DNA from: a virus
Strand: one strand, 5' to 3'
Length of the DNA: 64,000 nucleotides
Virus record (IMG/VR): IMGVR_UViG_3300035698_010959
Position numbers and translations under genes: made by a program. The notes beneath the pieces were generated by a model. The model was given only the letters and a program-made list of their open reading frames with translations. It did not search any database and was not told the DNA's origin. Shown in pieces: positions 1 to 64,000 of this stretch (positions are counted from its first letter, which is position 1; the number at the start of each line of letters is the position of its first letter).

Positions 1-2340
1 TGTAACACCAGCAAGGGCTAATAACTCATTTGCTATATATAGATATCCTTCATAGGAGTCTCCTATGTCATCTCCCCTACATGTTTTTACTAAATAGTCT
101 ACTCGTTCTGTTAATTCTTTTAATGATTTAATATCTGCTTCATTTGTTATTGTTCCGGCTATTGTTATGTAGGTATCACTAGCTCCCATAAACTGTTGAA
201 CAGGGGCATTTTTTGGAGAGGCTTGTAATTGTGCGTTTGTTACAATATTTTCCATACCTATAGTAACGTTCTCTACTATAAGACTATCTAACTCTATGCG
301 TTCCCATTTCTTTTCAAGTACTTCTGGTATTACTTTTTTCTGTTTAGTACTTCGTCCAGCAGCATTTGATAGTGATCTTCTTAATGGATGTGTGTCTTTT
401 GGTGAGCTTGCGTTTAGTCCAGACTTTGTATATAAGAAATAGCAGTTATCTAAATCATTAAGAACTGCCTGCCCTTTTGCCCGTGCTGTGGCGTTTCCTA
501 CTGTACTTCTAGCTTCTCTAAGGCTATCTCTTCTTTTATCTCTTCCTTCTCCATCTGTAATATCTTCTGAGGTTATTTCTGTAAGATAATTACCGTTGCT
601 ATCTGTATTAGGTAATGTATGTAGGCGTAATCCACCAGGAGCATAGTATACTTTTTCTGCTGTTTGAAATGCTTTTATGGCAGTATCTGGATGTGTAAAT
701 TTTAGTATTATAGCATTCTCTGTTCCTGTGCTATTTGCTCTAACTGTGTTTGTACTATCAGATGAAGACGATCTCCATTCGGCGGATGCTTTGTTATTTG
801 ATGGATTAGATTCTACTTTTACTGTTCCTGGCGCTAGTTTTATAAATAACAATGAGCCTGTAAATTTACCATTACAATTTAATAGATCCTCTGCTTGATA
901 TGACCATTTTTTCTGTAACCCATCTCCTTTATATATTCCAAAGGTATCATATAGTTCTGGCTTTATATTGTCTATCCAGTCTATTGCGTTAGCTACTATT
1001 TGTGTATCTTTTTCTAACGTGGTAACCATTAAATCTTCTGACATTAGTTGTCTATTGGATGCCATTGCTATAAGATAATCTTCATTTGGTATGTTAAATG
1101 CCATATTTCCATTTAATACTGGTCCAAGTGGTTGTGTTTTTGTAGATGTCTCACACCAAATTTTATAAATTGGATAACATATTGTAGAATCAAAATCAGA
1201 TTCTAAAGGAAGATAAGCAGACCAGTTAAATTCTGATGCTTGTATTACAACATCAAATGCTCCTGGAAATCCAGGTACTGTACTTATTTGTAATGCCTCT
1301 AGTGATAGAGCATCTATATCTAGTGTATCATTAAGATATGAGTTTATAACTGGTACAAAAGGAGTATGCTCAAATTGACGTATAAGAGGTAACAGTACAT
1401 TGTTTGTTGCCGTTATATCTGGAATATGTATATGTATTTGTAATTCTTTTTGGGCTTTTCCTGTACCTCTTTTTAGACTACCTCTACTACGTAGTAAAGG
1501 CATTAACTCTATGTGTTGGTTTCTATTAAGAAGTATTTTTTCTGGAGGCAAGTGAAACGCAGTATAACCTATTCTAAAGTATCCTGTTTCACTGAGGTAA
1601 CTGTACTCTAGATTTGATGGTATATATGGTATAGGAACTGGAACCCAATCAGGTTCTTTTTCAAAAATTGTAGGATCATATGGTTTTGCTTTAGTTAATG
1701 TTTTTTCTAACTTAGAAGCTCCCTCTTTTGAGTCTTTAAGCGTCTCCAACATATCCATTTCCCATGAGTAAGGTCCGTATTTATCTGGCATATCTTCTAT
1801 TTTTTCTTTGAGACTATCTATTATTTTCTGTTGGCTTTTGTATGCATTTGGGTATCCAAAAGAAGACGGATTTAGCGGTTCTTTTTTTACTATAGCAATA
1901 ATCTCACTTGCATTTGTTTTTGCGTTGTCATACTTTTTAATATTTTTTGAGGTATTGGAATATGTTGTAAGACTTTCTTTTAATCCATCATTTGAGGACA
2001 TTAAATACTGTAAAGAGTCTTTGTCTACTGTGTTAATAGAAAGTATTCTTACTCCATTATATGTATTTGTATATGAATAGTTGCCAGAAACTAGACGTGC
2101 GTTATCGTGTATACTTATTACTGCTGTATCATAATCGTTAATAGTTATTAATGGATCCGATCCAATATCAATAAGTAATGAATCTTCAGTATTTATATTT
2201 AGGGTAGAGTCTTGTGTTGGAACCATTGGATAGATATGAACACGTCCATGAATGTTATCTTTTGATACCTTAGCAAGGAATACACTTGTATCTCCAACTC
2301 GCGTTGCTCCAAATAATTCTTTTAGTCTTTCTTTTGTCAT
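1..2340 (-). CDS. Large putative virion structural (baseplate/tail-associated) protein, runs off the window edge (>=780 aa)
   Basis: Not in the ORF track because it lacks a stop in the window. ATG at 2338-2340 (MTKERLKELFG...) reads open to base 1 (...YIANELLALAGVT). It follows the 2345..3100 gene after a 4-bp gap. Function inferred from context only. Confidence 0.75.
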   Translation of the reverse strand, partial: MTKERLKELFGATRVGDTSVFLAKVSKDNIHGRVHIYPMVPTQDSTLNINTEDSLLIDIGSDPLITINDYDTAVISIHDNARLVSGNYSYTNTYNGVRILSINTVDKDSLQYLMSSNDGLKESLTTYSNTSKNIKKYDNAKTNASEIIAIVKKEPLNPSSFGYPNAYKSQQKIIDSLKEKIEDMPDKYGPYSWEMDMLETLKDSKEGASKLEKTLTKAKPYDPTIFEKEPDWVPVPIPYIPSNLEYSYLSETGYFRIGYTAFHLPPEKILLNRNQHIELMPLLRSRGSLKRGTGKAQKELQIHIHIPDITATNNVLLPLIRQFEHTPFVPVINSYLNDTLDIDALSLEALQISTVPGFPGAFDVVIQASEFNWSAYLPLESDFDSTICYPIYKIWCETSTKTQPLGPVLNGNMAFNIPNEDYLIAMASNRQLMSEDLMVTTLEKDTQIVANAIDWIDNIKPELYDTFGIYKGDGLQKKWSYQAEDLLNCNGKFTGSLLFIKLAPGTVKVESNPSNNKASAEWRSSSSDSTNTVRANSTGTENAIILKFTHPDTAIKAFQTAEKVYYAPGGLRLHTLPNTDSNGNYLTEITSEDITDGEGRDKRRDSLREARSTVGNATARAKGQAVLNDLDNCYFLYTKSGLNASSPKDTHPLRRSLSNAAGRSTKQKKVIPEVLEKKWERIELDSLIVENVTIGMENIVTNAQLQASPKNAPVQQFMGASDTYITIAGTITNEADIKSLKELTERVDYLVKTCRGDDIGDSYEGYLYIANELLALAGVT

Positions 2341-2344
2341 ACAC

Positions 2345-3100
2345 TTATGCCGCCGTTCCTCTTGTTATATAATTAGAATACATTTCATCTACTCTATTCA
2401 TATCTATTGGATTATCTTTATAATTTAATATTGCTGTTGCTATTGGGTTAGATATTGGTGGGGATTCATCTGTGCTAAGTTCGTTTCTTGATTCTGTACT
2501 TTTAAAGGAGGATATTAAGTTACTGTGGTTGTCTATTGACTTACCTACTGTTTTAAGTCCAGCATTTAATAGCACCCATAATGGTATTGCCAAGAGAGGA
2601 GATGCTATTGTTCTTCCTGTGAGTCTTACTCTTGACATTACATCTTTCTGTATTTTTTCACTTGAGTTAAGTAAACTACCTATTGACTTCCATTCTTTTC
2701 CTTTGGATGCCATTGTTGTTGTATCAGATGCTTTATCACCAAGATATTCATATATCTTACCCATTAGCGGTCTGAGCTTTCCTTGCTCTGTTATTGCTCT
2801 TGTAACAATGCGTGCTGCTGTTAGGTCTGCTATTGGGTCTGCTAGAGCAAAAGCTACTCCACCTAGTTTATTTTCCCAGTTATCTTCTAGTAGTAATGAG
2901 GCAGCACCAGCTGTTCCTGCTGCTAAATATCTAGCACCAAGTAAACTTCCTGCTCCTCTTGAGTATAGTCCTTTTAAACCAGGCATGTGACTAGTTGCTA
3001 CTGTACCTTCTAAGGCTCCAGCAGCAAGTGTAGCCATACCTACTCCAAAATATACTTTTGGGGCTATATTATTATCTTCTGTGGGTCTTGTGTTTTCCAT
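2345..3100 (-). CDS. Hypothetical Gly/Ala-rich protein with hydrophobic segments (possible virion/ejection protein)
   Basis: 251-aa ORF in operon orientation; hydrophobic stretches VYFGVGMATLAAGAL and PLLAIPLWVLL. Confidence 0.65.
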   Translation of the reverse strand: MENTRPTEDNNIAPKVYFGVGMATLAAGALEGTVATSHMPGLKGLYSRGAGSLLGARYLAAGTAGAASLLLEDNWENKLGGVAFALADPIADLTAARIVTRAITEQGKLRPLMGKIYEYLGDKASDTTTMASKGKEWKSIGSLLNSSEKIQKDVMSRVRLTGRTIASPLLAIPLWVLLNAGLKTVGKSIDNHSNLISSFKSTESRNELSTDESPPISNPIATAILNYKDNPIDMNRVDEMYSNYITRGTAA

Positions 3101-3128
3101 TGTGGGAATTGTTGTGGAGTGCTTGCTA

Positions 3129-6100
3129 TTATTTCTTCCAGGTGTCTGCTATTTCTTTACTAACAGAACAAGGAACATCTTCTAAATATACGTGGGCTGC
3201 TTCAAGTAGTCGTGCTTCGCTAGCATCTACTACTGCTTGTATTTTATTTGCTGGGGCAGTTGTTACTATTTCATCGTGAACCCATAATATTATTCTACAT
3301 TCATATGGATAGTCTGACATTTGTACTAAATCTTTATGTAAGTTTATTGTTGCTAACTTTATTGTGTCGGCATTTGTACCTTGAATTGGTGCGTTGACGG
3401 CTGCTCGTTCTATAATACTTATTCGTTTAGAATATTCTTTTGGATTTTGTGTAATGTCTCCTTGTTTTGGCACATCATAATATCGTCTTCGTCCAGCCAA
3501 TGTTGTTGTATACTTTAATTCTTTTGCTTGATTTTTACATCCATCAAGATAATCTTTTATTTTTGGGTATGTTTTAAAGTAAGTAATTATAAGGTTTTGT
3601 GCGTCTTTTACTGGCATACCAGAACGTCTTGCTACTGTATCTGCTCCTGCTCCATAAGGTATTCCAAAGGTAACAGACTTACTTGCGTTTCGTTGGTCTT
3701 TAGTTACTTTTTTTGGGTCTACTCCAAATAGAGAAGCAGCAGTAACTCTATGAAAGTCATTTGTATATACTTGGTCTATATACTTTTTTATATCTGGATA
3801 ATCAATTATGAATTTAGCAAATGCGTCTGCGTTTTCTTCTTGGTCTGGTACCTCTGTAATGTTGTAAGATTTTAGTGCTTCTTTTAATAGTTGCTCTGCT
3901 TCATATCCATCTTTTAATATTTTGATTATTGTCTCGTCGTTAGAAGCTTTTGCTAAAACTCTTACCTCATACTGAGAAAGGTCACAATTGTGGCTAACGA
4001 AACCATTACTTATGTATGTTAGTGGTCCTGGAATATATAGATCATATACTCTATTTTGACCAACATTTTCTATAGAAGCTATGGTATCGTAAATTTGGTT
4101 ATATTCTAGTAATCTATATAGTTCCAACTCTTTATATACATTAGGATATGTAGTTTTTAGGTCTTTAGCTAGTTGTATATTTATTGGTCTTTCTAGACAT
4201 ATAATATTATCTAATAGTTTGTAAAGATCTCCTTTTGGATTAAGCTTCTTTAACTTTTGAGATCTACTAGGCATACTTCTTTTTTGGTGCTTTTCACCAG
4301 ATCTGGAAGACAATTTTTCTAGTTCGGTTTTCTTTCGTATAGATATAAAACCAATTTTATTTTTGTAGTCTTTTACATATGCTGCTGGAATAGATATAGA
4401 CCAATAATTCTTATGTATTTTTACTGTTTGTAATCTTCGTTTTGAAACTATACCTATAGATAGAAGAAGTAATTGCACATCTATAGCTAGTTGTTCATTT
4501 ACTGTAGAAAAGCGTAATCTGCCACAAGGATGATTGGATACGGATCCATCTGATTCAAATAATCCTCTTAGATAAGCCGCAATAGTTTCTGTGTCTGATG
4601 TCCATAGATAGTTAGGGGCATGTGTTTTTGCTCCACCAATACTTTTTAACCAAGCAACTAATTTTGTACTGTAAAACTGTGCATCAAATACTCCTCTATA
4701 ATGTAATATTTGTTTAGGTGTTTGTCCAAATAGAGATTTACATAGTTGCTGTAGGTAGGTATTAAGGTCTGGGTCTTTATCACATACTACCCAATATGGG
4801 CCAGATTTAGAAAAATGTCCATCTCCTGTCATATATCCCATAAATTCTGCTAAATCTTTTGTTGGTTTGTTTGGTGTAGTTACGCTCTTTTCAAAAGAGT
4901 GGGTATAGATAATTTCTGGTAAGGTTTCATTGTTTGCTTGTTTTGTATCAACCAAGTTATTTGGTTGTATTACTATTTTATCTTCTTTTGTTATATGTTG
5001 TAGTTCTTTCCAGCTATAATTTCCTTTATTGTCAAGTATCCGTATTCTATGTTGCGGAGTAGCTATCAATTCATATCCAAGCTTTGTTGTTAGTTTTAAT
5101 GTGTCCTGTATTCCATTATCTATTACTGTATTTACTTTAGCAACTGTTTTAGTATCAGTTAATGTTGTGTCCCCTTTACATATCTGTTCTATAGGTATGC
5201 TTCCTCTATTTGTAGTTACCTTTGTACCTTCTTTTACGCAGATGCCTACTTTATGTCCTTGTGGAGGTACAATCATCTTACGGAATCTGTTATCTTGTGG
5301 AAGGTTTTGTGAGTTTGGACTGTTACTAGAAAATCTTCCTGTATCTGTAGCTGCTTGTTTAACGTTTGAGTGTACTCGTTTGGTTTTTCTATTGTACATA
5401 GTGTCTCCCCATTGCACTATGTAATCATATAGTTTGTTTACTTCTCTATAGTCTAGTAATAGCTCTATACACTTATGTTCTTCTTTATAGTATGTTAATA
5501 CCTTTTCATCTGTGCTATCTGCTGGAATTCCTTTATCTCTAAGTGCTGATAATAATTGTTTTGGGGAATCAACATTTAATTGAGAGCGTGTACAGTTCAT
5601 CTCTTTTAGAAAATTTGTTTCTCTTGCTCTCATCTCTTGTTCAAGCTCTTCTTTTAACTTGGCAATGTGATCCAGGTCTACGTGTATTCCTAGATACTTG
5701 TGTTCACCCAATATTGGAATTAACGGTTTTTCTAATGTTTCCCATATATGCCATAGGTTTTCTGTCTCTAATTGTTTTGTAAGCAGTTCTTGTAATAGTA
5801 ATAAACTACAAGTATCTCCAGCCGCATATGCTATTTGTTTGTTTAACATTGGAGATTTTTTATGTAGAGTTTGAAACAGTGTTTGGCACTCTTTATCTAA
5901 GTGTAGTCCTAGTAACTCAAGAGTAGTTGCTTCTAATGAGGCTCTTGCCTTTAATAGTCCTGCTGTAAGGAGCTGTCTTGCTAACATTGTATCAAATTCT
6001 ATGTTTGTATTTATTTTGTAGTGTGTTTTAAACCAAGGCCATTCGAAGTTAGCTCCGTGTGTAACTATAGAGCACTTTTCTAATACGCTTGTAAAGAGTT

Positions 6101-6440
6101 TGGGATCTAAAACTCTTGGATCAAATACATAACTTTTTCCTATTTTACATGAAAAGGATATAAGAAAGATAATATCATTATGCGGCTCAAGGCCAGAGGT
6201 TTCTATATCTACAGCCAGTAGTTGCTTTTTACCTAACTTTAGTAAAGCCCTACATCCTTTATCTAATACAGATTGACTTGAGATATATTCATATTTTCCT
6301 CCTGGACAGTTTCCTGAATCAACAAGAGGTTCAGCTACCTGCATTATTTTTGGAGTTACTTTACCTTTTGGTGTATCTATAGCAAAATCAAATTGCTGTG
6401 CTATGTATGGTAAAAATACTGATTGTTTCTTTCCAAGCAT
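3129..6440 (-). CDS. polA: Family A DNA polymerase (3'-5' exonuclease + polymerase), intein-containing
   Basis: Exo motifs AVDIETSGL and YAAGD; TDTGRFSSNSPNSQNLP; motif A restored after splicing (KVGI|CDLSQYEVRVLA); motif B RNASKSVTFGIPYG; NAPIQGTNADTIK; motif C WVHDEI. Confidence 0.96.
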   Translation of the reverse strand: MLGKKQSVFLPYIAQQFDFAIDTPKGKVTPKIMQVAEPLVDSGNCPGGKYEYISSQSVLDKGCRALLKLGKKQLLAVDIETSGLEPHNDIIFLISFSCKIGKSYVFDPRVLDPKLFTSVLEKCSIVTHGANFEWPWFKTHYKINTNIEFDTMLARQLLTAGLLKARASLEATTLELLGLHLDKECQTLFQTLHKKSPMLNKQIAYAAGDTCSLLLLQELLTKQLETENLWHIWETLEKPLIPILGEHKYLGIHVDLDHIAKLKEELEQEMRARETNFLKEMNCTRSQLNVDSPKQLLSALRDKGIPADSTDEKVLTYYKEEHKCIELLLDYREVNKLYDYIVQWGDTMYNRKTKRVHSNVKQAATDTGRFSSNSPNSQNLPQDNRFRKMIVPPQGHKVGICVKEGTKVTTNRGSIPIEQICKGDTTLTDTKTVAKVNTVIDNGIQDTLKLTTKLGYELIATPQHRIRILDNKGNYSWKELQHITKEDKIVIQPNNLVDTKQANNETLPEIIYTHSFEKSVTTPNKPTKDLAEFMGYMTGDGHFSKSGPYWVVCDKDPDLNTYLQQLCKSLFGQTPKQILHYRGVFDAQFYSTKLVAWLKSIGGAKTHAPNYLWTSDTETIAAYLRGLFESDGSVSNHPCGRLRFSTVNEQLAIDVQLLLLSIGIVSKRRLQTVKIHKNYWSISIPAAYVKDYKNKIGFISIRKKTELEKLSSRSGEKHQKRSMPSRSQKLKKLNPKGDLYKLLDNIICLERPINIQLAKDLKTTYPNVYKELELYRLLEYNQIYDTIASIENVGQNRVYDLYIPGPLTYISNGFVSHNCDLSQYEVRVLAKASNDETIIKILKDGYEAEQLLKEALKSYNITEVPDQEENADAFAKFIIDYPDIKKYIDQVYTNDFHRVTAASLFGVDPKKVTKDQRNASKSVTFGIPYGAGADTVARRSGMPVKDAQNLIITYFKTYPKIKDYLDGCKNQAKELKYTTTLAGRRRYYDVPKQGDITQNPKEYSKRISIIERAAVNAPIQGTNADTIKLATINLHKDLVQMSDYPYECRIILWVHDEIVTTAPANKIQAVVDASEARLLEAAHVYLEDVPCSVSKEIADTWKK
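3987..5240 (-). mobile_element. Intein (418 aa) with LAGLIDADG homing endonuclease, inserted at polymerase motif A
   Basis: Starts CVKEGTKV, has the ATPQH block B, LAGLIDADG-like FMGYMTGDG and YLRGLFESDG, ends NGFVSHN; the +1 residue is Cys. Confidence 0.93.
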
Positions 6441-6502
6441 ATGTATATTATGTCCTCTTTCCTACAGTTACTATTATACAGTAAATAAAGGAAAAAGTAA
6501 AG

Positions 6503-9500
6503 CTAATTTTGCATAGTTAGTAGTGTTTCTGCTAAATTATTTATGTATCCTTGGTTCATTGTTTGTCTTTGATCGTTTATGTGTGTTGATTGAAATCCCT
6601 CTATTGGGCTTACTATATGTGAGTTTATTGCTTCTTGTAATGATGTAAGTATGTTAGTAGTATCTGTTGGGCCTTCAGTATTTCCTTCTATAAGTATATC
6701 TATTTTGTGATATACTGGTTTTTGTATTGATGCTGTTGTTGTATTTTTTACAGTTTCTATGGGTTCAGATTTATTACTAATCTCTTGAAGATCTGGTCTT
6801 CGTCCTAAAACCATTAACGAGCCAGCCATCATTGCTCCTAATATAAGTGCATACTTTCCTTTAGTTAGTCTACCTGCATCTAATAATTCAGAAATACCTT
6901 CTAGTTTATTTCCTATTCGTGTAAATTTAGTAGTTGCTTGAGAGGTTACTAACTCTTGTGCTTCTGGCTTTATTATTTTATCTAGTATAGTTCTAAGTGG
7001 AGTAGATAGCTCTCTGCTTTGTGCAAGGTCTTCTAGAGCTGATCTCCCAATGTGTCCCATCTCTTCTCCAGCGTACTTTCCTTGAGTGATTCGTGCTTTA
7101 GTAAAATCTTCTAGTGTACTTCCTTCATCAATATTAGTCCATCCTAACATATCCATAAGAGTGGATTGTTGTGGTTCTGTAAGTTTTGCAAATTTTTCTT
7201 CGCTTGTTGCTAGTCCTCCAAGGAATTTATAAGCTTTTGCTTTGCCTGCTCGTTGCGCTCTATATGGAGAAAGTGATGGATCCTGTAGTGCTTCACTTAT
7301 AAATACATTTTCTGTATGAGCTATAGATTTACCCCACATAAGTCTATCTATTTGATTATCTCCTCTTGCAAACATTAGGTCTTCTGCTTCCATTGCTTTT
7401 GCAAGAATAAGTTGTGCTTCATTTTGTGTTTTTGTTTGTATATTTTTTAAGGCATTTTGTCTAATCTGTCTGCTTTGTAAATACTCATTAAAGCTTGCTG
7501 TTGTTTCTAGTGATTGTTGCTCGCTTGCATTAAGGTTTCCTTTGCTAAATCGTTGTAATCTTTCTACAAACTTTCTTCCTGTTAGATTGGAATAGTTTTC
7601 TGGATCTATCGCTTTTGCGGCCTTGGTCCTATTTGATTGATAGGCTTCCAGTATTTCATTATCTAGCATGCTTTCTATTAAACGTTCTTCTGCGTCATTA
7701 GATAATATATCAACTTTTCTAGTTGTTAGAAATGTTTTTAGATCATCTACATCTAGCCCTCCAGGAATGCCTACCATTTCTGCAAGTATTTCATTTAGTC
7801 TTGAGGAGTCTGCTTTGTTTACAAGTTGAAGAGCTATACGTCTAATGTCAGATTGTATCATTAGATCAGAAGCAATTCTTATTGATTGTGGATTATCTCC
7901 TAAAGCTTTTATTGTAAACGCTAATCGTCTGTCATGTGCTGGTATATTTACATCTGTAAGTTGAGCCCATGGCGCTACGCTTTCTATATCTTCATAATAC
8001 TTCCGTAATACAAGATTCTTTTGCCAAGGTGCAAGTGTTTCATTTGCCACTAATTGATCATGTATATTTGAATGTTTTGGTATCCATTCATTTTCTAGCC
8101 AGTTTTTTTCTAATCGTATTTGATCTGCTAGTCTTGGATCATTTAGTGCTGCATCTGTAAACTTCATAGCATCTCTAACTGCCAGTGTATCTTCCGTTAG
8201 ACCAGCAATATCATCTTCCATTCCTCCAAAGTAATCCATTGGATTAGGAAGTCCAGAGGCTTCTTCTAATACTCTTAATCGTTCTAATTCTTTGTAAGGA
8301 AGGTCTACTTCATACATCATCTTACGTATACGATTTCGTGCTAGATCTTCTACAGCTCCTTGTCTTAGTTGTAGTCCTTCTTCAATGTTAACTGGTTTAA
8401 ATTCTCCTAATAACCTGTCTGGTAATGCATGTACTGGGCTATCAATTGGAGCCATAATTCTATTAGCTATTGGTTCTCCAGCTTCATTTAATTCTTGCAT
8501 TACAACACGAACAGATCCACCTAAATCTTCAGCATCCCAACCATAAAGTTTAAATAGCCTTCTCTCTCTTATTCCCCATAAATACTGCATGTTGGATCCA
8601 GCACTTAGTTTTTTTGGAGATCCTCCTTTTGTTGTTTTAAATATATTAAAATTACCTGCTTGATCTAATACTGTGGGTTTATCTATAGATAGTTTATTAA
8701 ATAAATCCATAGTTGTTCGTGCATCAAATAAGCCTATGTGTTCTTCTGTCCAAGCTGCCGATCTTATCCCTAATTTTCTTGATAGATTCTGTAGACTGTA
8801 TCCACCTGGCATTCCGCTTTTCATTATCTTGGATAGCATTAGTGTATCTACACTGCGATCAGACATTGTTTGTAAGCTTTTTATTACATTCTTTCCAAGG
8901 CCAAGATCTTTTGCTCTTTGTGTTAGCATACCTATATCAAAGCCTTTGTTATGTAATAAGAATAGAGTATCATCAGATTGTGTTACTATTTTGCTAGCCA
9001 GTTCTTCTATTAGAGCTGCTTCGTTTTGCATCAGCCTTGGAGTATATTTTTTTCCATATAATAAAGATTCTTGTGTACCAATATCTAATACATCTTCTGT
9101 TTGTAGCATTCCTCCTACAGTTGTTCGTCGTCTTCTAACTGCACCTATGTTGTATATTTTATTTGAAGTGTCTGTTTCTATGTCAAAAGCAAATAAATCT
9201 GCCTCTCCTAATAATGCTTTTTCAATATTAGTTAAGTGCTGTTTAAATGCTGCTGGAGATTCTAATGAACCTATACCTCCTCCTTGTTTTAGTGCAAAAA
9301 TAGGAAGAGTTTTACTTTTCTTAGATCGTGCAAGAGCGTTTGCTATAACTTGTGCTGCTGCAGGTGACCCAGGATCCATTGTTTTAACTATGTTATCTAA
9401 TGATGTAAGAGGTATTTCTGTACTTAGATCTGTTAGGGATTTAATTATTCCTGTCTCTATATCAAGTAACTTAGTGTTTGACATAACTTGATACTGCCGT

Positions 9501-11863
9501 ATTGATCCATTTGCTTCAGTAACATCTATAATTAAACCTTGAATAGCCTTACCTTCTGCTGTTCGTGTTCCTAAATTAAATATATTACTCATCTCTGGAT
9601 GTAGTCCAAAGAATCTTACAACATCAGCATTAGCAACAAATTCATCTAATGGCCTTTGTGTTATAATATGTTGAAATCCGCCAGGACCTTCTTTAAGCTT
9701 TATTCCAAGATTATCTAATACGGTTTCTATTTGTATGTCTATGGTTGGTATATCTGTAATACCTACAGCCTTTAAGTCTCTTTCTAATAAATCCATAGCT
9801 GCTGCATTTTTGGATAAAAGATCCAAGCCTTCATCAGCAGATCCTACTGTAGGTATTTGTATTGATGGATCATTTAGACTAATAGCATTGTTGAACGCGT
9901 CGTTTGGATCTATTGGTTTTGGATTTCTTACTGCTCTATTTATTGCGTCATTTACAATCTCTATTGGCTTTGTTGATTCTGTTGTTCCTTCTTGTAGGAT
10001 ATCATAGAATCTTACAACTGCATCTCCAACTGTATCTTCATCTGCCCCAACTGCTCTTGTTATTTGTGCAAGTAAGGGTTTTCCTGGGTCACTTGCAGTA
10101 GGATAAACTTGTCTAAGAATATTAGTTATATCTTCTGGAGTTCTTACTACTTGTTGTGCCTTTGCTTGTATTGTGTCACTTGCTGCTTGTATGTTTCTAA
10201 ACTCTTCTTGATATTGTGGTAACACTTTTAAAGCATCTACTAGATCTTCTCTTGATGTAAACTTAGTAGGTATTGAGTAAGGACTTGGTTGTATTATATT
10301 GGCAGGTTTTGCTATTAGTTTTTCTTTGCTTGTATTAATCCCTTCTAGATCAAATACTACTCCGCCATGTCTTACTCTTATTGGTTTTCCAATACCATGT
10401 CCTCTTGCTATTTCTTCTTGCATATTGGTAGCAGCAAACATTCCTTTGTCTCTTGTTGTTGAGTGCTTACCCATTCGTTCTCTTGCTTTTAGAGATCTAT
10501 AAAACCCTGTTTCTTCTCGTAGACTTTTACTCCAAATATCTTCTCCAAGATCTTCTTGTATTTCATCTGCTAAAGTTTTATATCTACCATCACGTGTTTT
10601 TCCACCAGATTGTAGCTCATCTCCCCAATCCTCTAAATTATAACCACCACTTTTACTTCCACCTATACCAGGCTTATCTGCTCCTATTGCTTCTGCTTTT
10701 AAAGTTGCCAGATTTTCTGAAATAATATCATGGTGTTTTGTGTATGTCCCTATTTCACTTTGAATTTTTGAAACTCTGCTGCCAGTTATCGTTCCGTATT
10801 TCTTAGGTATGCCTAATCGCCTTCCATCTGTAAAGGCTTCTGCTAAACTTTTAACTGCTCGTGTAACATCATCAACATTACCTATTCGCGCTAACTGAGT
10901 TAGTCTTGTTACCGCTTTAGAGTCATATTCATTTACTCGTAGTAGTGCATACTTTAATTCAGGATCCAGTAAATCTACATTGTTATGTCTTATTAACTGT
11001 AGTGCTGTATACTTTGCTCTATTTGTTAGTATACTTCCTGCTTGTTTTACTGAAGATAATTCATTTCTAAGAGTAGATAGTCGTTTAGATACTGAACTTT
11101 TTGCTATGTTAAGTCTATCTAATTGTGTATCTACGCTTCCAAGTTTTGGTTTACTTGTTGCTGGATGTACCCAATCATCTGCTGCTGGTATTATATTAGC
11201 TGTTGTTGGTCCAAAGAATTCTGTTTTAGGAATTGTAGCTGTTTGTGAAATAGCACCTTTTGTTAGTAGGTCTGGATGTTCTTCTATTATTACTGCAAGA
11301 GTTTTAACTAACTCATCACTGTAAGAATCAGAGGCGTCTTGTAATATAACTTTTCGTATTGCTGCTTCTGGAGATGGTGATTTTGATCCTTCTATTAGTG
11401 GATTACTATTAATTAGTCCTCTAAATACACCTAATTTATGAGGTGTCATAGTTTCTAATAGTGCAGTTATTCGAGACATTTCTGCTCTATCAATTAATCC
11501 TATTTTTGTTTCATATGCTTGATCAATATATAGTCTTAGTTTGTTCCAGCCTGGTTTTACAGATGTATCATTCCATTTAACTATTTGCTCAAGATCGGCG
11601 CTTGCATCTACTATAATCTTCTCACCAGATGCAAGTATTTGTTGTCCGCTTTCTGCTACCCCTCTTGATAGTGGAGTAAGTGTTCCAGAGACATGGTTCT
11701 TTAATACTTGGTATGTTTTTTTAATACCACTTCGTGATAGAATTACTGTTATAACAAGTAACCATTCGCCAAGCGTACGTAAGTCTGTGACCTTACCTTC
11801 TTCAAGTGTAAGGTTGTCTCTTACTTTATCTCCTACATATATTCTATCTCTGTTTTGATCCAT
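6503..11863 (-). CDS. Giant 1,786-aa protein with an internal DEDDh (DnaQ-like) 3'-5' exonuclease domain and a C-terminal hydrophobic helix
   Basis: FAFDIETD ... LLHNKGFDI ... VDTLMLS ... YSLQNL ... EEHIGLFDARTT (about 8700-9200); TM-like YALILGAMMAGSLMVLG near the C-terminus. Confidence 0.8.
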   Translation of the reverse strand: MDQNRDRIYVGDKVRDNLTLEEGKVTDLRTLGEWLLVITVILSRSGIKKTYQVLKNHVSGTLTPLSRGVAESGQQILASGEKIIVDASADLEQIVKWNDTSVKPGWNKLRLYIDQAYETKIGLIDRAEMSRITALLETMTPHKLGVFRGLINSNPLIEGSKSPSPEAAIRKVILQDASDSYSDELVKTLAVIIEEHPDLLTKGAISQTATIPKTEFFGPTTANIIPAADDWVHPATSKPKLGSVDTQLDRLNIAKSSVSKRLSTLRNELSSVKQAGSILTNRAKYTALQLIRHNNVDLLDPELKYALLRVNEYDSKAVTRLTQLARIGNVDDVTRAVKSLAEAFTDGRRLGIPKKYGTITGSRVSKIQSEIGTYTKHHDIISENLATLKAEAIGADKPGIGGSKSGGYNLEDWGDELQSGGKTRDGRYKTLADEIQEDLGEDIWSKSLREETGFYRSLKARERMGKHSTTRDKGMFAATNMQEEIARGHGIGKPIRVRHGGVVFDLEGINTSKEKLIAKPANIIQPSPYSIPTKFTSREDLVDALKVLPQYQEEFRNIQAASDTIQAKAQQVVRTPEDITNILRQVYPTASDPGKPLLAQITRAVGADEDTVGDAVVRFYDILQEGTTESTKPIEIVNDAINRAVRNPKPIDPNDAFNNAISLNDPSIQIPTVGSADEGLDLLSKNAAAMDLLERDLKAVGITDIPTIDIQIETVLDNLGIKLKEGPGGFQHIITQRPLDEFVANADVVRFFGLHPEMSNIFNLGTRTAEGKAIQGLIIDVTEANGSIRQYQVMSNTKLLDIETGIIKSLTDLSTEIPLTSLDNIVKTMDPGSPAAAQVIANALARSKKSKTLPIFALKQGGGIGSLESPAAFKQHLTNIEKALLGEADLFAFDIETDTSNKIYNIGAVRRRRTTVGGMLQTEDVLDIGTQESLLYGKKYTPRLMQNEAALIEELASKIVTQSDDTLFLLHNKGFDIGMLTQRAKDLGLGKNVIKSLQTMSDRSVDTLMLSKIMKSGMPGGYSLQNLSRKLGIRSAAWTEEHIGLFDARTTMDLFNKLSIDKPTVLDQAGNFNIFKTTKGGSPKKLSAGSNMQYLWGIRERRLFKLYGWDAEDLGGSVRVVMQELNEAGEPIANRIMAPIDSPVHALPDRLLGEFKPVNIEEGLQLRQGAVEDLARNRIRKMMYEVDLPYKELERLRVLEEASGLPNPMDYFGGMEDDIAGLTEDTLAVRDAMKFTDAALNDPRLADQIRLEKNWLENEWIPKHSNIHDQLVANETLAPWQKNLVLRKYYEDIESVAPWAQLTDVNIPAHDRRLAFTIKALGDNPQSIRIASDLMIQSDIRRIALQLVNKADSSRLNEILAEMVGIPGGLDVDDLKTFLTTRKVDILSNDAEERLIESMLDNEILEAYQSNRTKAAKAIDPENYSNLTGRKFVERLQRFSKGNLNASEQQSLETTASFNEYLQSRQIRQNALKNIQTKTQNEAQLILAKAMEAEDLMFARGDNQIDRLMWGKSIAHTENVFISEALQDPSLSPYRAQRAGKAKAYKFLGGLATSEEKFAKLTEPQQSTLMDMLGWTNIDEGSTLEDFTKARITQGKYAGEEMGHIGRSALEDLAQSRELSTPLRTILDKIIKPEAQELVTSQATTKFTRIGNKLEGISELLDAGRLTKGKYALILGAMMAGSLMVLGRRPDLQEISNKSEPIETVKNTTTASIQKPVYHKIDILIEGNTEGPTDTTNILTSLQEAINSHIVSPIEGFQSTHINDQRQTMNQGYINNLAETLLTMQN

Positions 11864-11877
11864 AATTATAAATATAA

Positions 11878-11911
11878 CCGTCTGGAAGAAAAGGCTATTC
11901 CTCCCAGACGG
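11878..11911. terminator. Intergenic GC-rich hairpin, probable intrinsic terminator
   Basis: CCGTCTGG...CCAGACGG inverted repeat with AT/T-rich flanks on both sides. Confidence 0.55.
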
Positions 11912-11940
11912 CCTTTGTTTTTATATTTTACTATTTAATT

Positions 11941-12096
11941 CTATCCAGCACAGGGTGACCATGCACAATTGCTACAATACATGCATCCGCTTTCTGGTTT
12001 CATTATTCCTTTAGAGCATATTGGACAAATATTCTCTGCTTTTGTTTTTGCTGTTGCTGTTGGTTGTTGTGGTTTTGTTTCCGTTGTTTTTGGCAC
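11941..12096 (-). CDS. 51-aa zinc-ribbon protein resembling the C-terminal ribbon of class II ribonucleotide reductases
   Basis: Below the ORF-track cutoff. GTG start preceded by GAAAGGA; translates VPKTTETKPQQPTATAKTKAENICPICSKGIMKPESGCMYCSNCAWSPCAG. Confidence 0.7.
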   Translation of the reverse strand: MPKTTETKPQQPTATAKTKAENICPICSKGIMKPESGCMYCSNCAWSPCAG

Positions 12097-12188
12097 AGTA
12101 GGTTGGTCCTTTCATATAGTTGACTCCATTCTATCTGTACTACATGTGTAATGTTTGTTATGTTATATAAGAGAGTGTATTATCTTCC

Positions 12189-12434
12189 TCAGGCAAATGG
12201 AAGATTAAGCTGTACTATTGGTTGTTTGTTGTTGTTGTGTGTTTTAGATGAACAAGCTGGACACACATAAATGTCAAAGTTTGATTGTGCTTTAGTAGTG
12301 TAATCATCTGTATACTTTTGCATTTCTTTATAGCATCTTGGACAATACATATACTCTGGCTCAACTGGAGGTATATTTTGGTTACTGTCCTCTTTTTCTT
12401 TTTTTGAATAGAAGTACCAGTAGTTGTCATACAA
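12189..12434 (-). CDS. Small zinc-ribbon protein
   Basis: CPRC ... CPAC motif pair, 81 aa. Confidence 0.65.
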   Translation of the reverse strand: MYDNYWYFYSKKEKEDSNQNIPPVEPEYMYCPRCYKEMQKYTDDYTTKAQSNFDIYVCPACSSKTHNNNKQPIVQLNLPFA

Positions 12435-12447
12435 TATAGTATGTATT

Positions 12448-13089
12448 TTAATATCCTCTTGCTTTTATGTAATCTATCATATAAGGTAATTGATATAAAT
12501 CTCCTATAGGGATACATCTTGCAGGATATTTTAGAGAAGTATTTACTGGATTATTTAGTATTTTATCATAGGTTGTCCAACCAAGTATATAACCTTCTCT
12601 TGATGTAACTCTATAGCCACAACACACATATATGTGTTGGTCTTTTGTAATTTCAGTTTCTGATATCATCATCGGAAACTTGTTTAGATGTATTGTTCTG
12701 TCGTATAAGTTAAACTTATGTTCTGGTGTTTTTAGAGAGCGTGTCTTTACTACAATATTTATATTGTTTATTGTAAAGTCATATGAAGAAATTGGTATTT
12801 CTTTGGTTGGTTTATAATGAGAAGTCCAAGGCAAGTCATAAGATTCTTGTAAGAACTTATGTAGTATAAGTGTTCCTACTTTACCAACTGCTCCGAATCT
12901 ATATGTACATACATTTTTTGATAGTTCAGTAGCTCTTGCTGCTAATATTTTTGCATATCTCCATTGTTTACGTGATAGGTATGTAAAGTAGCATGTTTCT
13001 AATGGGTCTATTCTTAATTGACTTGAATGTACAAGTTCTCGTTGATATGGTATTTCTTTTAAGATAGAGTTTTCTTCATTGTTTAGCAT
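12448..13089 (-). CDS. Restriction-endonuclease-fold (PD-(D/E)XK-like) protein, catalytic residues apparently degenerate
   Basis: GKVGT...YDFTINNINIVVKT...YILGW pattern resembles phage G.xGE...D...IDVKT...I.GW proteins, but the E and the second D are missing. Confidence 0.5.
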   Translation of the reverse strand: MLNNEENSILKEIPYQRELVHSSQLRIDPLETCYFTYLSRKQWRYAKILAARATELSKNVCTYRFGAVGKVGTLILHKFLQESYDLPWTSHYKPTKEIPISSYDFTINNINIVVKTRSLKTPEHKFNLYDRTIHLNKFPMMISETEITKDQHIYVCCGYRVTSREGYILGWTTYDKILNNPVNTSLKYPARCIPIGDLYQLPYMIDYIKARGY

Positions 13090-13147
13090 AATATCTCGCT
13101 GTAATTTAAAGTTAGTAGCGTTAGACTATAACGCCAATTATGTCTCT

Positions 13148-13438
13148 CTATTTGGTATTTGATTCGTCGTCTTTATTCTCTTTTGACTTTTCTAATAATT
13201 CTTCTATTTTATCTTTTGGCAATCGTTTGTCTAAGGTTACACGAAGTAAATTTTCTGAAGTAAAGATTGTATCCAATGAAAGACCAACTATTTCCTTTTC
13301 TGTTTTCTTTATTGGGTTTTCTTTTCTACGTAACATCTTTTGTGATCTTTTTTCTGTTTGCTTTAAACGTGGCAATGTTCCTCCGTTATTACCGTGTTTA
13401 GGTGATAAGTTACTACGTTGTTTATGTTTTATACTCAA
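13148..13438 (-). CDS. Small basic hypothetical protein (start revised to TTG at 13438)
   Basis: Strong SD GAGGAGG lies just upstream of the TTG at 13436-13438; in frame with track ORF 13148..13474. Confidence 0.55.
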   Translation of the reverse strand: MSIKHKQRSNLSPKHGNNGGTLPRLKQTEKRSQKMLRRKENPIKKTEKEIVGLSLDTIFTSENLLRVTLDKRLPKDKIEELLEKSKENKDDESNTK

Positions 13439-13745
13439 TGATGTCCTCCTCAACTGTTTCAATACGTTCAACATTTGTTATTAATTCTTGTTTAAATTGT
13501 GATAAACCATATTCATCTTTTCCAATTTCTTTTACTGCTATATATCCTTCTTTTTCAGGAATAAACCCTAAGCCCGCAAAGCCTATGTTATCTTGTATTG
13601 ATTGAGAGAATCCAGTAATAACAATATCTCCTTCATATGGATCTGTATCTATGTTTGTTAATTTAAAAAGAGCATATAGTATAGAACCATGTCCGGTTGT
13701 TAGTTTATATTTAACGGTATCACCTATATTTTTTGGAGGTTTTAT
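13422..13745 (-). CDS. 107-aa hypothetical protein, apparently with a non-canonical ATA start
   Basis: Open frame fills the gap between the amidase and the next gene (IKPPKNIGDTVKYKL...EEDIIEYKT*). AGGAG lies 8 nt upstream of an ATA that overlaps the amidase TAA; no in-frame ATG/GTG/TTG. Confidence 0.6.
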   Translation of the reverse strand: MKPPKNIGDTVKYKLTTGHGSILYALFKLTNIDTDPYEGDIVITGFSQSIQDNIGFAGLGFIPEKEGYIAVKEIGKDEYGLSQFKQELITNVERIETVEEDIIEYKT

Positions 13746-14317
13746 TGTAAATACTCCTGTATATATTTGTGTACTCCATTACATATTGCTTTAGCAATCA
13801 GGTTTCTTTTTTTAGTAGTAGTTAAAACTTCTCTATCATTTATGTTTGAGATAAAACCTACTTCTGTTAGTATACATGATTTACATCTGTTGGCTAAAGC
13901 ATTACGTAACATATAAAATCCCCAAATAGGATATCTAGACTTGTCTCCTTTGACTCCTCTTTTGGTAAAGAAATCTAAAGCATCTACTGATCTACAAACA
14001 TATTGTGATAATACTTTACTAGCTTCAACTCCAGACCTATACCAGATTTCTGAACCATTGGCTGATTTGTTTACTGATCCATTAGAGTGTAATGATATTA
14101 GTATATCTCCATGTTTTGCAATGGAGCTTCTATAGGAATTAGATAGTGTTTTATCTGTATCTCGTGTGAATACTGTTGTATATCCTAATTCTCTAAAAAA
14201 ATGTCCTAACATTTTAGCACAAGCTAAAACTATATCTTTTTCTTTTGATCCTCCAGCACATGCTCCTGGATTGCTATTTCCTCCGTGACCAGGATCAATT
14301 ACAATTCTTGGTTTCAT
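13742..14317 (-). CDS. N-acetylmuramoyl-L-alanine amidase (Amidase_3), putative endolysin
   Basis: IVIDPGHGG, EKD, ISLHSN and LTEVGFISN zinc-amidase motifs. Confidence 0.92.
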   Translation of the reverse strand: MKPRIVIDPGHGGNSNPGACAGGSKEKDIVLACAKMLGHFFRELGYTTVFTRDTDKTLSNSYRSSIAKHGDILISLHSNGSVNKSANGSEIWYRSGVEASKVLSQYVCRSVDALDFFTKRGVKGDKSRYPIWGFYMLRNALANRCKSCILTEVGFISNINDREVLTTTKKRNLIAKAICNGVHKYIQEYLQ

Positions 14318-14338
14318 TTGTTGTAGTTACTCCAGTAA

Positions 14339-14893
14339 TTAATCTTTCTTTTCTGTAATTGGCATAAACCCAGTTTCTTTTTGTTTTGGTAAGCATTTTC
14401 CAGTCCATAATTCATGCGCTATTCCATATGATATTATCTTTTCTGAAGATAAAAAGCTTTCTTCTTTTAGCAAAGAGTTCCATTTTTTTCTTTCTAAGTT
14501 AGTACGACTTACATAAAAATCTACAATAGAGGATGTTACTCTTTTATGGTCTATTTTTTCTTTATCTACTTCTATTAGGTTTAATGTATCTCCTCCATAA
14601 TACCAACTTATACCGTGTAATAACATGTATGCATGTTTTGATATATATCTCTTATTTGCGGCCATATATATAGTAGTAGCAGCACTTGATACCTGTCCAA
14701 GACCAATAGAGGTTGTATTATCATAACATGAAATTACATCTGTAAGAGCTAAAGCGGGATATAGCTGTCCTCCTTCACTATTTATAAATATAGTAACTGG
14801 AGCATTTTTTGGATGGCGTATAAGTGTATCTATTATAGGAGATATTTTTTCTAAAGTTATTTCTCCAAATATTGTAAGTACTAAGTTGTCCAC
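14339..14893 (-). CDS. ClpP-like serine protease
   Basis: IFINSEGG, GQVSSAA (catalytic Ser), MLLHG (catalytic His), FLSSEK..YGI pattern. Confidence 0.85.
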   Translation of the reverse strand: MDNLVLTIFGEITLEKISPIIDTLIRHPKNAPVTIFINSEGGQLYPALALTDVISCYDNTTSIGLGQVSSAATTIYMAANKRYISKHAYMLLHGISWYYGGDTLNLIEVDKEKIDHKRVTSSIVDFYVSRTNLERKKWNSLLKEESFLSSEKIISYGIAHELWTGKCLPKQKETGFMPITEKKD

Positions 14894-15801
14894 GTGATAC
14901 TATACTCCTTCTCTATAGTTTTGTGTAATATATCATTAAACTTATCTATAAAGTTAGGGGCTGCTGATGTTAGGTTTGTACAATTTGAACCTCTACAAAT
15001 ATTCCAACCAGATTCTGATTTGTTGTTGGATACAGATATAGAAAGTATACGTAATGCCCAAGCAATATATGTGGCTCCATTTATTGAGCCAAGTACAAAC
15101 TTACACCTACTATTAGATATAAGTGCGGCTGTATGTATTAAGGATACTTCATTTTTTGTTAAATCTATACAACCCCAGGTTGGTGGAATATCTAAATATT
15201 TTACTGTATCAGTAAAGCTTTCCATATCCTCTACTACTATGTAAGGTATTCCAGTTTTTATTATAGCTTTAGATGTATGTAGAAACTTGTTTCCAATATC
15301 CTTTTTTGGTTTATATATCCATGGATAGGCATTATCTTTTATATCTACTTTCCATCCTCCATGTGTTTCTAAGTTACAGGCGTATCCATTTATTACATTC
15401 CAGGTTGGAGGTATTTCTGGGTTTAGCCTATCATATCCTTCTGGTTTTGCTATTTCTTCAGGCTTTATCTCTCTCTTTTCTGATATTTCTTTTATTTGCT
15501 CATCTATATGTGCTTTCTTAGTAGACCTTCTATTGAGTTCTTCTTTATATGTTGTATCAGAATCACTTTCTAGTGTATGTACAAAATCATAAGTTAGCAG
15601 CGCATCTGTAACCACATTGTCTTCATATACGTTGTTTATAAACCATGCACCATTTCTTACATACTCTGCTTGATTAGTATTCTTGATAACAAGGTCTATA
15701 GTAATATAGTGGTGTTGTTTCTTTAGCTCCTCTACTGCAGCCATTGCTGCAAGCAGTTCCCAATCATGCCCTTCAAAGCGTAATAGAATTGATTTTTTCA
15801 A
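14881..15801 (-). CDS. Glycosyltransferase family 9-like (heptosyltransferase-fold) protein, divergent
   Basis: N-terminal ILLRFEGHD..LAAMAAVEELKKQH..IDLV and C-terminal IDLTK..SLIHTAALI..KFVLGSINGATYIAWAL resemble GT9 motifs. Confidence 0.5.
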   Translation of the reverse strand: MKKSILLRFEGHDWELLAAMAAVEELKKQHHYITIDLVIKNTNQAEYVRNGAWFINNVYEDNVVTDALLTYDFVHTLESDSDTTYKEELNRRSTKKAHIDEQIKEISEKREIKPEEIAKPEGYDRLNPEIPPTWNVINGYACNLETHGGWKVDIKDNAYPWIYKPKKDIGNKFLHTSKAIIKTGIPYIVVEDMESFTDTVKYLDIPPTWGCIDLTKNEVSLIHTAALISNSRCKFVLGSINGATYIAWALRILSISVSNNKSESGWNICRGSNCTNLTSAAPNFIDKFNDILHKTIEKEYSITWTT

Positions 15802-15815
15802 GTATAGTTATCTCC

Positions 15816-16097
15816 TTATTTTGGTGGTCTACCCCTTGGTTTGATTATGTTTTTTAATATGTATGGAGTAGGTATGTAGGCATGTATAGTGTCCCCTGGC
15901 TGTAGTTGTGTATCTACAAATCCTCTAGATAAACTATAAGTTATATTAACAGATGTTTCATCTATTTTTTCATAGTGTTCTGGTGTAATAATTGCGCCTG
16001 TAGTTGTTATTAGTAGAATGTCTTCTAAGTTATAATCTGATTCTGGTAGTGTAATTCTACAAGTGTATTTGTTTGGTCTTAATGTTTTTATATACAT
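15816..16097 (-). CDS. Hypothetical protein ending in an AT-hook-like KPRGRPPK
   Basis: 93-aa ORF with SD GGAGG, in operon. Confidence 0.65.
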   Translation of the reverse strand: MYIKTLRPNKYTCRITLPESDYNLEDILLITTTGAIITPEHYEKIDETSVNITYSLSRGFVDTQLQPGDTIHAYIPTPYILKNIIKPRGRPPK

Positions 16098-16099
16098 AG

Positions 16100-17296
16100 T
16101 TAGCCCTCCTGATACATCTTATATGTCCACAGTTCATCTGTGTTTGGTATATCATAGAATGGGAAGAATGATGTATCTAATCTTAGTATGCTTCCATCCT
16201 CTCCTTGCTTTATTGTAACTATCCAACCACCTAGATGTGCTGGAAGTCGTTTCTTTCTCATGAATGGTGTTTGCATTTCTGTACATCCTGCTAAAAGTAT
16301 GTGACAATTTCTGTAGAAAAAGTATCCTGCTTTATGATAGTGCCCCATTATTAACATGTGTGGTTTATCTCCACCCATATAAGATGATACTTCTTTCTGA
16401 GGGGCATGGCTAATCGACTCGGCACTTCCTCCACCAGGATGGTTTATACGTATTCGAGTAGGTGCTATACCGTCTGGATGTGTTATTTCTACATCGTGCT
16501 CCATGTATCCAAGATAATGTAAGTCTGTGCGTCCTGCGCGTTTTGCAACATCTTCAGCATATTGTCCAATATCAACTCCTGTTGATTGTACCCACCAGCC
16601 CTCATGGTCATCTCCTGCTATATAGTATGTATCTATATTTGGTCTACTTGGATAGTTCTTTACAAAATAGTTTACTTGATTACCAAGTCCATGTATATTT
16701 AAATCTTGTTTGTTGAAGTTCTTTTCCCCATCTACCCAGTTACCGGCATTATATACCGTTGTAACTCCTTCTTCTTCAAATATGTCATATAAATCATGTA
16801 GTACATCTTCTCTTGCGTATTTAGAGCATAAATGGTTATCGGATACAACTCCAAACTTAAAGGTGTTTCCGTTTGAATAGTTTACCATGTGTTGTGATTT
16901 TTTTCCAATTGGTGGAGGAGAAAACTGTATGAATGGTTTATTAGAAGAGTCTACTAGATAGCGTTTTGCGGATAGTCTTTCTGCGGCTTCTTCTATTCTT
17001 TTTGGTGAGATATCTAAAGCATTAGCGGCTTCATCTATAGTGAGTGCAGTTTGTGATCTCTTTAAAAGTTTTAATAATTTTAAATCTCTGTCATCTTCTG
17101 GTATATCTTCTTCTGGCATATCTGTTATAGGATCAAAATCCTTTCGTGCAGGAAGTTCTCCTATTGTTTTGCATACCCTTAAAAACTTTCCTACTTTATC
17201 AGGAGTTGATTCAAACATATTACTTAGTTGTAAATCTGATGCTCCTGCTCGATATGCTGTTTTAAATCTTTCTAAGTCATTAGGTTCCCAGGCCAT
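16100..17296 (-). CDS. Calcineurin-like metallophosphoesterase with N-terminal HTH-like regions
   Basis: VSDNH, AGNWVDG, AGDDHE, NHPGGG and MGHYH motifs. Confidence 0.88.
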   Translation of the reverse strand: MAWEPNDLERFKTAYRAGASDLQLSNMFESTPDKVGKFLRVCKTIGELPARKDFDPITDMPEEDIPEDDRDLKLLKLLKRSQTALTIDEAANALDISPKRIEEAAERLSAKRYLVDSSNKPFIQFSPPPIGKKSQHMVNYSNGNTFKFGVVSDNHLCSKYAREDVLHDLYDIFEEEGVTTVYNAGNWVDGEKNFNKQDLNIHGLGNQVNYFVKNYPSRPNIDTYYIAGDDHEGWWVQSTGVDIGQYAEDVAKRAGRTDLHYLGYMEHDVEITHPDGIAPTRIRINHPGGGSAESISHAPQKEVSSYMGGDKPHMLIMGHYHKAGYFFYRNCHILLAGCTEMQTPFMRKKRLPAHLGGWIVTIKQGEDGSILRLDTSFFPFYDIPNTDELWTYKMYQEG

Positions 17297-17336
17297 GTTG
17301 ATCTCCTTTATAATTAGAGTTGGCTTTTACAATTAT

Positions 17337-17365
17337 ATTATAGCATACTTTTACTAATTTATCTA
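17337..17365 (-). promoter_or_regulatory. Sigma70/sigmaA-type promoter for the accessory enzyme operon
   Basis: Minus strand TAGATA-17 nt-TATAAT with an extended -10 (TGcTATAAT), upstream of SD AAGGAG and the ATG at 17296. Confidence 0.6.
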
Positions 17366-17369
17366 GTAT

Positions 17370-20300
17370 TTATCCATATAAATTTAAAGTTTCTGCGATT
17401 TCTTTCATTCTATTTTGTCTTACATTCATTGCTATATTTATGTTGTCTGATGAGGCATTGGCATCTGGAACTGAGTTTACCCTAATTCGTAGATTTTTTA
17501 TACCATTTCCTGATAGTAAATTGTTTAAAGTTTTTTGAATATGTGAAGATGAACCATGTACTGTTGGTAGTTGTACTTCATTTGTATTATGTTCTGCTTC
17601 AACTACAACCTGTGGATAGAAACCATAGTCAAGAGGGTCTGTATGTTCTTGTACTGTAGTTCTTGCTTTAAGTTGTTCTAAGTCTACTTCTGGTGACCAT
17701 CCTTTCCAGGATTCACCTGGAAGTGTGTGTACTTTAAAGTAATCACCGAGTAGTTTTCTTTTTGGTATATCTTCTTCTTCAATACCAAGGTGTATTCCAA
17801 GTAGCCTTTGTTCGTAATCTGGGAGAAGTCTATAGGCTTTTTTTCTTTCTTCTGGTGTTGATCCTGTTATCAATCCATTTATTATTTCTCGTTCATACTT
17901 TGGGAGTGCTCTAAATATATTCATGTATGGTCCGCCAGGATCGGCTCCATACATTGTTGATCTATATTTTTGTTGATATAATACTGCTTGTGTTGCTAGT
18001 GGTCCAAGTGCTACTGTCTCGGATCTACTTTGTAGTTCTTGTATTTCTGCTCTGATAGCCAACTCTTCTTTTGATCCACGTTCATTAGCTAATAGGTGTT
18101 TTCTTCTTTTATCCTCTAGCTCTCTAATCTTTTCTTTTCTCCACTGTCCAAGATTACGAGCCCGATCATCTATTTCTTCTACGTCTGTTCCTTCTTCATC
18201 ATTAGCTAGTTTAGCAGTTGCTTCATATAGTCTTCTATATTTTATATACTCTAAGGTATCATAATATTCTTCTACATCTCTTCTCTTTTGTGTTCTATTT
18301 GGTATCCAAGGCTCTCCTGTTAGTGCTTCTTGTCCTTGTCGAAGTATTGAAAGTCCAGCTCCTATTGCTGCTCCAGCAAGCGCTGCTTTGCCTCTCATCT
18401 TTTTTGTTCTCATAAATAGAGAGGAAAATACTCCCGCTCCTACTGCTGCGCCTATTGCTCCTTTAGCTACATATGACTGTATTGTTGGTTCAATGTAAGA
18501 ACTATAAGCAGACTCCCAGCGTCCATATTTTTTTCCATAAACTTGACTTCTTACATATTCTTCATAAGGAGATCTGATTTTAAGAAATTTTGAATTGAGC
18601 ATTGTATCAGCATGAGATATTGTCTCATAGCGTGCTCCAGCAGTTATTTCTTTTTCAGTAAATCGAGCATATATACCAGCAGCAGACCATTCTTCTTTTT
18701 CTATTCCAACTCCAGTTTGTATTAGATCAGCATTAATGTTTCTATTGTGTGCCATGACAACAGCATGCTGTGTTCCAAGTACATCGTCAGCATATCTATC
18801 TTCTGGATCTTTATTTACTAAAGCTGTTACTTTTGTACCTTTGCGAATACCGTACTGACGATATAATACTTCAGCTGGAGATAGGTTTTCATTTTCTCCA
18901 TACTCATCTGTAATTCTTTGATTAGAAGCCCTTACTCCAGCAAGACGCAGTGGATGTTCAGATTCTCTAACCTGTAGTGTATTGGCATCCATTATGTTAC
19001 TGACTGTATATGTCTGTTCTTCTACATTTGCGTTTTTAAATCTATATGGAAATAAATCAAGCCGTTTCTTTTGTGCTCCAGCTCTTTTCTTAGCAGCCTG
19101 AAATCTATCTCTTTGATCTTCTGTTAGTTGGTCATCATGTGGTAGATATCCCTTTAGTTGTTTATATTCCTGTGAATATGGCGAATTATGTGTTGCATAC
19201 CCTAATACACAAAAAGAATTATCGTCCTCTATTGTCCAGTTATATACCTCTCCAGAGTAGGGCTGCTTTTCTGTTTTTATTACTTTACTTACTAAATAGT
19301 TACCATCTATCCATGCTTGTCGCCTTCTATTTTCAGGCCGTACATAGCTTGGAGCTTTTCCAGTTACCCATGTAACAAAGTCATATGCTACAGTACCAAA
19401 CATCCTAACTCTATAAATTTGTCGTCTATCTTGTTTAGGAAAGTATGACTTTCTTGTGGTAAATTGGACACTTGCTACAAATCCGTTTTGTAGAAGCATA
19501 TCTCTAATGCCTAAAGCAAGTTTAAGGCTAATAGTAGTCATTTCGGCTTGTAGTTGATGCCCAGTTTTACAATCATTGTGTTTGGATGCACATAAACAAC
19601 CATCACCTGCAAAGTAACTAGATAGTAATTGACGTTGGAGTTCCGAATCTAGATTAAAAGCCCATTGTGGTAATTGTTTTGTTGCGGAACGTTGTCCAAA
19701 TATATTACAAAATAATTTTCCTATTGTTTGATTAGTTACACATACATACCTTGAATTACTTTCTGGTTTTGTAAATATTTTTGGAGTAGTTTCACAAATA
19801 TCTGCAAAGTAATCTTTTAGAAAATTTGCTGTTTCTATCTCATTTATGTTAAGGCTAAATATTAAACCTTTTGGTTGATGAGTTTTAGTTGATCTACCAT
19901 TAGATGAGCCTTCTGCAAGATATACGCCAGCTGCTTTAGCAAATCTAGCATCTACTAGAAGTTGGGATATACAAAATGTATTACATCCTTGTCGTTTGGG
20001 ATGTAGCCAAGTATCTTCACGTAGTGTATAACTATCTGGTAATATATCTTTAATATTTAAGAAATTAGGTGGTGTTTCTTTTTTAGGAATTGGATACAAT
20101 ACTACATCATTGGACCTAATATCTCCTAATGCAACCCAGTCTGCTGTATCTATAGGATAGCAATATCTATTAAATTCGTTTTCATCAGATATAATATTAT
20201 CATTGTTGGCGTTATATTGTGGTATATTTTTAGCATTGCTTGGGGCTTTAATTGTGTAAATCGGATGTTCTGGAGTTGCTAATAATGGGTGTGCTGGTAT

Positions 20301-23300
20301 GAATGCAACATTTAGTTTTATGAGATGTGGACTATAGTGGCGTATAGCACAACGAGTGACAGCTTTAGAATCTCCTTTATGGGAAATAACTCTATCACCA
20401 ACTTTAACATCTTTTGCTAGTTTTACTGAGCCATCTGATGTGCGTATATACGTAAGTGGATGTACACACGTATCTGCCAGGATCTCAAATCTTGTTGTCA
20501 TATCATATAGATCTGCTCTTGATACCTCGCCGGAGTCAATCATTTCTCTAACTTTTGATCGTGCTTCTTCTACTTTCTGGAATAGATTAGATACTCTTCT
20601 TTTTGAATATCCTACATGTTCTATTCTTGTTTGTTCTGGATTGTCTCTATTCATATAGAATAGCAATCCTCTGTGTATTCCAGATTCATTCATGTAGAAG
20701 TTTAACTGATCTAAGTGACTTGCGAATATTTCTCCAGAATTAAATCTTTTATCTGACATAGATTTAATTTCTGTTACATATTTTTTACCATCTAAGTTTA
20801 ATAACGCATCCATATGTCCAGAGATACCTAACTCTGGATTATAAAGTTCTACTTCTTCATCTTCTAATATACCAAGTTTTTTCCATTTGTTTTGGTATTT
20901 TTTGTGTATTTGAGTTCCTTCATCCATTATGTTTTCCATATAAGCAGAGTTGGCTTCTTTTATGTTTACCATTTCTGCTACTAACTCATTTACACTTTTA
21001 CCAAGAGAGGATGCTCGTGTTCTCATTAAAGGCATATTATGTATGCGTTCATATGCACTTCCAGGTAGTCTTACTTCCCCCGCCGCTCGTAATTTTGTAT
21101 ACATGTCTCCTGTTTGGAAATTCGTGAAATAATTAGACCCAGGTAGCCATGTTTCTTCAAAAGCGTTTGGTACTGTATTGTATTCCTCTACCTGTCTAAA
21201 TCTGTGAGGCATAAATCTTCTACCTATCTCGGAGTTATGTACAATCATACCAATTGTACAGAAACTTGGATCTCCATCCATAGTAAAGTCATATACTAAT
21301 CCTTCATAAGCTGTTGGATAGTTTTCTTTTACTTTGAAATAGATAAAATTAGCGTCTCTCCAGGAAAGCCCTTCATTGTTTGAGTTATCTGGTTGATAAT
21401 TACCAAAATGTAATAAGCCTAATTGATCTCTTAAATTTCTTGCGTCATTTCCATTTAAAGTTACACAAAATTGTGGCTTTGTTTTATATCTTTTTTTTGT
21501 AATGTCATTAATAAAGAATCTTCGTTTTCTATTTTTTATAGATAAACTTGGAGTATATCCTAACATTATTAAGATATTAAATATTTGTAACGCCAGTTTA
21601 TATGCTACAATAGATATTCGTAGATCTGTTTTATTTGTTCTATCAGACCTACAATGCCCATCTCCACGAAATAGTCCTTCTAATATTCCTAATAAAAATT
21701 CTTTTGGTGTATTTAATAGTTCTGAAGGAATACGTTTATCATTCTTTGCTCCAAAGGCAGCAAATATGAATTCGGCAAGAACTCTATTACATACCCTTGT
21801 ATACCAGTATCCTTCTTTTGTTGTTGCTGCTGTAGTATTTAATCCTAAAGAGTTTGCAAAATCTTTACAGAATGTGGCATAAGATTCTTCATCTCTATCA
21901 TAGGCAAAATGAATTTCATAAAGTCTTCCTTTATCTCTATTACCAAAACTTCCCTCTGCTAACCATAGTCCTAAAAACTTTCCTAAGTCTTTTGTTAATA
22001 GTAGTTCTTTTGGAAAGGATACTGCTGCGTTTTTACAATTATCAAAGGCAAATCTGTTATCAAAATCTGTTATAGAAGATAGTCCTATAGTAGTTACTAT
22101 ATTTAATTTAGTTAGTATATTACTTTGTTTGGGTATTGGATATGCTATATAATCTCCTTTCTTTATGTATTTTGCTGCTATCCATTCTGGAGTATAGTGT
22201 TGATGATAGTTAAATTCACAGGATTGGAATTTATTACAGTGTGGAATACAAGATGAATTCTTTTTTCTTCCATCTTTATGTTCACAATATTCTGTACTTA
22301 TTGCGAATACTGGATGTTCACTTGTGGCACTAAGAGGAAATCCACCACAGTATGTTTCTATACAGCGTATGTCTTCATTAATATGTCGGCTATGTACTGC
22401 TAATACTTCTTGTGGTATTCCATATCTGGATAGTAGTGTGGTTCCAGTTGTAATATCTTTTACTTCTATTGGTGTACCAAAGTCTTGTTGTAGTAACATA
22501 TTTGGAGTAAGACAAAGAAAACCTCCTAATCCTCCAAGCTCCGCTTCCCAGTATTTACGTTCATAACTGTATGCTCTTGAAGCATCAGCCATTACTGTTC
22601 CAGTTCTATCTCCAAGAGGAATACCTGCCATCCATCCATAGAGTCCCATCATTTCTCGCGTTAGATAACTACCTAATTCTGCGTTACCTATGTAATCAAC
22701 ATCTTCTAGTTGTTCTGCTGTAAATGCTTTTTCTTGTCCATAGATATCTTGTAGGCGTGCTGGTATATTAGATGAACCTTGTGATTTAAGTTCTCTATTT
22801 ATTTTTTCAAGTTGTTTACGTATTACACGCCTTGCTCCACCTATTGTTCTTTTACTCCATGGATCTGACATACCTGGTGGAAGTTCAGATAGTGCTACTT
22901 GTCCTGCTGAGGTTAGAGTAGCAAGAGAACCTTCAGTCAATATCATTGGACTAGCAGAGTAGTCTGCTAGGGTTTCACTTCCTTTTCCACCTCTAATTGG
23001 TTGGTTCCATTTTCCTCCACCTGCTTTTGCTTCATGCTTAGTAGCTTCATTTAGTGCTCTTAATTGTTTTTTAGATTGTGTTTCTTCTAAGTTTTCTGGC
23101 AGATAATCTGGGTGTAATACTCTTCTCGGTTTTATTATCTTTCCTATTGTTGCGTTTAGTATTGGACCCCATAGTGTTTCACGAGTAAAAGGCTCACCCG
23201 AAAAAATGTATGGCCGATCTGGATTTGGGCCTACAGAATGTTTGTGCTCAAAAGCGTACGGATCTAATAGCCTATTGATAGTACTGAGTGGGTATCGAGG

Positions 23301-26180
23301 TGTAGGGATAGCAGATCGACTCCAATAATCTTTATTGTTATAATCTACATTCTCAGCGCCTTGCCATTCGGAGTTTGCCAGTTGGTAAGGATCTGGCATA
23401 AAGTAAGATACTCTATCTCCATAAAATGCCGATCTTGAGCCAAATAACCAGAACCTTCCTTTTCGTATAGGAACATAGCCACTATCTAATTGCTTTGCCA
23501 TGTCTGCTTTGTTTAATCCAGACATGTAGTATTTAGATCCTGGATGTAGTTCTGCGAATTTTTCCCAATCGTTAAGACCAGCCCACTGTAGTTTAAGGTT
23601 GGCTCTTATGTTTGCTATGCCCTCTTCTGGCCGTGCTCCTATTAAGTTTTCACTTTCATAGTTTATATATTTCCATGCTTCAACTGCTGCTACACCAGGT
23701 AGTATTCGTTGAACAACTAATCCACGTATTATGTCTGCTCCACTTCCAAGGTTCTCTGGATTTAATCCTAATCCAAATGGAGTTAGTGCTTCATTTAATC
23801 GTGTAGCAAAGAAGTAAGGTTTTAGACTGGTTCGTGTTATACTTCCAGAATCTGCACCTTGTACAAATGTACTTGCGTATTGTTTTGTAAAATCTGATCC
23901 AGCAAATTGCTTTATCATGTCCTGGAATGATCCACCAGATTTGGTAATATCATTAAGTGTTTTAATTAGTCCAGCATGTTGTTTTACTAATAGGCGTTGT
24001 GGGCCTTCATATACTTGAGGAGGAGTATGTATATCAAGAAGACCTAAGAAGTTATTCATTACATATTCTGAGGTTTCTTTTATTGAGGATGACTCTACTT
24101 TTTTAGTTAATAGATCTCTGGCTGCCTCTGCTCCTTGTACTTCTAATACGCTTCTTATTTGAGAACCATAGACTGCTGCTTTTGCTAATTCTAATTCTTG
24201 TTCTTCTAAGCCAAATCTTGCTTGTGTAAGTTTTGTTATAAGAGGCGTAGTTATACCTAACTCTGTTGGATTTGCATATCGTATGGCATATTCATCTATG
24301 AGAGCTTCTCTCATCAGGTCTATGCCGTGTTTAGATTCTGGAGCACCAAGAAGCCTATCCATAAGCGGTGATTTGCTTGTTACTCTTTGTGTTCTATCAA
24401 GAACTTCATTTGGACTTACACTAAAGTCCTCTAATAATATTGATAGTTTTTTAGAAGAAGCCTTTAGGCCATATGACCTATTCTGTTGGAAGAATTTTAC
24501 TATATCAGCATCATTCTCTATGTTCTGTAAAACACTCGCAACCTCTGGAGCATTAGGAAACATTCCTGTTTGAAGTGTTTTTCTTACATTCTGTGGAGAT
24601 ATTTTTCCTACTTTTTGTAAGAGAGTAGCTACTGTTCTTATGTCTTTTTCCATTGTAGCAGCAGGCGCTGTTGGATTCTTATATATTCGTTCTAGTGCTC
24701 CTGCTGGATAGCTTTTAGCTATTCTTGCTAGTTCTGAGTTTTCTGGAAACTTAGAAGGATCCGCAAACTTAGTAAAGATAGATCTTGCTTGTCTAAATAC
24801 AGAGTCTGTTGGTTGTCTTCCTGTAGAAAAGAAATTTTGTAACTTCTCTATAATTGTATTTCCACCTGTACCAAATCCAGCTAGATCTAATAATTTTCCT
24901 GATCCACTTCGAGTAATTCTATCTTTTTTTGCTGCTTTACTGGCTAATAGGTTACGCATTAAATGCTCACCAAGGCCATAGTCAGCATGTAGTGCGGTTA
25001 TATTGTCTACAGCATCTGATATTACATTATCTATAGCTAGTGAGTCACCAAAGCGCATTCCAACAGCAGTATTACCTACTAAAGATATGTCTTGGTTTCC
25101 TGAGAATAGTCCTTTTATTAGTGCTTGTTTACCAAGAGTGTTACTTTTTATAAGAGTATGTCCAAGTTTAACTTCACCTGTTAACCAAGGAAATAATCTA
25201 AATGGGCTGAATCCTCCAACAAAAGGTATAAGTGGTATTTCTACGTTTTCATTTAACCAACTTATACCTTTTCCTATTAACTTAGATGCTCCTCTAAGAT
25301 CTGTTACTTGTTTTCCATTAACTGTCCATAGTTCTCCAAGAACTGCTTTGTTTATTACATCTGTATCAGCTTGTTTTCCTAGAGTGTGTGCTAAGGTTTT
25401 ACTTGTTTTTTCTGCTTGCTCTATAACTTCGGCTGTAAAATTAGCTCTATTAGTTAAAACATTACCTACTGTAACGCGCTTAGCACCAAATACTTTTTCT
25501 GCTATTGCGTCTGTCCAACTACTATGTTGCCCTAAAGCAATGTTTGTATATTTTTCTGAAGATGCTGTTCTTTTTGTTAGAGCACGTGCTAGTAGTCTTT
25601 GATGTTCTTCTTTTGCTCTTGCTACTTGAGCTTGTAATGAAGATGCTCTTGGATCAGTTGGAAGTCCAAATGAGTTGTCAAATAGATGATCATTTGAAAG
25701 TCTTTTTCTAGCCGCTAGAAGATCTGCGGATATTTCATCTACACCTTTTCCTGTGCCTTCAAATGATGATCTAAGCCCAGAATAGGTATCATCCATCAGG
25801 TTTTTTGGAAGAGGATCACCAGGAGATATCCATGTTTTTATTCTACTATATGGAGCAACTCCACCCTCATATCCAAATAGATTATCTACTTGTGGGTTAA
25901 CCCAACCAGCATCTCCAAGATATCCTCGTAATCGTTGTTCTCCTACTTGCATTCGTGCTCTACTTGGTATTGTTTCATTTATAGCACGACCTACATCATC
26001 TGCAAAACGTGTTAGAGCAAACCTTGCTTCTGTTCTTTCTGCTGTTGCTAGACGAGCAGCTATAGTCTCTGCACCACGTAGTGCAAAGGCTGCTATTTTC
26101 TTTCTACCAAGTATTGCAGCAGTAGCTGCACCTACTCCAAGTATTTTCCATCTTGTATTTTGGTTTTCGTATGTATTCAT
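17370..26180 (-). CDS. Giant 2,936-aa protein at the tape-measure position (about 2,081 aa after splicing) with two inteins, a Cas4/AddB-like PD-(D/E)XK nuclease, an SNase-like fold and glycine-zipper/TM segments
   Basis: Follows sheath, tubes and chaperones. Nuclease motifs RASSLG, EGTQIH, ISGHMDALL, TEIKS, QLNFYM. SNase-like IMDANTLQV..LRLAGV..NINADLIQTG. GAIGAAVGAG/AALAGAAIGAGL zipper. Confidence 0.85.
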   Translation of the reverse strand: MNTYENQNTRWKILGVGAATAAILGRKKIAAFALRGAETIAARLATAERTEARFALTRFADDVGRAINETIPSRARMQVGEQRLRGYLGDAGWVNPQVDNLFGYEGGVAPYSRIKTWISPGDPLPKNLMDDTYSGLRSSFEGTGKGVDEISADLLAARKRLSNDHLFDNSFGLPTDPRASSLQAQVARAKEEHQRLLARALTKRTASSEKYTNIALGQHSSWTDAIAEKVFGAKRVTVGNVLTNRANFTAEVIEQAEKTSKTLAHTLGKQADTDVINKAVLGELWTVNGKQVTDLRGASKLIGKGISWLNENVEIPLIPFVGGFSPFRLFPWLTGEVKLGHTLIKSNTLGKQALIKGLFSGNQDISLVGNTAVGMRFGDSLAIDNVISDAVDNITALHADYGLGEHLMRNLLASKAAKKDRITRSGSGKLLDLAGFGTGGNTIIEKLQNFFSTGRQPTDSVFRQARSIFTKFADPSKFPENSELARIAKSYPAGALERIYKNPTAPAATMEKDIRTVATLLQKVGKISPQNVRKTLQTGMFPNAPEVASVLQNIENDADIVKFFQQNRSYGLKASSKKLSILLEDFSVSPNEVLDRTQRVTSKSPLMDRLLGAPESKHGIDLMREALIDEYAIRYANPTELGITTPLITKLTQARFGLEEQELELAKAAVYGSQIRSVLEVQGAEAARDLLTKKVESSSIKETSEYVMNNFLGLLDIHTPPQVYEGPQRLLVKQHAGLIKTLNDITKSGGSFQDMIKQFAGSDFTKQYASTFVQGADSGSITRTSLKPYFFATRLNEALTPFGLGLNPENLGSGADIIRGLVVQRILPGVAAVEAWKYINYESENLIGARPEEGIANIRANLKLQWAGLNDWEKFAELHPGSKYYMSGLNKADMAKQLDSGYVPIRKGRFWLFGSRSAFYGDRVSYFMPDPYQLANSEWQGAENVDYNNKDYWSRSAIPTPRYPLSTINRLLDPYAFEHKHSVGPNPDRPYIFSGEPFTRETLWGPILNATIGKIIKPRRVLHPDYLPENLEETQSKKQLRALNEATKHEAKAGGGKWNQPIRGGKGSETLADYSASPMILTEGSLATLTSAGQVALSELPPGMSDPWSKRTIGGARRVIRKQLEKINRELKSQGSSNIPARLQDIYGQEKAFTAEQLEDVDYIGNAELGSYLTREMMGLYGWMAGIPLGDRTGTVMADASRAYSYERKYWEAELGGLGGFLCLTPNMLLQQDFGTPIEVKDITTGTTLLSRYGIPQEVLAVHSRHINEDIRCIETYCGGFPLSATSEHPVFAISTEYCEHKDGRKKNSSCIPHCNKFQSCEFNYHQHYTPEWIAAKYIKKGDYIAYPIPKQSNILTKLNIVTTIGLSSITDFDNRFAFDNCKNAAVSFPKELLLTKDLGKFLGLWLAEGSFGNRDKGRLYEIHFAYDRDEESYATFCKDFANSLGLNTTAATTKEGYWYTRVCNRVLAEFIFAAFGAKNDKRIPSELLNTPKEFLLGILEGLFRGDGHCRSDRTNKTDLRISIVAYKLALQIFNILIMLGYTPSLSIKNRKRRFFINDITKKRYKTKPQFCVTLNGNDARNLRDQLGLLHFGNYQPDNSNNEGLSWRDANFIYFKVKENYPTAYEGLVYDFTMDGDPSFCTIGMIVHNSEIGRRFMPHRFRQVEEYNTVPNAFEETWLPGSNYFTNFQTGDMYTKLRAAGEVRLPGSAYERIHNMPLMRTRASSLGKSVNELVAEMVNIKEANSAYMENIMDEGTQIHKKYQNKWKKLGILEDEEVELYNPELGISGHMDALLNLDGKKYVTEIKSMSDKRFNSGEIFASHLDQLNFYMNESGIHRGLLFYMNRDNPEQTRIEHVGYSKRRVSNLFQKVEEARSKVREMIDSGEVSRADLYDMTTRFEILADTCVHPLTYIRTSDGSVKLAKDVKVGDRVISHKGDSKAVTRCAIRHYSPHLIKLNVAFIPAHPLLATPEHPIYTIKAPSNAKNIPQYNANNDNIISDENEFNRYCYPIDTADWVALGDIRSNDVVLYPIPKKETPPNFLNIKDILPDSYTLREDTWLHPKRQGCNTFCISQLLVDARFAKAAGVYLAEGSSNGRSTKTHQPKGLIFSLNINEIETANFLKDYFADICETTPKIFTKPESNSRYVCVTNQTIGKLFCNIFGQRSATKQLPQWAFNLDSELQRQLLSSYFAGDGCLCASKHNDCKTGHQLQAEMTTISLKLALGIRDMLLQNGFVASVQFTTRKSYFPKQDRRQIYRVRMFGTVAYDFVTWVTGKAPSYVRPENRRRQAWIDGNYLVSKVIKTEKQPYSGEVYNWTIEDDNSFCVLGYATHNSPYSQEYKQLKGYLPHDDQLTEDQRDRFQAAKKRAGAQKKRLDLFPYRFKNANVEEQTYTVSNIMDANTLQVRESEHPLRLAGVRASNQRITDEYGENENLSPAEVLYRQYGIRKGTKVTALVNKDPEDRYADDVLGTQHAVVMAHNRNINADLIQTGVGIEKEEWSAAGIYARFTEKEITAGARYETISHADTMLNSKFLKIRSPYEEYVRSQVYGKKYGRWESAYSSYIEPTIQSYVAKGAIGAAVGAGVFSSLFMRTKKMRGKAALAGAAIGAGLSILRQGQEALTGEPWIPNRTQKRRDVEEYYDTLEYIKYRRLYEATAKLANDEEGTDVEEIDDRARNLGQWRKEKIRELEDKRRKHLLANERGSKEELAIRAEIQELQSRSETVALGPLATQAVLYQQKYRSTMYGADPGGPYMNIFRALPKYEREIINGLITGSTPEERKKAYRLLPDYEQRLLGIHLGIEEEDIPKRKLLGDYFKVHTLPGESWKGWSPEVDLEQLKARTTVQEHTDPLDYGFYPQVVVEAEHNTNEVQLPTVHGSSSHIQKTLNNLLSGNGIKNLRIRVNSVPDANASSDNINIAMNVRQNRMKEIAETLNLYG
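19185..20468 (-). mobile_element. Intein (428 aa) with LAGLIDADG endonuclease
   Basis: ADT|CVHPLTYI ... ATPEHP ... GVYLAEG ... SYFAGDG ... YATHN|SPY. Confidence 0.92.
21234..22514 (-). mobile_element. Intein (427 aa) with LAGLIDADG endonuclease
   Basis: GFL|CLTPNMLL ... ATSEHP ... GLWLAEG ... GLFRGDG ... MIVHN|SEI. Confidence 0.92.
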
Positions 26181-26209
26181 ATAAGGTGTAGAAGTAAAAA
26201 AGGAACCCT

Positions 26210-26833
26210 CTATCTTTTAAAGCTGAAGGTTCCTTCTGTTTCAATGTGAGATGCTGCCTTGTTAATACCGTGTTCTTGAGGCTGCAGTGAGGATGGATTA
26301 TTTATATTTGTTTGCTGTTGTGGTATTTGTGGCTTTTCAGTTTGTACTTTTGTATCTTCTGATGTATCTAAAAACCCAGACGTATCTATGCCATAAAGTC
26401 CTGCTGCTATTAATTGCGATTTTGCAGCTAATTTGTGCCATCGTTTTGGAGACATATTATCTAACTCAATATCTGTAATAGTTGGATGACAGAATGTTAT
26501 AAGAGCATCAAATCGGGAGTCTTGTGTTTTTACCCAATTTGCTGCTTCTTGCTCTAGTGCTCTTACAGAATCTTCTGATAAGAAACCACTAGCATTTAGT
26601 ATAGCTTGTGCTAACATAGAGGGTATACCAGCAAGACATTCATCCCATCCAGCAAATGTATCTGGTATGGATATGGTACATTGTTTACATATTAGATCTT
26701 CGAACTCAACAGAATTACCAGCTGCTTGGTTTTGAGCCCGTCGTAGTTCTCCTCTACTGATTAATCTATATGAGAAGACTTCATCCAATATAGTTATTGT
26801 ATAGATATCTTCATATTCATTTAGATCTAACAT
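26210..26833 (-). CDS. Putative tail assembly chaperone
   Basis: Lies between the tube genes and the tape-measure-position gene; shares the DIY...F..R.I...AGIPS.L...I...SGF domain with the adjacent gene. Confidence 0.6.
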   Translation of the reverse strand: MLDLNEYEDIYTITILDEVFSYRLISRGELRRAQNQAAGNSVEFEDLICKQCTISIPDTFAGWDECLAGIPSMLAQAILNASGFLSEDSVRALEQEAANWVKTQDSRFDALITFCHPTITDIELDNMSPKRWHKLAAKSQLIAAGLYGIDTSGFLDTSEDTKVQTEKPQIPQQQTNINNPSSLQPQEHGINKAASHIETEGTFSFKR

Positions 26834-26842
26834 GACTATGTT

Positions 26843-27535
26843 TTACAGTTTTTCTACATCTGGTTGGGCTGTATATCCAGATATGCTAAGAACAAATTCT
26901 GTAATTGTTTCACATAGTCCGGCTGGTTCTTTATTCCAATCTATTTTTTTAGGCCATATTACGGCTCTGTCTGCTACTAATAAGTTTCTAAGTTCTTGGT
27001 CATTACTTTCTTGAGATTTTGTAACAGCAGCTCTCCATTCTTGTCGTGTTATTGGTCTTACCATAAAAGTAAAACTATCTAATTTTAGTGACCATAAATC
27101 TAAAGGACATTCTTTTTTTAATTTTTCTATTTCTTCTGGAGTTGGGTCTGGTCTTGGTGCTGCTTTAGCAACTGAATCTATTTGTACAGACATTGCATCT
27201 GGAAGTTCTGGTACAACAAATCCACTTTTACCACGTATATACATAGATAGAGTAGATGGAATTCCTGCAGGTAGTACTGACCATCCACCTTTACCAAAGT
27301 CTGGTCTTGGACCAATAAGCCCACAGTCTACTACCTTATCATCAAAGTCTGCTTGTGATAGATTTGGATTATCATTTACTAAACGTACAACTGTATCCCA
27401 GTCATCTTTATATAGAGGCCGTATAATAAAGTCTGTATCTGCTACACCTACTTTATATATATCTCCATATTGTTTTTTTAGTTCATCTATGTTTGGCTGA
27501 CTGTAATCGAATTCTGATAATGCTTCGTGATTCAT
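26843..27535 (-). CDS. Putative tail assembly chaperone with an internally duplicated domain
   Basis: IDELKKQ..FIIRPL..DW..PAGIPST..SGF is repeated as IEKLKKE..FMVRPI..EW..PAGLCET..SGY. Confidence 0.6.
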   Translation of the reverse strand: MNHEALSEFDYSQPNIDELKKQYGDIYKVGVADTDFIIRPLYKDDWDTVVRLVNDNPNLSQADFDDKVVDCGLIGPRPDFGKGGWSVLPAGIPSTLSMYIRGKSGFVVPELPDAMSVQIDSVAKAAPRPDPTPEEIEKLKKECPLDLWSLKLDSFTFMVRPITRQEWRAAVTKSQESNDQELRNLLVADRAVIWPKKIDWNKEPAGLCETITEFVLSISGYTAQPDVEKL

Positions 27536-27548
27536 GTTGAGTTCCTCC

Positions 27549-28394
27549 CTAAGCGACTGTAGAAGCTATAAAACTATAAACTTCTAATATATTTTTTCCT
27601 GAATCGTCTATTGATTTTGCCACACTTGTTATGTGACAATTTTGTAAAGTTTCTAATGTTCCCCATCTTGGAAATCTACTTCCTTGGGCGTATGAGTCAT
27701 TATCTACATTTTCTTCTGGTTGTCCATACTTTACTACTATTTCAAATCCATCTTCTGTTGTGTAAAATTTTGGTCTGGTTTTAAATGAAGCTGATCGAGC
27801 TTGAGATGCTCCAGACTTTATTTTATATGCGTTTGATAACTCAGTATCTTCCCCCCAGAACGCACTGTCAAGCGCATCCATAAGTTCACTCCATAGTCCA
27901 CCTTCTTCTCTATTCTTTGTAGAAGAATTCACAAAGTCCTCCATACTAAAGTCTCCTTTAAGAGCGAGTCTTTTCATTTCTAATACAGAAGCATCAGTTT
28001 CTTCTTTTGCTTCTTTTGTTAGTGCTTCTAGTTTTTTATCTATTGTTTCTGGACTTGCTAAATAATCTAATAACTTTGGTATATAGTAAGCTTCTTTAAA
28101 GTTTATAGTAAAAGACCCTTGTACAATTCGTGCTCCGTGCGTTACAGACCTATATGTGTAATCAGCATATCCCATATTTGGTCGTGTTTGTTCAGCTTCT
28201 TGGAATGTAAGTTGTATTATTTCATCCATATAAATGTTACTAAAGTAACAGCTCATATCTAATCCTGAATAGTAATTAGAGTTAAAAGAGCGCTGTAATA
28301 TCCAGTCAGGTGTATCCTTACGAGTTTCTCCAGTTCTATAGGTAACTCCAGGCATTGTTCTATTACTATTAGATGGTAATTTAAATAATCTCAT
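27549..28394 (-). CDS. Tail tube-like protein (paralogue 3)
   Basis: YYSGLDM...V.HGARIVQGSFTINF...E.YSFIA, homologous by eye to 29239..29973. Confidence 0.65.
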   Translation of the reverse strand: MRLFKLPSNSNRTMPGVTYRTGETRKDTPDWILQRSFNSNYYSGLDMSCYFSNIYMDEIIQLTFQEAEQTRPNMGYADYTYRSVTHGARIVQGSFTINFKEAYYIPKLLDYLASPETIDKKLEALTKEAKEETDASVLEMKRLALKGDFSMEDFVNSSTKNREEGGLWSELMDALDSAFWGEDTELSNAYKIKSGASQARSASFKTRPKFYTTEDGFEIVVKYGQPEENVDNDSYAQGSRFPRWGTLETLQNCHITSVAKSIDDSGKNILEVYSFIASTVA

Positions 28395-28403
28395 ATTTTC
28401 CTA

Positions 28404-29081
28404 CTAGAATGTTGGTCCAACTATATGTATTCCGGTTTGATTTATGTGCAGTAGCGTGTCATCAAACACAGTAGAAGTATCATATTGTGTTTTTGAAAAT
28501 GCGTTATCATCCTCTGTATAGTTGCTTTCTCTACTAACATATTCAGAACCATCATTGCTATTTTTGCTTGTTATATATGCTGGTTGTAATGGAGTTCGTG
28601 ATATAGCCATGTATGAATAACTTTCCATTAGGGCTATGTTGTCTAAACTATAGGTTATACCTTCATCTAGTATTGTTATGCCTTCTATTGTTGAGTAACT
28701 TGCGTTTCCAATTTCATTTACAAATGTTATAATTACGTCAAATCCTGGAAACTCATCTGCTAATACAACATCTGGAGTCTTCCACATTTTTCTTGCATTA
28801 TCTGTTATTTTGGTAAAGGCTTCTCTGTCAATTGTATTAAATGCAAGTGTACCACCAATCAAACGGTGACCAGCGGTAAATCCTTTTGGCCCTATTCGTG
28901 AACAAGATGTGACAGGAAATTTATCTCTGTGTGAACTTACTGACAACATTGCTAATGTTCCAAGAAGCATTGGTTTTAATATGCCATATGCTGGTTGTGG
29001 TTGTATTGTTGCAATAATATCACAAGCAGAAAAAGCACGAGTTGTATCGTATATAGGATTAGTAGTTGGTTGTTGTGACAT
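28404..29081 (-). CDS. Tail tube-like protein (paralogue 2)
   Basis: RAFSACDI...GTL..LSVSSHRDKFPV...GHRLIGGTLAF...DEFPGFDV.ITFVNE.G...I.GITILDEG. Confidence 0.7.
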   Translation of the reverse strand: MSQQPTTNPIYDTTRAFSACDIIATIQPQPAYGILKPMLLGTLAMLSVSSHRDKFPVTSCSRIGPKGFTAGHRLIGGTLAFNTIDREAFTKITDNARKMWKTPDVVLADEFPGFDVIITFVNEIGNASYSTIEGITILDEGITYSLDNIALMESYSYMAISRTPLQPAYITSKNSNDGSEYVSRESNYTEDDNAFSKTQYDTSTVFDDTLLHINQTGIHIVGPTF

Positions 29082-29160
29082 GATGATGTGTTTTAGCTTA
29101 TGTGCTCTTTCCTATTATACATTATAGTAAATATCTATAAATTTTTATAGTTTATAGAGG

Positions 29161-29196
29161 AAAAAAGAAGAGGCCGGTGTGTTATGCCGACCTCTT
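29161..29196 (-). terminator. Intrinsic terminator after the major tube gene
   Basis: Minus strand AAGAGGTCGG-loop-CCGGCCTCTT followed by CTTTTTT. Confidence 0.7.
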
Positions 29197-29238
29197 ATAA
29201 ATATGTCTACTAGAGAGAGGTCGTTGTAGTGAGTTCCT

Positions 29239-29973
29239 TTAAGTTGTACCGTACTTAGAGTTAAACTGTACAGGAGACTCAATAGCAGTTAGAGGTATAA
29301 CCGTTCGTGCTATAAAGGTATATGCAATTTCTGAACTTAAATCATCCATAGTATATCCACTTCCTTCATTTAGAAGAGTAATACCATTGATGGTTGCCCA
29401 TGCTGCATCTCCATTTTCGTTTACCATTGTAAGACAGATATCAAACTCAGGTATTTCATCAGAGTATCTTACTACTCTATTTCTTACCATATTATAGACT
29501 TCTGCAACTTCTCTTTGCACATTAGTAAGAGTTACATCATTACCATTTGCTCCAGGAAGAAGGTCTACTGTTGGGTTTCCATTTATTGCAAAGCGGTTAT
29601 TTATATCGCTTATAGCATTTACTGAAGAGAATTGTGAATACTCAGTTTCACTTATGAGTCTTTCCATTTGCTCAATCTCTCCAAACCTTGTACCATACAG
29701 TGTTTTTCCTGTATCATCTGCAAAATGATCTCTTAACAGAGCATGTCTATCGAAGTTAGTAAATACTAACGTTCCAGCTATTCCGCGTTTTCCACGTACA
29801 ACAGCACGTAAGTCACAGTTTCCCATTGTATATATAGGTAAAGCTTCTCTTGTAATGCTGACAGTAACAGCCTGTAGTGTTCCACACTGCTTACCATTTA
29901 TGTATGCAGTCATGTCACATCCAGAGAATGCTCTCATATTGAGTTTATTGTTTGCTAATATTCGGTCTGCCAT
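29239..29973 (-). CDS. Major tail tube protein
   Basis: Immediately downstream of the sheath and followed by a terminator; AFSGCDM...GTLQAVTVSITRE..PIYTMG...RGKRGIAGTLVF. Confidence 0.75.
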   Translation of the reverse strand: MADRILANNKLNMRAFSGCDMTAYINGKQCGTLQAVTVSITREALPIYTMGNCDLRAVVRGKRGIAGTLVFTNFDRHALLRDHFADDTGKTLYGTRFGEIEQMERLISETEYSQFSSVNAISDINNRFAINGNPTVDLLPGANGNDVTLTNVQREVAEVYNMVRNRVVRYSDEIPEFDICLTMVNENGDAAWATINGITLLNEGSGYTMDDLSSEIAYTFIARTVIPLTAIESPVQFNSKYGTT

Positions 29974-29985
29974 TTAATTAACTCC

Positions 29986-31707
29986 TTAAGCACCCGTTGG
30001 TGGAGCAAGTTCGACTGTTACGTTAATGCTCCGTATTTGTAGGGCTGGCCGTATAACTAGCTCTACTCTTACTCGACCTAGAACTGTATCTACAGCATTA
30101 GCAGTTACTGAGAAGCTGTATCCAATGTTTTCTCCACCAGCTATAGCTCTGCTTTCTGCTATTGCATCTAACTCTATTCGTATTGCATTTCGGAACGCTT
30201 GTCTTGTTCCAAAGTGGTTTGGTTCTCCTATGAATCCTAAACCTATGTTTCTTATTCTTTCAATTACAGCATCAACTATTCGCATAATCTGAGCATGCTT
30301 ATAGTCACTTCTACGTACTGCTGCTGTGTTATCAAGGTTTACAACTAATCGTCCATCACTGGCTCTTCGTAGTGCAACATATGCTCCACCATAACCATTT
30401 AGATCGTCAGTTGTATTGTAGGCTTGTCCACCGGCTAGTTGGTTTACTTGCTTATTTGTAAACTCATAAGTAACTCCTTCAAGTCCAGGTAGTGATTTGT
30501 TTGTTGTTGCACTTTGAGGCTGTAGTGTGCTCATGTATCCAGCAAAAACTCCAGCTGGGCTATCTATGTATGCTCCTAGTTGTTTTTGTGATAGTATAAC
30601 ATCAGGTCCAGCTATTACTTGCATATATCTTCCTGTGTCTACAGTTACTCCGGTACGAGGATCACTTGCTGTAAACTGGGAAGCACCTTGTTGTGCTGCA
30701 TTCATTATATATCCCATTTTTAGGATATTTCTATTTGCATCTGCCATAGCTGCTGTACTTGTTATACAGTTAGTTACATGAGTTGCTATATCTGATCTTG
30801 CTACGTTAAGTAATGGATTTAATCCAATAACTCCTATTTTTGGGAATCCATTTATTGCTGCTAAGAATAAAGCACTTGCTAATTGTGTAGCAATTGATGA
30901 GTTACCAGAATCATCTCCAGATAGGTCATCATCTGCATAGATACCTGAGAGATATACTATATCTGCTGCTGTATCTTCTAATTCGCTAAATGCTCCACTT
31001 GTTGGATTAGCTATTGCAGTTGCATAATCTGTTACTGCAGTTAGCCCATCTCCAACACAAGCGTTTGTTCCTCCTGATAGGAAGAATGTGGAATTTAATG
31101 TAGCAGTTGGAGGATTTTCTGTATATGAACTTGTAGAGTTTGCTAATACCCTTATTGTTCTATTTCTTAGGTCATTATTTACTTCTGTCATTAACTGTGC
31201 AATAGTTTTTCCAGTAAGAGTATATGTAAGTGAATCTCCCTTTGCAAGTAAAGTTTGATCTATTATCATTGTGCCATTAGCTGAAGTAAAAGCTGCACTT
31301 ATTCCATTATATATACGACCTGGATAAATAGATCGTAATGTCATAGTTGTTCCATCTAATATAGAGTCTGCAGAATTTGCACATTCTCCACCAACCCTCA
31401 TTAGTAGAATGTCAGCACACCCTCCTAGAGCTACTTCATACATTCCTTTTATTAGTGTGTTGTTGTTGTAGTCTCCGCTTGTAGCGGTAGAAGTTGATGG
31501 TACTGAATAGTATTGATTGTATACAAGTGGCCCAAAAAGCGTTTCAGCATTACTAGCATTTACACGTACAGCTTGCCCAACTGGGCCGTCTAATGCAGTA
31601 CCGATAACTAGTATAGTGTCGGTTAATGGGCCTCCCTCAACAATAGGAACCAGAAGACCATTATCTTTGTAGTGAATAGACAGTCCTGGTATATTTGCAT
31701 TTGGCAT
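29986..31707 (-). CDS. Tail sheath protein
   Basis: ILVIGTALDGP N-terminus; C-terminal IMRIVD...FIGEPN...LGRVRVELVIRPALQIRSINVTV, typical of sheath proteins. Confidence 0.88.
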   Translation of the reverse strand: MPNANIPGLSIHYKDNGLLVPIVEGGPLTDTILVIGTALDGPVGQAVRVNASNAETLFGPLVYNQYYSVPSTSTATSGDYNNNTLIKGMYEVALGGCADILLMRVGGECANSADSILDGTTMTLRSIYPGRIYNGISAAFTSANGTMIIDQTLLAKGDSLTYTLTGKTIAQLMTEVNNDLRNRTIRVLANSTSSYTENPPTATLNSTFFLSGGTNACVGDGLTAVTDYATAIANPTSGAFSELEDTAADIVYLSGIYADDDLSGDDSGNSSIATQLASALFLAAINGFPKIGVIGLNPLLNVARSDIATHVTNCITSTAAMADANRNILKMGYIMNAAQQGASQFTASDPRTGVTVDTGRYMQVIAGPDVILSQKQLGAYIDSPAGVFAGYMSTLQPQSATTNKSLPGLEGVTYEFTNKQVNQLAGGQAYNTTDDLNGYGGAYVALRRASDGRLVVNLDNTAAVRRSDYKHAQIMRIVDAVIERIRNIGLGFIGEPNHFGTRQAFRNAIRIELDAIAESRAIAGGENIGYSFSVTANAVDTVLGRVRVELVIRPALQIRSINVTVELAPPTGA

Positions 31708-31735
31708 TGATTTGTCTCCTTCGATGAAGATTAAT

Positions 31736-32587
31736 TTAAAGAGTCCTTAGAGTATCTATTTCTAAATATTCATCGACTTTCTCGTAGTATATATAGTAAG
31801 TAGCACCTGTTTCTGGAGACTTCCCCCCAGTAATCCAAACAACAGATAACTGCCCAGAAACGTCGTCTTTGGTTATATAGTAGTCTATACTAAGTATATA
31901 GTCTGGTATTGTTCCAGAAGTTATTTGATTATCTCCTACTTGGTATATCTCTACTATACGTAAATCTTGCACTATGTTGTCTACTGTTTCCTGTAATGGG
32001 ATGTTATCAATAGTTAGTGCACTTCTTGTTATTGCAAGAGTTTCTAATTTTGCATCCATATCTATTATCAACTTTATATTTCGTATATTTTCCAGATATA
32101 CTGGATATATCGCTGTAAACACTGTTAGATATCTAAGAGATCTAATAGCAGTTCTAGATGGTACAGGTGGTAATGTGTAGTCTTTTACCTGTTCATTAAA
32201 AATGAATGTCTCAACTCCAGCTCTTACTAGAGCAGGAGTAGACTCCATTAGAAATTGCTCAAATCGCATCATCAAGTTATTTACTTCATGGTCTGAAGAA
32301 TGATATAAATCAAATTGATATATTACCGTTGTCCATTGTCCAAAGTATAGAACACTTTTATTATTACTTGATGTTTCTTTTTTTCGTATTCTTTGTTTTC
32401 TTGTTTCTTTTCCGTCTTTACCAGGTATACGTCTATGAATACTCCATACTATTGTTGGAATAGTAACAGCTTCATCTGGATATTTTTCTGTAAAGAGTGT
32501 ATCACTTATTACAGAGTGTTGCATACTAGCATGTAAGAGTTCTGGTATGTTAGTTGGATTGAGGTAACGCGGCATTTGTTGACACAC
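31736..32587 (-). CDS. Putative tail terminator/neck protein
   Basis: Position upstream of the sheath; YPDE...PTIVW...YQFDLY pattern. Confidence 0.5.
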   Translation of the reverse strand: MCQQMPRYLNPTNIPELLHASMQHSVISDTLFTEKYPDEAVTIPTIVWSIHRRIPGKDGKETRKQRIRKKETSSNNKSVLYFGQWTTVIYQFDLYHSSDHEVNNLMMRFEQFLMESTPALVRAGVETFIFNEQVKDYTLPPVPSRTAIRSLRYLTVFTAIYPVYLENIRNIKLIIDMDAKLETLAITRSALTIDNIPLQETVDNIVQDLRIVEIYQVGDNQITSGTIPDYILSIDYYITKDDVSGQLSVVWITGGKSPETGATYYIYYEKVDEYLEIDTLRTL

Positions 32588-34025
32588 CTATCTTAAAGGA
32601 CATTGTTTGGATTTCTCCAATAACTTGTAGCTTTACTAGTATATTTATAGACGTTGGTAAAAATTCTATTACGTAGTTTACATCTTTTGCACTTGGTATA
32701 TTTTGTAGTGCGTTTGTTACGTTTGAGTTTACTTCAGTTTTAGAATAGTTTGTTACTCCTATGTAGTTACTTAATGCATCATACAGTCTTGAACATACTG
32801 TTTGATAAGCTATAAAGCAAGTAGAGTTCCATTTACTATTTGAAGTTGTTCCTCTATAAACTGTAACTCCTTTTGATATTGTTCTATTTAAGAATATAAA
32901 ACCTGCATTAACAAGTTCATCAATTGAGGTTGCAGAATATACAGGTGTAAAATCTGGTACATCTATCTTTTTCCAAGATGTAGTAATTGGTTCTTTTGCT
33001 AGTAGTGTTGCATAAGGAGCTGCTGCTCCATTCCAATATGATATACCATTGTATGGGGTGAACCATCCAGAAGCAGCTACTAACGATAAGAAGTATAGTT
33101 TTGGAGTCTTTGGAAGCAAGCTAGTAGCATAAGCAGCAGAACTTGCTGAGCTTTCTTTGCTCTTCATATTCTGTACAAACATAGTAGGTATAGACATATC
33201 TTCAAATAATGCTGTGTTTACTGAGCCAGATATATCTTCATAGTCTAATCCTAGAAGTGAAACTATCCTAATTCTTGATAAATCAATCCTAGTTAAAAGT
33301 GAAGTAACTGCGCTTGATTCAAATGTACCATTCAAGCCACCAGTTAGATGTATGGAACTAATGCCTTCTATTGTTCCACTACCAACTACAGCTGTAGCTT
33401 TTAACATTCCATACCCTTTAGCATAGTCTGTGTTTATTTCTTTTGTTAATTCTGCTGCGGTTAACGGCCAATCGCTATACCATCTAGTTGGATATAATCC
33501 GTTTTGAGTTACTTTTAAGAACCCTCCAGTTGCTGTAAATGTTACAGAGTTATAGGTAGTTCCTCCATAACGTGATTCTACAGAAACATAACTACTTCCT
33601 GTTCCTAATGTAGTTGATGCTTTTGTTCCACCAACTCGCATTAGATATATTGTTTCTGGGTCTGCTGTTTGTGCTTCTGCTAAACCTCTAGTTAGATTTG
33701 TAGGTCCAGCCTCTCTTAAAAACCTTACTATAATATTTTTGTGTTCTCCTACTTTGTTAAAGGCTATAGTTGTTCCTGTTAGTGTAAGATTATGTAAGTA
33801 GTAAGGTTCATGTGTTCCTGTATTGGTAGCATATAAAACATCAATAGAGTTATTCCAAGGAGTAACCATAAGAGTAATACCTGTACTTGAGGGTGTAAGG
33901 GTAAACGCTTCATACCTATATGCGCCAAATAGTTCATGTGCTTCACTATAATCTGTTATTAGTGTAGGCTCTTCTAGTGGCCCATCAAACGCTGATCCTA
34001 TAAGTAGTAGTGGTATAGATGACAT
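32550..34025 (-). CDS. Second tail sheath-like protein
   Basis: LLIGSAFDGP...IYLMRVGG...SRYGG.TYN...LTGG.NG parallels the 573-aa sheath. Confidence 0.7.
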   Translation of the reverse strand: MSSIPLLLIGSAFDGPLEEPTLITDYSEAHELFGAYRYEAFTLTPSSTGITLMVTPWNNSIDVLYATNTGTHEPYYLHNLTLTGTTIAFNKVGEHKNIIVRFLREAGPTNLTRGLAEAQTADPETIYLMRVGGTKASTTLGTGSSYVSVESRYGGTTYNSVTFTATGGFLKVTQNGLYPTRWYSDWPLTAAELTKEINTDYAKGYGMLKATAVVGSGTIEGISSIHLTGGLNGTFESSAVTSLLTRIDLSRIRIVSLLGLDYEDISGSVNTALFEDMSIPTMFVQNMKSKESSASSAAYATSLLPKTPKLYFLSLVAASGWFTPYNGISYWNGAAAPYATLLAKEPITTSWKKIDVPDFTPVYSATSIDELVNAGFIFLNRTISKGVTVYRGTTSNSKWNSTCFIAYQTVCSRLYDALSNYIGVTNYSKTEVNSNVTNALQNIPSAKDVNYVIEFLPTSINILVKLQVIGEIQTMSFKIGVSTNAALPQSN

Positions 34026-34031
34026 TTATTA

Positions 34032-34526
34032 TTATATCCCAGTAGATAGTATTGTTTTTTGTAAAAATTCTTTTGTTGAATCTTCTATAGAGCATCCACC
34101 GACAAAAAAGCTAAGTTCTTCTTCTCTATATGCTTCTAACTCTTTTAGTCTATATACATGTATTATGCTTGTTGGTTGTCCTTGTGATTCTATTGAAGAT
34201 ATTGGAACATTCCATTCCACTTCTAGTACAAGGTCAGTTTGTTTTGGATAAGCAGTTTGTTTGAAGTATACCAACATATCAAAATCAGACATTATACCTT
34301 GTGCTAAACCAGCATCGTGTGTAAGACTAAATCTTCTAAATCTTACTGGTATGCGTTCTAATGTTATTACATGTCCTGTTCCATAACATGTAGGGCATAG
34401 CCCAGAACCTTCATTAGATATTTCAGAATAGCAATCTGGACATGGAAATTCTAGATTTTGTCTTATATAAATTATCCAGTGTGCATAATTATTTATAAAA
34501 TTTTCAAACTCTTTTTTTATTCGCAT
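34032..34526 (-). CDS. Putative head-closure/neck protein with a Zn motif
   Basis: CPDC...CPTCYGTG; position in the head-tail joining cluster. Confidence 0.55.
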   Translation of the reverse strand: MRIKKEFENFINNYAHWIIYIRQNLEFPCPDCYSEISNEGSGLCPTCYGTGHVITLERIPVRFRRFSLTHDAGLAQGIMSDFDMLVYFKQTAYPKQTDLVLEVEWNVPISSIESQGQPTSIIHVYRLKELEAYREEELSFFVGGCSIEDSTKEFLQKTILSTGI

Positions 34527-34783
34527 ATGCTATAACTAATACTATATTTTCTTTTATAAAATCAAAGAGTTCAAGTCTATTGATTTCATGTTATCTAGTT
34601 CAATTTTCTCAACGAGAGGGTTGAATACGACCCGCTTCACAGGAGAATATATTTATATCCTCTCCACTAGCAATAATATATTTTCTATACTATCTTTAGA
34701 ATTTATCTATAAGTATATTTTGAAAATTCAGTAGATGAATTCATATGTGTATTAAATTGTGCTAATGTTGCTAAGGCCATTAC

Positions 34784-35578
34784 TTATATTTCCTTTAGAC
34801 CATATCTATGTGCGTGTTTATTATGTAATTCTTTGATTTTATGAGCGCCTATGTGCTTATCAAATATCATTATTTGACCCATTGATCCACCAAAAAGTCT
34901 AACACCATTACGATGTCCTAAGCGGCAAATTGTACTTGGTTGGTACTCTGGTATCTGTATTCCAATTGCTGCACCATTTAGACCTCCTAATTGTACACCA
35001 TTTACATAGTAGTATTTTCTAGGACCTTCTGGTATAATGTTGTATGCTGTTGCATAGAACATCCATATATTATTAACAATTCCTGGTACAGCTTCTGTTG
35101 AGAAAGTATTACCTCCGTGTATAGCAAGACCTAGTAGGTGTGTGCCTCCATCTCCAGTACCAGAAAAAGTAAAGTATGTACCATTCCATACACCACCTGC
35201 TTCATCTTGGTTAAAGAATGTTTGGCTAAACTCGGCATTAATGTTTTCTATTTTAGCCCACACACATATTGTCATTCCAGATGCACCATAGAGGTGTTCG
35301 ATTCCACTTGTAGTATTAGCAAATATCTCTACAGAATCATTAACTCCATCAAAATATAGACTTCCACCTGCTTCTGGTTTCCACGTAGGCCCATCTAGGC
35401 TACCATTGTATCCAATACCCATAATGTCACCATGGGCTGGATTTCCATGTGGAGTCATACTGTGATCTACTATTCTATCATTTGTTTCAAGAGTTGAGTC
35501 TGCAAAGTCATAATATAGAATACAGTCTTCTGGTATTTCTAATGGATAGCTATCTGGAAGTATATTAGTAGTCGTCAT
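34784..35578 (-). CDS. LamG/concanavalin A-like domain virion protein
   Basis: LYYDF...SLYFDGVND...MTICVWAK...W.F.A..Y...YYVNG...FGGSMGQIMIFD. Confidence 0.8.
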   Translation of the reverse strand: MTTTNILPDSYPLEIPEDCILYYDFADSTLETNDRIVDHSMTPHGNPAHGDIMGIGYNGSLDGPTWKPEAGGSLYFDGVNDSVEIFANTTSGIEHLYGASGMTICVWAKIENINAEFSQTFFNQDEAGGVWNGTYFTFSGTGDGGTHLLGLAIHGGNTFSTEAVPGIVNNIWMFYATAYNIIPEGPRKYYYVNGVQLGGLNGAAIGIQIPEYQPSTICRLGHRNGVRLFGGSMGQIMIFDKHIGAHKIKELHNKHAHRYGLKEI

Positions 35579-35584
35579 ATGATT

Positions 35585-35890
35585 TTACCTTTCTACTTCA
35601 GAAATAATCTCACAAGGAGAACTTTCATCATGACGATAAAGTATTTGTTTTACACTACCACTAGTTAACTTAGTTACTAGATAGGTATTAATTGTAGTTT
35701 GGTCTGATTGCTTTTCTACACATAAACTACATGTTATTGTATATGTTCCATCAAGATTATTTTTAAGTGTAAGGCTGTCTCCTCGTTCACTCATAGCAAT
35801 AGGTAGTTTAGTTACTAAATAGTTAAAGATCTCATCTCTTTCGTTAGTGTTAGGTGTTGTTAGTATAGACTTGATTTGAAATTTAGCCAT
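35585..35890 (-). CDS. Hypothetical virion-module protein
   Basis: 101-aa ORF in tight operon. Confidence 0.6.
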   Translation of the reverse strand: MAKFQIKSILTTPNTNERDEIFNYLVTKLPIAMSERGDSLTLKNNLDGTYTITCSLCVEKQSDQTTINTYLVTKLTSGSVKQILYRHDESSPCEIISEVER

Positions 35891-35894
35891 GTTG

Positions 35895-36395
35895 TTATAT
35901 TTCCCTAACTATATAATCAATTGTTTCATCAAATAAGCCAGAAGCAGCATTTACAAATGTAAGTGCTAGTCCGCTTCCTAGATATGCTCCATCAATTAAT
36001 TTAGTTACTGCTGTGTGACCTGTTCCACTTGGATCAAATGAGTCACCAGAAGTTGCTACTGTGAATGAAGTTAATCTACTGTATACGTTATCGTAAGGAA
36101 TACCTAGTTCTGCATGGTATACATAGCAATCTATGCTTCCTAATGTAAATCCATTTCTTACTGTTAGAGAATATCGTTCTTTTAGTGGACTAGGTACAGT
36201 TAAACCTGTTACTCCGTAGTGAGTAGATAGAGCACCATTGTCTGCATCTATTGTTATTTGTCCACTTGCTACAAATGTATTTGGTAATATGTATCCTGCT
36301 CCCAGTAGAGTAGCATTAGAAGATACTGTTCCTGATACTGCTATTGGTGATTCATTGACTAACGTTGTGTTAAGTGTGTTAGAAAGTATTGCCAT
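35895..36395 (-). CDS. Hypothetical virion structural protein
   Basis: 166-aa Thr/Ser/Gly-rich ORF in tight operon. Confidence 0.6.
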   Translation of the reverse strand: MAILSNTLNTTLVNESPIAVSGTVSSNATLLGAGYILPNTFVASGQITIDADNGALSTHYGVTGLTVPSPLKERYSLTVRNGFTLGSIDCYVYHAELGIPYDNVYSRLTSFTVATSGDSFDPSGTGHTAVTKLIDGAYLGSGLALTFVNAASGLFDETIDYIVREI

Positions 36396-36396
36396 T

Positions 36397-37266
36397 CTAT
36401 TGAACCATTCCTATTCTAAGTTCATTAGAACCTATTTCGCTATCAAATTCTACTTGAACATAAGTTGCTGCTCGTGGATGGTCATCAAGATACTGGTCTA
36501 CAGATAGCTTAGATTGATCCATTGCTTCTAACGATGCATTGTAGTATGTAATCTCAGTAACAACTGCCGCTTTATTTGAAGATATTAATTGAGCAGGTGA
36601 AGTCCATGCTGCTGGTATTTTAAATATTTTACCTTCAAGAGTAGAACTCTCTGGTATAACTATATCTTCATTACCTATAAATGAATTTGTTTCTATTCGT
36701 ATATCATCTAAGAATAGAACTCCAGTCCATGTAGCAGATGTTGCTATCGTTCCTTGGTCCATATAAAGAACTAATGAAGATACACTGTCTAGAGTTGCTA
36801 AATTAGCAGCAGTTAAATCAGCACTAATTAGAGGTAACTGTAGTTTATACCATGTTTCTTTAGTCGCTATTGCTGGTAAATCAACGTAGTATTGAGTTCC
36901 TGCTGCTAGTGCTGTATTATCAAATCCTACTTTAAGTTCTCCAGTAGGTAATGCAGATGTTACTTTAGCATAACAACTAAGATGAGTTCGTGATGTTATA
37001 TCTGTATCGGCAGTAGCAGGAGCTACATGTGCTTTTATTCCAGTACAAGCAGATGAATCTAATTCAAATGTTGCTGAATATGTTCCTACTTTATTTACTG
37101 TTGATGTGTCTAATGTTATACCAGATGTTCCTGTTGTCCATGCGCTTTCACATGTGCTTAAAATTGCTTCACTATTTATTAGTGTTACACCAGTAGCATG
37201 CGTTATAAGCTCATTTGTTGCTATATTTACATCTACTGGTTTTGTTTGATTCCATCCTACTGTCAT
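36397..37266 (-). CDS. Virion protein with a carbohydrate-binding-like beta sandwich
   Basis: Thr/Ala-rich; W..L.LPL...V.SL.LY...LFLDDIRI ending typical of CBM-like jelly rolls. Confidence 0.55.
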   Translation of the reverse strand: MTVGWNQTKPVDVNIATNELITHATGVTLINSEAILSTCESAWTTGTSGITLDTSTVNKVGTYSATFELDSSACTGIKAHVAPATADTDITSRTHLSCYAKVTSALPTGELKVGFDNTALAAGTQYYVDLPAIATKETWYKLQLPLISADLTAANLATLDSVSSLVLYMDQGTIATSATWTGVLFLDDIRIETNSFIGNEDIVIPESSTLEGKIFKIPAAWTSPAQLISSNKAAVVTEITYYNASLEAMDQSKLSVDQYLDDHPRAATYVQVEFDSEIGSNELRIGMVQ

Positions 37267-37281
37267 ATCTGTATTATCCTT

Positions 37282-37851
37282 TTATCTTTTTCTTACTAGA
37301 GGTTGTGTATCTCTAGCTTTAAATGAATTTAATGAAGTAAAATCAGATGTTACTACAGATCCTATTGATACAACATGTGCATTTGTAGTTTGATTTACTA
37401 TACCACTTGCTGCTCTACTAGAAATTGCTACATCTAGATATGGATGTTGTGAATCTACATTTCCATATGTGTCTATCAGTATTGTTTCATCTTCCCAGAG
37501 TTTTGGAGATGATTGGTCTATAAATTTTAGTATTAAACTCTGGCATGTTAATTCTAAAGCACTAAGCTCTGCTTCAACTAATCCTCCGGTACCAGTAGTT
37601 GGTAGTGTTCCAATGTTAGTAAAGTCAGCAGCATCTTTTTTAATTGTCACATCTCCGACTTCGAAGTGTGTTGGTATTGCAATATCTGCACTTCCACGTT
37701 CAGTAAGAACAATTCCACGTAATGTTGTTGTAGTAGCGTATAGTCGTTGTAGTATTTGCATACGATGCTTTCCTCGTTTGCCGCCTAAACCATCATATTG
37801 TATATGGTCATTGTAGCATACGTTTGGTTGTTCATAAGTTGCATTCCACAT
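37282..37851 (-). CDS. Hypothetical virion structural protein
   Basis: 189-aa ORF; GDVTIKKD.ADF.N..TLPT...G...ELSA.E pattern seen in baseplate-upper-like domains. Confidence 0.55.
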   Translation of the reverse strand: MWNATYEQPNVCYNDHIQYDGLGGKRGKHRMQILQRLYATTTTLRGIVLTERGSADIAIPTHFEVGDVTIKKDAADFTNIGTLPTTGTGGLVEAELSALELTCQSLILKFIDQSSPKLWEDETILIDTYGNVDSQHPYLDVAISSRAASGIVNQTTNAHVVSIGSVVTSDFTSLNSFKARDTQPLVRKR

Positions 37852-37858
37852 ATCTCTT

Positions 37859-38041
37859 CTATTTGTTGTCTATGGCGGCTACTTTGGCTGCTAGTTTCAA
37901 ATTTATTGTTGCAATTCTTGCTTGAAGTCTTGTTATCTCTGCCTGTAGTGAAGTCTTTTGCTCTTCTAGTAAATCTGTGGCTTCTATTCGCTCTGTTGTT
38001 GTTTTAATTCCGCCAGTTACTTTTTCATATATATCAGACAT
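37859..38041 (-). CDS. Small coiled-coil protein
   Basis: 60 aa, heptad pattern, start overlaps the upstream stop. Confidence 0.6.
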   Translation of the reverse strand: MSDIYEKVTGGIKTTTERIEATDLLEEQKTSLQAEITRLQARIATINLKLAAKVAAIDNK

Positions 38042-39570
38042 TAAGATGGTTCTCCGAGTTTATTACTCAAATATTCTAAGTGATAGTTCTTTATCCATAC
38101 ATCAGCATCATAAGTGTCTTCATCTGCTGTAGCATCTCTATAAAATCTAAATAGTATCTTGTCATGTGGTTGCCAATTCGTAGTATCACAAACTCCATCT
38201 ATTGTAATATGCATCTCAAAGGCTGTTTCATCGTCTTCTATGGTTTCATCTATGTAACCAGTAGATGTGTCTGTAGCAAAAGTAAACACATCACCTTTAG
38301 TTATTCCTTTATATTCAAATCCCATACGGACATTGAGATCACCTGTTCCATCTGGAGGGCTTTCTACCACAAAAGCATAGTGTCCTCTTAGACTTCCTGT
38401 TCCTTCTGCGAAATCTAAAGGCACAACCCACGTGTAGTAAACACTTTCTTCTGTCCCGGCATCATATCTATGGAAACCAAAGTTATCTATATTATCATTA
38501 GCTGGATAGTTAGCAGCAGGTATTTTTACTGCTTGAACAGGAAGGTCATCTGATACCCATACTCTTGCGTTACCATTAAGGCTAACAACTCCAGATGAAT
38601 CTACAGATAGGAAGTGGGTTGTCCCTCCATCTCCTAATACAACACTACCAGTAGATACTGGAGTTATATTTATATCTCCAGTTCCAGTGTTGATGTTGGC
38701 ATCTGTTTTATCGTGATGTAATGACATCCACTGAGTATTATTAGTATCTGGACTTGTATCTGAGTGTATAAACAATGTTGGATCTGTTTGCAGTCCGTGA
38801 TCAAAATTGGACCACGTACCCGAACTGTTAGCGATTATTATATCGTTACCAACATCGTCATACAGTATGAACACAAGTTGATCCCAGCTTATAGTTCCAG
38901 CCAGTGTTAAAAGATTTGTACCACCACGCTTCATATAGATGCTTGGGTAACCAGCTCCATTAATTGTAGCTGTTGTAGCAGCGTCTAAGGTTATATTATC
39001 TGCTATTAGATTCATATCATCGCCAGCAGTTACAACATTAGCAACTATTTCAAGAGAGTTACCATCAAAAGTTAGTGAGGCATCACCAGCAGTACCTAAT
39101 TTTAAACTTTTACTATCTGCTGTAATTTCTATGTCTTCTGGTGTCGTTATTCCACCACTAGCAGTTACTTCATTAGCAGAAAGTAAAGTTGATGCATATA
39201 TATTAGGTGCATTTATGTTTCCACTGGCATCTATTACATTAGCAGATAGTAGAACTGGAATATTTATAGTTGGGGCAGATAGTATACCGCTTGCTGTTAG
39301 TGTATTAGCAAGTAATAAAACAGGTACACTTAGATTAGGAATTGTAGCGCTTGTAAAGAATGTATGTGTATGTCCTGGGTCCGTAGATACTTTTGTTAAA
39401 TAATCTAATGAAGAGGTTACTACAGATCCTGTTACTCCAACTTTTCCTTCTATAGCTTCTATTGCATCATTGGAATCTGAGTGTTGAGTTGCGTGTGGAA
39501 CAACTGATTGCTTATCTGTTGCAACAGGATTGGTTAGTGTATCTAAATCTGTTGGAAAGTTTGTTGACAT
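38041..39570 (-). CDS. Fibre/spike-like virion protein
   Basis: N-terminal FPTDLD...H.D.NDAIEAIE.KVG; three 22-aa repeats (P....LL.AN...ASG) at residues 78-144. Confidence 0.6.
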   Translation of the reverse strand: MSTNFPTDLDTLTNPVATDKQSVVPHATQHSDSNDAIEAIEGKVGVTGSVVTSSLDYLTKVSTDPGHTHTFFTSATIPNLSVPVLLLANTLTASGILSAPTINIPVLLSANVIDASGNINAPNIYASTLLSANEVTASGGITTPEDIEITADSKSLKLGTAGDASLTFDGNSLEIVANVVTAGDDMNLIADNITLDAATTATINGAGYPSIYMKRGGTNLLTLAGTISWDQLVFILYDDVGNDIIIANSSGTWSNFDHGLQTDPTLFIHSDTSPDTNNTQWMSLHHDKTDANINTGTGDINITPVSTGSVVLGDGGTTHFLSVDSSGVVSLNGNARVWVSDDLPVQAVKIPAANYPANDNIDNFGFHRYDAGTEESVYYTWVVPLDFAEGTGSLRGHYAFVVESPPDGTGDLNVRMGFEYKGITKGDVFTFATDTSTGYIDETIEDDETAFEMHITIDGVCDTTNWQPHDKILFRFYRDATADEDTYDADVWIKNYHLEYLSNKLGEPS

Positions 39571-39582
39571 ACTGTTATTACT

Positions 39583-41100
39583 TTAGAATGTTTTCTTAAA
39601 CATACCAGGTACATTTAGTGACTGGTCATTGCGTCTTTCACTTGGATTCCATCTACTGGAGCGTACTCCCACTTTAGGAATAGTTTGTGCTCCAAACATG
39701 ACTTCTATTTCTTCTACTTCATCTTCTAAATCTTTTAATATTTTTCCAAGTTCTGTAAGTACAGTACTTCCTACGTCTACTGTGAAGTCTCCAAGTTGTT
39801 TTCGTCTATCTGCTTCTTCAAGAAGTTCATATCTTTTTAATCGAAGTAAAGCATGTGCGGAGTGTACTGTTACAAATTTAGCCATATCATATGTAGTATC
39901 ACGTAGATATGTTTTTAGCGCAGAAACAGATGGAGTAGATGAATTATATGCTGCCCATAGATATTTATTACACTCTATAGATGATAGAAATATCTGCCTA
40001 TTAATAAAGTCTATAGTGTAGTCTGATAGAAACTCCCCAAATTTTGCTCTTAGTGTAGCGTATCCTATGTAGTATGGGACATAGTTACTTGTAAAGTAGT
40101 AAGATAAACTTGCCGCTGTATTTCCAGAAATACTTTGTATGTTGGCTACTGTCATTGTATACTTAGTATTTGGAATCATAGAATCTGTTGGAGTAAAGAC
40201 TACAGAGGATCCAACTGTAGTTAGTGTGCCCGCTAGGGTTCCGGTGCTTCCACTTGGATCATCATCTACTGGAGCATATGTGATATCAAAATTTGTAGAG
40301 TTAACTGTACCAGATGCTACTGTATCTGAAAATGTTATAGAGATTGTTGGCCAAGATTGTTGATTACTTGATTCTGATGTTGGATATAAAGTTGTAGCAC
40401 CAAAATCGCTTGCCCGTGGATATTTTATCTTACTATCTATTGCTGCGCTTACAAATGTTCCATAGAAGAAGGATCTATAATCACTCCATGGTCCATCTGT
40501 TGTTCCTGATGTTGCTCTTACTTTCCAGTAGTATGTTTTTGTGTCTGTAAATAAACTTGTATCTGGAGTTAAATATACACTTGAGGTTGGGTCTGAGTAT
40601 ATTAATGCTTCTGTATTAAACTGTGGAGATGTAGCAATATATACATCATAATTTAGAGCACTAGCTACTGCCGACCATACAAGTGTTGGTATTGTTGTAT
40701 GTGAAGTATTTGTTGCTGGAGCAATTAGTGTTGTTTGTAGTAGTGAATCAGCATCTACTTGAAATACCCAAGTAACATCATTAGCCATTTGCCTACCGGC
40801 TTCTGATACGACATCATTAAGTACTGTTACTTGATAGTATTGTCCATTCGTTAAAGACGCTGAAGGAACTACAGTTAGCTTATCTATACTTGAATTATAA
40901 GAGGAGTATACTAGATCTACAGATTCCCCAGTATTTTGATTTACCAACAACATATATTGATTTATAGTACTAGAAAATTGTGTTTGCTCTACAGGCATAG
41001 AGAACTCTACTGTAATATTAGGTAGTGTTCCTACTCCTGTTGTAGCAGTTGTTGGAGAATATGCAATTACTGCTGGATAATATCGTGTAGTTAGATCCAT
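39583..41100 (-). CDS. Ig-like (Big_5/FN3) domain protein with a C-terminal head-tail connector-like region
   Basis: ITVEFS.PV...L..G.YY.VTV...W.F; YYWKVRA...GPWS; ISITFS; C-terminal RKQLGDFTV. Directly downstream of the capsid gene. Confidence 0.7.
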   Translation of the reverse strand: MDLTTRYYPAVIAYSPTTATTGVGTLPNITVEFSMPVEQTQFSSTINQYMLLVNQNTGESVDLVYSSYNSSIDKLTVVPSASLTNGQYYQVTVLNDVVSEAGRQMANDVTWVFQVDADSLLQTTLIAPATNTSHTTIPTLVWSAVASALNYDVYIATSPQFNTEALIYSDPTSSVYLTPDTSLFTDTKTYYWKVRATSGTTDGPWSDYRSFFYGTFVSAAIDSKIKYPRASDFGATTLYPTSESSNQQSWPTISITFSDTVASGTVNSTNFDITYAPVDDDPSGSTGTLAGTLTTVGSSVVFTPTDSMIPNTKYTMTVANIQSISGNTAASLSYYFTSNYVPYYIGYATLRAKFGEFLSDYTIDFINRQIFLSSIECNKYLWAAYNSSTPSVSALKTYLRDTTYDMAKFVTVHSAHALLRLKRYELLEEADRRKQLGDFTVDVGSTVLTELGKILKDLEDEVEEIEVMFGAQTIPKVGVRSSRWNPSERRNDQSLNVPGMFKKTF

Positions 41101-41137
41101 TACTGCCTTCTTATGTTAGATAGATAAGTATTAAGAT

Positions 41138-41170
41138 ACTGTGGAGTCATGGTTTATCTGACTCCACAGT
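41138..41170 (-). terminator. Hairpin downstream of the major capsid gene
   Basis: ACTGTGGAGTCA-9 nt-TGACTCCACAGT, a perfect 12-bp stem. Confidence 0.65.
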
Positions 41171-41186
41171 GTTCTTATAGTTGAGG

Positions 41187-42365
41187 TTACATACTCTTTG
41201 TTCTTACTGAGTAGAGTGGTTCATAGTTAGGTGTAATATGGATATTCTTTAGTGCAACTGCACTCTTTCCACCATTTAATAGACCTAATCCATAGCGTTC
41301 TTTGAATTTCATAGACAAGATATCTCGTCTTGGATCATCGAAGCTATCTATCATCATTGGATCACGTTCTAGAATCACTATACCGTTGTTTCTATCAACG
41401 ATATATATATCAGAAACGGGGCCTGTTCGGTTAGATCCAACGCTATCTAATGTTAGCGCAGTACTTGTAGAATATGGACAGAATGGAGTTATCATTACAT
41501 TAAGATTCCAAGGTAAGTTGGAAGCTATATTATCTTGACCCATTGTTCCATAAGTTGTTCCAATTGAACCATGTGTTAGTAACTGGAACTGGAGTCTTGG
41601 ATCCTTCATAAAGATAGTCCAAGCAAGTGGGTGCATTATAATATCAGTTGGAGCATATTCATGAGCAATCAAGCAACCTATTGAATCAATAAGGTCGTTG
41701 AAAGATAGAGATCCGTTGATATTACCAGAGGCATCTACACCTTTTGTCCATCCGTTTTCGTCTGTGGTATTAGAGTTATCTATTGCTACATATGCTTTTG
41801 ATTGGAACTCTCTGAAGATTTTTTCTTCTTTGTGTCGAAGCATAGCATATCCTGCTGCCTCTATGTAGAGTGCGAGTACATCCCACATAGAGTCTCGGAT
41901 AACATCTTCTGATACCGCTATTAAAAGACCTACTTTTCCGACCTTGATCTCAGTCATCGCTTCGCCGAACGGAGGCTGAACTTCAGGAAATTCTTGGCCT
42001 TCTGCTAGGTCTTTAGCACGAACAGCACCTATAGTAGGAAATTCTACTGATCGTGTATTATCTATAGTAATAGTCTTAGCTAGAACTGTTTGACCAAACA
42101 TTACGGGTTCTTTTGGTCGCATTAGAACGTCACTAATTACTTTTGGGAATAAGACTGAGGCATCTGGTGAGAACAAAGCTTCTTTTAGAGGGATGTGAAC
42201 CTCTGGTCGAGCTGAGCTATCAGTACTCATTAACTTATTCAATAAGGCACGTTGTGTTTCTATGTATTGAAGATCTATTCCACCTTCGATTCCTGGAATC
42301 TCAATCTTTGATGCTTTTGCAACATGCTCTTTAACTAAATCGCCAAATAGCTTTTTATTAGGCAT
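41187..42365 (-). CDS. Major capsid protein (HK97 fold)
   Basis: LAEGQEFPE...KVGLLIAVSEDVIRDS.WD...IIMHPLAW...KFKERYG; position after protease and scaffold. Confidence 0.88.
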   Translation of the reverse strand: MPNKKLFGDLVKEHVAKASKIEIPGIEGGIDLQYIETQRALLNKLMSTDSSARPEVHIPLKEALFSPDASVLFPKVISDVLMRPKEPVMFGQTVLAKTITIDNTRSVEFPTIGAVRAKDLAEGQEFPEVQPPFGEAMTEIKVGKVGLLIAVSEDVIRDSMWDVLALYIEAAGYAMLRHKEEKIFREFQSKAYVAIDNSNTTDENGWTKGVDASGNINGSLSFNDLIDSIGCLIAHEYAPTDIIMHPLAWTIFMKDPRLQFQLLTHGSIGTTYGTMGQDNIASNLPWNLNVMITPFCPYSTSTALTLDSVGSNRTGPVSDIYIVDRNNGIVILERDPMMIDSFDDPRRDILSMKFKERYGLGLLNGGKSAVALKNIHITPNYEPLYSVRTKSM

Positions 42366-42430
42366 TTTTGTGAAGTCTCCTTACGTTATGTATAATATTT
42401 ATACGTTTTTTTTAGTAATGAATTTAAAGT

Positions 42431-42469
42431 TGGGGTAGGATGATAGATAGTGCTTTACCTCCTACCCCA
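42431..42469. other. Intergenic hairpin upstream of the capsid gene (terminator or mRNA-stabilising/processing stem)
   Basis: TGGGGTAGGA-19 nt-TCCTACCCCA. Confidence 0.5.
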
Positions 42470-42475
42470 TACGAT

Positions 42476-43840
42476 TTATCTAATCATTACCCTTAATATA
42501 CCTAGAGATGCTGCTACATCATAGACTGCTGGAACACCAGCGTAGCCATATGTGTTTGCTCCATCTGTTAGATTCATTTGTCCTGTCGCGAAATCTCTTC
42601 CGTGGTTAGATGTATATGCGTCATCCTCTGAGTAGTACGTAACACGTATGTCAGTAGCTTGCTCTATTATAGTACTATCTTGTTCAGTTACTCCCCACAT
42701 TCTTAGAATACCAGTCAGTGGATCAATAGAGTAGTTTTTACCCATTGTCTGATCATTATTCCATGAAGATTTAGGAAGCTCATTCCAAGCAGCTGTACCA
42801 GTAGTCCATACGCCATCAGTATCTACATACCTTGCGTTTTGTATAACTTGTACAGATATAGTCTTATATCCTGCTAATGGGTAGTAAGGCAGTCTCCACT
42901 CAGATCCCGCTGTAAGCGTTGTCATAGAAGAGGAGTCTACACTTCTTGCTGTAGTATTCGCAGGTATTTGGATTCGTGGAAGATCCCAAGCACCATAGTT
43001 ATCTATTACCCATTTTAGCCAACCACGCATGTCAGAGGTGAGATGCTCTAGGGCTAGAATTTCTCCAGCAATCATTTCTGGTCCCTGTCCATACTCATAA
43101 AGAAGGACGTGAGCGCTTGTTCCAGGTGCTCCGCTAACTGCCCAGTTTGTGCCATCCCAATAAGGATCAACAAGAGCTGCATCAGTAATTGGAAGCCCAC
43201 TACCATCTAGTGCTAGTAATAGTGTTGGAGTAAAACATTTATATGTAGCACTGGAAAGAGTAGGAACAAGTTCAGGCGTTGCGGCTTGAGTAACGTAAGC
43301 TCTTCGTTCATTCCACTTAACTACTCTACCAATATATCGGTAATCTTCTGTTCCAGTTGAGTAACCAGCATATGGTGCAATTTTATCACCAGTAGTTAAA
43401 TCACCAAGAATAGCATTAGAGAAATCTCCAGATGCAAGTGCCTTGATATAAGGAAGTCGTATATATCTATTCTTAAATAGTGCTGGTTGCCACTGTGCTT
43501 TATTAGCATGTGCTTGCATATACATATTGTATCCAGCAAAACCTAGAGGAGCAATCTGAGTATTGTCAGACTGTACTTTTCCTGCTAAGGTTAGTGTTGT
43601 TGCGTAATCTTCAGCTCCAGTATTTCGTGTTGTTCCTGATCCAGATGTAATATCATATTGATGTACACCTACAAGTCTACCTTTTGGAATCACTACGTGA
43701 TCTGAAGGAAACTTTGGATCTTGTCCTACTGGAGTTAGTGTTGTATCTATTGTAAAAGTCTCAGCCGGTGCGTCAAGCCCAGATATCTCTAATTCTGTTG
43801 CCCAACGACTGTCGGTTGGAACATAGCCAAGATAAGCCAT
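42476..43840 (-). CDS. Putative head decoration/minor capsid protein
   Basis: Between scaffold and capsid genes; VVIPKGRLVG...PLGFA motif. Confidence 0.55.
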   Translation of the reverse strand: MAYLGYVPTDSRWATELEISGLDAPAETFTIDTTLTPVGQDPKFPSDHVVIPKGRLVGVHQYDITSGSGTTRNTGAEDYATTLTLAGKVQSDNTQIAPLGFAGYNMYMQAHANKAQWQPALFKNRYIRLPYIKALASGDFSNAILGDLTTGDKIAPYAGYSTGTEDYRYIGRVVKWNERRAYVTQAATPELVPTLSSATYKCFTPTLLLALDGSGLPITDAALVDPYWDGTNWAVSGAPGTSAHVLLYEYGQGPEMIAGEILALEHLTSDMRGWLKWVIDNYGAWDLPRIQIPANTTARSVDSSSMTTLTAGSEWRLPYYPLAGYKTISVQVIQNARYVDTDGVWTTGTAAWNELPKSSWNNDQTMGKNYSIDPLTGILRMWGVTEQDSTIIEQATDIRVTYYSEDDAYTSNHGRDFATGQMNLTDGANTYGYAGVPAVYDVAASLGILRVMIR

Positions 43841-43873
43841 TATTTGTTAATTCTCCTTAACGTTTTTAAAACT

Positions 43874-45208
43874 TTAGTCTACGCTAGTAATTTTTGCTAT
43901 GCGTGCTTGAAGTTCTTTCTGATTTTCGTTAGTAACATTGAAGACCAGGAATGTGTCTTCATTTTCGTCTGTGAGGTTGCTAATCGTAGTTTGCTGGACG
44001 TTTGTTGTAACAGGTGTTCCATCTTCATTTAGTTCTGGTACAATTGGAATAACACCATCATCGTTTCCAACTGTAGGATCAGTTACGTCCTCAACAGTAA
44101 TTACCTGCTCTTCAGTGTTAGTATCTGACTTAAGCAAGTCACCTATAAGGTCATTTAGAGATTCTTCTGTGCGTGCCGCAAACGCTTCACAAAGTTCATC
44201 AAAAGATTTACCTTTTGCAGCTGGATAGCTAGATTTTTGAGCTAGGTGTGATGCTTCTCTTGCAAGCATAGTGTGAGATTCAGCACTAAGCTTGGAAACT
44301 ATAGTTTCTAAAGAAGCTATTTTAGCCTTTAGTTCTTCTTCTGGTTTAGAGTTTTCTTTTAACTGCTCTAATTCAGTTTGAAGTTCTTCAACTTTACCTA
44401 CTAGTACTTCTGGATCCTCTTTGGATTCTTTGTTCCAAGGTGTTTCCTTATCTAACTTTTTGTAGTACTTAGTTATGTGTGATCGTATTCCGCTTTTATC
44501 TTCATCAGATATTTTGGCTTTGTTAATCGCACTAGCTGCTGCGTATATACCTTTTGGCACAGCCGTTAATCGCCCATCTATAATTGTAGCGATTGGGAAT
44601 TTATGAGCGCTTGCTTTGTCTGAGTCTTCAGAGTCATACCAAAGAAAGCCTTTTCTATATTTTTTCCAATCTACTTCTTCTTCTGAGTTACTAGCCCAGG
44701 ATTTAAGCGCTTGCTTCGAAGCACTTCCATCCCAATCTGTATCCTCTTCTGTAAAAGGCAGATTTTGGAAAGGAACTACAGATTCATCATAAATTTGTAG
44801 TCTTTCTAGTTCTTCTACTAACCCACCTACAATAGCTTCATTAGCTTCCTCTTGTTTAGAAGGTATAGTATTGTTATCTGTAGTTGTACATTCTGTTAGT
44901 ACATTATAGAGTAGTGGGTAGGTATCCTTGTCTACTTCTATGTCATATGCTTCTAAGGATTCAGAGGGCTTTACTCCCTGAAATATAGTATTCTGATCTT
45001 CTTCAGTGAGCAGCTCTTTTGTATTGGCTAGAACTACACCCAGAATACCGGTAATCTGCTCTGGAGTATGACTGCCCTTCTTTATTTCCTTTACAGCTTC
45101 TATAATAGACTCTCTATTTTCAGCATCTATTTTATTACAAAATATGTGCATTTTATAGTCGTTATCTACTAAGCGTGCCGCATAGAAGGTTCTAGTAGTT
45201 TTACTCAT
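43874..45208 (-). CDS. Putative scaffold protein with an embedded globular domain
   Basis: Acidic and coiled-coil; between protease and capsid genes; internal WDGS.S...YRKGFLWYD...KFPIA.IIDG.L.AVP.GI.AAA domain. Confidence 0.6.
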   Translation of the reverse strand: MSKTTRTFYAARLVDNDYKMHIFCNKIDAENRESIIEAVKEIKKGSHTPEQITGILGVVLANTKELLTEEDQNTIFQGVKPSESLEAYDIEVDKDTYPLLYNVLTECTTTDNNTIPSKQEEANEAIVGGLVEELERLQIYDESVVPFQNLPFTEEDTDWDGSASKQALKSWASNSEEEVDWKKYRKGFLWYDSEDSDKASAHKFPIATIIDGRLTAVPKGIYAAASAINKAKISDEDKSGIRSHITKYYKKLDKETPWNKESKEDPEVLVGKVEELQTELEQLKENSKPEEELKAKIASLETIVSKLSAESHTMLAREASHLAQKSSYPAAKGKSFDELCEAFAARTEESLNDLIGDLLKSDTNTEEQVITVEDVTDPTVGNDDGVIPIVPELNEDGTPVTTNVQQTTISNLTDENEDTFLVFNVTNENQKELQARIAKITSVD

Positions 45209-45226
45209 ACTAAAGGTCCTTTCGCG

Positions 45227-46084
45227 TTATGCCGCTATTTTCGAGCGTTGTTTAGTATCTATAAAGATTTGTTTAAACCCATTGCTGGGAATATCTTTTT
45301 CTTTGTAGATTGCTCGGAACTCTTTAGCAGATTCTAATATCTTGCTGTAATTTTGTTTAGAAATTCCGAGTGTATGTTCTCTTGATACATTGGTACCAGT
45401 TGCCAAATCAAATAAAGAGTCAGCTCCTGAGTTGGTTAATAATAATCTTGCTTCTCCAGCATCTATAGATGTATTTGTAACACAAGCATTAACATCACTT
45501 GGTACATTTACAAAACTAAGTTCACGTCCTTTAATTGGTCCCATAATCCAGTAGCATACCATGTCATTGTATACTTCTCCTTTATTATGTTCGCATAGTC
45601 CTTCTTCTGCTAGATTAGTATTACATATGCTACAACGTACTTCTTCTACGTCTGCTCCTATACTTACCGTCAAGAATCTACCAGTAAGTACTGATTCAAT
45701 AGCATAGGGATCTGTAATGGCTGCTATTGTTTTTAACCATCCACCATCAGATCTTGGATCATTTTGAAAACTTGCATTATAAATTCGTCCATAAGGAAGC
45801 ATTGCTGGTATGGAACCATATACATCTGGTGAAGATATGTGATCTCTTAATAGTGGTACCGGATATGGATATATAAATGATATTGCTCCGGTACCATTAT
45901 TTGGTACGCCAATAAGACTTTCTGATGGGTAATAGGTTTTATTACGTGTAAGCCAGTTAGCAGTTATTGCTCGTATTTCTGTAAAGAGTACTTCTGGTAA
46001 GCCTTCTTCTATTACAGACTCTATTGCTTGTGTTAGCTTAACACTAGGTAATGTGTATTGAACGTGTTCTACTATCCGTTTCAT
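45227..46084 (-). CDS. Prohead (capsid maturation) protease, HK97-type, with a Zn-binding insertion
   Basis: PLLRDH, TVSIG, CSIC...CEH, ELSFVNVPSD. Confidence 0.85.
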   Translation of the reverse strand: MKRIVEHVQYTLPSVKLTQAIESVIEEGLPEVLFTEIRAITANWLTRNKTYYPSESLIGVPNNGTGAISFIYPYPVPLLRDHISSPDVYGSIPAMLPYGRIYNASFQNDPRSDGGWLKTIAAITDPYAIESVLTGRFLTVSIGADVEEVRCSICNTNLAEEGLCEHNKGEVYNDMVCYWIMGPIKGRELSFVNVPSDVNACVTNTSIDAGEARLLLTNSGADSLFDLATGTNVSREHTLGISKQNYSKILESAKEFRAIYKEKDIPSNGFKQIFIDTKQRSKIAA

Positions 46085-46100
46085 ATGTTTATTATAGCCT

Positions 46101-46355
46101 TTAATGTACTGCTACTTTTGTAATAACTAGAACACCTAGCGATAGGGTTGCTGTACCAAGTGATCCAAGTATCCAATACCATAATGTATTTACTCGTGTT
46201 TCTAGTTTATCCTGAGAAATTTTTAAATTGTTTACTTCTATTTTGTCTGCTTTTTCAATTTGGGTTACTAACAACAGGTCTACCTTAGTATCAACACGTA
46301 TTAGTAAGTCATGGTCATTAGGATATACTTTGCTGTTGTCGTCTTTATCTACCAT
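46101..46355 (-). CDS. Small coiled-coil protein with a C-terminal TM helix (holin/XhlA-like)
   Basis: DHDLLIRVDTKV...LETRV..LWYWILGSLGTATLSLGVLVI. Confidence 0.55.
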   Translation of the reverse strand: MVDKDDNSKVYPNDHDLLIRVDTKVDLLLVTQIEKADKIEVNNLKISQDKLETRVNTLWYWILGSLGTATLSLGVLVITKVAVH

Positions 46356-46370
46356 TATAGAGTATGTTCC

Positions 46371-48107
46371 TTACAAGATATTGTGCTTAAGTCCCGCAAA
46401 CACTCCATGTATCTTTGATAGTTCTTGAACTATAGGCATGTCAGTAGTAGTATCTAAATCATTTACTATAGTTAACGTTGCGCGTTTAAATGTATCTATT
46501 ATATCTTTGGATGTTATATAAGAGGCATTTAAAGCACTACTACATAAATCATGTATATATTGTGGCTGCGGTTTACATTGAATTAAGTTTTGTTCCCTTA
46601 CGTAATTAGCAATACAAGAAGCTAAATTATTATAAGCTGTCAGTATTCTTGAATTATGTTGATTCTTTGGAGCAGTTTTGTTTTTTAATGTAGGTTTTGC
46701 TGGCATAGCTGCTGTTGGTCCTTTTTGTCCACTATCATTATCATCTGAGCTTCCTTGTTGTGCGGATTTAGTTGTTGCCAGTGGTATCTGTATTCTATTT
46801 ATATAAAGGTCTTGAGCTTCTTCATCTGTTAGTTTATTTTTTCCAAGAATCTCTCTAAGTTCACTAAGTGTTATTGCATTTCCTGCATATTGTAGAAGAG
46901 CATGTTCTTCTAACTTAACAAATCTGTCTCTGTCTACATCGCTAAATGATAAGCAAACATTACTATCTGGATCTGTAAGTGGATCAAATCCTCCTTCTAA
47001 TAATAGTTCTCTTATTATAAAGAAGTTTATATAGAACTCTAATTCTCTTTGATACAGTCGTATCTGATCAAACATTACTCCAGAGAATGAGTCACTTGTT
47101 CCTACAGAAGTCTTAGCGGATTCTCCCATCACAACATCAGATAATCCAAGTCCAGCAAATACGCGGGTCTTAAGGGCTTTTAAATATCCTTCTGCCCGCA
47201 GTGCCTTGCTTTCTACTCCAAGTATAGTTAGTTTATGTCCTGGAGGTGTTACTATATAACCATTCACAGCAGAGATATCATGTGCTTGGGCAGCTGCTGT
47301 AACGTCTTCTTGTCTGCCTGTTCCGGTGTTAGTTGTGTCTGGAACCTCATGATGTATAAGTGGGTGTAAAGATTTGAAGATAAGTTGTACTATCATTTCT
47401 TCACAGTGTCTTAATGCCCTTACATCGTCTAGCACAGGAAGCATTTTTGATACGCCCCATATACGTCCAGATTGTCTATTATGTTTTATATGTATTACGT
47501 CTTCTGCTTTAAAAATCTTTGATTGTTTAGTTGATACTTTTTGTTCCCAACCTGTTACTCTTCCATTATCATCTACTTGTGGACTCATAGTTAGTGGACT
47601 TGCAACAAAATATCCACCTATTGGTTTCTTTCCATGAAGGCTTTTTAGTTTCATTCCTGGAACAGGACTAGTGCTAATCCATCTACTTTTTATAAGAAAT
47701 GCATTTCCAAATTTAATATAATCATGTATAAATTCCCAGAAGTGTAGTTGCCAAACATCGCCCATGGCAACTGTCATTATTTCGAAACGTTGTTCTATGT
47801 ATGCTTTTGCTTTTTTATTTTTTGATTCGAACCTATAGCCTTCTTTTAGAATCTTATTAAAGAACTCATTAACACCTCTGTGTATATAGCTGTCTGCCAT
47901 GTAGCCATTATATAGTGCCTGTAAATCGTATTCTACTTTTGGCACAGACATTGCATTTGCGCGGGATCCAGATCCTATAGCAAAAGGTACAGTTGGATCA
48001 TCAGATCGTGGTAGAGAGGAAGCTTTACGTATACCTTTATTGTTTCTATCTACATAGGCAAAGCCAGTTCTCGGTAATTCAATTTTTTCTCTGTGTAGTA
48101 TTGCCAT
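46371..48107 (-). CDS. Portal protein
   Basis: DYIKFGNAF...F.AEDVIHIK...WGVS.M.PVLDD...VFAGLG...ITLSELREILG. Confidence 0.88.
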   Translation of the reverse strand: MAILHREKIELPRTGFAYVDRNNKGIRKASSLPRSDDPTVPFAIGSGSRANAMSVPKVEYDLQALYNGYMADSYIHRGVNEFFNKILKEGYRFESKNKKAKAYIEQRFEIMTVAMGDVWQLHFWEFIHDYIKFGNAFLIKSRWISTSPVPGMKLKSLHGKKPIGGYFVASPLTMSPQVDDNGRVTGWEQKVSTKQSKIFKAEDVIHIKHNRQSGRIWGVSKMLPVLDDVRALRHCEEMIVQLIFKSLHPLIHHEVPDTTNTGTGRQEDVTAAAQAHDISAVNGYIVTPPGHKLTILGVESKALRAEGYLKALKTRVFAGLGLSDVVMGESAKTSVGTSDSFSGVMFDQIRLYQRELEFYINFFIIRELLLEGGFDPLTDPDSNVCLSFSDVDRDRFVKLEEHALLQYAGNAITLSELREILGKNKLTDEEAQDLYINRIQIPLATTKSAQQGSSDDNDSGQKGPTAAMPAKPTLKNKTAPKNQHNSRILTAYNNLASCIANYVREQNLIQCKPQPQYIHDLCSSALNASYITSKDIIDTFKRATLTIVNDLDTTTDMPIVQELSKIHGVFAGLKHNIL

Positions 48108-48113
48108 AAATTG

Positions 48114-48548
48114 TTATTTCTGCTCTATCAATTTGCCTATTCTAATAGAAAGTGAATAGACATCTATAGGATCTTCTGAGGTAATTAGTAGTAAAGGAAA
48201 TCTTGATAACTCACATGCATATATTGCTTGTGATGTGGTTTTCATATAGGCTTCCCATGTATCTCTTTGTATGTTTGTATATGCATATGTTCCATAATAT
48301 TTCTCTGTTACTATGATTGCAATAGGTACTTCATGAAATACTAAATCTAAATCTATTGGATAGTTAAGTCCATTCCAGTTATATGTTCCATGTTTAATGT
48401 AAGGATAGCCTTGTAAAGGAGCACCAGAGGATGTTAGTGTAGTTGTTACGCTTGTAAGTCTATCTTGTTTCCATGCTTTATGTTGTCTTTGTTTAAGAAG
48501 ATAGTAAGGTTTAAGAGCTATCCTCAATAACAGGTTTACTACTTTCAT
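48114..48548 (-). CDS. Hypothetical protein
   Basis: 144-aa ORF in operon. Confidence 0.55.
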   Translation of the reverse strand: MKVVNLLLRIALKPYYLLKQRQHKAWKQDRLTSVTTTLTSSGAPLQGYPYIKHGTYNWNGLNYPIDLDLVFHEVPIAIIVTEKYYGTYAYTNIQRDTWEAYMKTTSQAIYACELSRFPLLLITSEDPIDVYSLSIRIGKLIEQK

Positions 48549-49932
48549 TTAGATCCTCCCCGAAGCTTTCTGAAAGTCGTTTTAATCCAAATACTCTTCT
48601 CGCAATATCAGCATCATCTAAATTAGATAGAGGTTCTGGATTAAGGTCTTCAATGTCTGGGTCTATTGCAAAGTCTATTCCTAATTCTTTTGCTTGTTCA
48701 GTAAATACTCCAACCAACCCAGGATGATTTATATCATTTACTTTTTTTGTGTTTGCTACATTGAGTATTTTTTGTATCATGTCTTTATCTACTTCACCTG
48801 TGTTTATTACAGACTCTATAGATATGATAACTGCGTCTAATAGTGGAAGCCATTTCTTTGAAACAAGTAATGCTTTTGGAGCCCGATTTGCTCTATCAAG
48901 TTGTACTTTGTTATTAGTTTTTTTAAACCTATAGATATCTGCAACTACGTCTGAATATTTGCGATTAAGATTTAGTGTGCCTCGTAGTATGCTATCAATA
49001 AAAGAATCCCATGCAGGGCAATATTCAAGCGGGTTTAAATCATATAAAAAATCTCTTACTGGATCAAGTAAAGCTTGTTTTGCTTTTCTATAGGTTAAGA
49101 ATGCATTTGCTGCTATGTTTGAGGATAGCCTATATGCTAGTTTGGTTCTAAGATAAGAGGCTATAGATTTCCAATCAGCGGCATACATGGCAGTATAAAA
49201 TTTTAACATACTTCTCATTGCGCGTAATGCGTTTAAAAGATTTAATACTTTTTGTCGCTTATCAAAGTTACCAGGACCTCCAACAAGAAGTTGTTTAACC
49301 ACACACTGTTTTATTCTATACCCATATGTGTGTATTGCTTTTAGTATCTCAACTCTTATTTTTTGTGAAGCGCTAGCATCTTCGTTTAGAATGTTAAATA
49401 AAGCATATGATGGATGGTTACTATTACTTGAAACAATTCCAGAATAATTTTCTTTATAAAAATCTGAAAACAATTCTGAGGATAGAGAATGAAGTGAGGA
49501 TTGTAGTGTATACTTCATATCTTCTAATATAGAAGCATACAAAAATTCAGGTCTTTGATCATTACTTAAGTAGTGATCTTCAACAACTTCTGCTAAAGCA
49601 ATTGCTCCATATTCTTGACTTCCAAGGCCAGCCATATATTCAGAAACTGTTGTTGTTTGTTTACCTATTGAGTCTTGTAATTCGTCAGGAATAGGAATTG
49701 GTGCATCATCAGATAACGTAGATAGAAGAGTATCTTGTAGTTCTGCTACTTTAGAAAGTTCATATTCTAGTTTATATCTAATGTCCTCTAATTGTTGAAT
49801 AGAAACTTCTGTTTGATCTCCAATATTAACTTCTGCAATAGGTGTTAAATCTGGTTCTGGTGTTTCTACAAACTCTGGTATATAGTCTATTACAGGTTTT
49901 TTAGTAAGATCTTTAAAGTCCAAGATACACAA
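48511..49932 (-). CDS. Hypothetical helical protein
   Basis: 473-aa ORF between terminase and portal. Confidence 0.7.
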   Translation of the reverse strand: MCILDFKDLTKKPVIDYIPEFVETPEPDLTPIAEVNIGDQTEVSIQQLEDIRYKLEYELSKVAELQDTLLSTLSDDAPIPIPDELQDSIGKQTTTVSEYMAGLGSQEYGAIALAEVVEDHYLSNDQRPEFLYASILEDMKYTLQSSLHSLSSELFSDFYKENYSGIVSSNSNHPSYALFNILNEDASASQKIRVEILKAIHTYGYRIKQCVVKQLLVGGPGNFDKRQKVLNLLNALRAMRSMLKFYTAMYAADWKSIASYLRTKLAYRLSSNIAANAFLTYRKAKQALLDPVRDFLYDLNPLEYCPAWDSFIDSILRGTLNLNRKYSDVVADIYRFKKTNNKVQLDRANRAPKALLVSKKWLPLLDAVIISIESVINTGEVDKDMIQKILNVANTKKVNDINHPGLVGVFTEQAKELGIDFAIDPDIEDLNPEPLSNLDDADIARRVFGLKRLSESFGEDLNESSKPVIEDSS

Positions 49933-49971
49933 TTATCCAATCATAGTTTATGTATATAATAATCGTAGGCT

Positions 49972-50011
49972 AAAGAAAGTGTGGGAGGACGACTCACTTC
50001 CTCCAGCCCAC
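49972..50011 (-). terminator. Probable intrinsic terminator
   Basis: Minus strand GGAGGA-loop-TCCTCC followed by CACACTTTCTTT. Confidence 0.45.
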
Positions 50012-50017
50012 GAAAGC

Positions 50018-50317
50018 TTAATAGAGGTCTATTACTTTAGCACTTTGTCCGCTAGCGTTTACTTTTGCTTTTTGAGTATGCTTGTCTGCTGCTAATAGAT
50101 GAAGTTGGGCTTCGGTATATGTTTCCCAAGCTTCTATTTCTAATATCTGTATCTGACGCCACTGCTCATATACAGTATCATCCCATGTATCCGTTGTGCT
50201 TATTTTATCATTTATGGTTTGTATTTTTGTGTTTAAAGTTTCTGCTTGCACGAGCAGCGCTATAAACCTATCATTATGGGCTTTAGCTGCGTCTTCATGT
50301 GTTTTATATATTGTCAT
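50018..50317 (-). CDS. Hypothetical protein
   Basis: 99-aa ORF directly after the terminase. Confidence 0.6.
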   Translation of the reverse strand: MTIYKTHEDAAKAHNDRFIALLVQAETLNTKIQTINDKISTTDTWDDTVYEQWRQIQILEIEAWETYTEAQLHLLAADKHTQKAKVNASGQSAKVIDLY

Positions 50318-50328
50318 ATGTCTCTTAC

Positions 50329-53127
50329 CTAAAAACTCTTTCGTTGGAATGAAAAATCTGTATCAACTGGAGGTAATCCTTTTCGTGTAAAGTTACGGGA
50401 GTAACCTGGAGTTTCATCTCTTTCTACAGAAAATACATATGATTCTCTTCTAATATCTTCTTTATTCTTTTTAGCATCTTCAGCATTAATATACTTTGGC
50501 ATTGGTAACACATAACTATCTGTTGCTGCGTTTAGCTTAAAGGGATCATCAAAGTTTTTATGCATTGCAAAGCTAGCTAGTAGCAATGCTGCTATTATGT
50601 GATCGTTTTCGCCTGTATATTTTATTGTAGAGTTTGATACACCAATTACTTTGAAATCATTAAATTGTTTAGTCAGTGTTTTGTGATATTTTGAATATAT
50701 AAACTTATTATCTTCCATCCACTTAACTAAGATGTTTACCATAAGTGGTTTAATTGGTTTTCTTACTTTTCCAACTACTGGATCTATTGTTTCTATGTAA
50801 TCACTAAAGGTATAGCCTTCTACTTTAGTATGTAGATTTGTATACGGGTGTTCCAATCCATATTTATGTAGATACTCGACTTGCATTTCTCCATATCCTC
50901 TATCAACATAGATATGGTTACAGTCAAATAAATCATCAAGAGCTATAACTCTATCTACAGCTTCTTGTAATACATACTCATGTGGAGGTATTTCTTCTGC
51001 GTATACTATCTTATATCGTTTGGACTCCATATCCATTTCAACTATTACTATGTTTGGTCCAGCACTATACTTATCCCAGTCTACACCCATTGTTCGTGTA
51101 GCATTCTTAGAAGGATGTTGTCCTGGTAGGCTTATATTTGTAAGAGAGTGATAGTAATAATCTTTTTGGGCTCTATCTACATAAGAGTTTTTGAAAACTC
51201 CTTCTCCGATATCTGGAAACTCAGCCATCCATTCCTGATACCAAGTTGCTTCAGTTTCTTCTGCTTTTATTATAGCAATCTTGTCGTCTGGATAGTCTGG
51301 GTTTTTTGTTACAGGCATAAACACTTGACGCCAGGGATCAATAGAATCTGTTTGATCATCTGTGCACCATTTATAGTACATGCCACGTTCTGCTGTAGGA
51401 GTAGATGCTACCCAACAAATAACATTTCGTGTTGCATCTCCATACATAATTGGAGTAATTGCTGGCCAGTCACCTTTACCAAGATAGGCAGCTTCGTCAA
51501 CCATTACTTCATCTGCTGATTGACCTCTTAGTGTTCGTGCTTCTCTATTAGAAGATGCTCCGGTTGTAAATCCTTTTATAATTGATCCATTAGAAAATCT
51601 TATAACTGATGGTTTCTTTTGATTAGAAACTACTGATCCTTCTAATCCTGGACTTACTCGTATAAACTCATTTATTAATTCGAAAAGAGTATCTACTTTA
51701 GGCTGATCTGGACATATAATTAATACTTGACTTGATTCATGAGTTAGTGCCCTCCAGAGTGCCCGTATTGTAAGTGAATAAGAATTATGCTCGTAGAATG
51801 TAGTAAGGTAGGTATTGTGGTTTGGTACTGCAATTGCGATTGTTTGGTCTTTTCCTACACAACGTATAGATACTACTTTTTCCCACCTTGTTGTTTCTGG
51901 AGCCTTGTCGTGTCTCCATGATGATGACCTACTTGTTGCTATTTTAACCGCCTTAATTTTTAGTAAAGAGAGTTTATCTTCTTTTCCATAGATACCAATA
52001 TGTTCGCAAAACTTAAGTCGGTCTGAAGCCCTATGAATTTCTAATACCCAAGCATTTACTTTCTGTCTATATCTAATAGTTGAACAAATACCGCAATATA
52101 GTAACAACTCCTGTACATCACGAACCAATCTTTCTGATACAGAACAGAAACCTATCTCATCTGAACCATGACCATGCTGAGCATCGGGCCTAACATATGC
52201 CCAACCATCAGTAGAAAACAATCTATTTAAAAACAAAGCTATTTGTGGTTTTGATAGTGTAAATACAAACTCTGGTACACATTTATCTCTAGAGTGTACA
52301 TGCATCATTTTGTGGTTACGTAGTAGATTTATTATAGGATTGGATTTACCTTTAGGTCCGTTGCATACTCCTAATGGGCCACGTACTCCCCAACCATATT
52401 TTTGATCCTTGTGCTTAAGTGCTGTTAATCTTCCACCAAGGTTTTCTATACAGCTATGAAACTCTTTAAGTTGTTTGTTGTTTTGCTGAGTGAATACTAT
52501 ATTTTTTCCAGTATAGCCACCATCTCCAAGTAAATAAGCAAGAACCTTTAATTCATCTTCTGAGCTTGTGCATACAGTACTACTAGTCTTAAAGTACTCT
52601 GTAATCGCAACAAGTTGGTCGTTAGAAATATCCTTTAAAGGTGTCCATCCTAAAGACTTAATTATTGGACGACCGCGAGTTGATTGTTTTGTTGCACAAA
52701 AAAGCGGGTGATCTGCGTTTCGTATAATCTTTCTTCCACTCTCAGTTGTTAGTTCATATACTGGCTCAACTTCATTATATTCAGCGAGTGCAGGAACTGC
52801 TATGATACCACTATCTGTAATAGTCAATAATGAAAATTGTTTTCCAATTAAATCTTTGGCTTTTACTCTTTCACCAGTTGATAGTGGAATACGTTCGTTT
52901 TGTGCTACACATTTACCTGATCGTCTGTGTACTCGTATTACATTCTTTCTACTTTTACTTGAAAGAATCTGTTTCTCAACGTCATTTAGTACAAGTGGGG
53001 AATGTTCAAAGTCATCTGGATTTTTTAAGATTGCTTCTGCCCAAAGGATTGGATCCGATATTATCTTTATAATTTTAGATTCTTGGGCTTTTGTTAAATT
53101 AAGGTCATTAGTAGATGATGTAGGCAT
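50329..53127 (-). CDS. terL: Terminase large subunit, intein-containing
   Basis: Walker A HRRSGK|S (split by the intein), LRGQSAD, Walker B VMVDEAAY, ASTP, QEWMAEF, nuclease MGVDW and NDHIIAA. Confidence 0.95.
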   Translation of the reverse strand: MPTSSTNDLNLTKAQESKIIKIISDPILWAEAILKNPDDFEHSPLVLNDVEKQILSSKSRKNVIRVHRRSGKCVAQNERIPLSTGERVKAKDLIGKQFSLLTITDSGIIAVPALAEYNEVEPVYELTTESGRKIIRNADHPLFCATKQSTRGRPIIKSLGWTPLKDISNDQLVAITEYFKTSSTVCTSSEDELKVLAYLLGDGGYTGKNIVFTQQNNKQLKEFHSCIENLGGRLTALKHKDQKYGWGVRGPLGVCNGPKGKSNPIINLLRNHKMMHVHSRDKCVPEFVFTLSKPQIALFLNRLFSTDGWAYVRPDAQHGHGSDEIGFCSVSERLVRDVQELLLYCGICSTIRYRQKVNAWVLEIHRASDRLKFCEHIGIYGKEDKLSLLKIKAVKIATSRSSSWRHDKAPETTRWEKVVSIRCVGKDQTIAIAVPNHNTYLTTFYEHNSYSLTIRALWRALTHESSQVLIICPDQPKVDTLFELINEFIRVSPGLEGSVVSNQKKPSVIRFSNGSIIKGFTTGASSNREARTLRGQSADEVMVDEAAYLGKGDWPAITPIMYGDATRNVICWVASTPTAERGMYYKWCTDDQTDSIDPWRQVFMPVTKNPDYPDDKIAIIKAEETEATWYQEWMAEFPDIGEGVFKNSYVDRAQKDYYYHSLTNISLPGQHPSKNATRTMGVDWDKYSAGPNIVIVEMDMESKRYKIVYAEEIPPHEYVLQEAVDRVIALDDLFDCNHIYVDRGYGEMQVEYLHKYGLEHPYTNLHTKVEGYTFSDYIETIDPVVGKVRKPIKPLMVNILVKWMEDNKFIYSKYHKTLTKQFNDFKVIGVSNSTIKYTGENDHIIAALLLASFAMHKNFDDPFKLNAATDSYVLPMPKYINAEDAKKNKEDIRRESYVFSVERDETPGYSRNFTRKGLPPVDTDFSFQRKSF
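51784..52911 (-). mobile_element. Intein (376 aa) with LAGLIDADG endonuclease in the terminase Walker A
   Basis: GK|CVAQNE ... NADHP ... AYLLGDG ... RLFSTDG ... FYEHN|SYS. Confidence 0.93.
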
Positions 53128-53331
53128 AAGAGTATATATGTGTTATTATTAATAGAGGGTAGTATTGCTGTTGCTAAAGAAGGTTGTGTAGTGGCTAAGA
53201 TGAGGAATTATATGTTAACCACTACACTATTTTGGGGTAGTTGTGTGTGTGTTGTGTCGTGAGTTGAGAGTAGTTAGTTGTTGTTGTTTGTTGTGTTTAC
53301 TTTAGCTATGCTGCATGTTTTACAGTCTTCT

Positions 53332-53451
53332 TTAGTACATGTGTTCTTTTTTTTTAAGACGGTATCTGCACATCCAACAGGTATCATCGTAATCGTCAGT
53401 CCACAGTAAATTTCCACATATTTTACATGGCTCTTTTATAGGAAAAGACAT
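53332..53451 (-). CDS. Small Zn-finger protein (start probably MSFP at 53451)
   Basis: CKIC...CWMC; the longer track ORF overlaps the upstream gene. Confidence 0.45.
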   Translation of the reverse strand: MSFPIKEPCKICGNLLWTDDYDDTCWMCRYRLKKKEHMY

Positions 53452-53461
53452 TTGGTAATAA

Positions 53462-53884
53462 CTACCTTCTACCATATCTCTGAGCAAATAGCCCAGCTTC
53501 CGAGCCAATGAATCCACGTGCAACTCCAAGAGATTGCATTCCTTGTTGTTGTGATTGCATTGTTGCGTCTGTGTGTGCGAATGAATGTGAGAAAGGTTCC
53601 TTTAGTTTACGTTGTAGGGACTGATAATTCTTATAATGTGTATGTGATGCTGTTGCTAACGCTCTTCCCATTGCGGGGCCTTGAAGTACAAGCGTAGCAG
53701 GTAGAAATCCCATAGCAGCATATAGCGTTCCTTCTGCTGCTGCTCGTCCTGCTGCGGCTATTGGATTTTCTCCGTTTGCTATCCTATTCTTCATATCTAA
53801 ATAGGATAAACCAAATCCAAGAGATGTTCCTGCAATATGCATTCCAGCAGCCGGTATTTTACTTGTTACTCTACCAAATTTCAT
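53462..53884 (-). CDS. Gly/Ala-rich amphipathic protein
   Basis: 140 aa; third of three consecutive similar-composition ORFs. Confidence 0.65.
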   Translation of the reverse strand: MKFGRVTSKIPAAGMHIAGTSLGFGLSYLDMKNRIANGENPIAAAGRAAAEGTLYAAMGFLPATLVLQGPAMGRALATASHTHYKNYQSLQRKLKEPFSHSFAHTDATMQSQQQGMQSLGVARGFIGSEAGLFAQRYGRR

Positions 53885-53900
53885 AGTTTATTTACCACTA

Positions 53901-54371
53901 CTATCTTCTATTATTGTGTAGTGCTAGAGGTATATCTCCAGTTGCTCCAAGCATATCTGGTCGCGTTATTTCAAGTCTACCAGATGGTGACATCTCTGCG
54001 CTAAAGTTTTTATATTCTCCGCGTGTTGTTGAGTATGCTCCGCCAAGAACTCCGACCCCAATTGATCCAGCTACTAGCCTATTTTGTAGTGCTGCTGAAA
54101 ATTGAAATGGAGCACTTCGTTTTGTTCCCATTAACTCAGGAGCAAAAATAGGAACTCGTCTACTTGCTGTAAAGGGACTAAACATAGCTGCTCGATATCC
54201 TACTTTAGTTGTTCCTATTGCTAGTCGAGCAACATCATCTGTAAGTTGAGCTGCGCCTTTAACAACCGTAGGAGCCGCTGCTCCAGCAGCACGAGCTGTT
54301 CCTGTTCCTGTTTTAAATCCAGTTTTTACTACTGAGCCTAGTGCTCGTAGCATTGATGATCCAATAGCCAT
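53901..54371 (-). CDS. Gly/Ala-rich basic protein
   Basis: 156 aa; contains GGAYSTTRGE, nearly identical to GGAYSSTRGE in the adjacent gene. Confidence 0.65.
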   Translation of the reverse strand: MAIGSSMLRALGSVVKTGFKTGTGTARAAGAAAPTVVKGAAQLTDDVARLAIGTTKVGYRAAMFSPFTASRRVPIFAPELMGTKRSAPFQFSAALQNRLVAGSIGVGVLGGAYSTTRGEYKNFSAEMSPSGRLEITRPDMLGATGDIPLALHNNRR

Positions 54372-54396
54372 CTAATATGTAGTCATTATCTTTCTA

Positions 54397-54819
54397 TTAG
54401 TAGATTCGTCTACTTTGTCCAGCAACCATTCGAACTGCTTTCTGTTCATACTCTGCTAATTTATTTAATCCTCTACCAACATAACTAGAAGCTCTTCCTC
54501 CACCAATTGATCCACCTGCTCTTGAGTATCTCATTGCTCCAGCGTTATATATTGATCGTAATCCAGCTGCTCCACCTATTGCTCCTACGCCTGCTCCAAG
54601 CATACCACCTTTTATTGCTCCTGATCCAAAGCCTTCACCACGTGTTGATGAATATGCCCCACCTGCTAGAGCCCCTCCACCTGACCATAGTGCTCCTCGT
54701 GCTATACGTCCTCGTGATAGCCCACGTCCAAGATTTGATCGTGCTGCTCCTAGTCCGGCCCTACCTGCTGCTCCCATCCCAAGCCCAGCAGCTTTCATTA
54801 CTCCTAGTAAATTAGCCAT
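54397..54819 (-). CDS. Gly/Arg-rich glycine-zipper protein
   Basis: 140 aa; GAIKGGMLGAGVGAIGGAAG. Confidence 0.65.
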   Translation of the reverse strand: MANLLGVMKAAGLGMGAAGRAGLGAARSNLGRGLSRGRIARGALWSGGGALAGGAYSSTRGEGFGSGAIKGGMLGAGVGAIGGAAGLRSIYNAGAMRYSRAGGSIGGGRASSYVGRGLNKLAEYEQKAVRMVAGQSRRIY

Positions 54820-54971
54820 ATGTTTTATCTATCTCCTTGCTTAGGTATTCCACCTTTAGCAGGAACCATTCCTTGTGGTAACGGTGTGGGAAAGCCCTTT
54901 ACAAGTTTAGGTGATTTAATCGAACTCTTAGGTAGTGATGTTTTTGTTGTTTGTTTACTTGCCATTGTATC

Positions 54972-55706
54972 CTATGTGTTATCCTCCTCTTTGTATTCTG
55001 CGTCTTCTATACTATCGTCGTTTTTTTCTTGTAATTCTTTTAGTTCTTGTGCTTTGGCTCCAGCAGATGTAAGTGAAGAGAAGATTTGTGCTAAATCACT
55101 CTTACCTTTTCCAAGAGAAGTTTCTGCTCTTAATTTTTCTTTTCGTGTAGCAATTAGTGAGTCATATTTTTTAGATAAATCATTTCTTAGTTTTGTTGTC
55201 ATTTCAAATCCAAGATTAGGTATTTTATCTCTTTTTACTACACCTGTTTTTTGTACAACTGCTCCGCTTTTATAATCATATATAGGTTTATTTTTCTGAT
55301 AGAGGTCACAGCGCCTTATGAGTATGTGAAGCCTAACAAGGTCTACTATTGTTTGTATGTCTGTAAAGTCAGTAGGTAGTATACTAAGGTCTAATACATA
55401 TCCAGCAAATAACTTAAATGCTTCTACTATTTCAACCGGACAGTTTTTACCAATGTAATTGTCTATAAACCCTTCTTCTATAATAGGACAATATGCGCTT
55501 GCTGGACAGGCTTCTCCAGCACACATCCAAGGTATATCTCTATAGAGCCCATGCTGGCTATTAACTCGACGCACATCTTCTGGTGTCCAACTATCATTAA
55601 GAGAATGTGCCATTATAGCATCAGATAGTGGATAAATAGAATTTATGTTTTCATCTGGAGTTTTAGAAAAATCTACCAATATAATAGGTTGTTTGTTTTT
55701 AGCCAT
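54972..55706 (-). CDS. Cys-cluster protein, candidate terminase small subunit
   Basis: MCAGEACPASAYCP...CPVE, then helical ...KKYDSLIATRKEK; upstream of terL. Function is inference. Confidence 0.45.
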   Translation of the reverse strand: MAKNKQPIILVDFSKTPDENINSIYPLSDAIMAHSLNDSWTPEDVRRVNSQHGLYRDIPWMCAGEACPASAYCPIIEEGFIDNYIGKNCPVEIVEAFKLFAGYVLDLSILPTDFTDIQTIVDLVRLHILIRRCDLYQKNKPIYDYKSGAVVQKTGVVKRDKIPNLGFEMTTKLRNDLSKKYDSLIATRKEKLRAETSLGKGKSDLAQIFSSLTSAGAKAQELKELQEKNDDSIEDAEYKEEDNT

Positions 55707-55777
55707 ATAATATGTTGTTGTCGTCTAATTATATAATTACTTTATGAATTAATTAAGTGTATGTTGTTGTATACATC

Positions 55778-55803
55778 AAGAAGATTTTACCAAATCTTCT
55801 CAT
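55778..55803 (-). repeat. 26-bp palindromic repeat, copy 1 (minus strand ATGAGAAGATTTGGTAAAATCTTCTT)
   Basis: Identical at 57473-57498 and 58014-58039; 9-bp arms, 4-nt spacer. Confidence 0.9.
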
Positions 55804-55967
55804 CTAAAAGGATTAAATGTTTTCACATACATTACCCATTAGAAAAATGTGTATACACTTATATAGAGGAACAAAATTGACCCCTTATCCGCCAAAAGTC
55901 ATAAAAATAAAAACTTATTTAGCTATTTGAGCGTGAATCTTGGCCCAGCATACTTTAGTTTCTATTA

Positions 55968-56531
55968 TTAGCTTATCCATTCCATAAACCAAGTATATAG
56001 ATATGGTTTTGTAAGCTGTAGTTGGTTTTTAGATTTGTTACTATAGAACAACCAAGAAAACACGTCTGCAAACGTTTCTGATGGTCCACCAACTCCTGGC
56101 TGTTGTTCGTAACTATCTAAACTATCATAGTCTAACGCATATGCAATAAGAAAAGATTCTTTATTAGATGGTCTTTCTTTAAGTACATCTACTGCATGCC
56201 CTACTTCATGTAGTGTCATTGATAGTGATCCATGTGCATCGTCGTCACCTAATACAATACCGTGCACTCCATAGCATCCAGGCACATCCCACCATGTATC
56301 ATCTTTATCCCATCCTCTTGGGTGATAATTTGCAAGACACTCATATCCAGGAAACTCAGGAACAAACATTTTATCTCCTGTTTGTATGTGTATAAATGTA
56401 TCTACCATTGTTTTAATCTTATATGGTAGGCAGTTATACTCTTTTATATACTTTCTTACACACTCTCCATCTCTATAGATATCCCAGTTTTTTGGTTTTT
56501 CTGTAATAGGAGATATAATTTTTTTCATCAT
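55968..56531 (-). CDS. Zinc metalloprotease of the anthrax lethal factor/Pro-Pro endopeptidase (PPEP-1/Zmp1)-like family
   Basis: PRGW...TWWDVPG...HG...LHEVGHAVD...SETFADVF. Confidence 0.75.
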   Translation of the reverse strand: MMKKIISPITEKPKNWDIYRDGECVRKYIKEYNCLPYKIKTMVDTFIHIQTGDKMFVPEFPGYECLANYHPRGWDKDDTWWDVPGCYGVHGIVLGDDDAHGSLSMTLHEVGHAVDVLKERPSNKESFLIAYALDYDSLDSYEQQPGVGGPSETFADVFSWLFYSNKSKNQLQLTKPYLYTWFMEWIS

Positions 56532-56917
56532 AGTTTTCTACACTCTTTACAATAACTTCTTAGTCCATCGGATTTATCTGATGCTTTATGAAACTCTGAT
56601 TTACACTTACGGTTTCCACATTTCTTACATACCTTACCATATATTAAATTATTACGTCTTAAGTTATTTGGATTGCCATCCTTATATGTTACTACTTCAC
56701 CCTCTTCGTAAATATCTAATATATGTTTTTCTATACAAACATACTTATTATAGTATCCTTCTTTAAAAGTAGTAAGTATACCGTCATAAGGTGTTACTCT
56801 CCATGTGTGGTTTTTTACTTTTAGATAATCACCATAGTCTAGAGTTATAATTGTATTTTGATCTATTTTAAACTCTAAACAATCGGAATAGTGTTCTTGT
56901 TGTTTATTTTTTTTCAT
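56528..56917 (-). CDS. Degenerate HNH endonuclease-like protein with a C-terminal Zn finger
   Basis: VVTYKDGNPNNLRRNNL (typical VDH.NG..LDNR..NL with the His lost); CKKC...EFHK...DGLRSYCKEC. Confidence 0.6.
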   Translation of the reverse strand: MKKNKQQEHYSDCLEFKIDQNTIITLDYGDYLKVKNHTWRVTPYDGILTTFKEGYYNKYVCIEKHILDIYEEGEVVTYKDGNPNNLRRNNLIYGKVCKKCGNRKCKSEFHKASDKSDGLRSYCKECRKL

Positions 56918-56928
56918 TTCATGTACAT

Positions 56929-57522
56929 CTAGCCCTTACTGCTGTTGTTGGATGGTGCATAGTGTTGTTGTAATATTCTTTCTACGCATAGTCTTGTTTT
57001 TGGGTGTAGTATTATGCTGTGTTTATTTGATTCATACCAGTCATGTACATCTAGCCCTTTTCCTTGCGCGCGTCCTGCTCCTACCCAATCTGCTACCATT
57101 TCTTTATATATATTGGTAGGCATTTGCTTTGGAGAAATCTTACCTTGTGAGTCTATAAAACACCAATACTGCCAGTGATGTGCATTTGCGTTCTGATGAA
57201 ATAAAAATGCCATATCAAATTCATCTTGTGTTTTACAATCAAAACTTATTGGTCTTGTATCTTTTTCATCTCTATATTGTAACTTTCCATTCTTTTTATT
57301 ATATAATATTTCAACATAAGGAAACCATTCACGTGGTGTATATTTACTAAGGTCATGCTGTAGTCCTCTTATACACGATACTCCAAGCGCACGGCACTCA
57401 ATGTATACATATACTTTGTGTCTTGTAAGATATACTAAATACTTAGCATGCATTTGTAATCTAGTAAACATTAAGAAGATTTTACCAAATCTTCTCATAT
57501 TATGTAATGCTTTTTTCTTCAT
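56929..57522 (-). CDS. DUF5662-like HD-domain protein (true start may be downstream)
   Basis: RHK..V...HDLSKY.P.EW.PY...N.HHWQYW...MP...KEMVADW. The N-terminal MRRFGKIFL is simply the 26-bp repeat. Confidence 0.75.
   Translation of the reverse strand: MKKKALHNMRRFGKIFLMFTRLQMHAKYLVYLTRHKVYVYIECRALGVSCIRGLQHDLSKYTPREWFPYVEILYNKKNGKLQYRDEKDTRPISFDCKTQDEFDMAFLFHQNANAHHWQYWCFIDSQGKISPKQMPTNIYKEMVADWVGAGRAQGKGLDVHDWYESNKHSIILHPKTRLCVERILQQHYAPSNNSSKG
57473..57498 (-). repeat. 26-bp palindromic repeat, copy 2
   Basis: Exact match to copy 1. Confidence 0.9.
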
Positions 57523-57526
57523 TTAT

Positions 57527-57994
57527 TTATCTTAGTGCCTCAAGCACAGCTTTTAAATTTACTAATTCATCTAATAAATCATTTATTGCTTTATCTATTG
57601 TATTGCGTGTTTCACACCTAATTTCTCGTGTACTATCTCGTGTTTCTGTTTGAAGGATTATTGTAGCTGCTAAATCTGTTATTCGATCATAAACAGCATC
57701 TACTAGGTGTATGTGTGTAAATGGGCATTGCTCATTTGGACTCATACATACTTCACAGTTAAGGTTAAGCTGTATTGCTCTTTGAAAAGCTAATCTATTT
57801 TCCATAGACATAACACCAGCACCAAATAAATTTAAGAGACTGGACGTAGCATCTATAGATGCTTGGTGTGTGAAGCTTGTATTGTTAGATCTTTGTTGTT
57901 GTTCGCCGCTGTTGCTGTCTGGTATATCATCTGGGTTGAAGCCCTCAAAGTCGGCACTGTCATCATCGGTAGAGTTATTATTGTTATCTGTCAT
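57527..57994 (-). CDS. Hypothetical protein with an acidic N-terminus and a CxxC...C..H.H motif
   Basis: 155-aa ORF. Confidence 0.6.
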   Translation of the reverse strand: MTDNNNNSTDDDSADFEGFNPDDIPDSNSGEQQQRSNNTSFTHQASIDATSSLLNLFGAGVMSMENRLAFQRAIQLNLNCEVCMSPNEQCPFTHIHLVDAVYDRITDLAATIILQTETRDSTREIRCETRNTIDKAINDLLDELVNLKAVLEALR

Positions 57995-58013
57995 TAGTTT
58001 TTACTATTACAAT

Positions 58014-58039
58014 AAGAAGATTTTACCAAATCTTCTCAT
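58014..58039 (-). repeat. 26-bp palindromic repeat, copy 3
   Basis: Exact match to copy 1; intergenic. Confidence 0.9.
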
Positions 58040-58047
58040 CGCTCCTT

Positions 58048-58656
58048 CTATACTTTGTTGCTTTCTTCTTTTTGAGTTGCTAACCAAAATCCAAGTAAAC
58101 ACCCTATTGAACAAAAGGATGTTTTCTTATGCGCTCGTCTAACATGCAGTGCTCCGTCTTCTGGCAACGGGTCACTACAAAACGAGCATGGTGTTTTATA
58201 GACTTCACTAAGCCTATCTTGGTGTTGTAGTATTAGTTCTTTAAGTTGTGTAGATGTTAAGTTATCGTTAACTGCTTTGTCTATCCATACAAGGGGTTCA
58301 TCTGTTCCTGCTGCGTATCTATAGTGACTCCATGATAAATTAGTCTTTCGTGATCCTCTATCTGGAAACTTAGTAGATACCCATTTATATTGCCTCAGTG
58401 TTCCAGGGCGTTCTCCTATATCAAGCGCTAATTGATCAAGAGGAGTTCGTTTATCAACGGCATTATTTGGTTCATTACCTAAATCCTTAGACACTTTATA
58501 AGCCAGATCCCCCATTGCCCATTGGCTGTTGTCTTGAAGCTCACGAAGAACTGTTCCTTTAGATACGTGTTCTTCATAGCTTTCTTTGCGAGCATTACTC
58601 GCGTCTATTTCTGCTGGTGGAATTGCGTAATCGCTAATATTTATTTGGTCCTGCAT
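58048..58656 (-). CDS. LmbU-like DNA-binding protein with a C-terminal Zn finger
   Basis: SQWAMGD...TLRQYKWVS..FP...R...LSWSHY..AA...WI..A....LT..QL; CSFC...FCSIGC. Confidence 0.65.
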   Translation of the reverse strand: MQDQINISDYAIPPAEIDASNARKESYEEHVSKGTVLRELQDNSQWAMGDLAYKVSKDLGNEPNNAVDKRTPLDQLALDIGERPGTLRQYKWVSTKFPDRGSRKTNLSWSHYRYAAGTDEPLVWIDKAVNDNLTSTQLKELILQHQDRLSEVYKTPCSFCSDPLPEDGALHVRRAHKKTSFCSIGCLLGFWLATQKEESNKV

Positions 58657-58743
58657 ATATATACTTTCCTTCCCAAAACTTTTTTATATACTTCTATCAT
58701 CATCGTCGTCGTCGTCTCATAAAATACAAAGTAGTTTATTCAA

Positions 58744-58765
58744 AGGAAATCTTTAAAGATTTCCT
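58744..58765. promoter_or_regulatory. Perfect 22-bp palindrome, candidate operator
   Basis: AGGAAATCTTT-AAAGATTTCCT, just downstream of the minus-strand promoter. Confidence 0.55.
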
Positions 58766-58779
58766 CTTATCATATATAT

Positions 58780-58808
58780 ATTATAGAACATTTTACGAAA
58801 AAATACAA
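58780..58808 (-). promoter_or_regulatory. Sigma70-type promoter for the leftward operon
   Basis: Minus strand TTGTAT-17 nt-TATAAT. Confidence 0.6.
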
Positions 58809-59109
58809 GTGTATTATGCGGCTTTTACTAGTTTTTTTGTAATTTTTTTATAGAGTATCTGATCAACAAGAAGATTTGGTAAAATCAGGCTCTCTCCACA
58901 AGAGAGTATGAATATACTTTCTTCACAAGAGAGTAAAATCAGGCTCTCTCCACTATATCTTCTAAATCCTCTCGACCTTATAGCTAACTAATTTTTTTGT
59001 AATTTTTTTTTCATAGAGTCTCCTGGTATATAGTTTGAGAGATAGGGGGGTATGTATCTTTAGAGCCCCACCCCTCTCTCAGACAAATAAAACAAAGGAG
59101 TATATGATA

Positions 59110-59553
59110 ATGAGTATTAAAAATGCAATCCAAGTAAATAGGCTAAGACGTGAGGCCAGAAAGATCTTAGATCTCAATGGTCTTTCACATGTCGAGCTAA
59201 CAACTGGTAGTTACTTTGTGTTTCACGTTTCTACTAAGGACACGACTCCATCTATAGAGCTACCTGGTAATGTGTCAAGTGTGTTATCTTTCCTGAAGAG
59301 TAATGGAGTAACTAAGACGTTGAAGGAAATTCTATATCATGAGATAGGACATGCAATAGACTTTAACATACGAGGATATGATGCACTGCATAAGGATATG
59401 GTAGAGATGCATTGCCTCTATAGCGGTATTGTGGAAAGATGTGGAGATGATGTGGCTGCTGGTCAAAGAGAATTAGAGAATCTCCCATTAGAAGCAACAG
59501 CAAATAGGATAGCGGCTGGTCTTATTAAGGAAGGTGGTGTGTATAAGGTATAG
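59110..59553 (+). CDS. HExxH zinc metallopeptidase-like protein (ImmA/IrrE-like motif spacing); start revised
   Basis: SD AAGGAG at 59095-59100; LYHEIGHAID...LEATANRIA. Confidence 0.7.
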   Translation: MSIKNAIQVNRLRREARKILDLNGLSHVELTTGSYFVFHVSTKDTTPSIELPGNVSSVLSFLKSNGVTKTLKEILYHEIGHAIDFNIRGYDALHKDMVEMHCLYSGIVERCGDDVAAGQRELENLPLEATANRIAAGLIKEGGVYKV

Positions 59554-59566
59554 CAATAGGGGATAA

Positions 59567-59624
59567 CATAGTCTCTATACACATGGGGATTAAACTCACT
59601 ATCTCTCGGTCTAGAAATAAGGAG
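59567..59624 (+). repeat. Conserved structured leader element, copy 1
   Basis: CATAG-TCTCTAT-ACAC-ATGGGGA-TTAAAC...TCTCGGTCT-AGAAATAAGGAG. Confidence 0.85.
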
Positions 59625-59632
59625 TAACTTGA

Positions 59633-59863
59633 ATGTTTAAGTATAATAAGCTGAATGTAGGGCTGTTCATAGGGTTGACGATTGCTGCTGTATGTGGTGG
59701 CATATCGAGATTACCTGTTAATGCTAATGAGTGGCTTATTCTAAGCGCTCTATGGGGAAGCACGTTCTTCCTCGTGTTTCGTAGATGGTCAACAAAGAAG
59801 TCTTGGTCTGTAGACATGGTAGTAAGATGTGTCTGCAACTACTGGAGGGCAAGCAACAACTAA
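59633..59863 (+). CDS. Small membrane protein
   Basis: Two hydrophobic helices; SD AAGGAG. Confidence 0.65.
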   Translation: MFKYNKLNVGLFIGLTIAAVCGGISRLPVNANEWLILSALWGSTFFLVFRRWSTKKSWSVDMVVRCVCNYWRASNN

Positions 59864-59871
59864 CTAGTATC

Positions 59872-59901
59872 TAACTCTTCTCGGTCTGTATGAATAAGGA
59901 G
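59872..59901 (+). repeat. Leader element, partial copy (3' module only)
   Basis: TAACTCTTCTCGGTCT...AAGGAG. Confidence 0.75.
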
Positions 59902-59908
59902 ATATCAA

Positions 59909-60160
59909 ATGTTTGGATGGATGGTAGTAATAGGTCTCGCTTCTGTTCTCACACTTACAGTGCTGAGAATGTTTCTTCCTCCTAGACCTAGATGGGGGCG
60001 AGTAGGGCTAGCAGTAGTTCTCTTCTGGGGACTGATAGTAGCTATCAATGTTGTAGCAGAACAAGCTGCTAGTCCTTTGCTGGATGCTGGGGATGACCTT
60101 GCTAGACGAACAGCTGCTACTAATCTAGTAATTGAAGAGAACAATTATCTCAGTTACTGA
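59909..60160 (+). CDS. Small membrane protein
   Basis: Two TM helices; SD AAGGAG. Confidence 0.7.
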   Translation: MFGWMVVIGLASVLTLTVLRMFLPPRPRWGRVGLAVVLFWGLIVAINVVAEQAASPLLDAGDDLARRTAATNLVIEENNYLSY

Positions 60161-60178
60161 TGTGTAGCATCTACTATG

Positions 60179-60235
60179 CGAAGCTCTATGTTTATAGAGT
60201 TAAACGTTTTTCTTCTTCTCGGTCTAGATTGGAGG
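60179..60235 (+). repeat. Conserved structured leader element
   Basis: CGAAG-CTCTATG-TT-TATAGAG-TTAAAC...TCTCGGTCT-AGATTGGAGG. Confidence 0.85.
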
Positions 60236-60246
60236 ATAAATGGATT

Positions 60247-60468
60247 ATGAGTGCCTGCATTCGGTTTTCTGGTAACGCAGTTGGAGGCTATATCCCAGCA
60301 TCTAATTTGGCAGCTATTGTATCTGCTGCTGTTCTTCAAGGAATTAATCCTGTAAAAGGGATTAAGAGTCTCTTTGGATCACAGGCAAGAGAAACACTTG
60401 CTTCTGCTCTTCTAGAGGCTGCTCCTAGTGAGAAAACCATACTAGATAGTTTGATTGGCAAACTCTAG
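60247..60468 (+). CDS. Hypothetical protein (start revised to MSACIRF)
   Basis: The track ORF begins at 60160 but spans the leader element; SD GGAGG at 60231-60235. Confidence 0.6.
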   Translation: MSACIRFSGNAVGGYIPASNLAAIVSAAVLQGINPVKGIKSLFGSQARETLASALLEAAPSEKTILDSLIGKL

Positions 60469-60484
60469 TGCTACTATTGATTAA

Positions 60485-60540
60485 CGAAGTTTCTGTATAT
60501 GGGGATTAAACTTTTTACTTCTCGGTCTAGAAACTGGAGG
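60485..60540 (+). repeat. Conserved structured leader element
   Basis: CGAAG-TTTCTGT-AT-ATGGGGA-TTAAAC...TCTCGGTCT-AGAAACTGGAGG. Confidence 0.85.
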
Positions 60541-60545
60541 ACAAT

Positions 60546-60797
60546 ATGAAAGCGTTGGTTTTGATAATAATAATAGCAGTGTGTGTAATAATACTTATAC
60601 ACGAAGGCAAACCCGAACAGAAATGTTCTCAAAATAGAGCAAACTTTGCAGCAGAGACAACAGCAACTGCTGCTCCAATGAGATCAATAGTAGATGTGAT
60701 GTATGAACAAAGACGAGTTGGCGAGTGCGCTCGAAGAGAGTTAAAGGAGAAAAGAATAGCTGAGAAAAAAGCTCTTAAGGAAAAACGTGGGTATTAA
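60546..60797 (+). CDS. Small protein with an N-terminal membrane anchor
   Basis: MKALVLIIIIAVCVIILI; SD GGAGG. Confidence 0.7.
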   Translation: MKALVLIIIIAVCVIILIHEGKPEQKCSQNRANFAAETTATAAPMRSIVDVMYEQRRVGECARRELKEKRIAEKKALKEKRGY

Positions 60798-60800
60798 CTA

Positions 60801-60866
60801 CGAAGTTCTATACTTGTATAGAATTAAACTCTACTCTTCTCGTTTTCCTATCTCGAAAGGATAGAA
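60801..60866 (+). repeat. Conserved structured leader element (subtype shared with 62267)
   Basis: CGAAG-TTCTATAC-TT-GTATAGAA-TTAAAC...TCTCGTTTT-CCTATCTCGAAAGGATAG. Confidence 0.85.
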
Positions 60867-60874
60867 TGTAGATC

Positions 60875-61459
60875 ATGCTAAGACAAACTAATGTATTTGT
60901 AACCGGAAACAGCACAAAGGAAACATGTGATGGTGGCTGTAAGTCTAAGATACTGGAGTGTGTGAACATGGAATTAGAAACCATATACCTCTCTCCTTGT
61001 CAGTTCAAAGGGAACAAGACTAAATGTTCTCATGGTTCTGAGGAATATATTGGTGTTCCTTTCTCTGAGATTACTAAGGCTCTTGCTGTTAAGAGATCTG
61101 AAATCACAACTGGGCTGTTTGATGTTCAGGCGGTCAAAGCAAATATGGAGAGCAATCCTGTGGTATCTGCTGTTGCTTTGGCTAAGGCAATTAAAGCCAA
61201 GGGTATCTATGATGCTGCTAAAGCATTTTGTAATACTACTGTAACATCTACTAAGAAAGCAATAGGCGTTTCTATCCCTGTTTGTAAGAGAATAAGGGCA
61301 GGAAGCAAGGATGCTACGCTTATAGGCAGCAAGGCCGCTGTTGGGGCTGCTATGGCCGGTTATGGGGCATCTAAGCCTATAGCTAACAAGGCTCTGGTTG
61401 CTGCTAAGGGGTTGCTGAAGCTGCGGCTCAAGGTTATTAAGGTCGATCAATCTAAATAG
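60875..61459 (+). CDS. Hypothetical Lys/Ala-rich protein with an N-terminal Cys cluster
   Basis: 194 aa. Confidence 0.65.
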   Translation: MLRQTNVFVTGNSTKETCDGGCKSKILECVNMELETIYLSPCQFKGNKTKCSHGSEEYIGVPFSEITKALAVKRSEITTGLFDVQAVKANMESNPVVSAVALAKAIKAKGIYDAAKAFCNTTVTSTKKAIGVSIPVCKRIRAGSKDATLIGSKAAVGAAMAGYGASKPIANKALVAAKGLLKLRLKVIKVDQSK

Positions 61460-61487
61460 AGGTATTACTCTTGTATTGTTGTGACTT

Positions 61488-61552
61488 CATAGGTCTATCT
61501 TTATAGACTTAAACGACTCTTTTCTTTTCTCGGTCTGTATATGAAAGTGAGA
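61488..61552 (+). repeat. Conserved structured leader element
   Basis: CATAG-GTCTAT-CTTT-ATAGAC-TTAAAC...TCTCGGTCT. Confidence 0.85.
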
Positions 61553-61562
61553 ATGTATTGTA

Positions 61563-61769
61563 ATGTATAGTAGTTATGCTCGTAAAGATAGGCATCATCT
61601 CTGTCTTATGTGTGGGGCAGATCTCGACTTTGGTAGTCACTATTCAAATTGTGACTACAACAACAAAGAAAACCTGAGCCTGAAAAGGAAATTCTCTGCT
61701 TCTTACCTTCGTGGTCTAGAAGAAAGCATACTATCAAGAAACAGTAGAAAGGATAAAGTAAGTATTTAG
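61563..61769 (+). CDS. Small Zn-finger protein
   Basis: CLMCG...H...C. Confidence 0.6.
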   Translation: MYSSYARKDRHHLCLMCGADLDFGSHYSNCDYNNKENLSLKRKFSASYLRGLEESILSRNSRKDKVSI

Positions 61770-61789
61770 GTAACTACTAATAGTAATTG

Positions 61790-61819
61790 GTCCTGAGTAC
61801 GACGGTAAAGCCTGCTCAG
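61790..61819 (+). ncRNA. Predicted compact H-type pseudoknot abutting an SD
   Basis: GTC/GAC stem; the loop CTGAGTA pairs with downstream TGCTCAG. Confidence 0.45.
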
Positions 61820-61881
61820 AAGGAAATAACATGAAACAACAGAACTACACTGAGATTGAGATTTAGGAGGACAGTATTCTT

Positions 61882-62061
61882 ATGGGTATCTGTGTTGTAT
61901 GTGGTAAGAAAGTAGATATAGAGACTTCTGATGCTAGAAGTGCTTTTATTCTACTGACTGAGCGTGCTGATTATTATGGCATGGAGGCTCTTACTGAGAA
62001 CCAACAGGTTCTTGTTGAGGGTAAGGTTTGTAGCATGAAATGCTATCATGAGTTAGCATAG
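61882..62061 (+). CDS. 59-aa Zn-finger protein (not in ORF track)
   Basis: SD AGGAGG; MGICVVCGKK...VCSMKCYHELA. Confidence 0.7.
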   Translation: MGICVVCGKKVDIETSDARSAFILLTERADYYGMEALTENQQVLVEGKVCSMKCYHELA

Positions 62062-62080
62062 ACATGCGTGTGTGTTTTTT

Positions 62081-62132
62081 CGAAGTCACTATATTTAGTG
62101 ATTAAACTCTTTACCTTTCGTTCTTAGAAAGG
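62081..62132 (+). repeat. Conserved structured leader element
   Basis: CGAAG-TCACTA-TATT-TAGTGA-TTAAAC...CCTTTCGTTCTTAGAAAGG. Confidence 0.85.
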
Positions 62133-62139
62133 AAAACAA

Positions 62140-62238
62140 ATGTATATCAAGACAGAAGAACTTTACTTGTCTCCACTTGTTAAGTGGCTGATTCGACTTG
62201 CTGAGGTAGTGACATATGCTACTTCTAGACGCGCATAA
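62140..62238 (+). CDS. 32-aa small protein (not in ORF track)
   Basis: SD GAAAGGA; MYIKTEELYLSPLVKWLIRLAEVVTYATSRRA; has its own leader element. Confidence 0.6.
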   Translation: MYIKTEELYLSPLVKWLIRLAEVVTYATSRRA

Positions 62239-62266
62239 GAAGAAGATGGTCTCTTTTAACTATTCA

Positions 62267-62335
62267 CGAAGTTCTATATCTTTATAGGATTAAACTCTTT
62301 TCTTTCTCGTTTTCCTATCTTGCGAAAGGATAGAA
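62267..62335 (+). repeat. Conserved structured leader element (subtype shared with 60801)
   Basis: CGAAG-TTCTATA-TCTT-TATAGGA-TTAAAC...TCTCGTTTT-CCTATCTTGCGAAAGGATAG. Confidence 0.85.
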
Positions 62336-62341
62336 CAAATC

Positions 62342-62779
62342 ATGCATACAGTAAACGCTAATAACAGCAATTACGAGGAACTTGAATCTGGCAATTGGAT
62401 GAATACTCTTTGTGAAGGCATTCATCAGGCAGTTCAAGGTGACATCCCTGTTAGTCGAACAGTTACTATTCCCAAAGTTACAAATGGTAAGAACTTCTTG
62501 CCCAAGGTAACAATAGACTACACATCAGATAGAAGCCTGCATGCTCAGGTATTCTATTCCAACGTGTTTAAGGGAACAACTGCTGATAAGATGGTTGTTA
62601 TTTCAGCACAACAGAATGACATTCGAAAGTCTAATAATCCTGGAGCAACATTCAGGGATACAGTCTTTACTATAACCATCTTCAAGGATGGTAAGCCTGT
62701 TAAGGGCTATGACCGACGCCGAGGTATGAGAAAGTATTCCTCTGATAAGAGAACTTTCTTATTTGCTGATAAGAGATAG
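62342..62779 (+). CDS. Hypothetical protein
   Basis: 145 aa, SD AAAGGA. Confidence 0.7.
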   Translation: MHTVNANNSNYEELESGNWMNTLCEGIHQAVQGDIPVSRTVTIPKVTNGKNFLPKVTIDYTSDRSLHAQVFYSNVFKGTTADKMVVISAQQNDIRKSNNPGATFRDTVFTITIFKDGKPVKGYDRRRGMRKYSSDKRTFLFADKR

Positions 62780-62802
62780 TAGTAGCTGTTGTCATCTTTC
62801 TA

Positions 62803-62861
62803 CATAGGTCTACTTCAATTAGACTTAAACTCTATACTCTTCTCGGTCTACAACGAAAGGA
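62803..62861 (+). repeat. Conserved structured leader element
   Basis: CATAG-GTCTA-CTTCAAT-TAGAC-TTAAAC...TCTCGGTCT-ACAACGAAAGGA. Confidence 0.85.
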
Positions 62862-62874
62862 TACGTCGTTACTG

Positions 62875-63135
62875 ATGTATTGCAAAGACTGTGGGATTCT
62901 AACCAAAGATGAGGCTAAATACTGTTCTATATGTAAGAAACGTATAGATGACAAGCTTATAGAAGACTTTGATAAGGAATTCGCCAAAAACATAAAGACA
63001 GTAAAGAAATGTTGTGGGTGTCTTGCTGTCATAGTAGGTGTAGTTCTTTTGGTTATTGTTGTTATCTGGCAGGTGGATGCTGATAGAACAATTGTTGTTC
63101 CTGAAAGAGATATAACAATACTTCGTGGCTGGTAG
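62875..63135 (+). CDS. Zinc-ribbon membrane protein
   Basis: MYCKDCG...AKYCSIC plus a C-terminal TM helix. Confidence 0.75.
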   Translation: MYCKDCGILTKDEAKYCSICKKRIDDKLIEDFDKEFAKNIKTVKKCCGCLAVIVGVVLLVIVVIWQVDADRTIVVPERDITILRGW

Positions 63136-63167
63136 TAAAAGAAGGAGGCGATTTATCTATAGAGAAC

Positions 63168-63187
63168 AGGTAACGAAGTTACCTTTT
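63168..63187 (+). terminator. Possible intrinsic terminator
   Basis: AGGTAAC-GAA-GTTACCT followed by TTT. Confidence 0.45.
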
Positions 63188-63251
63188 ACACAAAGAACAA
63201 AGTTCTTTGGTTACGTTTGTATTCTAGTTTCTATTGGTACTGTTGTATATG

Positions 63252-63275
63252 GAGAAGATTTAAATAAATCTTCTT
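63252..63275 (+). repeat. Palindromic repeat family copy with a different spacer
   Basis: GAGAAGATTT-AAAT-AAATCTTCTT. Confidence 0.75.
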
Positions 63276-63410
63276 ATGGGATGCTATTGTACTAGTGTGT
63301 AAGTACGTGTCTGTATTTGTACGCGAAGTGCGGATACTTAATTGATTGATTGATTGATAATTTGTAAGTCTGTAACTATTCCCGGTCTAGAATAATGGAG
63401 AACAACTATC

Positions 63411-63719
63411 ATGATGACAATAGATGAAAGATATCTAACATCTAATACAATGAAGGCTATAGTGCATGATATGCATGAAGCAGCATCTAGTGATCTTGAA
63501 TCTCATAGACATAGAATTAACAATCTTAGTTCTGAGGTTGTTGAGCTTAATCGTAGGCTTAGTAAAGCAAAGGAGATAATATCTGGGCTAGAGCAAGTTG
63601 CTGATAAGTTGAAGGCTATGATGTATGAGAATAATAGACATTCAGATCAGCAGAGACGACTAGAAGCATGTGAAAGTCAACTTGATGTGCTTATGACTAC
63701 AGTTAATGATAATCTGTAG
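63411..63719 (+). CDS. Coiled-coil hypothetical protein
   Basis: 102 aa; preceded by CCCGGTCT and SD GGAG. Confidence 0.7.
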   Translation: MMTIDERYLTSNTMKAIVHDMHEAASSDLESHRHRINNLSSEVVELNRRLSKAKEIISGLEQVADKLKAMMYENNRHSDQQRRLEACESQLDVLMTTVNDNL

Positions 63720-63810
63720 TTACTAGCATTCACTCAGTTGTAAGTGTGTCTGTAACTTTTTTAAGTCTGTAGTTTCTCGGTCTTTTTTACAAAGGAGAAC
63801 AATGTAAACT

Positions 63811-64000
63811 ATGGCACATCAAAAAGATTTAGTAAAACCTTCTCATCTTAGATTGGAATTGGTTGTAGAAGGTAAGAATGTAAAAGATATATGTGATGGA
63901 TTGGCTGATGTTATTTCTTGTGTTGTTGGAGATAACAACATGTCTGGTGATGAAGAAGCATATTTCTTTGATTATGATCTACGTATATGTAGATCAACAA
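63811..64000 (+). CDS. Hypothetical protein, truncated by the window end
   Basis: MAHQKDLVKPSHLRLELVVEG... open to the end; preceded by TCTCGGTCT and AAAGGAG. Confidence 0.65.
   Translation, partial: MAHQKDLVKPSHLRLELVVEGKNVKDICDGLADVISCVVGDNNMSGDEEAYFFDYDLRICRST

Follow-up and report, generated by a model that had tools for sequence, protein, structure and literature searches.

What does a short hairpin element do when it recurs gene after gene in a phage genome, and does it act as DNA or as RNA? The question arises from a ~4.2 kb cluster of co-oriented small ORFan genes in the window, by which we mean the whole 64,000-nucleotide stretch of viral DNA analyzed; the phage, an uncultured giant, is a tail-sheathed myovirus. 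A regex scan for C[AG][AT]AG-N-TTAAAC recovered the same eight copies that a sequence-only reading had listed, all intergenic and on the + strand, with no ninth + strand copy in the rest of the 64 kb (Table 1). When the spacing was set to 16–18 nt and both strands were searched, nine matches were obtained, compared with a mean of 0.63 and a maximum of 4 in 300 simulated sequences; the extra match, at 23619 on the − strand, lies within an ORF and has no hairpin. Further element copies were not found in ~21 kb beyond the window end (contigs L119–L128 and L175), and the motif is thus restricted to one 3.3 kb stretch of the ~85 kb examined.

Table 1. Positions of the element copies and associated signals (window coordinates unless a contig is named; element sequences are written as flank-arm loop arm-flank).
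Feature	Position	Strand	Sequence or content	+ strand fold (kcal/mol)	z-score
GCCCCACCCCT box	59065..59075	+	~35 nt upstream of first cluster gene, ATG 59110
Copy 1	59567..59595	+	CATAG-TCTCTAT ACAC ATGGGGA-TTAAAC	-8.5	-4.0
Leader after copy 1 (example)	59596..59632	+	pyrimidine tract, YTCG(G/T)TYT box, Shine-Dalgarno
Copy 2	60179..60205	+	CGAAG-CTCTAT GTTT ATAGAG-TTAAAC	-7.3
Copy 3	60485..60511	+	CGAAG-TTTCTG TATA TGGGGA-TTAAAC	-2.8	-1.1
Copy 4	60801..60829	+	CGAAG-TTCTATA CTTG TATAGAA-TTAAAC	-6.1
Copy 5	61488..61514	+	CATAG-GTCTAT CTTT ATAGAC-TTAAAC	-7.8
Copy 6	62081..62107	+	CGAAG-TCACTA TATT TAGTGA-TTAAAC	-8.2	-5.0
Copy 7	62267..62295	+	CGAAG-TTCTATA TCTT TATAGGA-TTAAAC	-6.7
Copy 8	62803..62830	+	CATAG-GTCTA CTTCAAT TAGAC-TTAAAC	-6.5
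Two terminator-like hairpins	63168..63209	+	AGGTAAC-GAA-GTTACCT, then CAAAGAAC-AAA-GTTCTTTG; 3' of last element-carrying gene
Clean copy in relative	L153:5462-5488		CGTAG, TTAAAC, 8-pair/4-loop register

Each element starts 3–28 nt past a stop codon (3 nt in copy 4) and ends 32–48 nt ahead of the next ATG, in agreement with the claim that every copy precedes a small gene. Copy 1, for example, has a stop at 59553, 13 nt upstream, and an ATG at 59633, 37 nt downstream. The ORF after copy 6 is just 32 codons long, and the 145-aa gene after copy 7 has a homologue in L153, the closest relative found, whose flanking genes are 60–63% identical. Copy 2 falls inside the long version of ORF 60160–60468, the true start of which is probably 60247, where the 73-aa gene that follows this copy begins.

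As + strand RNA, every one of the eight copies folds (−2.8 to −8.5 kcal/mol, with z-scores of −3.2 to −5.0 in 7/8), which bears out the view that the enclosed sequence always folds; copy 3, with four inner G·U pairs and an antisense fold of 0, is the weakest. Antisense folds range from 0 to −5 kcal/mol, copies 1 and 3 being essentially unfolded. The hairpin comprises 5–7 inner pairs and a 4-nt loop (3–7 nt in copy 8), and the loop sequences are not conserved. The stems as first drawn had to be revised: in copies 2, 3 and 4 they left an impossible 2-nt loop, and the helix was drawn too short throughout, because the invariant AG and TT also pair (A-U and G·U), joined by a U-A pair in the CATAG copies. 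The resulting helix is ~8–9 bp long (7–10 bp across copies, flanks counted). This AG/UU pairing occurs in 9/9 copies, the eight in the window and that of L153; an RNA recognition site should show such pairing, whereas between two promoter boxes it would arise only by coincidence.

The enclosed sequences differ, as reported, but do not vary freely, since the stems share a TCTAT/ATAGA core and form sub-families (copies 4 and 7, 5 and 8, 1 and 3). Such a core, common to most copies and adjoining gene starts, would also be found in a double-stranded DNA operator, an inverted repeat through which a dimeric regulator would switch each of the genes. We give this explanation a very small probability: in copy 6, at the outermost pair and along the whole L153 stem, both half-sites have changed in step, so that pairing is kept and the shared half-site destroyed, and an asymmetry limited to G·T is meaningless in duplex DNA.

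That asymmetry is complete. Among 66 sense-strand pairs, all 15 that depart from Watson-Crick are G·U and none is A·C, as the earlier observation of G-T-only deviations on the coding strand had indicated. Arms pair with their own partners in 47/48 variable pairs, compared with a mean of 3.66/6 per copy when arms are swapped, and the observed value is reached in only 17 of 100,000 permutations; copy 6 contains doubly compensated pairs. When four window copies and the L153 copy are aligned over 27 nt without gaps, 97.5% of cells pair, 6/8 pairs have changed on both sides, and pairing drops to ≤45% when the partner columns are slid. Covariation, which the sequence-only reading had proposed checking, scores 0.96 in this alignment versus 0.35 in shuffles, none of 500 being as high. 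Taken with the weak antisense folds, the covariation and the G·U-only asymmetry support the claim that a folded + strand molecule is under selection.

That this molecule is RNA, and not + strand DNA, is our inference; G·T pairs are tolerated in single-stranded DNA too, which counts against the RNA reading. One DNA-level possibility is a promoter of the N4 type, in which a supercoil-extruded single-stranded hairpin is recognized by a phage RNA polymerase. Promoters of the N4 virion RNA polymerase likewise combine conserved nucleotides with a strand-specific variable stem that retains only its pairing (PMC4496689). However, the N4 hairpin lies on the template strand, has a 3-nt loop centered on a purine and a GC-rich core, and is served by a dedicated injected polymerase, whereas here the sense strand folds, the loops are 3–7 nt and unconserved, and no such polymerase was seen. 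On the template strand the hairpins carry C·A mismatches, and those of copies 1, 3 and 7 are unstable (−0.1, 0 and −2.0 kcal/mol). The T7-like polymerase domain PF00940 was absent from relatives in a search run without a positive control, and two giant window proteins gave no polymerase matches, with ~85 of 226 kb of the genome covered. The phage being a sheathed myovirus also speaks against this type. A template-strand hairpin promoter is thus not supported by template fold, loop or polymerase, and we consider it highly improbable.

Every copy is followed by the same leader, consisting of a pyrimidine tract, a YTCG(G/T)TYT box (TCTCGGTCT at 59604 after copy 1) and a Shine-Dalgarno sequence. 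At 59879, 63380 and 63775, and past the window end, the same box stands alone, with no hairpin. The pyrimidine tracts are strand-asymmetric and predicted to pair with the Shine-Dalgarno sequence, and hence the entire ~90-nt spacer looks to be under RNA constraint. The first gene of the cluster carries no hairpin element; the GCCCCACCCCT box ahead of it, which L153 and L148 also keep in front of their first + strand gene, is a candidate for the signal that starts the whole cluster. The terminator-like hairpins downstream, the first of which is also present in L153, are likely the 3' end of the transcription unit. No sigma-70-like promoter was detected between 58.5 and 64 kb (11 weak matches versus 17 expected), nor a sigma-70-like box pair at any of the eight copies. 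Canonical terminators are absent within the cluster. The elements themselves score as intrinsic terminators in 0/8 cases, since a terminator is a GC-rich stem followed by a U-tract and these stems run into (UU)AAAC.

The element matches no described RNA family, as the sequence-only reading had suspected: Rfam 15 covariance models, including those for hammerhead, twister, pistol and hatchet, returned no match, no hammerhead core with arms fitting the leader box was found, and searches of phage databases gave no match to the element. That reading had also raised CRISPR-repeat mimicry, in which solitary units, as RNA anti-CRISPRs, would sequester a Cas6, Cas12a or Cascade protein. An A-rich tail follows the hairpin, the GGGGATTAAAC of copies 1 and 3 recalls type I-E repeat ends, and UCUAU-N4-AUAGA recalls the Cas12a repeat stem. 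CRISPR repeats and solitary repeat units are likewise 27–29 nt hairpins with a short conserved 3' tail, located in phage regions of small genes, and the small-ORFan setting fits (PMC10651486). A mimic should, however, copy one host repeat, whereas the eight stems differ, share just 5+6 flank bases and contain GGGGATTAAAC in 2/8 copies only. Among 185,579 species genomes, the form of copies 2 and 5 gave 21 single matches versus ~17 by chance and no CRISPR array, and the copies are embedded in mRNA leaders of protein genes rather than standing alone as small RNA genes. The mimicry model thus found no support, and we rate it the least probable of all.

The element is confined to one uncultured lineage. 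L153, the yield of a search of related phages, has one clean copy, which retains the register with an unrelated stem sequence, and one decayed copy that has lost both boxes and still has a gene downstream. The element was not found in more distant relatives, including the sigma-encoding G001–G003. In L153 and G001, hairpins lie just 25–45 nt upstream of start codons with no promoter space behind them, and the downstream genes must therefore be read through. Gene order in the cluster is shuffled relative to L153, and copies 4 and 7 are near-duplicates across ~75 nt ahead of unrelated genes. This shuffling, and the similar cassette ahead of each unrelated ORFan, could point to a site primarily for recombination or mobility, with cassette borders like PeSL mini-circles or integron attC. 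We see only a slim chance of this, given that any repeated sequence can yield shuffling as a by-product. Ten strain contigs, all clonal, have neither gained nor lost a cassette, no recombinase was found in the region, and, unlike the mutually complementary RYYYAAC/GTTRRRY boxes that attC combines with an integrase, CRWAG and TTAAAC pair over just 2–3 nt.

Two of the three models first offered are viable, RNA processing or protein binding and a promoter. We place the former first: the element may be a folded RNA site that punctuates a polycistronic message, much as RNase III sites do in T7 early mRNA, a reading that we hold tentatively and at less than even probability. The main rival, which we hold to be only slightly less probable, is a compact PeSL-like promoter-plus-hairpin cassette. 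CRWAG would be its −35-like and TTAAAC (or TAAACT) its −10-like box, for host RNA polymerase working with a sigma factor or an activator of the phage, and the inverted repeat in the spacer would act in upstream read-through RNA as a 3' stabilizer or weak terminator. Motifs repeated 30–50 nt ahead of almost all early genes of a phage are usually promoters, and 16–18 nt is the classic −35/−10 separation; both count against punctuation. The near-invariant boxes keep that separation in 9/9 copies, and their distance from the start codons would give leaders of ~25–40 nt. TAAACT matches TAnnnT in 7/9, and an A exactly 6 nt past TTAAAC, in a purine-poor tract, could be the start site in 5/9. The + strand of the cluster has no sigma-70 promoter, though perfect TTGACA-N17/18-TGnTATAAT promoters are used elsewhere by this phage and its relative. 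Relatives encode sigma-70-family proteins (Sigma70_r2), with no RNA polymerase of their own detectable, so phage-specific bipartite promoters should exist in the group, which also weighs against punctuation.

Yet the boxes are unlike the sigma-70 consensus, and the AG/TT complementarity and G·U-only bias demand a second, RNA-level role for the same bases. We know of no promoter class of this type with a covarying hairpin spacer. A promoter cassette is also hard to reconcile with a first cluster gene that has no element, a motif found in a single short stretch, G001–G003 encoding sigma without the motif, copies 2 and 7 offering no start purine for at least 13 nt past TTAAAC, and the boxless second L153 copy that still precedes a gene. 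In PeSLs, variable stem-loops accompany conserved promoter boxes in hyperplastic regions (PMC4122927), and the ORFans, shuffled gene order and near-duplicate copies 4 and 7 give this region a similar character. As in the PeSLs of T4-type phages (Arbiol 2010, PMC2839356; Comeau 2014, PMC4122927), short composite cassettes recur ahead of small ORFans in a plastic part of a large myovirus genome, with conserved boxes, a stem-loop of variable sequence and kept pairing, a Shine-Dalgarno sequence and start codon at the 3' end, and gene order shuffled among relatives. PeSL boxes, however, are sigma-70-like (TTGACA/TATAAT types), ~17 nt apart, and their stem-loop is a terminator upstream of the −35 box, whereas here the hairpin lies between the boxes, has its base built from them and has no U-tract.

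RNA punctuation is favored by the covariation, the G·U-only strand asymmetry, the helix running into invariant flanks and the L153 copy that keeps its register with an unrelated stem. It is further favored by the elementless first gene, the terminal hairpins, the lack of internal sigma-70 promoters and terminators, the RNA-constrained spacer, and the read-through implied in L153 and G001. In T7 early mRNA, intergenic hairpins cut the polycistronic transcript into single-gene messages and leave a stabilizing 3' hairpin. RNase III processing sites are also described for early mRNA of the Bacillus phage SP82 (Panganiban & Whiteley 1983, as cited in PMC4838370). The T7 and SP82 sites are long hairpins with internal loops and have the ~20 bp or more that RNase III needs, unlike this shorter element with its fixed single-stranded flanks. 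The short stems thus weaken the punctuation reading and call for a different enzyme or a binding protein. It is further weakened by the cluster proteins, all ORFans with no nuclease or RNA-binding protein identified among them, and by the lack of a recognizable promoter for the long transcript.

If the element does serve as RNA punctuation, transcription would yield a single long RNA, or a nested set of them, running from the divergent region at 58.66–59.10 kb to the hairpins at 63.17–63.21 kb. Every module, an 8–9 bp stem-loop with a fixed base of 5'-C-R-W, A-U and G·U closing pairs, and AAAC-3', would fold within that RNA. A structure- and sequence-specific factor, perhaps an endoribonuclease of the host, or a nuclease or RNA-binding protein of the phage, would recognize the helix base. 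By cutting or binding beside the hairpin, it would split the message gene by gene: the 3' hairpin would stay on the upstream cistron as protection, and the downstream cistron would retain its own leader, with the pyrimidine tract, the TCTCGGTCT box and a sequestered Shine-Dalgarno sequence.

Scanning the window with the pattern C[AG][AT]AG-N16-18-TTAAAC returned the same eight + strand copies that the sequence-only reading had listed, starting between 59567 and 62803, and no other on the + strand of the 64 kb; simulated sequences of the same dinucleotide content gave a chance expectation of 0.63 matches for both strands combined. Each copy does stand ahead of a gene, as had been claimed: every element starts 3–28 nt past a stop codon and ends 32–48 nt before the next ATG. 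Other samples yielded ten contigs of this phage with identical copies, and no further copy was found in the ~21 kb past the window covered by these contigs and a further walk; the phage is present in, among others, ENA assemblies ERZ27315525 and ERZ27315773 and JGI 3300022874 and 3300005915. The strain contigs are clonal (3 SNPs in 6 kb, 0 inside elements), so strain variation gave no handle on selection. ORF 60160–60468 (102 aa) overlaps copy 2; its likelier start, also picked by some gene callers, is 60247 (73 aa), after TGGAGGA.

Sense-strand RNA folds of the eight copies ranged from −2.8 to −8.5 kcal/mol, with z-scores of −3.2 to −5.0 in seven of them. The predicted helix comprises 8–9 pairs with a loop of 3–4 nt and extends into the fixed flanks, where ..AG is joined to the two U of UUAAAC (A-U, G·U); copy 8 has one mismatch in this form or, alternatively, 5 pairs and a 7-nt loop. 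Antisense folds are far weaker, and copies 1 and 3 are unfolded on that strand. Because a MAFFT alignment of the eight copies was structurally inconsistent, covariation was counted on the ungapped 27-nt class and with an outer-anchored script. Arms paired with their own partners at 47 of 48 variable positions, whereas arms exchanged between copies paired at a mean of 3.66 of 6; only 17 of 100,000 permutations reached the observed pairing. Every non-Watson-Crick pair is G·T on the coding strand, in agreement with the sequence-only reading (15 G·U and 0 A·C among 66 pairs). Covariation, wobble-only asymmetry and a helix built partly of invariant flanks are direct evidence that a single-stranded, sense-strand molecule is under selection, bearing out the earlier proposal of a folded plus-strand molecule, and the entire spacer appears to be shaped at the RNA level.

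For the 145-aa protein of the cluster, exhaustive protein searching turned up a single distant homologue. It is encoded on contig L153, which is the syntenic region in the closest relative known. Its − strand flanking genes are 60–63% identical to those of the window and six cluster genes are 28–50% identical, in shuffled order; it holds one clean and one decayed element copy (see table). When the clean copy was aligned without gaps to the four 27-nt window copies, its stem was wholly different and the register was kept: 97.5% of cells are paired, both sides have changed in six of eight pairs, and the covariation score is 0.96 versus 0.35 for shuffled alignments (0/500 reach 0.96). Sliding the partner columns makes the pairing collapse. 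In full context, the 5' arm of the L153 copy (CCUCCU) has an alternative pairing with the downstream Shine-Dalgarno. At L153:5489–5560, after the element, come a Shine-Dalgarno and what may be a 13-codon ORF starting with TTG; the overlap of its stop with the following ATG (ATGA) suggests translational coupling.

The element is absent from relatives G001–G003 (portal identity 42–53%). R1, a covariance model based on copies 2 and 5, recovers six of the eight window copies at E<0.1, with copies 1 and 3 within noise; run on the related phages G001–G004, a search the sequence-only reading had suggested, it gave no match, and the flank pattern matched there only at chance level. Contig L147 (G001) instead carries perfect palindromes GTTACA-NN-TGTAAC at ~12300, 14310 and 16460, ahead of several + strand genes. 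The element matched no Rfam family, in line with the earlier remark that it was not recognised as a named RNA family, and the region's DNA had no match among 50,697 phage records. The pattern TTAAAC-N4-16-TCTCGGTCT gave at least 118 single matches in IMG/VR, which is chance level and uninformative. The proposed mimicry of CRISPR repeats fared poorly: the form shared by copies 2 and 5 gave 21 single matches in 185,579 species genomes, where ~17 are expected, and no arrays. A hammerhead target is not supported either: neither the window nor the sequence beyond it holds a CUGAnGA...GAAA core whose arms complement TCTCGGTC/TAGAA. The element is real, statistically solid and undescribed.

Features on the window phage and its relatives.
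Feature	Location	Placement
Clean element copy, CGTAG-CCTCCTGAGCAAGAGG-TTAAAC	L153:5462-5488	5 nt past stop codon
Decayed element copy	L153	ahead of gene at 7045
Box GCCCCACCCCT(T/C)	window 59065-59075; L153 ~4690-4700; L148 ~14720-14735	~35-45 nt before first + strand cluster gene
Perfect promoter TTGACA-N17/18-TGnTATAAT	L175:15666-15701	this phage
Perfect promoter TTGACA-N17/18-TGnTATAAT	L153:4604 (− strand)	relative's divergent region
Repeated ATGAGAAGATTTGGTAAAATCTTCTT	window 58027(−), 57486(−), 55791(−), 58870(+, partial); L175 ~2560(+), ~3915(−)	

Downstream of each copy come a pyrimidine tract, the box YTCG(G/T)TYT and a strong Shine-Dalgarno, with which the tract is predicted to pair. 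The same leader also stands, with no hairpin, before other genes, where TCTAAC, TGTAAC or TATAAAC precedes it. The idea that the element's 5' flank pairs with the pyrimidine tract was rejected, as this pairing is not kept in L153. The first cluster gene lacks the element and carries instead the GCCCCACCCCT box, common to the window phage, its closest relative (L153) and a 51%-identity relative (L148); this box may be a cluster start signal or part of a 5' hairpin. Two terminator-like hairpins lie beyond the last element-bearing gene. The hairpin AGGTAAC-GAA-GTTACCT, found at window 63168–63184 and L153:2732–2750, is probably a terminator common to both phages. A second motif, TTGTAAGT(GT)GTCTGTAAC, occurs at window 63340–63380 and 63745–63775, where it precedes the leaders of two genes without the hairpin element, 63411 and 63811; strings of the GTCTGTA type also recur in L153. 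The repeated ATGAGAAGATTTGGTAAAATCTTCTT forms a 9-bp hairpin, holds a TGnTAAAAT extended −10-like string and reads as an ORF start, MRRFGKIFL.

Perfect consensus promoters in this phage (L175) and in L153 make it very likely that the host polymerase uses the canonical sigma-70 consensus. Consensus scans support the element neither as a sigma-70 promoter nor as an intrinsic terminator. TTAAAC was rejected as a −35 box, since the −10 would land on or beside the Shine-Dalgarno and the spacing would run from 16 to 23; a promoter lying before the hairpin and starting transcription at CRWAG was rejected too, the alignment showing no conserved motif there. An N4-like promoter is likewise disfavored, since the N4 hairpin forms on the template strand (PMC4496689), which here has C·A mismatches. 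A promoter and hairpin cassette is a possibility that we take seriously while doubting it. Such motifs are usually promoters, a strong prior; the flanking boxes stand 16–18 nt apart, the cluster + strand has no sigma-70-like promoter and offers no other candidate, and there is a precedent in PeSL cassettes, which join promoter boxes to covarying stem-loops and occur where the genomes of large myoviruses are plastic (PMC4122927). Relatives encode sigma-70-family proteins, and RNA polymerase was neither detectable in them nor found in the two giant proteins. This account would require those bases to serve a second function as well, at the RNA level.

Given this evidence for selection on a folded sense strand (covariation, wobble-only asymmetry, flank-built helix), the simplest account is an RNA site between cistrons, which a read-through transcript would carry for cutting or binding; we favor it tentatively, at somewhat less than an even chance. 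It would need a factor that does this and an upstream promoter. RNase III sites in T7 and SP82 early mRNAs have an analogous role, but RNase III needs longer stems than this one. All other readings share what probability these two leave. A dedicated phage or host system that cuts or binds RNA at this hairpin specifically, or a promoter class with a sense-strand-folding spacer, seems unlikely. Such a system would recognise the invariant base of the helix (CRW / A-U, G·U / AAAC) on stems of a set length, punctuating a multi-gene message at each gene, a Cas6-like logic applied to mRNA.

The window derives from an uncultured myovirus with tail sheath and portal, a GC content of 36%, and inteins in three proteins (PolA, terminase and a 2,936-aa protein); its portal is found on contigs of up to 226 kb. 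Genes lie on the − strand up to 58,656, and the small + strand gene cluster runs from 59,110 onward. In the whole window, 12 of 13 + strand cluster genes have a Shine-Dalgarno-like string ahead of them, versus 19 of 42 − strand genes. Cluster proteins have no informative family and no relative outside the lineage; IMG/VR locus searches seeded with early proteins and a metagenome scan with a neighboring 202-aa protein gave no match. A portal profile scan of genomes was also empty and gave no clue to the host. Just beyond the window end, between the cluster and the next + strand genes, L120:10620–11830 is a 1.2 kb non-coding stretch rich in repeats and hairpins, with no Rfam match. Genes downstream, at L175:16202–21794, include those for RtcB, an RNA ligase (PF09414), a Macro domain protein and a SocA_Panacea protein, which looks like an RNA-repair and anti-defence set.

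To our knowledge, how large phages express their ORFan-rich takeover clusters is little understood beyond T4, T7 and N4. The element's known range, and hence its reach for now, is one uncultured ~226 kb phage and one relative; since just nine copies already show clear covariation and strand asymmetry, it is a clean, easily testable case. It might also provide a compact portable part, as a 27-nt insulator, processing site or orthogonal promoter. Whether the message is cut at sequence-marked hairpins or starts at hairpin-containing promoters, either would be a new type in the so far short list of phage regulatory cassettes.

Follow-up and report, generated by a model that had tools for sequence, protein, structure and literature searches.

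A repeated motif precedes small genes of an uncultured jumbo phage

Our analysis supports a 9–11 base motif (TTCTCGGTCT, here module 2), which lies directly 5′ of the ribosome-binding site in a dozen or so small phage genes, as a real and selected cis-element that marks a co-regulated gene set. The cassettes that contain it are, at a rough probability of 45%, compound signals that direct transcription by a phage-encoded RNA polymerase, with module 2 acting as the promoter or initiator core and a second element, module 1, as the terminator. The source is an uncultured jumbo myophage of ~226 kb, a distant relative of Bacillus phage 0305phi8-36, whose group contains its nearest cultured relatives. 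The sequence read comprises 73.7 kb of this genome: the window, meaning the whole 64-kb stretch of DNA analysed, and a part beyond it. The small genes occupy a 4.2-kb block in which spacers of 45–275 nt lie between genes; the + strand genes that neighbour the block abut or overlap. Strains differ within the block by 1 SNP.

The initial annotation had listed 11 module 2 sites, each just upstream of a Shine-Dalgarno sequence (SD). All 11 were found where it placed them, on the + strand and in intergenic DNA (Table 1), with 3–11 nt between the end of the motif and the SD and 15–28 nt between the motif and the ATG. A twelfth full copy lies 3.8 kb beyond the window end (L120:14346), and all 12 share a single orientation, each 5′ of a small gene. 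We counted 7 exact copies of CTCGGTCT, where 0.59 would be expected, and 0 of 100 shuffles reached this number; for the degenerate form TYTCGKTYT, the 64 kb contain 11 matches (3.6 expected), 10 of them inside the block. Across the 12 copies the conserved block extends over ~11 nt, with C4 and G5 invariant (2.4 bits each). Eight of the 12 retain the 9-mer exactly, while divergence by covariation has affected the flanks and the hairpin stems. Within the 74 kb read, module 2 precedes small genes only; it is missing from the first block gene and from the polymerase genes described below.

Table 1. Coordinates of module 2, module 1 and neighbouring signals in the window
Feature	Coordinates	Strand	Context
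Module 2, TCTCGGTCT	59604..59612	+	before gene 59633-59863
Module 2, TCTCGGTCT	59879..59887	+	before gene 59909-60160; no upstream hairpin module
Module 2, TCTCGGTCT	60217..60225	+	before gene starting 60241/60247
Module 2, TCTCGGTCT	60520..60528	+	before gene 60546-60797
Module 2, variant TCTCGTTTT	60838..60846	+	before gene 60875-61459; followed by CTATC/GATAG stem over SD
Module 2, TCTCGGTCT	61528..61536	+	before gene 61563-61769
Module 2, variant TTTCGTTCT	62116..62124	+	before 32-codon ORF 62140-62238; CCTTTC/GAAAGG stem
Module 2, variant TCTCGTTTT	62305..62313	+	before gene 62342-62779
Module 2, TCTCGGTCT	62841..62849	+	before gene 62875-63135
Module 2, variant TCCCGGTCT	63380..63388	+	before gene 63411-63719; no hairpin module; same site read as (T)CCCGGTCT, 63380/63381
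Module 2, TCTCGGTCT	63775..63783	+	before gene starting 63811; no hairpin module
Module 1, hairpin and TTAAAC	59571..59595	+	
Module 1, further copies (TTAAAC ends)	60200, 60506, 60824, 61509, 62102, 62290, 62825		
Promoter-like AGAAGATTTGGTAAAAT (extended -10 TGGTAAAAT)	58868..58885	+	upstream of block; member of 26-nt palindrome family
Two terminator-like hairpins	63168..63209	+	inside block, after gene 62875-63135
Palindrome/promoter-like family variant GGAGAAGATTTAAATAAATCTTCTT	63251..63275	+	assigned by comparison with the 58868..58885 family

Module 1 and other signals near the block

Three module 2 copies have no upstream hairpin, which confirms that module 2 is separable from module 1. 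Where module 1 is present, its + strand RNA folds more stably than the reverse complement in 8 of 8 copies, and 14 of the 57 pairs in the stems are G-U. Cassettes compared with Rfam gave no match, and RNAalifold found no consensus structure in the aligned cassettes, for which the alignment was poor. In IMG/VR, a scan for the pattern TTAAAC-N(7-14)-TCTCGGTCT returned single chance matches only.

A -35/-10 scan detected no sigma-70/sigmaA-type promoter in any cassette of the block. TATAAT-type boxes or the TGGTAAAAT palindrome are present at other window genes, outside the block cassettes. Strong terminators are located at 63.2 kb and at window-equivalent 64.06 kb. Several known classes of element were considered and rejected or disfavoured for the cassettes. 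With TTAAAC or TAGANT as sigma-70 boxes, the spacing is wrong, key bases are missing and the start would fall after the SD; an ECF-sigma reading (AAC...CGT) requires a spacing that varies from 11 to 16 nt. A template-strand hairpin promoter of the N4 type is disfavoured since the G-U pairs become A-C mismatches on that strand, and as for integron attC sites (GTTRRRY), the G occurs in one copy only and TTAAAC falls outside the stem.

Masking of the ribosome-binding site

A hairpin that covers the SD and displays the motif in its loop had been proposed for these leaders, and folding bears this out in part. Both TCTCGTTTT copies have the CTATC/GATAG stem, and masking is the strongest of the set at the TTTCGTTCT copy. 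The mean unpaired probability of the SD is 0.20 in the native leaders versus 0.37 in shuffles, and 11 of 12 copies fall under the shuffle mean; the effect is individually significant in 1 of 12, and Fisher combination of the 12 p-values gives ~0.02. Compared with 14 non-motif genes of the phage, the SD is likewise less exposed (0.24 unpaired in motif leaders versus 0.60; Mann-Whitney p=0.0007). The SD thus appears more masked than in shuffles or at other phage genes, but the folds are weak: minimum free energies range from -4 to -11 kcal/mol with a mean z of ~ -0.8, and 2 of 11 leaders fall below -2. Display in the loop holds for a subset, mainly the TCT...AGA copies, whereas overall the motif is ~55% unpaired. 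In the motif leaders of a relative, L134, the SD is 0.59 unpaired versus 0.49 in shuffles; masking is not conserved alongside the motif.

The annotation had also suggested a small RNA carrying AGACCGAGA as one possible trigger. None was found in the 73.7 kb searched, where the only good duplex partner of the motif is the sites' own antisense strand. What stands of the proposed regulon-wide translational switch is a real cis-element on a co-regulated gene set; the SD hairpin is weak, and absent in L134.

A phage-encoded RNA polymerase

A minimal two-barrel RNA polymerase is encoded 6.8 kb downstream, its beta'-like half (GDNDGD) and its beta-like half by two adjoining genes. The beta'-like gene (L120:16809-18434) specifies 541 aa and contains GDNDGDTLNFH. 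A profile of its family, compared with PDB sequences, retrieved only RNA polymerase largest subunits, aligned at their NADFDGDEMN motif, and every Foldseek match of the 541-aa model is a beta' chain, including those of the phage AR9 and phiKZ non-virion polymerases (E 1e-7). The adjacent 597-aa protein has a fold like beta/Rpb2 (E 3e-12). In relative L128 the two halves form one fused protein. Profile and fold comparisons alone revealed the polymerase; Pfam polymerase and sigma models gave no match in relative G001. A homologue of orf99, the 0305phi8-36 polymerase, was absent from the sequence read, and no RNA-binding protein was recognisable among the block genes.

The motif in related phages

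A first metagenome scan gave no match, and neighbour proteins compared with IMG/VR yielded no close relatives. More distant relatives carry different cargo. L134 has no block genes in common with the window phage, yet the core TTCTCGG is kept: 5 copies, all on the + strand, versus 0.88 expected. Four of its copies lie 3–6 nt 5′ of an SD, and one lies immediately 3′ of a strong, terminator-like hairpin with a U-rich tract. The core motif persists at ~50% protein identity, and a 42%-identical beta'-like gene was found in the same sample as L134. Motif enrichment is absent from the polymerase-bearing relatives G001, L136 and L142; in G001, ACTATAGSGAG before genes is not enriched either, and TTCTCGG is not enriched in the 0305phi8-36 genome. 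Gene order differs between L126 and the window phage.

Proposed function and alternative explanations

Given the two-barrel RNA polymerase genes carried by the phage itself, we rate the promoter reading as no less probable than a translational switch. Two features expected of phage-specific promoters are present, namely a phage-encoded, non-host RNA polymerase and a one-orientation motif where host-type promoters are absent. We infer both which enzyme reads the motif and where transcription starts. Module 2 (y-TTCTCGGTCT) would serve as promoter or initiator core, with the invariant C-G probably at -1/+1, or else the start at the purine just 3′ of the motif. A start 6–7 nt past the motif would clip the SD in several copies, which argues for a start within the motif or immediately 3′ of it. 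The result would be a short leader of ~15–30 nt for each small gene, with its own SD. Module 1 (C(GA/AT)AG-hairpin-TTAAAC), where present, would provide an RNA hairpin that ends or stabilises the upstream transcript, and the pyrimidine tract 5′ of the motif may mask the SD in read-through transcripts only. Against the promoter reading, the GC content of the motif exceeds that of the adjoining sequence, an unusual property in a region that has to melt. Nor do the first block gene and the polymerase genes carry the motif, and the polymerase-bearing relatives G001, L136 and L142 show no enrichment of it. The regulon is also small for a dedicated polymerase within the 74 kb read, and the promoter-like sequence at 58877 and the strong terminators would fit one or two host-transcribed operons with the motif as intercistronic RNA. 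We regard as unlikely a fuller, two-layer version in which the modules are the promoter and sequence-specific terminator of an undescribed minimal split polymerase, in a jumbo phage of a Firmicutes-type host, and in which the SD is free in motif-started transcripts and masked in read-through ones. Translation of each small gene would thereby depend on its own promoter being used.

The main rival, an element acting at the RNA level, is possible but less likely. Host polymerase would make one or two polycistronic early mRNAs in which UUCUCGGUCU beside the SD is an operator or processing site, recognised by a protein or endoribonuclease that either co-regulates translation or cuts out units with module-1 hairpin 3′ ends. 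The position of the motif, always 3–11 nt from the SD and so within the ribosome footprint, is consistent with this, as are a first cistron without the motif, a promoter-like TGGTAAAAT at 58877, upstream of cassettes that have none themselves, a strong terminator past the last gene, G-U pairs in module 1 that work only in + strand RNA, and apparent SD masking in excess of shuffles and other genes; the start-associated sequences of Cluster K mycobacteriophages (PMC3203893) offer an analogue. That masking is nevertheless weak and missing from L134, which keeps the motif; the motif is only ~55% unpaired, its recurrent G6-to-T change is not wobble-compatible, and one L134 copy immediately follows a terminator-like hairpin. 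The 73.7 kb contain no complementary RNA, the block no recognisable RNA-binding protein, and the cassettes no Rfam match.

Both remaining explanations appear improbable. A phage protein could bind it as an asymmetric operator of the stoperator type and block or time transcription of the early block, for example in early shut-off. Its asymmetry, single orientation relative to transcription, short intergenic locations and many copies in one region resemble the stoperators of Cluster A mycobacteriophages, which are contrasted with start-associated sequences in PMC3203893. A roadblock, however, needs neither the strict hairpin-motif-SD order nor closeness to the SD, no candidate DNA-binding protein was found, and a separate family of palindromic, operator-like sites is already present in the phage. 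Least probable is a mere conserved linker, a crossover core for gene conversion or cassette shuffling with no sequence-specific regulatory role. The initial annotation had offered a crossover core as its alternative, and this fits L134, in which the motif is retained and all cargo genes differ, as well as the unlike gene order in L126; PeSL cassettes are responsible for such shuffling in T4-like phages (PMC2839356, PMC4122927). An inert linker does not readily account for a 9-mer exact in 8 of 12 copies while flanks and stems diverged by covariation, or for a core kept at ~50% protein identity. Since PeSLs are themselves working promoter-terminator units, shuffling would be a consequence and not the function, more probably a side effect of having regulatory cassettes in common.

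Comparison with known systems

Among small two-barrel RNA polymerases of phages, very few have a known promoter specificity; that of YonO was still undetermined in 2017 (PMC5467207). In the window phage a candidate enzyme, a candidate 11-nt recognition motif and a candidate terminator lie within 12 kb, so that the pairing is directly testable by in vitro transcription. A true promoter reading would explain how the genes of a jumbo phage with a Gram-positive-type host are shared out between phage and host polymerases, and the pairing could serve as a compact, orthogonal unit of transcription; if the RNA operator is true instead, the motif would be a rare phage example of a translational operator that governs a whole regulon.

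Cluster K SAS/ESAS (PMC3203893) resemble module 2 as short, asymmetric, one-orientation motifs just before 11–19 non-structural gene starts, with an upstream inverted repeat in a subset of copies. The SAS, however, includes the SD and lies 3–7 bp from the start codon, whereas module 2 lies upstream of the SD, and the ESAS repeats are without RNA covariation, in contrast to the window hairpins, which covary and contain G-U pairs. PeSLs (PMC2839356, PMC4122927) share with the cassettes a stem-loop and start signal before small variable genes in plastic regions, with different cargo in relatives; their promoters are sigma-70-like (TTGACA-N17-TATAAT or close), and the window cassettes have no such boxes.

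In 0305phi8-36, 21-bp phage-specific promoter candidates have been described (PMC2147016). Like the window phage, it combines a phage-encoded non-canonical polymerase with a repeated motif in promoter-sized gaps and small monocistronic genes near a genome end, although its polymerase (orf99) is of the QDE-1/RdRP type, unlike the beta'/beta-like pair here. Phage-specific promoters are also known from AR9 and phiKZ; in the late motif of phiKZ, TATG, the G is the start (PMC5312081). The likeness would consist of short phage-specific consensus elements read by beta/beta'-like phage polymerases, and the late TATG is centred on the start site, as we propose for TCTC-G. Early motifs of these phages are long, AT-rich and 6–7 nt upstream of the start, unlike module 2, and both phages carry two multisubunit polymerases and make no use of the host enzyme.

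In Thermus phage P23-45, two-barrel polymerases are accompanied by conserved promoter motifs ahead of the pre-early and early genes and by a conserved 26-nt terminator motif (bioRxiv 10.1101/2022.12.01.518664). Its motif sequences are unrelated to those described here; the window phage, by contrast, has a polymerase split in two genes, a motif that abuts the SD, and start and end signals that are predicted. In both phages, a small two-barrel polymerase accompanies conserved motifs in front of numerous short genes close to one end of the genome; a second conserved motif at transcript ends, and late genes left to the host polymerase, would also be shared.

A conserved motif upstream of Shine-Dalgarno sequences

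The initial annotation had listed 11 copies of module 2, a short conserved motif just upstream of the Shine-Dalgarno sequence (SD) of small genes, and all 11 were recovered at their positions. The exact form CTCGGTCT occurs seven times in the 64-kb window versus 0.59 expected, a count reached in 0 of 100 shuffles, and every copy is on the + strand within 59.6–63.8 kb. The degenerate form TYTCGKTYT was found 11 times (3.6 expected), 10 of them inside the 4.2-kb block of small genes. A 12th copy, 3.8 kb past the window end in L120, a sequence of the same phage, has a C-to-T change at position 2 in some strains. Alignment on the motif gave a conserved block of ~11 nt, y-TTCTCGGTCT, in which C4 and G5 are unchanged in 12 of 12 copies, flanked by a pyrimidine-rich stretch on the 5′ side and the purine-rich SD on the 3′ side. 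Distances from the motif end are 3–11 nt to the SD and 15–28 nt to the ATG. Since the spacing between TTAAAC and the motif varies from 8 to 13 nt, module 1 (an upstream hairpin plus TTAAAC) and module 2 are not rigidly coupled; three motif copies lack the module-1 hairpin. For all 8 copies of module 1, the hairpin is more stable when folded as + strand RNA than as its reverse complement, and G-U accounts for 14 of 57 pairs; the hairpins thus act at the RNA level or through the non-template strand. The sole long block spacer with neither module holds an 11-codon ORF and precedes a 59-aa zinc-finger gene with homologues in the relatives L126 and L128.

Coordinates of features (window or window-equivalent unless a sequence is named)
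Feature	Position	Strand	Remarks
Motif copies without module-1 hairpin	59879, 63381, 63775	+	
12th motif copy	L120:14346		
Spacer with neither module	61770-61881		
Promoter-like extended -10 TGGTAAAAT	58877	+	upstream of block; in 26-nt palindrome family
26-nt palindrome ATGAGAAGATTTGGTAAAATCTTCTT	58868-58885	+	contains TGGTAAAAT
Palindrome family copies	58028, 57487, 55792	-	
Palindrome family copies	64216 (+), 64438 (+), 65765 (-)		beyond window
Palindrome family variant	63251-63275		after two terminator-like hairpins
GCCCCACCCC	59065-59074		
Non-coding region	L120:10620-11833		64030-65243
Beta′-like (GDNDGD) and beta-like genes, adjacent	L120:16809-18434, L120:18439-20232		70219-73642, beyond window end
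L142 palindrome GTTACA-NN-TGTAAC	L142: 3045, 5058, 7218, 16016, 19810		upstream of genes at these positions

Leader folding and conservation in relatives

A hairpin covering or abutting the SD had also been proposed, and this was borne out only in part. Predicted SD accessibility is 0.20 in native leaders versus 0.37 when the 5′ part is shuffled; it falls under the shuffle mean in 11 of 12 copies, is individually significant in 1 of 12, and gives ~0.02 when the 12 p-values are combined by Fisher's method. Motif leaders are also less accessible than those of 14 other + strand genes of the phage (0.24 versus 0.60; Mann-Whitney p=0.0007), and most of the lower accessibility comes from pyrimidine-rich composition. 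Folds are weak (-4 to -11 kcal/mol, mean z ~ -0.8, 2 of 11 below -2), the motif is only ~55% unpaired, and masking was not seen in L134, a relative sharing the motif core (0.59). The hairpin can therefore be no more than a lineage-specific addition and does not define the element. The complementary RNA suggested to act in trans was not found in the 74 kb examined.

In L134, a Logan contig with flanking proteins of ~50% identity, the block occupies the equivalent position, and the motif is conserved despite unrelated cargo: none of the L134 block genes is homologous to those of the window phage. TTCTCGG occurs there five times, all on the + strand (0.88 expected), and four of the five lie 3–6 nt upstream of an SD. 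L134 also carries CATAG-hairpin and GGGATTAAAT elements, and one motif copy is immediately 3′ of a strong hairpin and U-rich tract. A single hairpin-TCTCGATTT-SD unit was found in L142; motif enrichment was not found in L126, L136, G001 or Bacillus phage 0305phi8-36.

L126 (287-6152, - strand; neighbouring protein 60% identical) has five block genes in common and different leaders, consisting of a GC-richer hairpin, its arms often with CCTCC/GGAGG, and, 8–10 nt on, ATCT(T/A)A and GGAGGA. In L142 a palindrome that looks like an operator recurs ahead of several genes.

Genome setting and a phage-encoded polymerase

The window comes from a ~226-kb contig, present in many samples, of a myophage whose nearest cultured relatives are 0305phi8-36-group Bacillus jumbo phages (26–31% protein identity). 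Because the homologous neighbourhood in 0305phi8-36 adjoins a 6.5-kb terminal repeat, the block (59.1–64.0 kb) is probably an end-proximal early region. On one side of it lies a 450-bp divergent intergenic region, on the other a 1.2-kb repeat-rich non-coding region. The latter, directly after the block, contains repeats, (GT)n tracts and more than one terminator, with indels that differ by strain (including a 28-nt insertion in one), and could be a genome end, origin or small-RNA locus. Among six near-identical strains, the block (59110-64000, 5 kb) has 1 SNP versus ~22 SNPs and indels in the following 9 kb (L120:10620-20309). GCCCCACCCC, 30–45 nt ahead of the first block gene and often with a TATATT-like box 5′ of it, is kept in all four relatives with the block, L126, L134 and L136 included, even where protein identity is down to 38%; it may be the start of the early transcript.

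Published work on 0305phi8-36 describes a polymerase encoded by that phage and candidate promoters of 21 bp (PMC2147016); this prompted a search for the catalytic DxDGD motif in six-frame translations of 73.7 kb. The sole match is a 541-aa protein encoded 6.8 kb downstream of the block, in a family with invariant GDxDGD. Against PDB sequences the family profile matched RNA polymerase largest subunits only, aligned at NADFDGDEMN, with E-values near 1 that are weak alone; the sole matches to an AlphaFold model of the 541-aa protein (mean pLDDT 75) were beta′ chains, including those of the jumbo phages AR9 and phiKZ (E 1e-7). The model of the next gene's 597-aa product matched beta/Rpb2 (E 3e-12). 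Pfam and PHROGs detected neither gene. The two halves are fused in one 938-aa protein in L128, G001 has one adjacent pair, and the sample that yielded L134 contains a copy 42% identical to the 541-aa protein. A minimal two-barrel RNA polymerase is therefore encoded by the phage.

Possible functions of the two modules

A phage polymerase requires promoters of its own. Within the third of the genome that could be read, only the TCTCGGTCT cassettes provide a motif that is repeated, has one orientation, lies close to genes and does not resemble a host promoter. No sigma-70-type promoters were found in the block cassettes. We favour, at a probability of about 0.45, a reading in which module 2 would serve as the core of a promoter or initiator, with module 1 as a terminator or 3′-end element. 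The motif, its statistics and placement, the partial SD masking, the conservation with unrelated cargo and the polymerase genes are observed; the enzyme that would read the motif, the start and end points of transcripts and the timing of expression are inferred.

Four points are in tension with the promoter reading and support its main rival, an mRNA operator or processing site next to the SD: the short distance from motif to SD, the GC content of the motif, its absence before the block's first gene, and host-type signals that also bound the block as if it were one or two operons. A strong terminator follows the last gene of the block, and upstream lies a promoter-like sequence within a 26-nt palindrome that recurs at least seven times and resembles a promoter with an overlapping operator site for a dimeric regulator, with no conservation of this family seen in relatives. 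Such an mRNA element, which we consider less likely than the promoter reading, would resemble the start-associated sequences of Cluster K mycobacteriophages (PMC3203893). Still less likely explanations of the motif are a DNA operator acting as a roadblock or a linker serving recombination alone.

For the promoter-terminator reading, Thermus phage P23-45 offers a close precedent in function, with two-barrel polymerases, host polymerase for late genes, conserved motifs ahead of many genes of the pre-early and early classes towards one end of its genome, and transcript ends marked by a separate conserved 26-nt motif (bioRxiv 10.1101/2022.12.01.518664). AR9 and phiKZ show that promoters for phage polymerases of this kind may be short motifs with the start site at their centre, such as TATG (PMC5312081).
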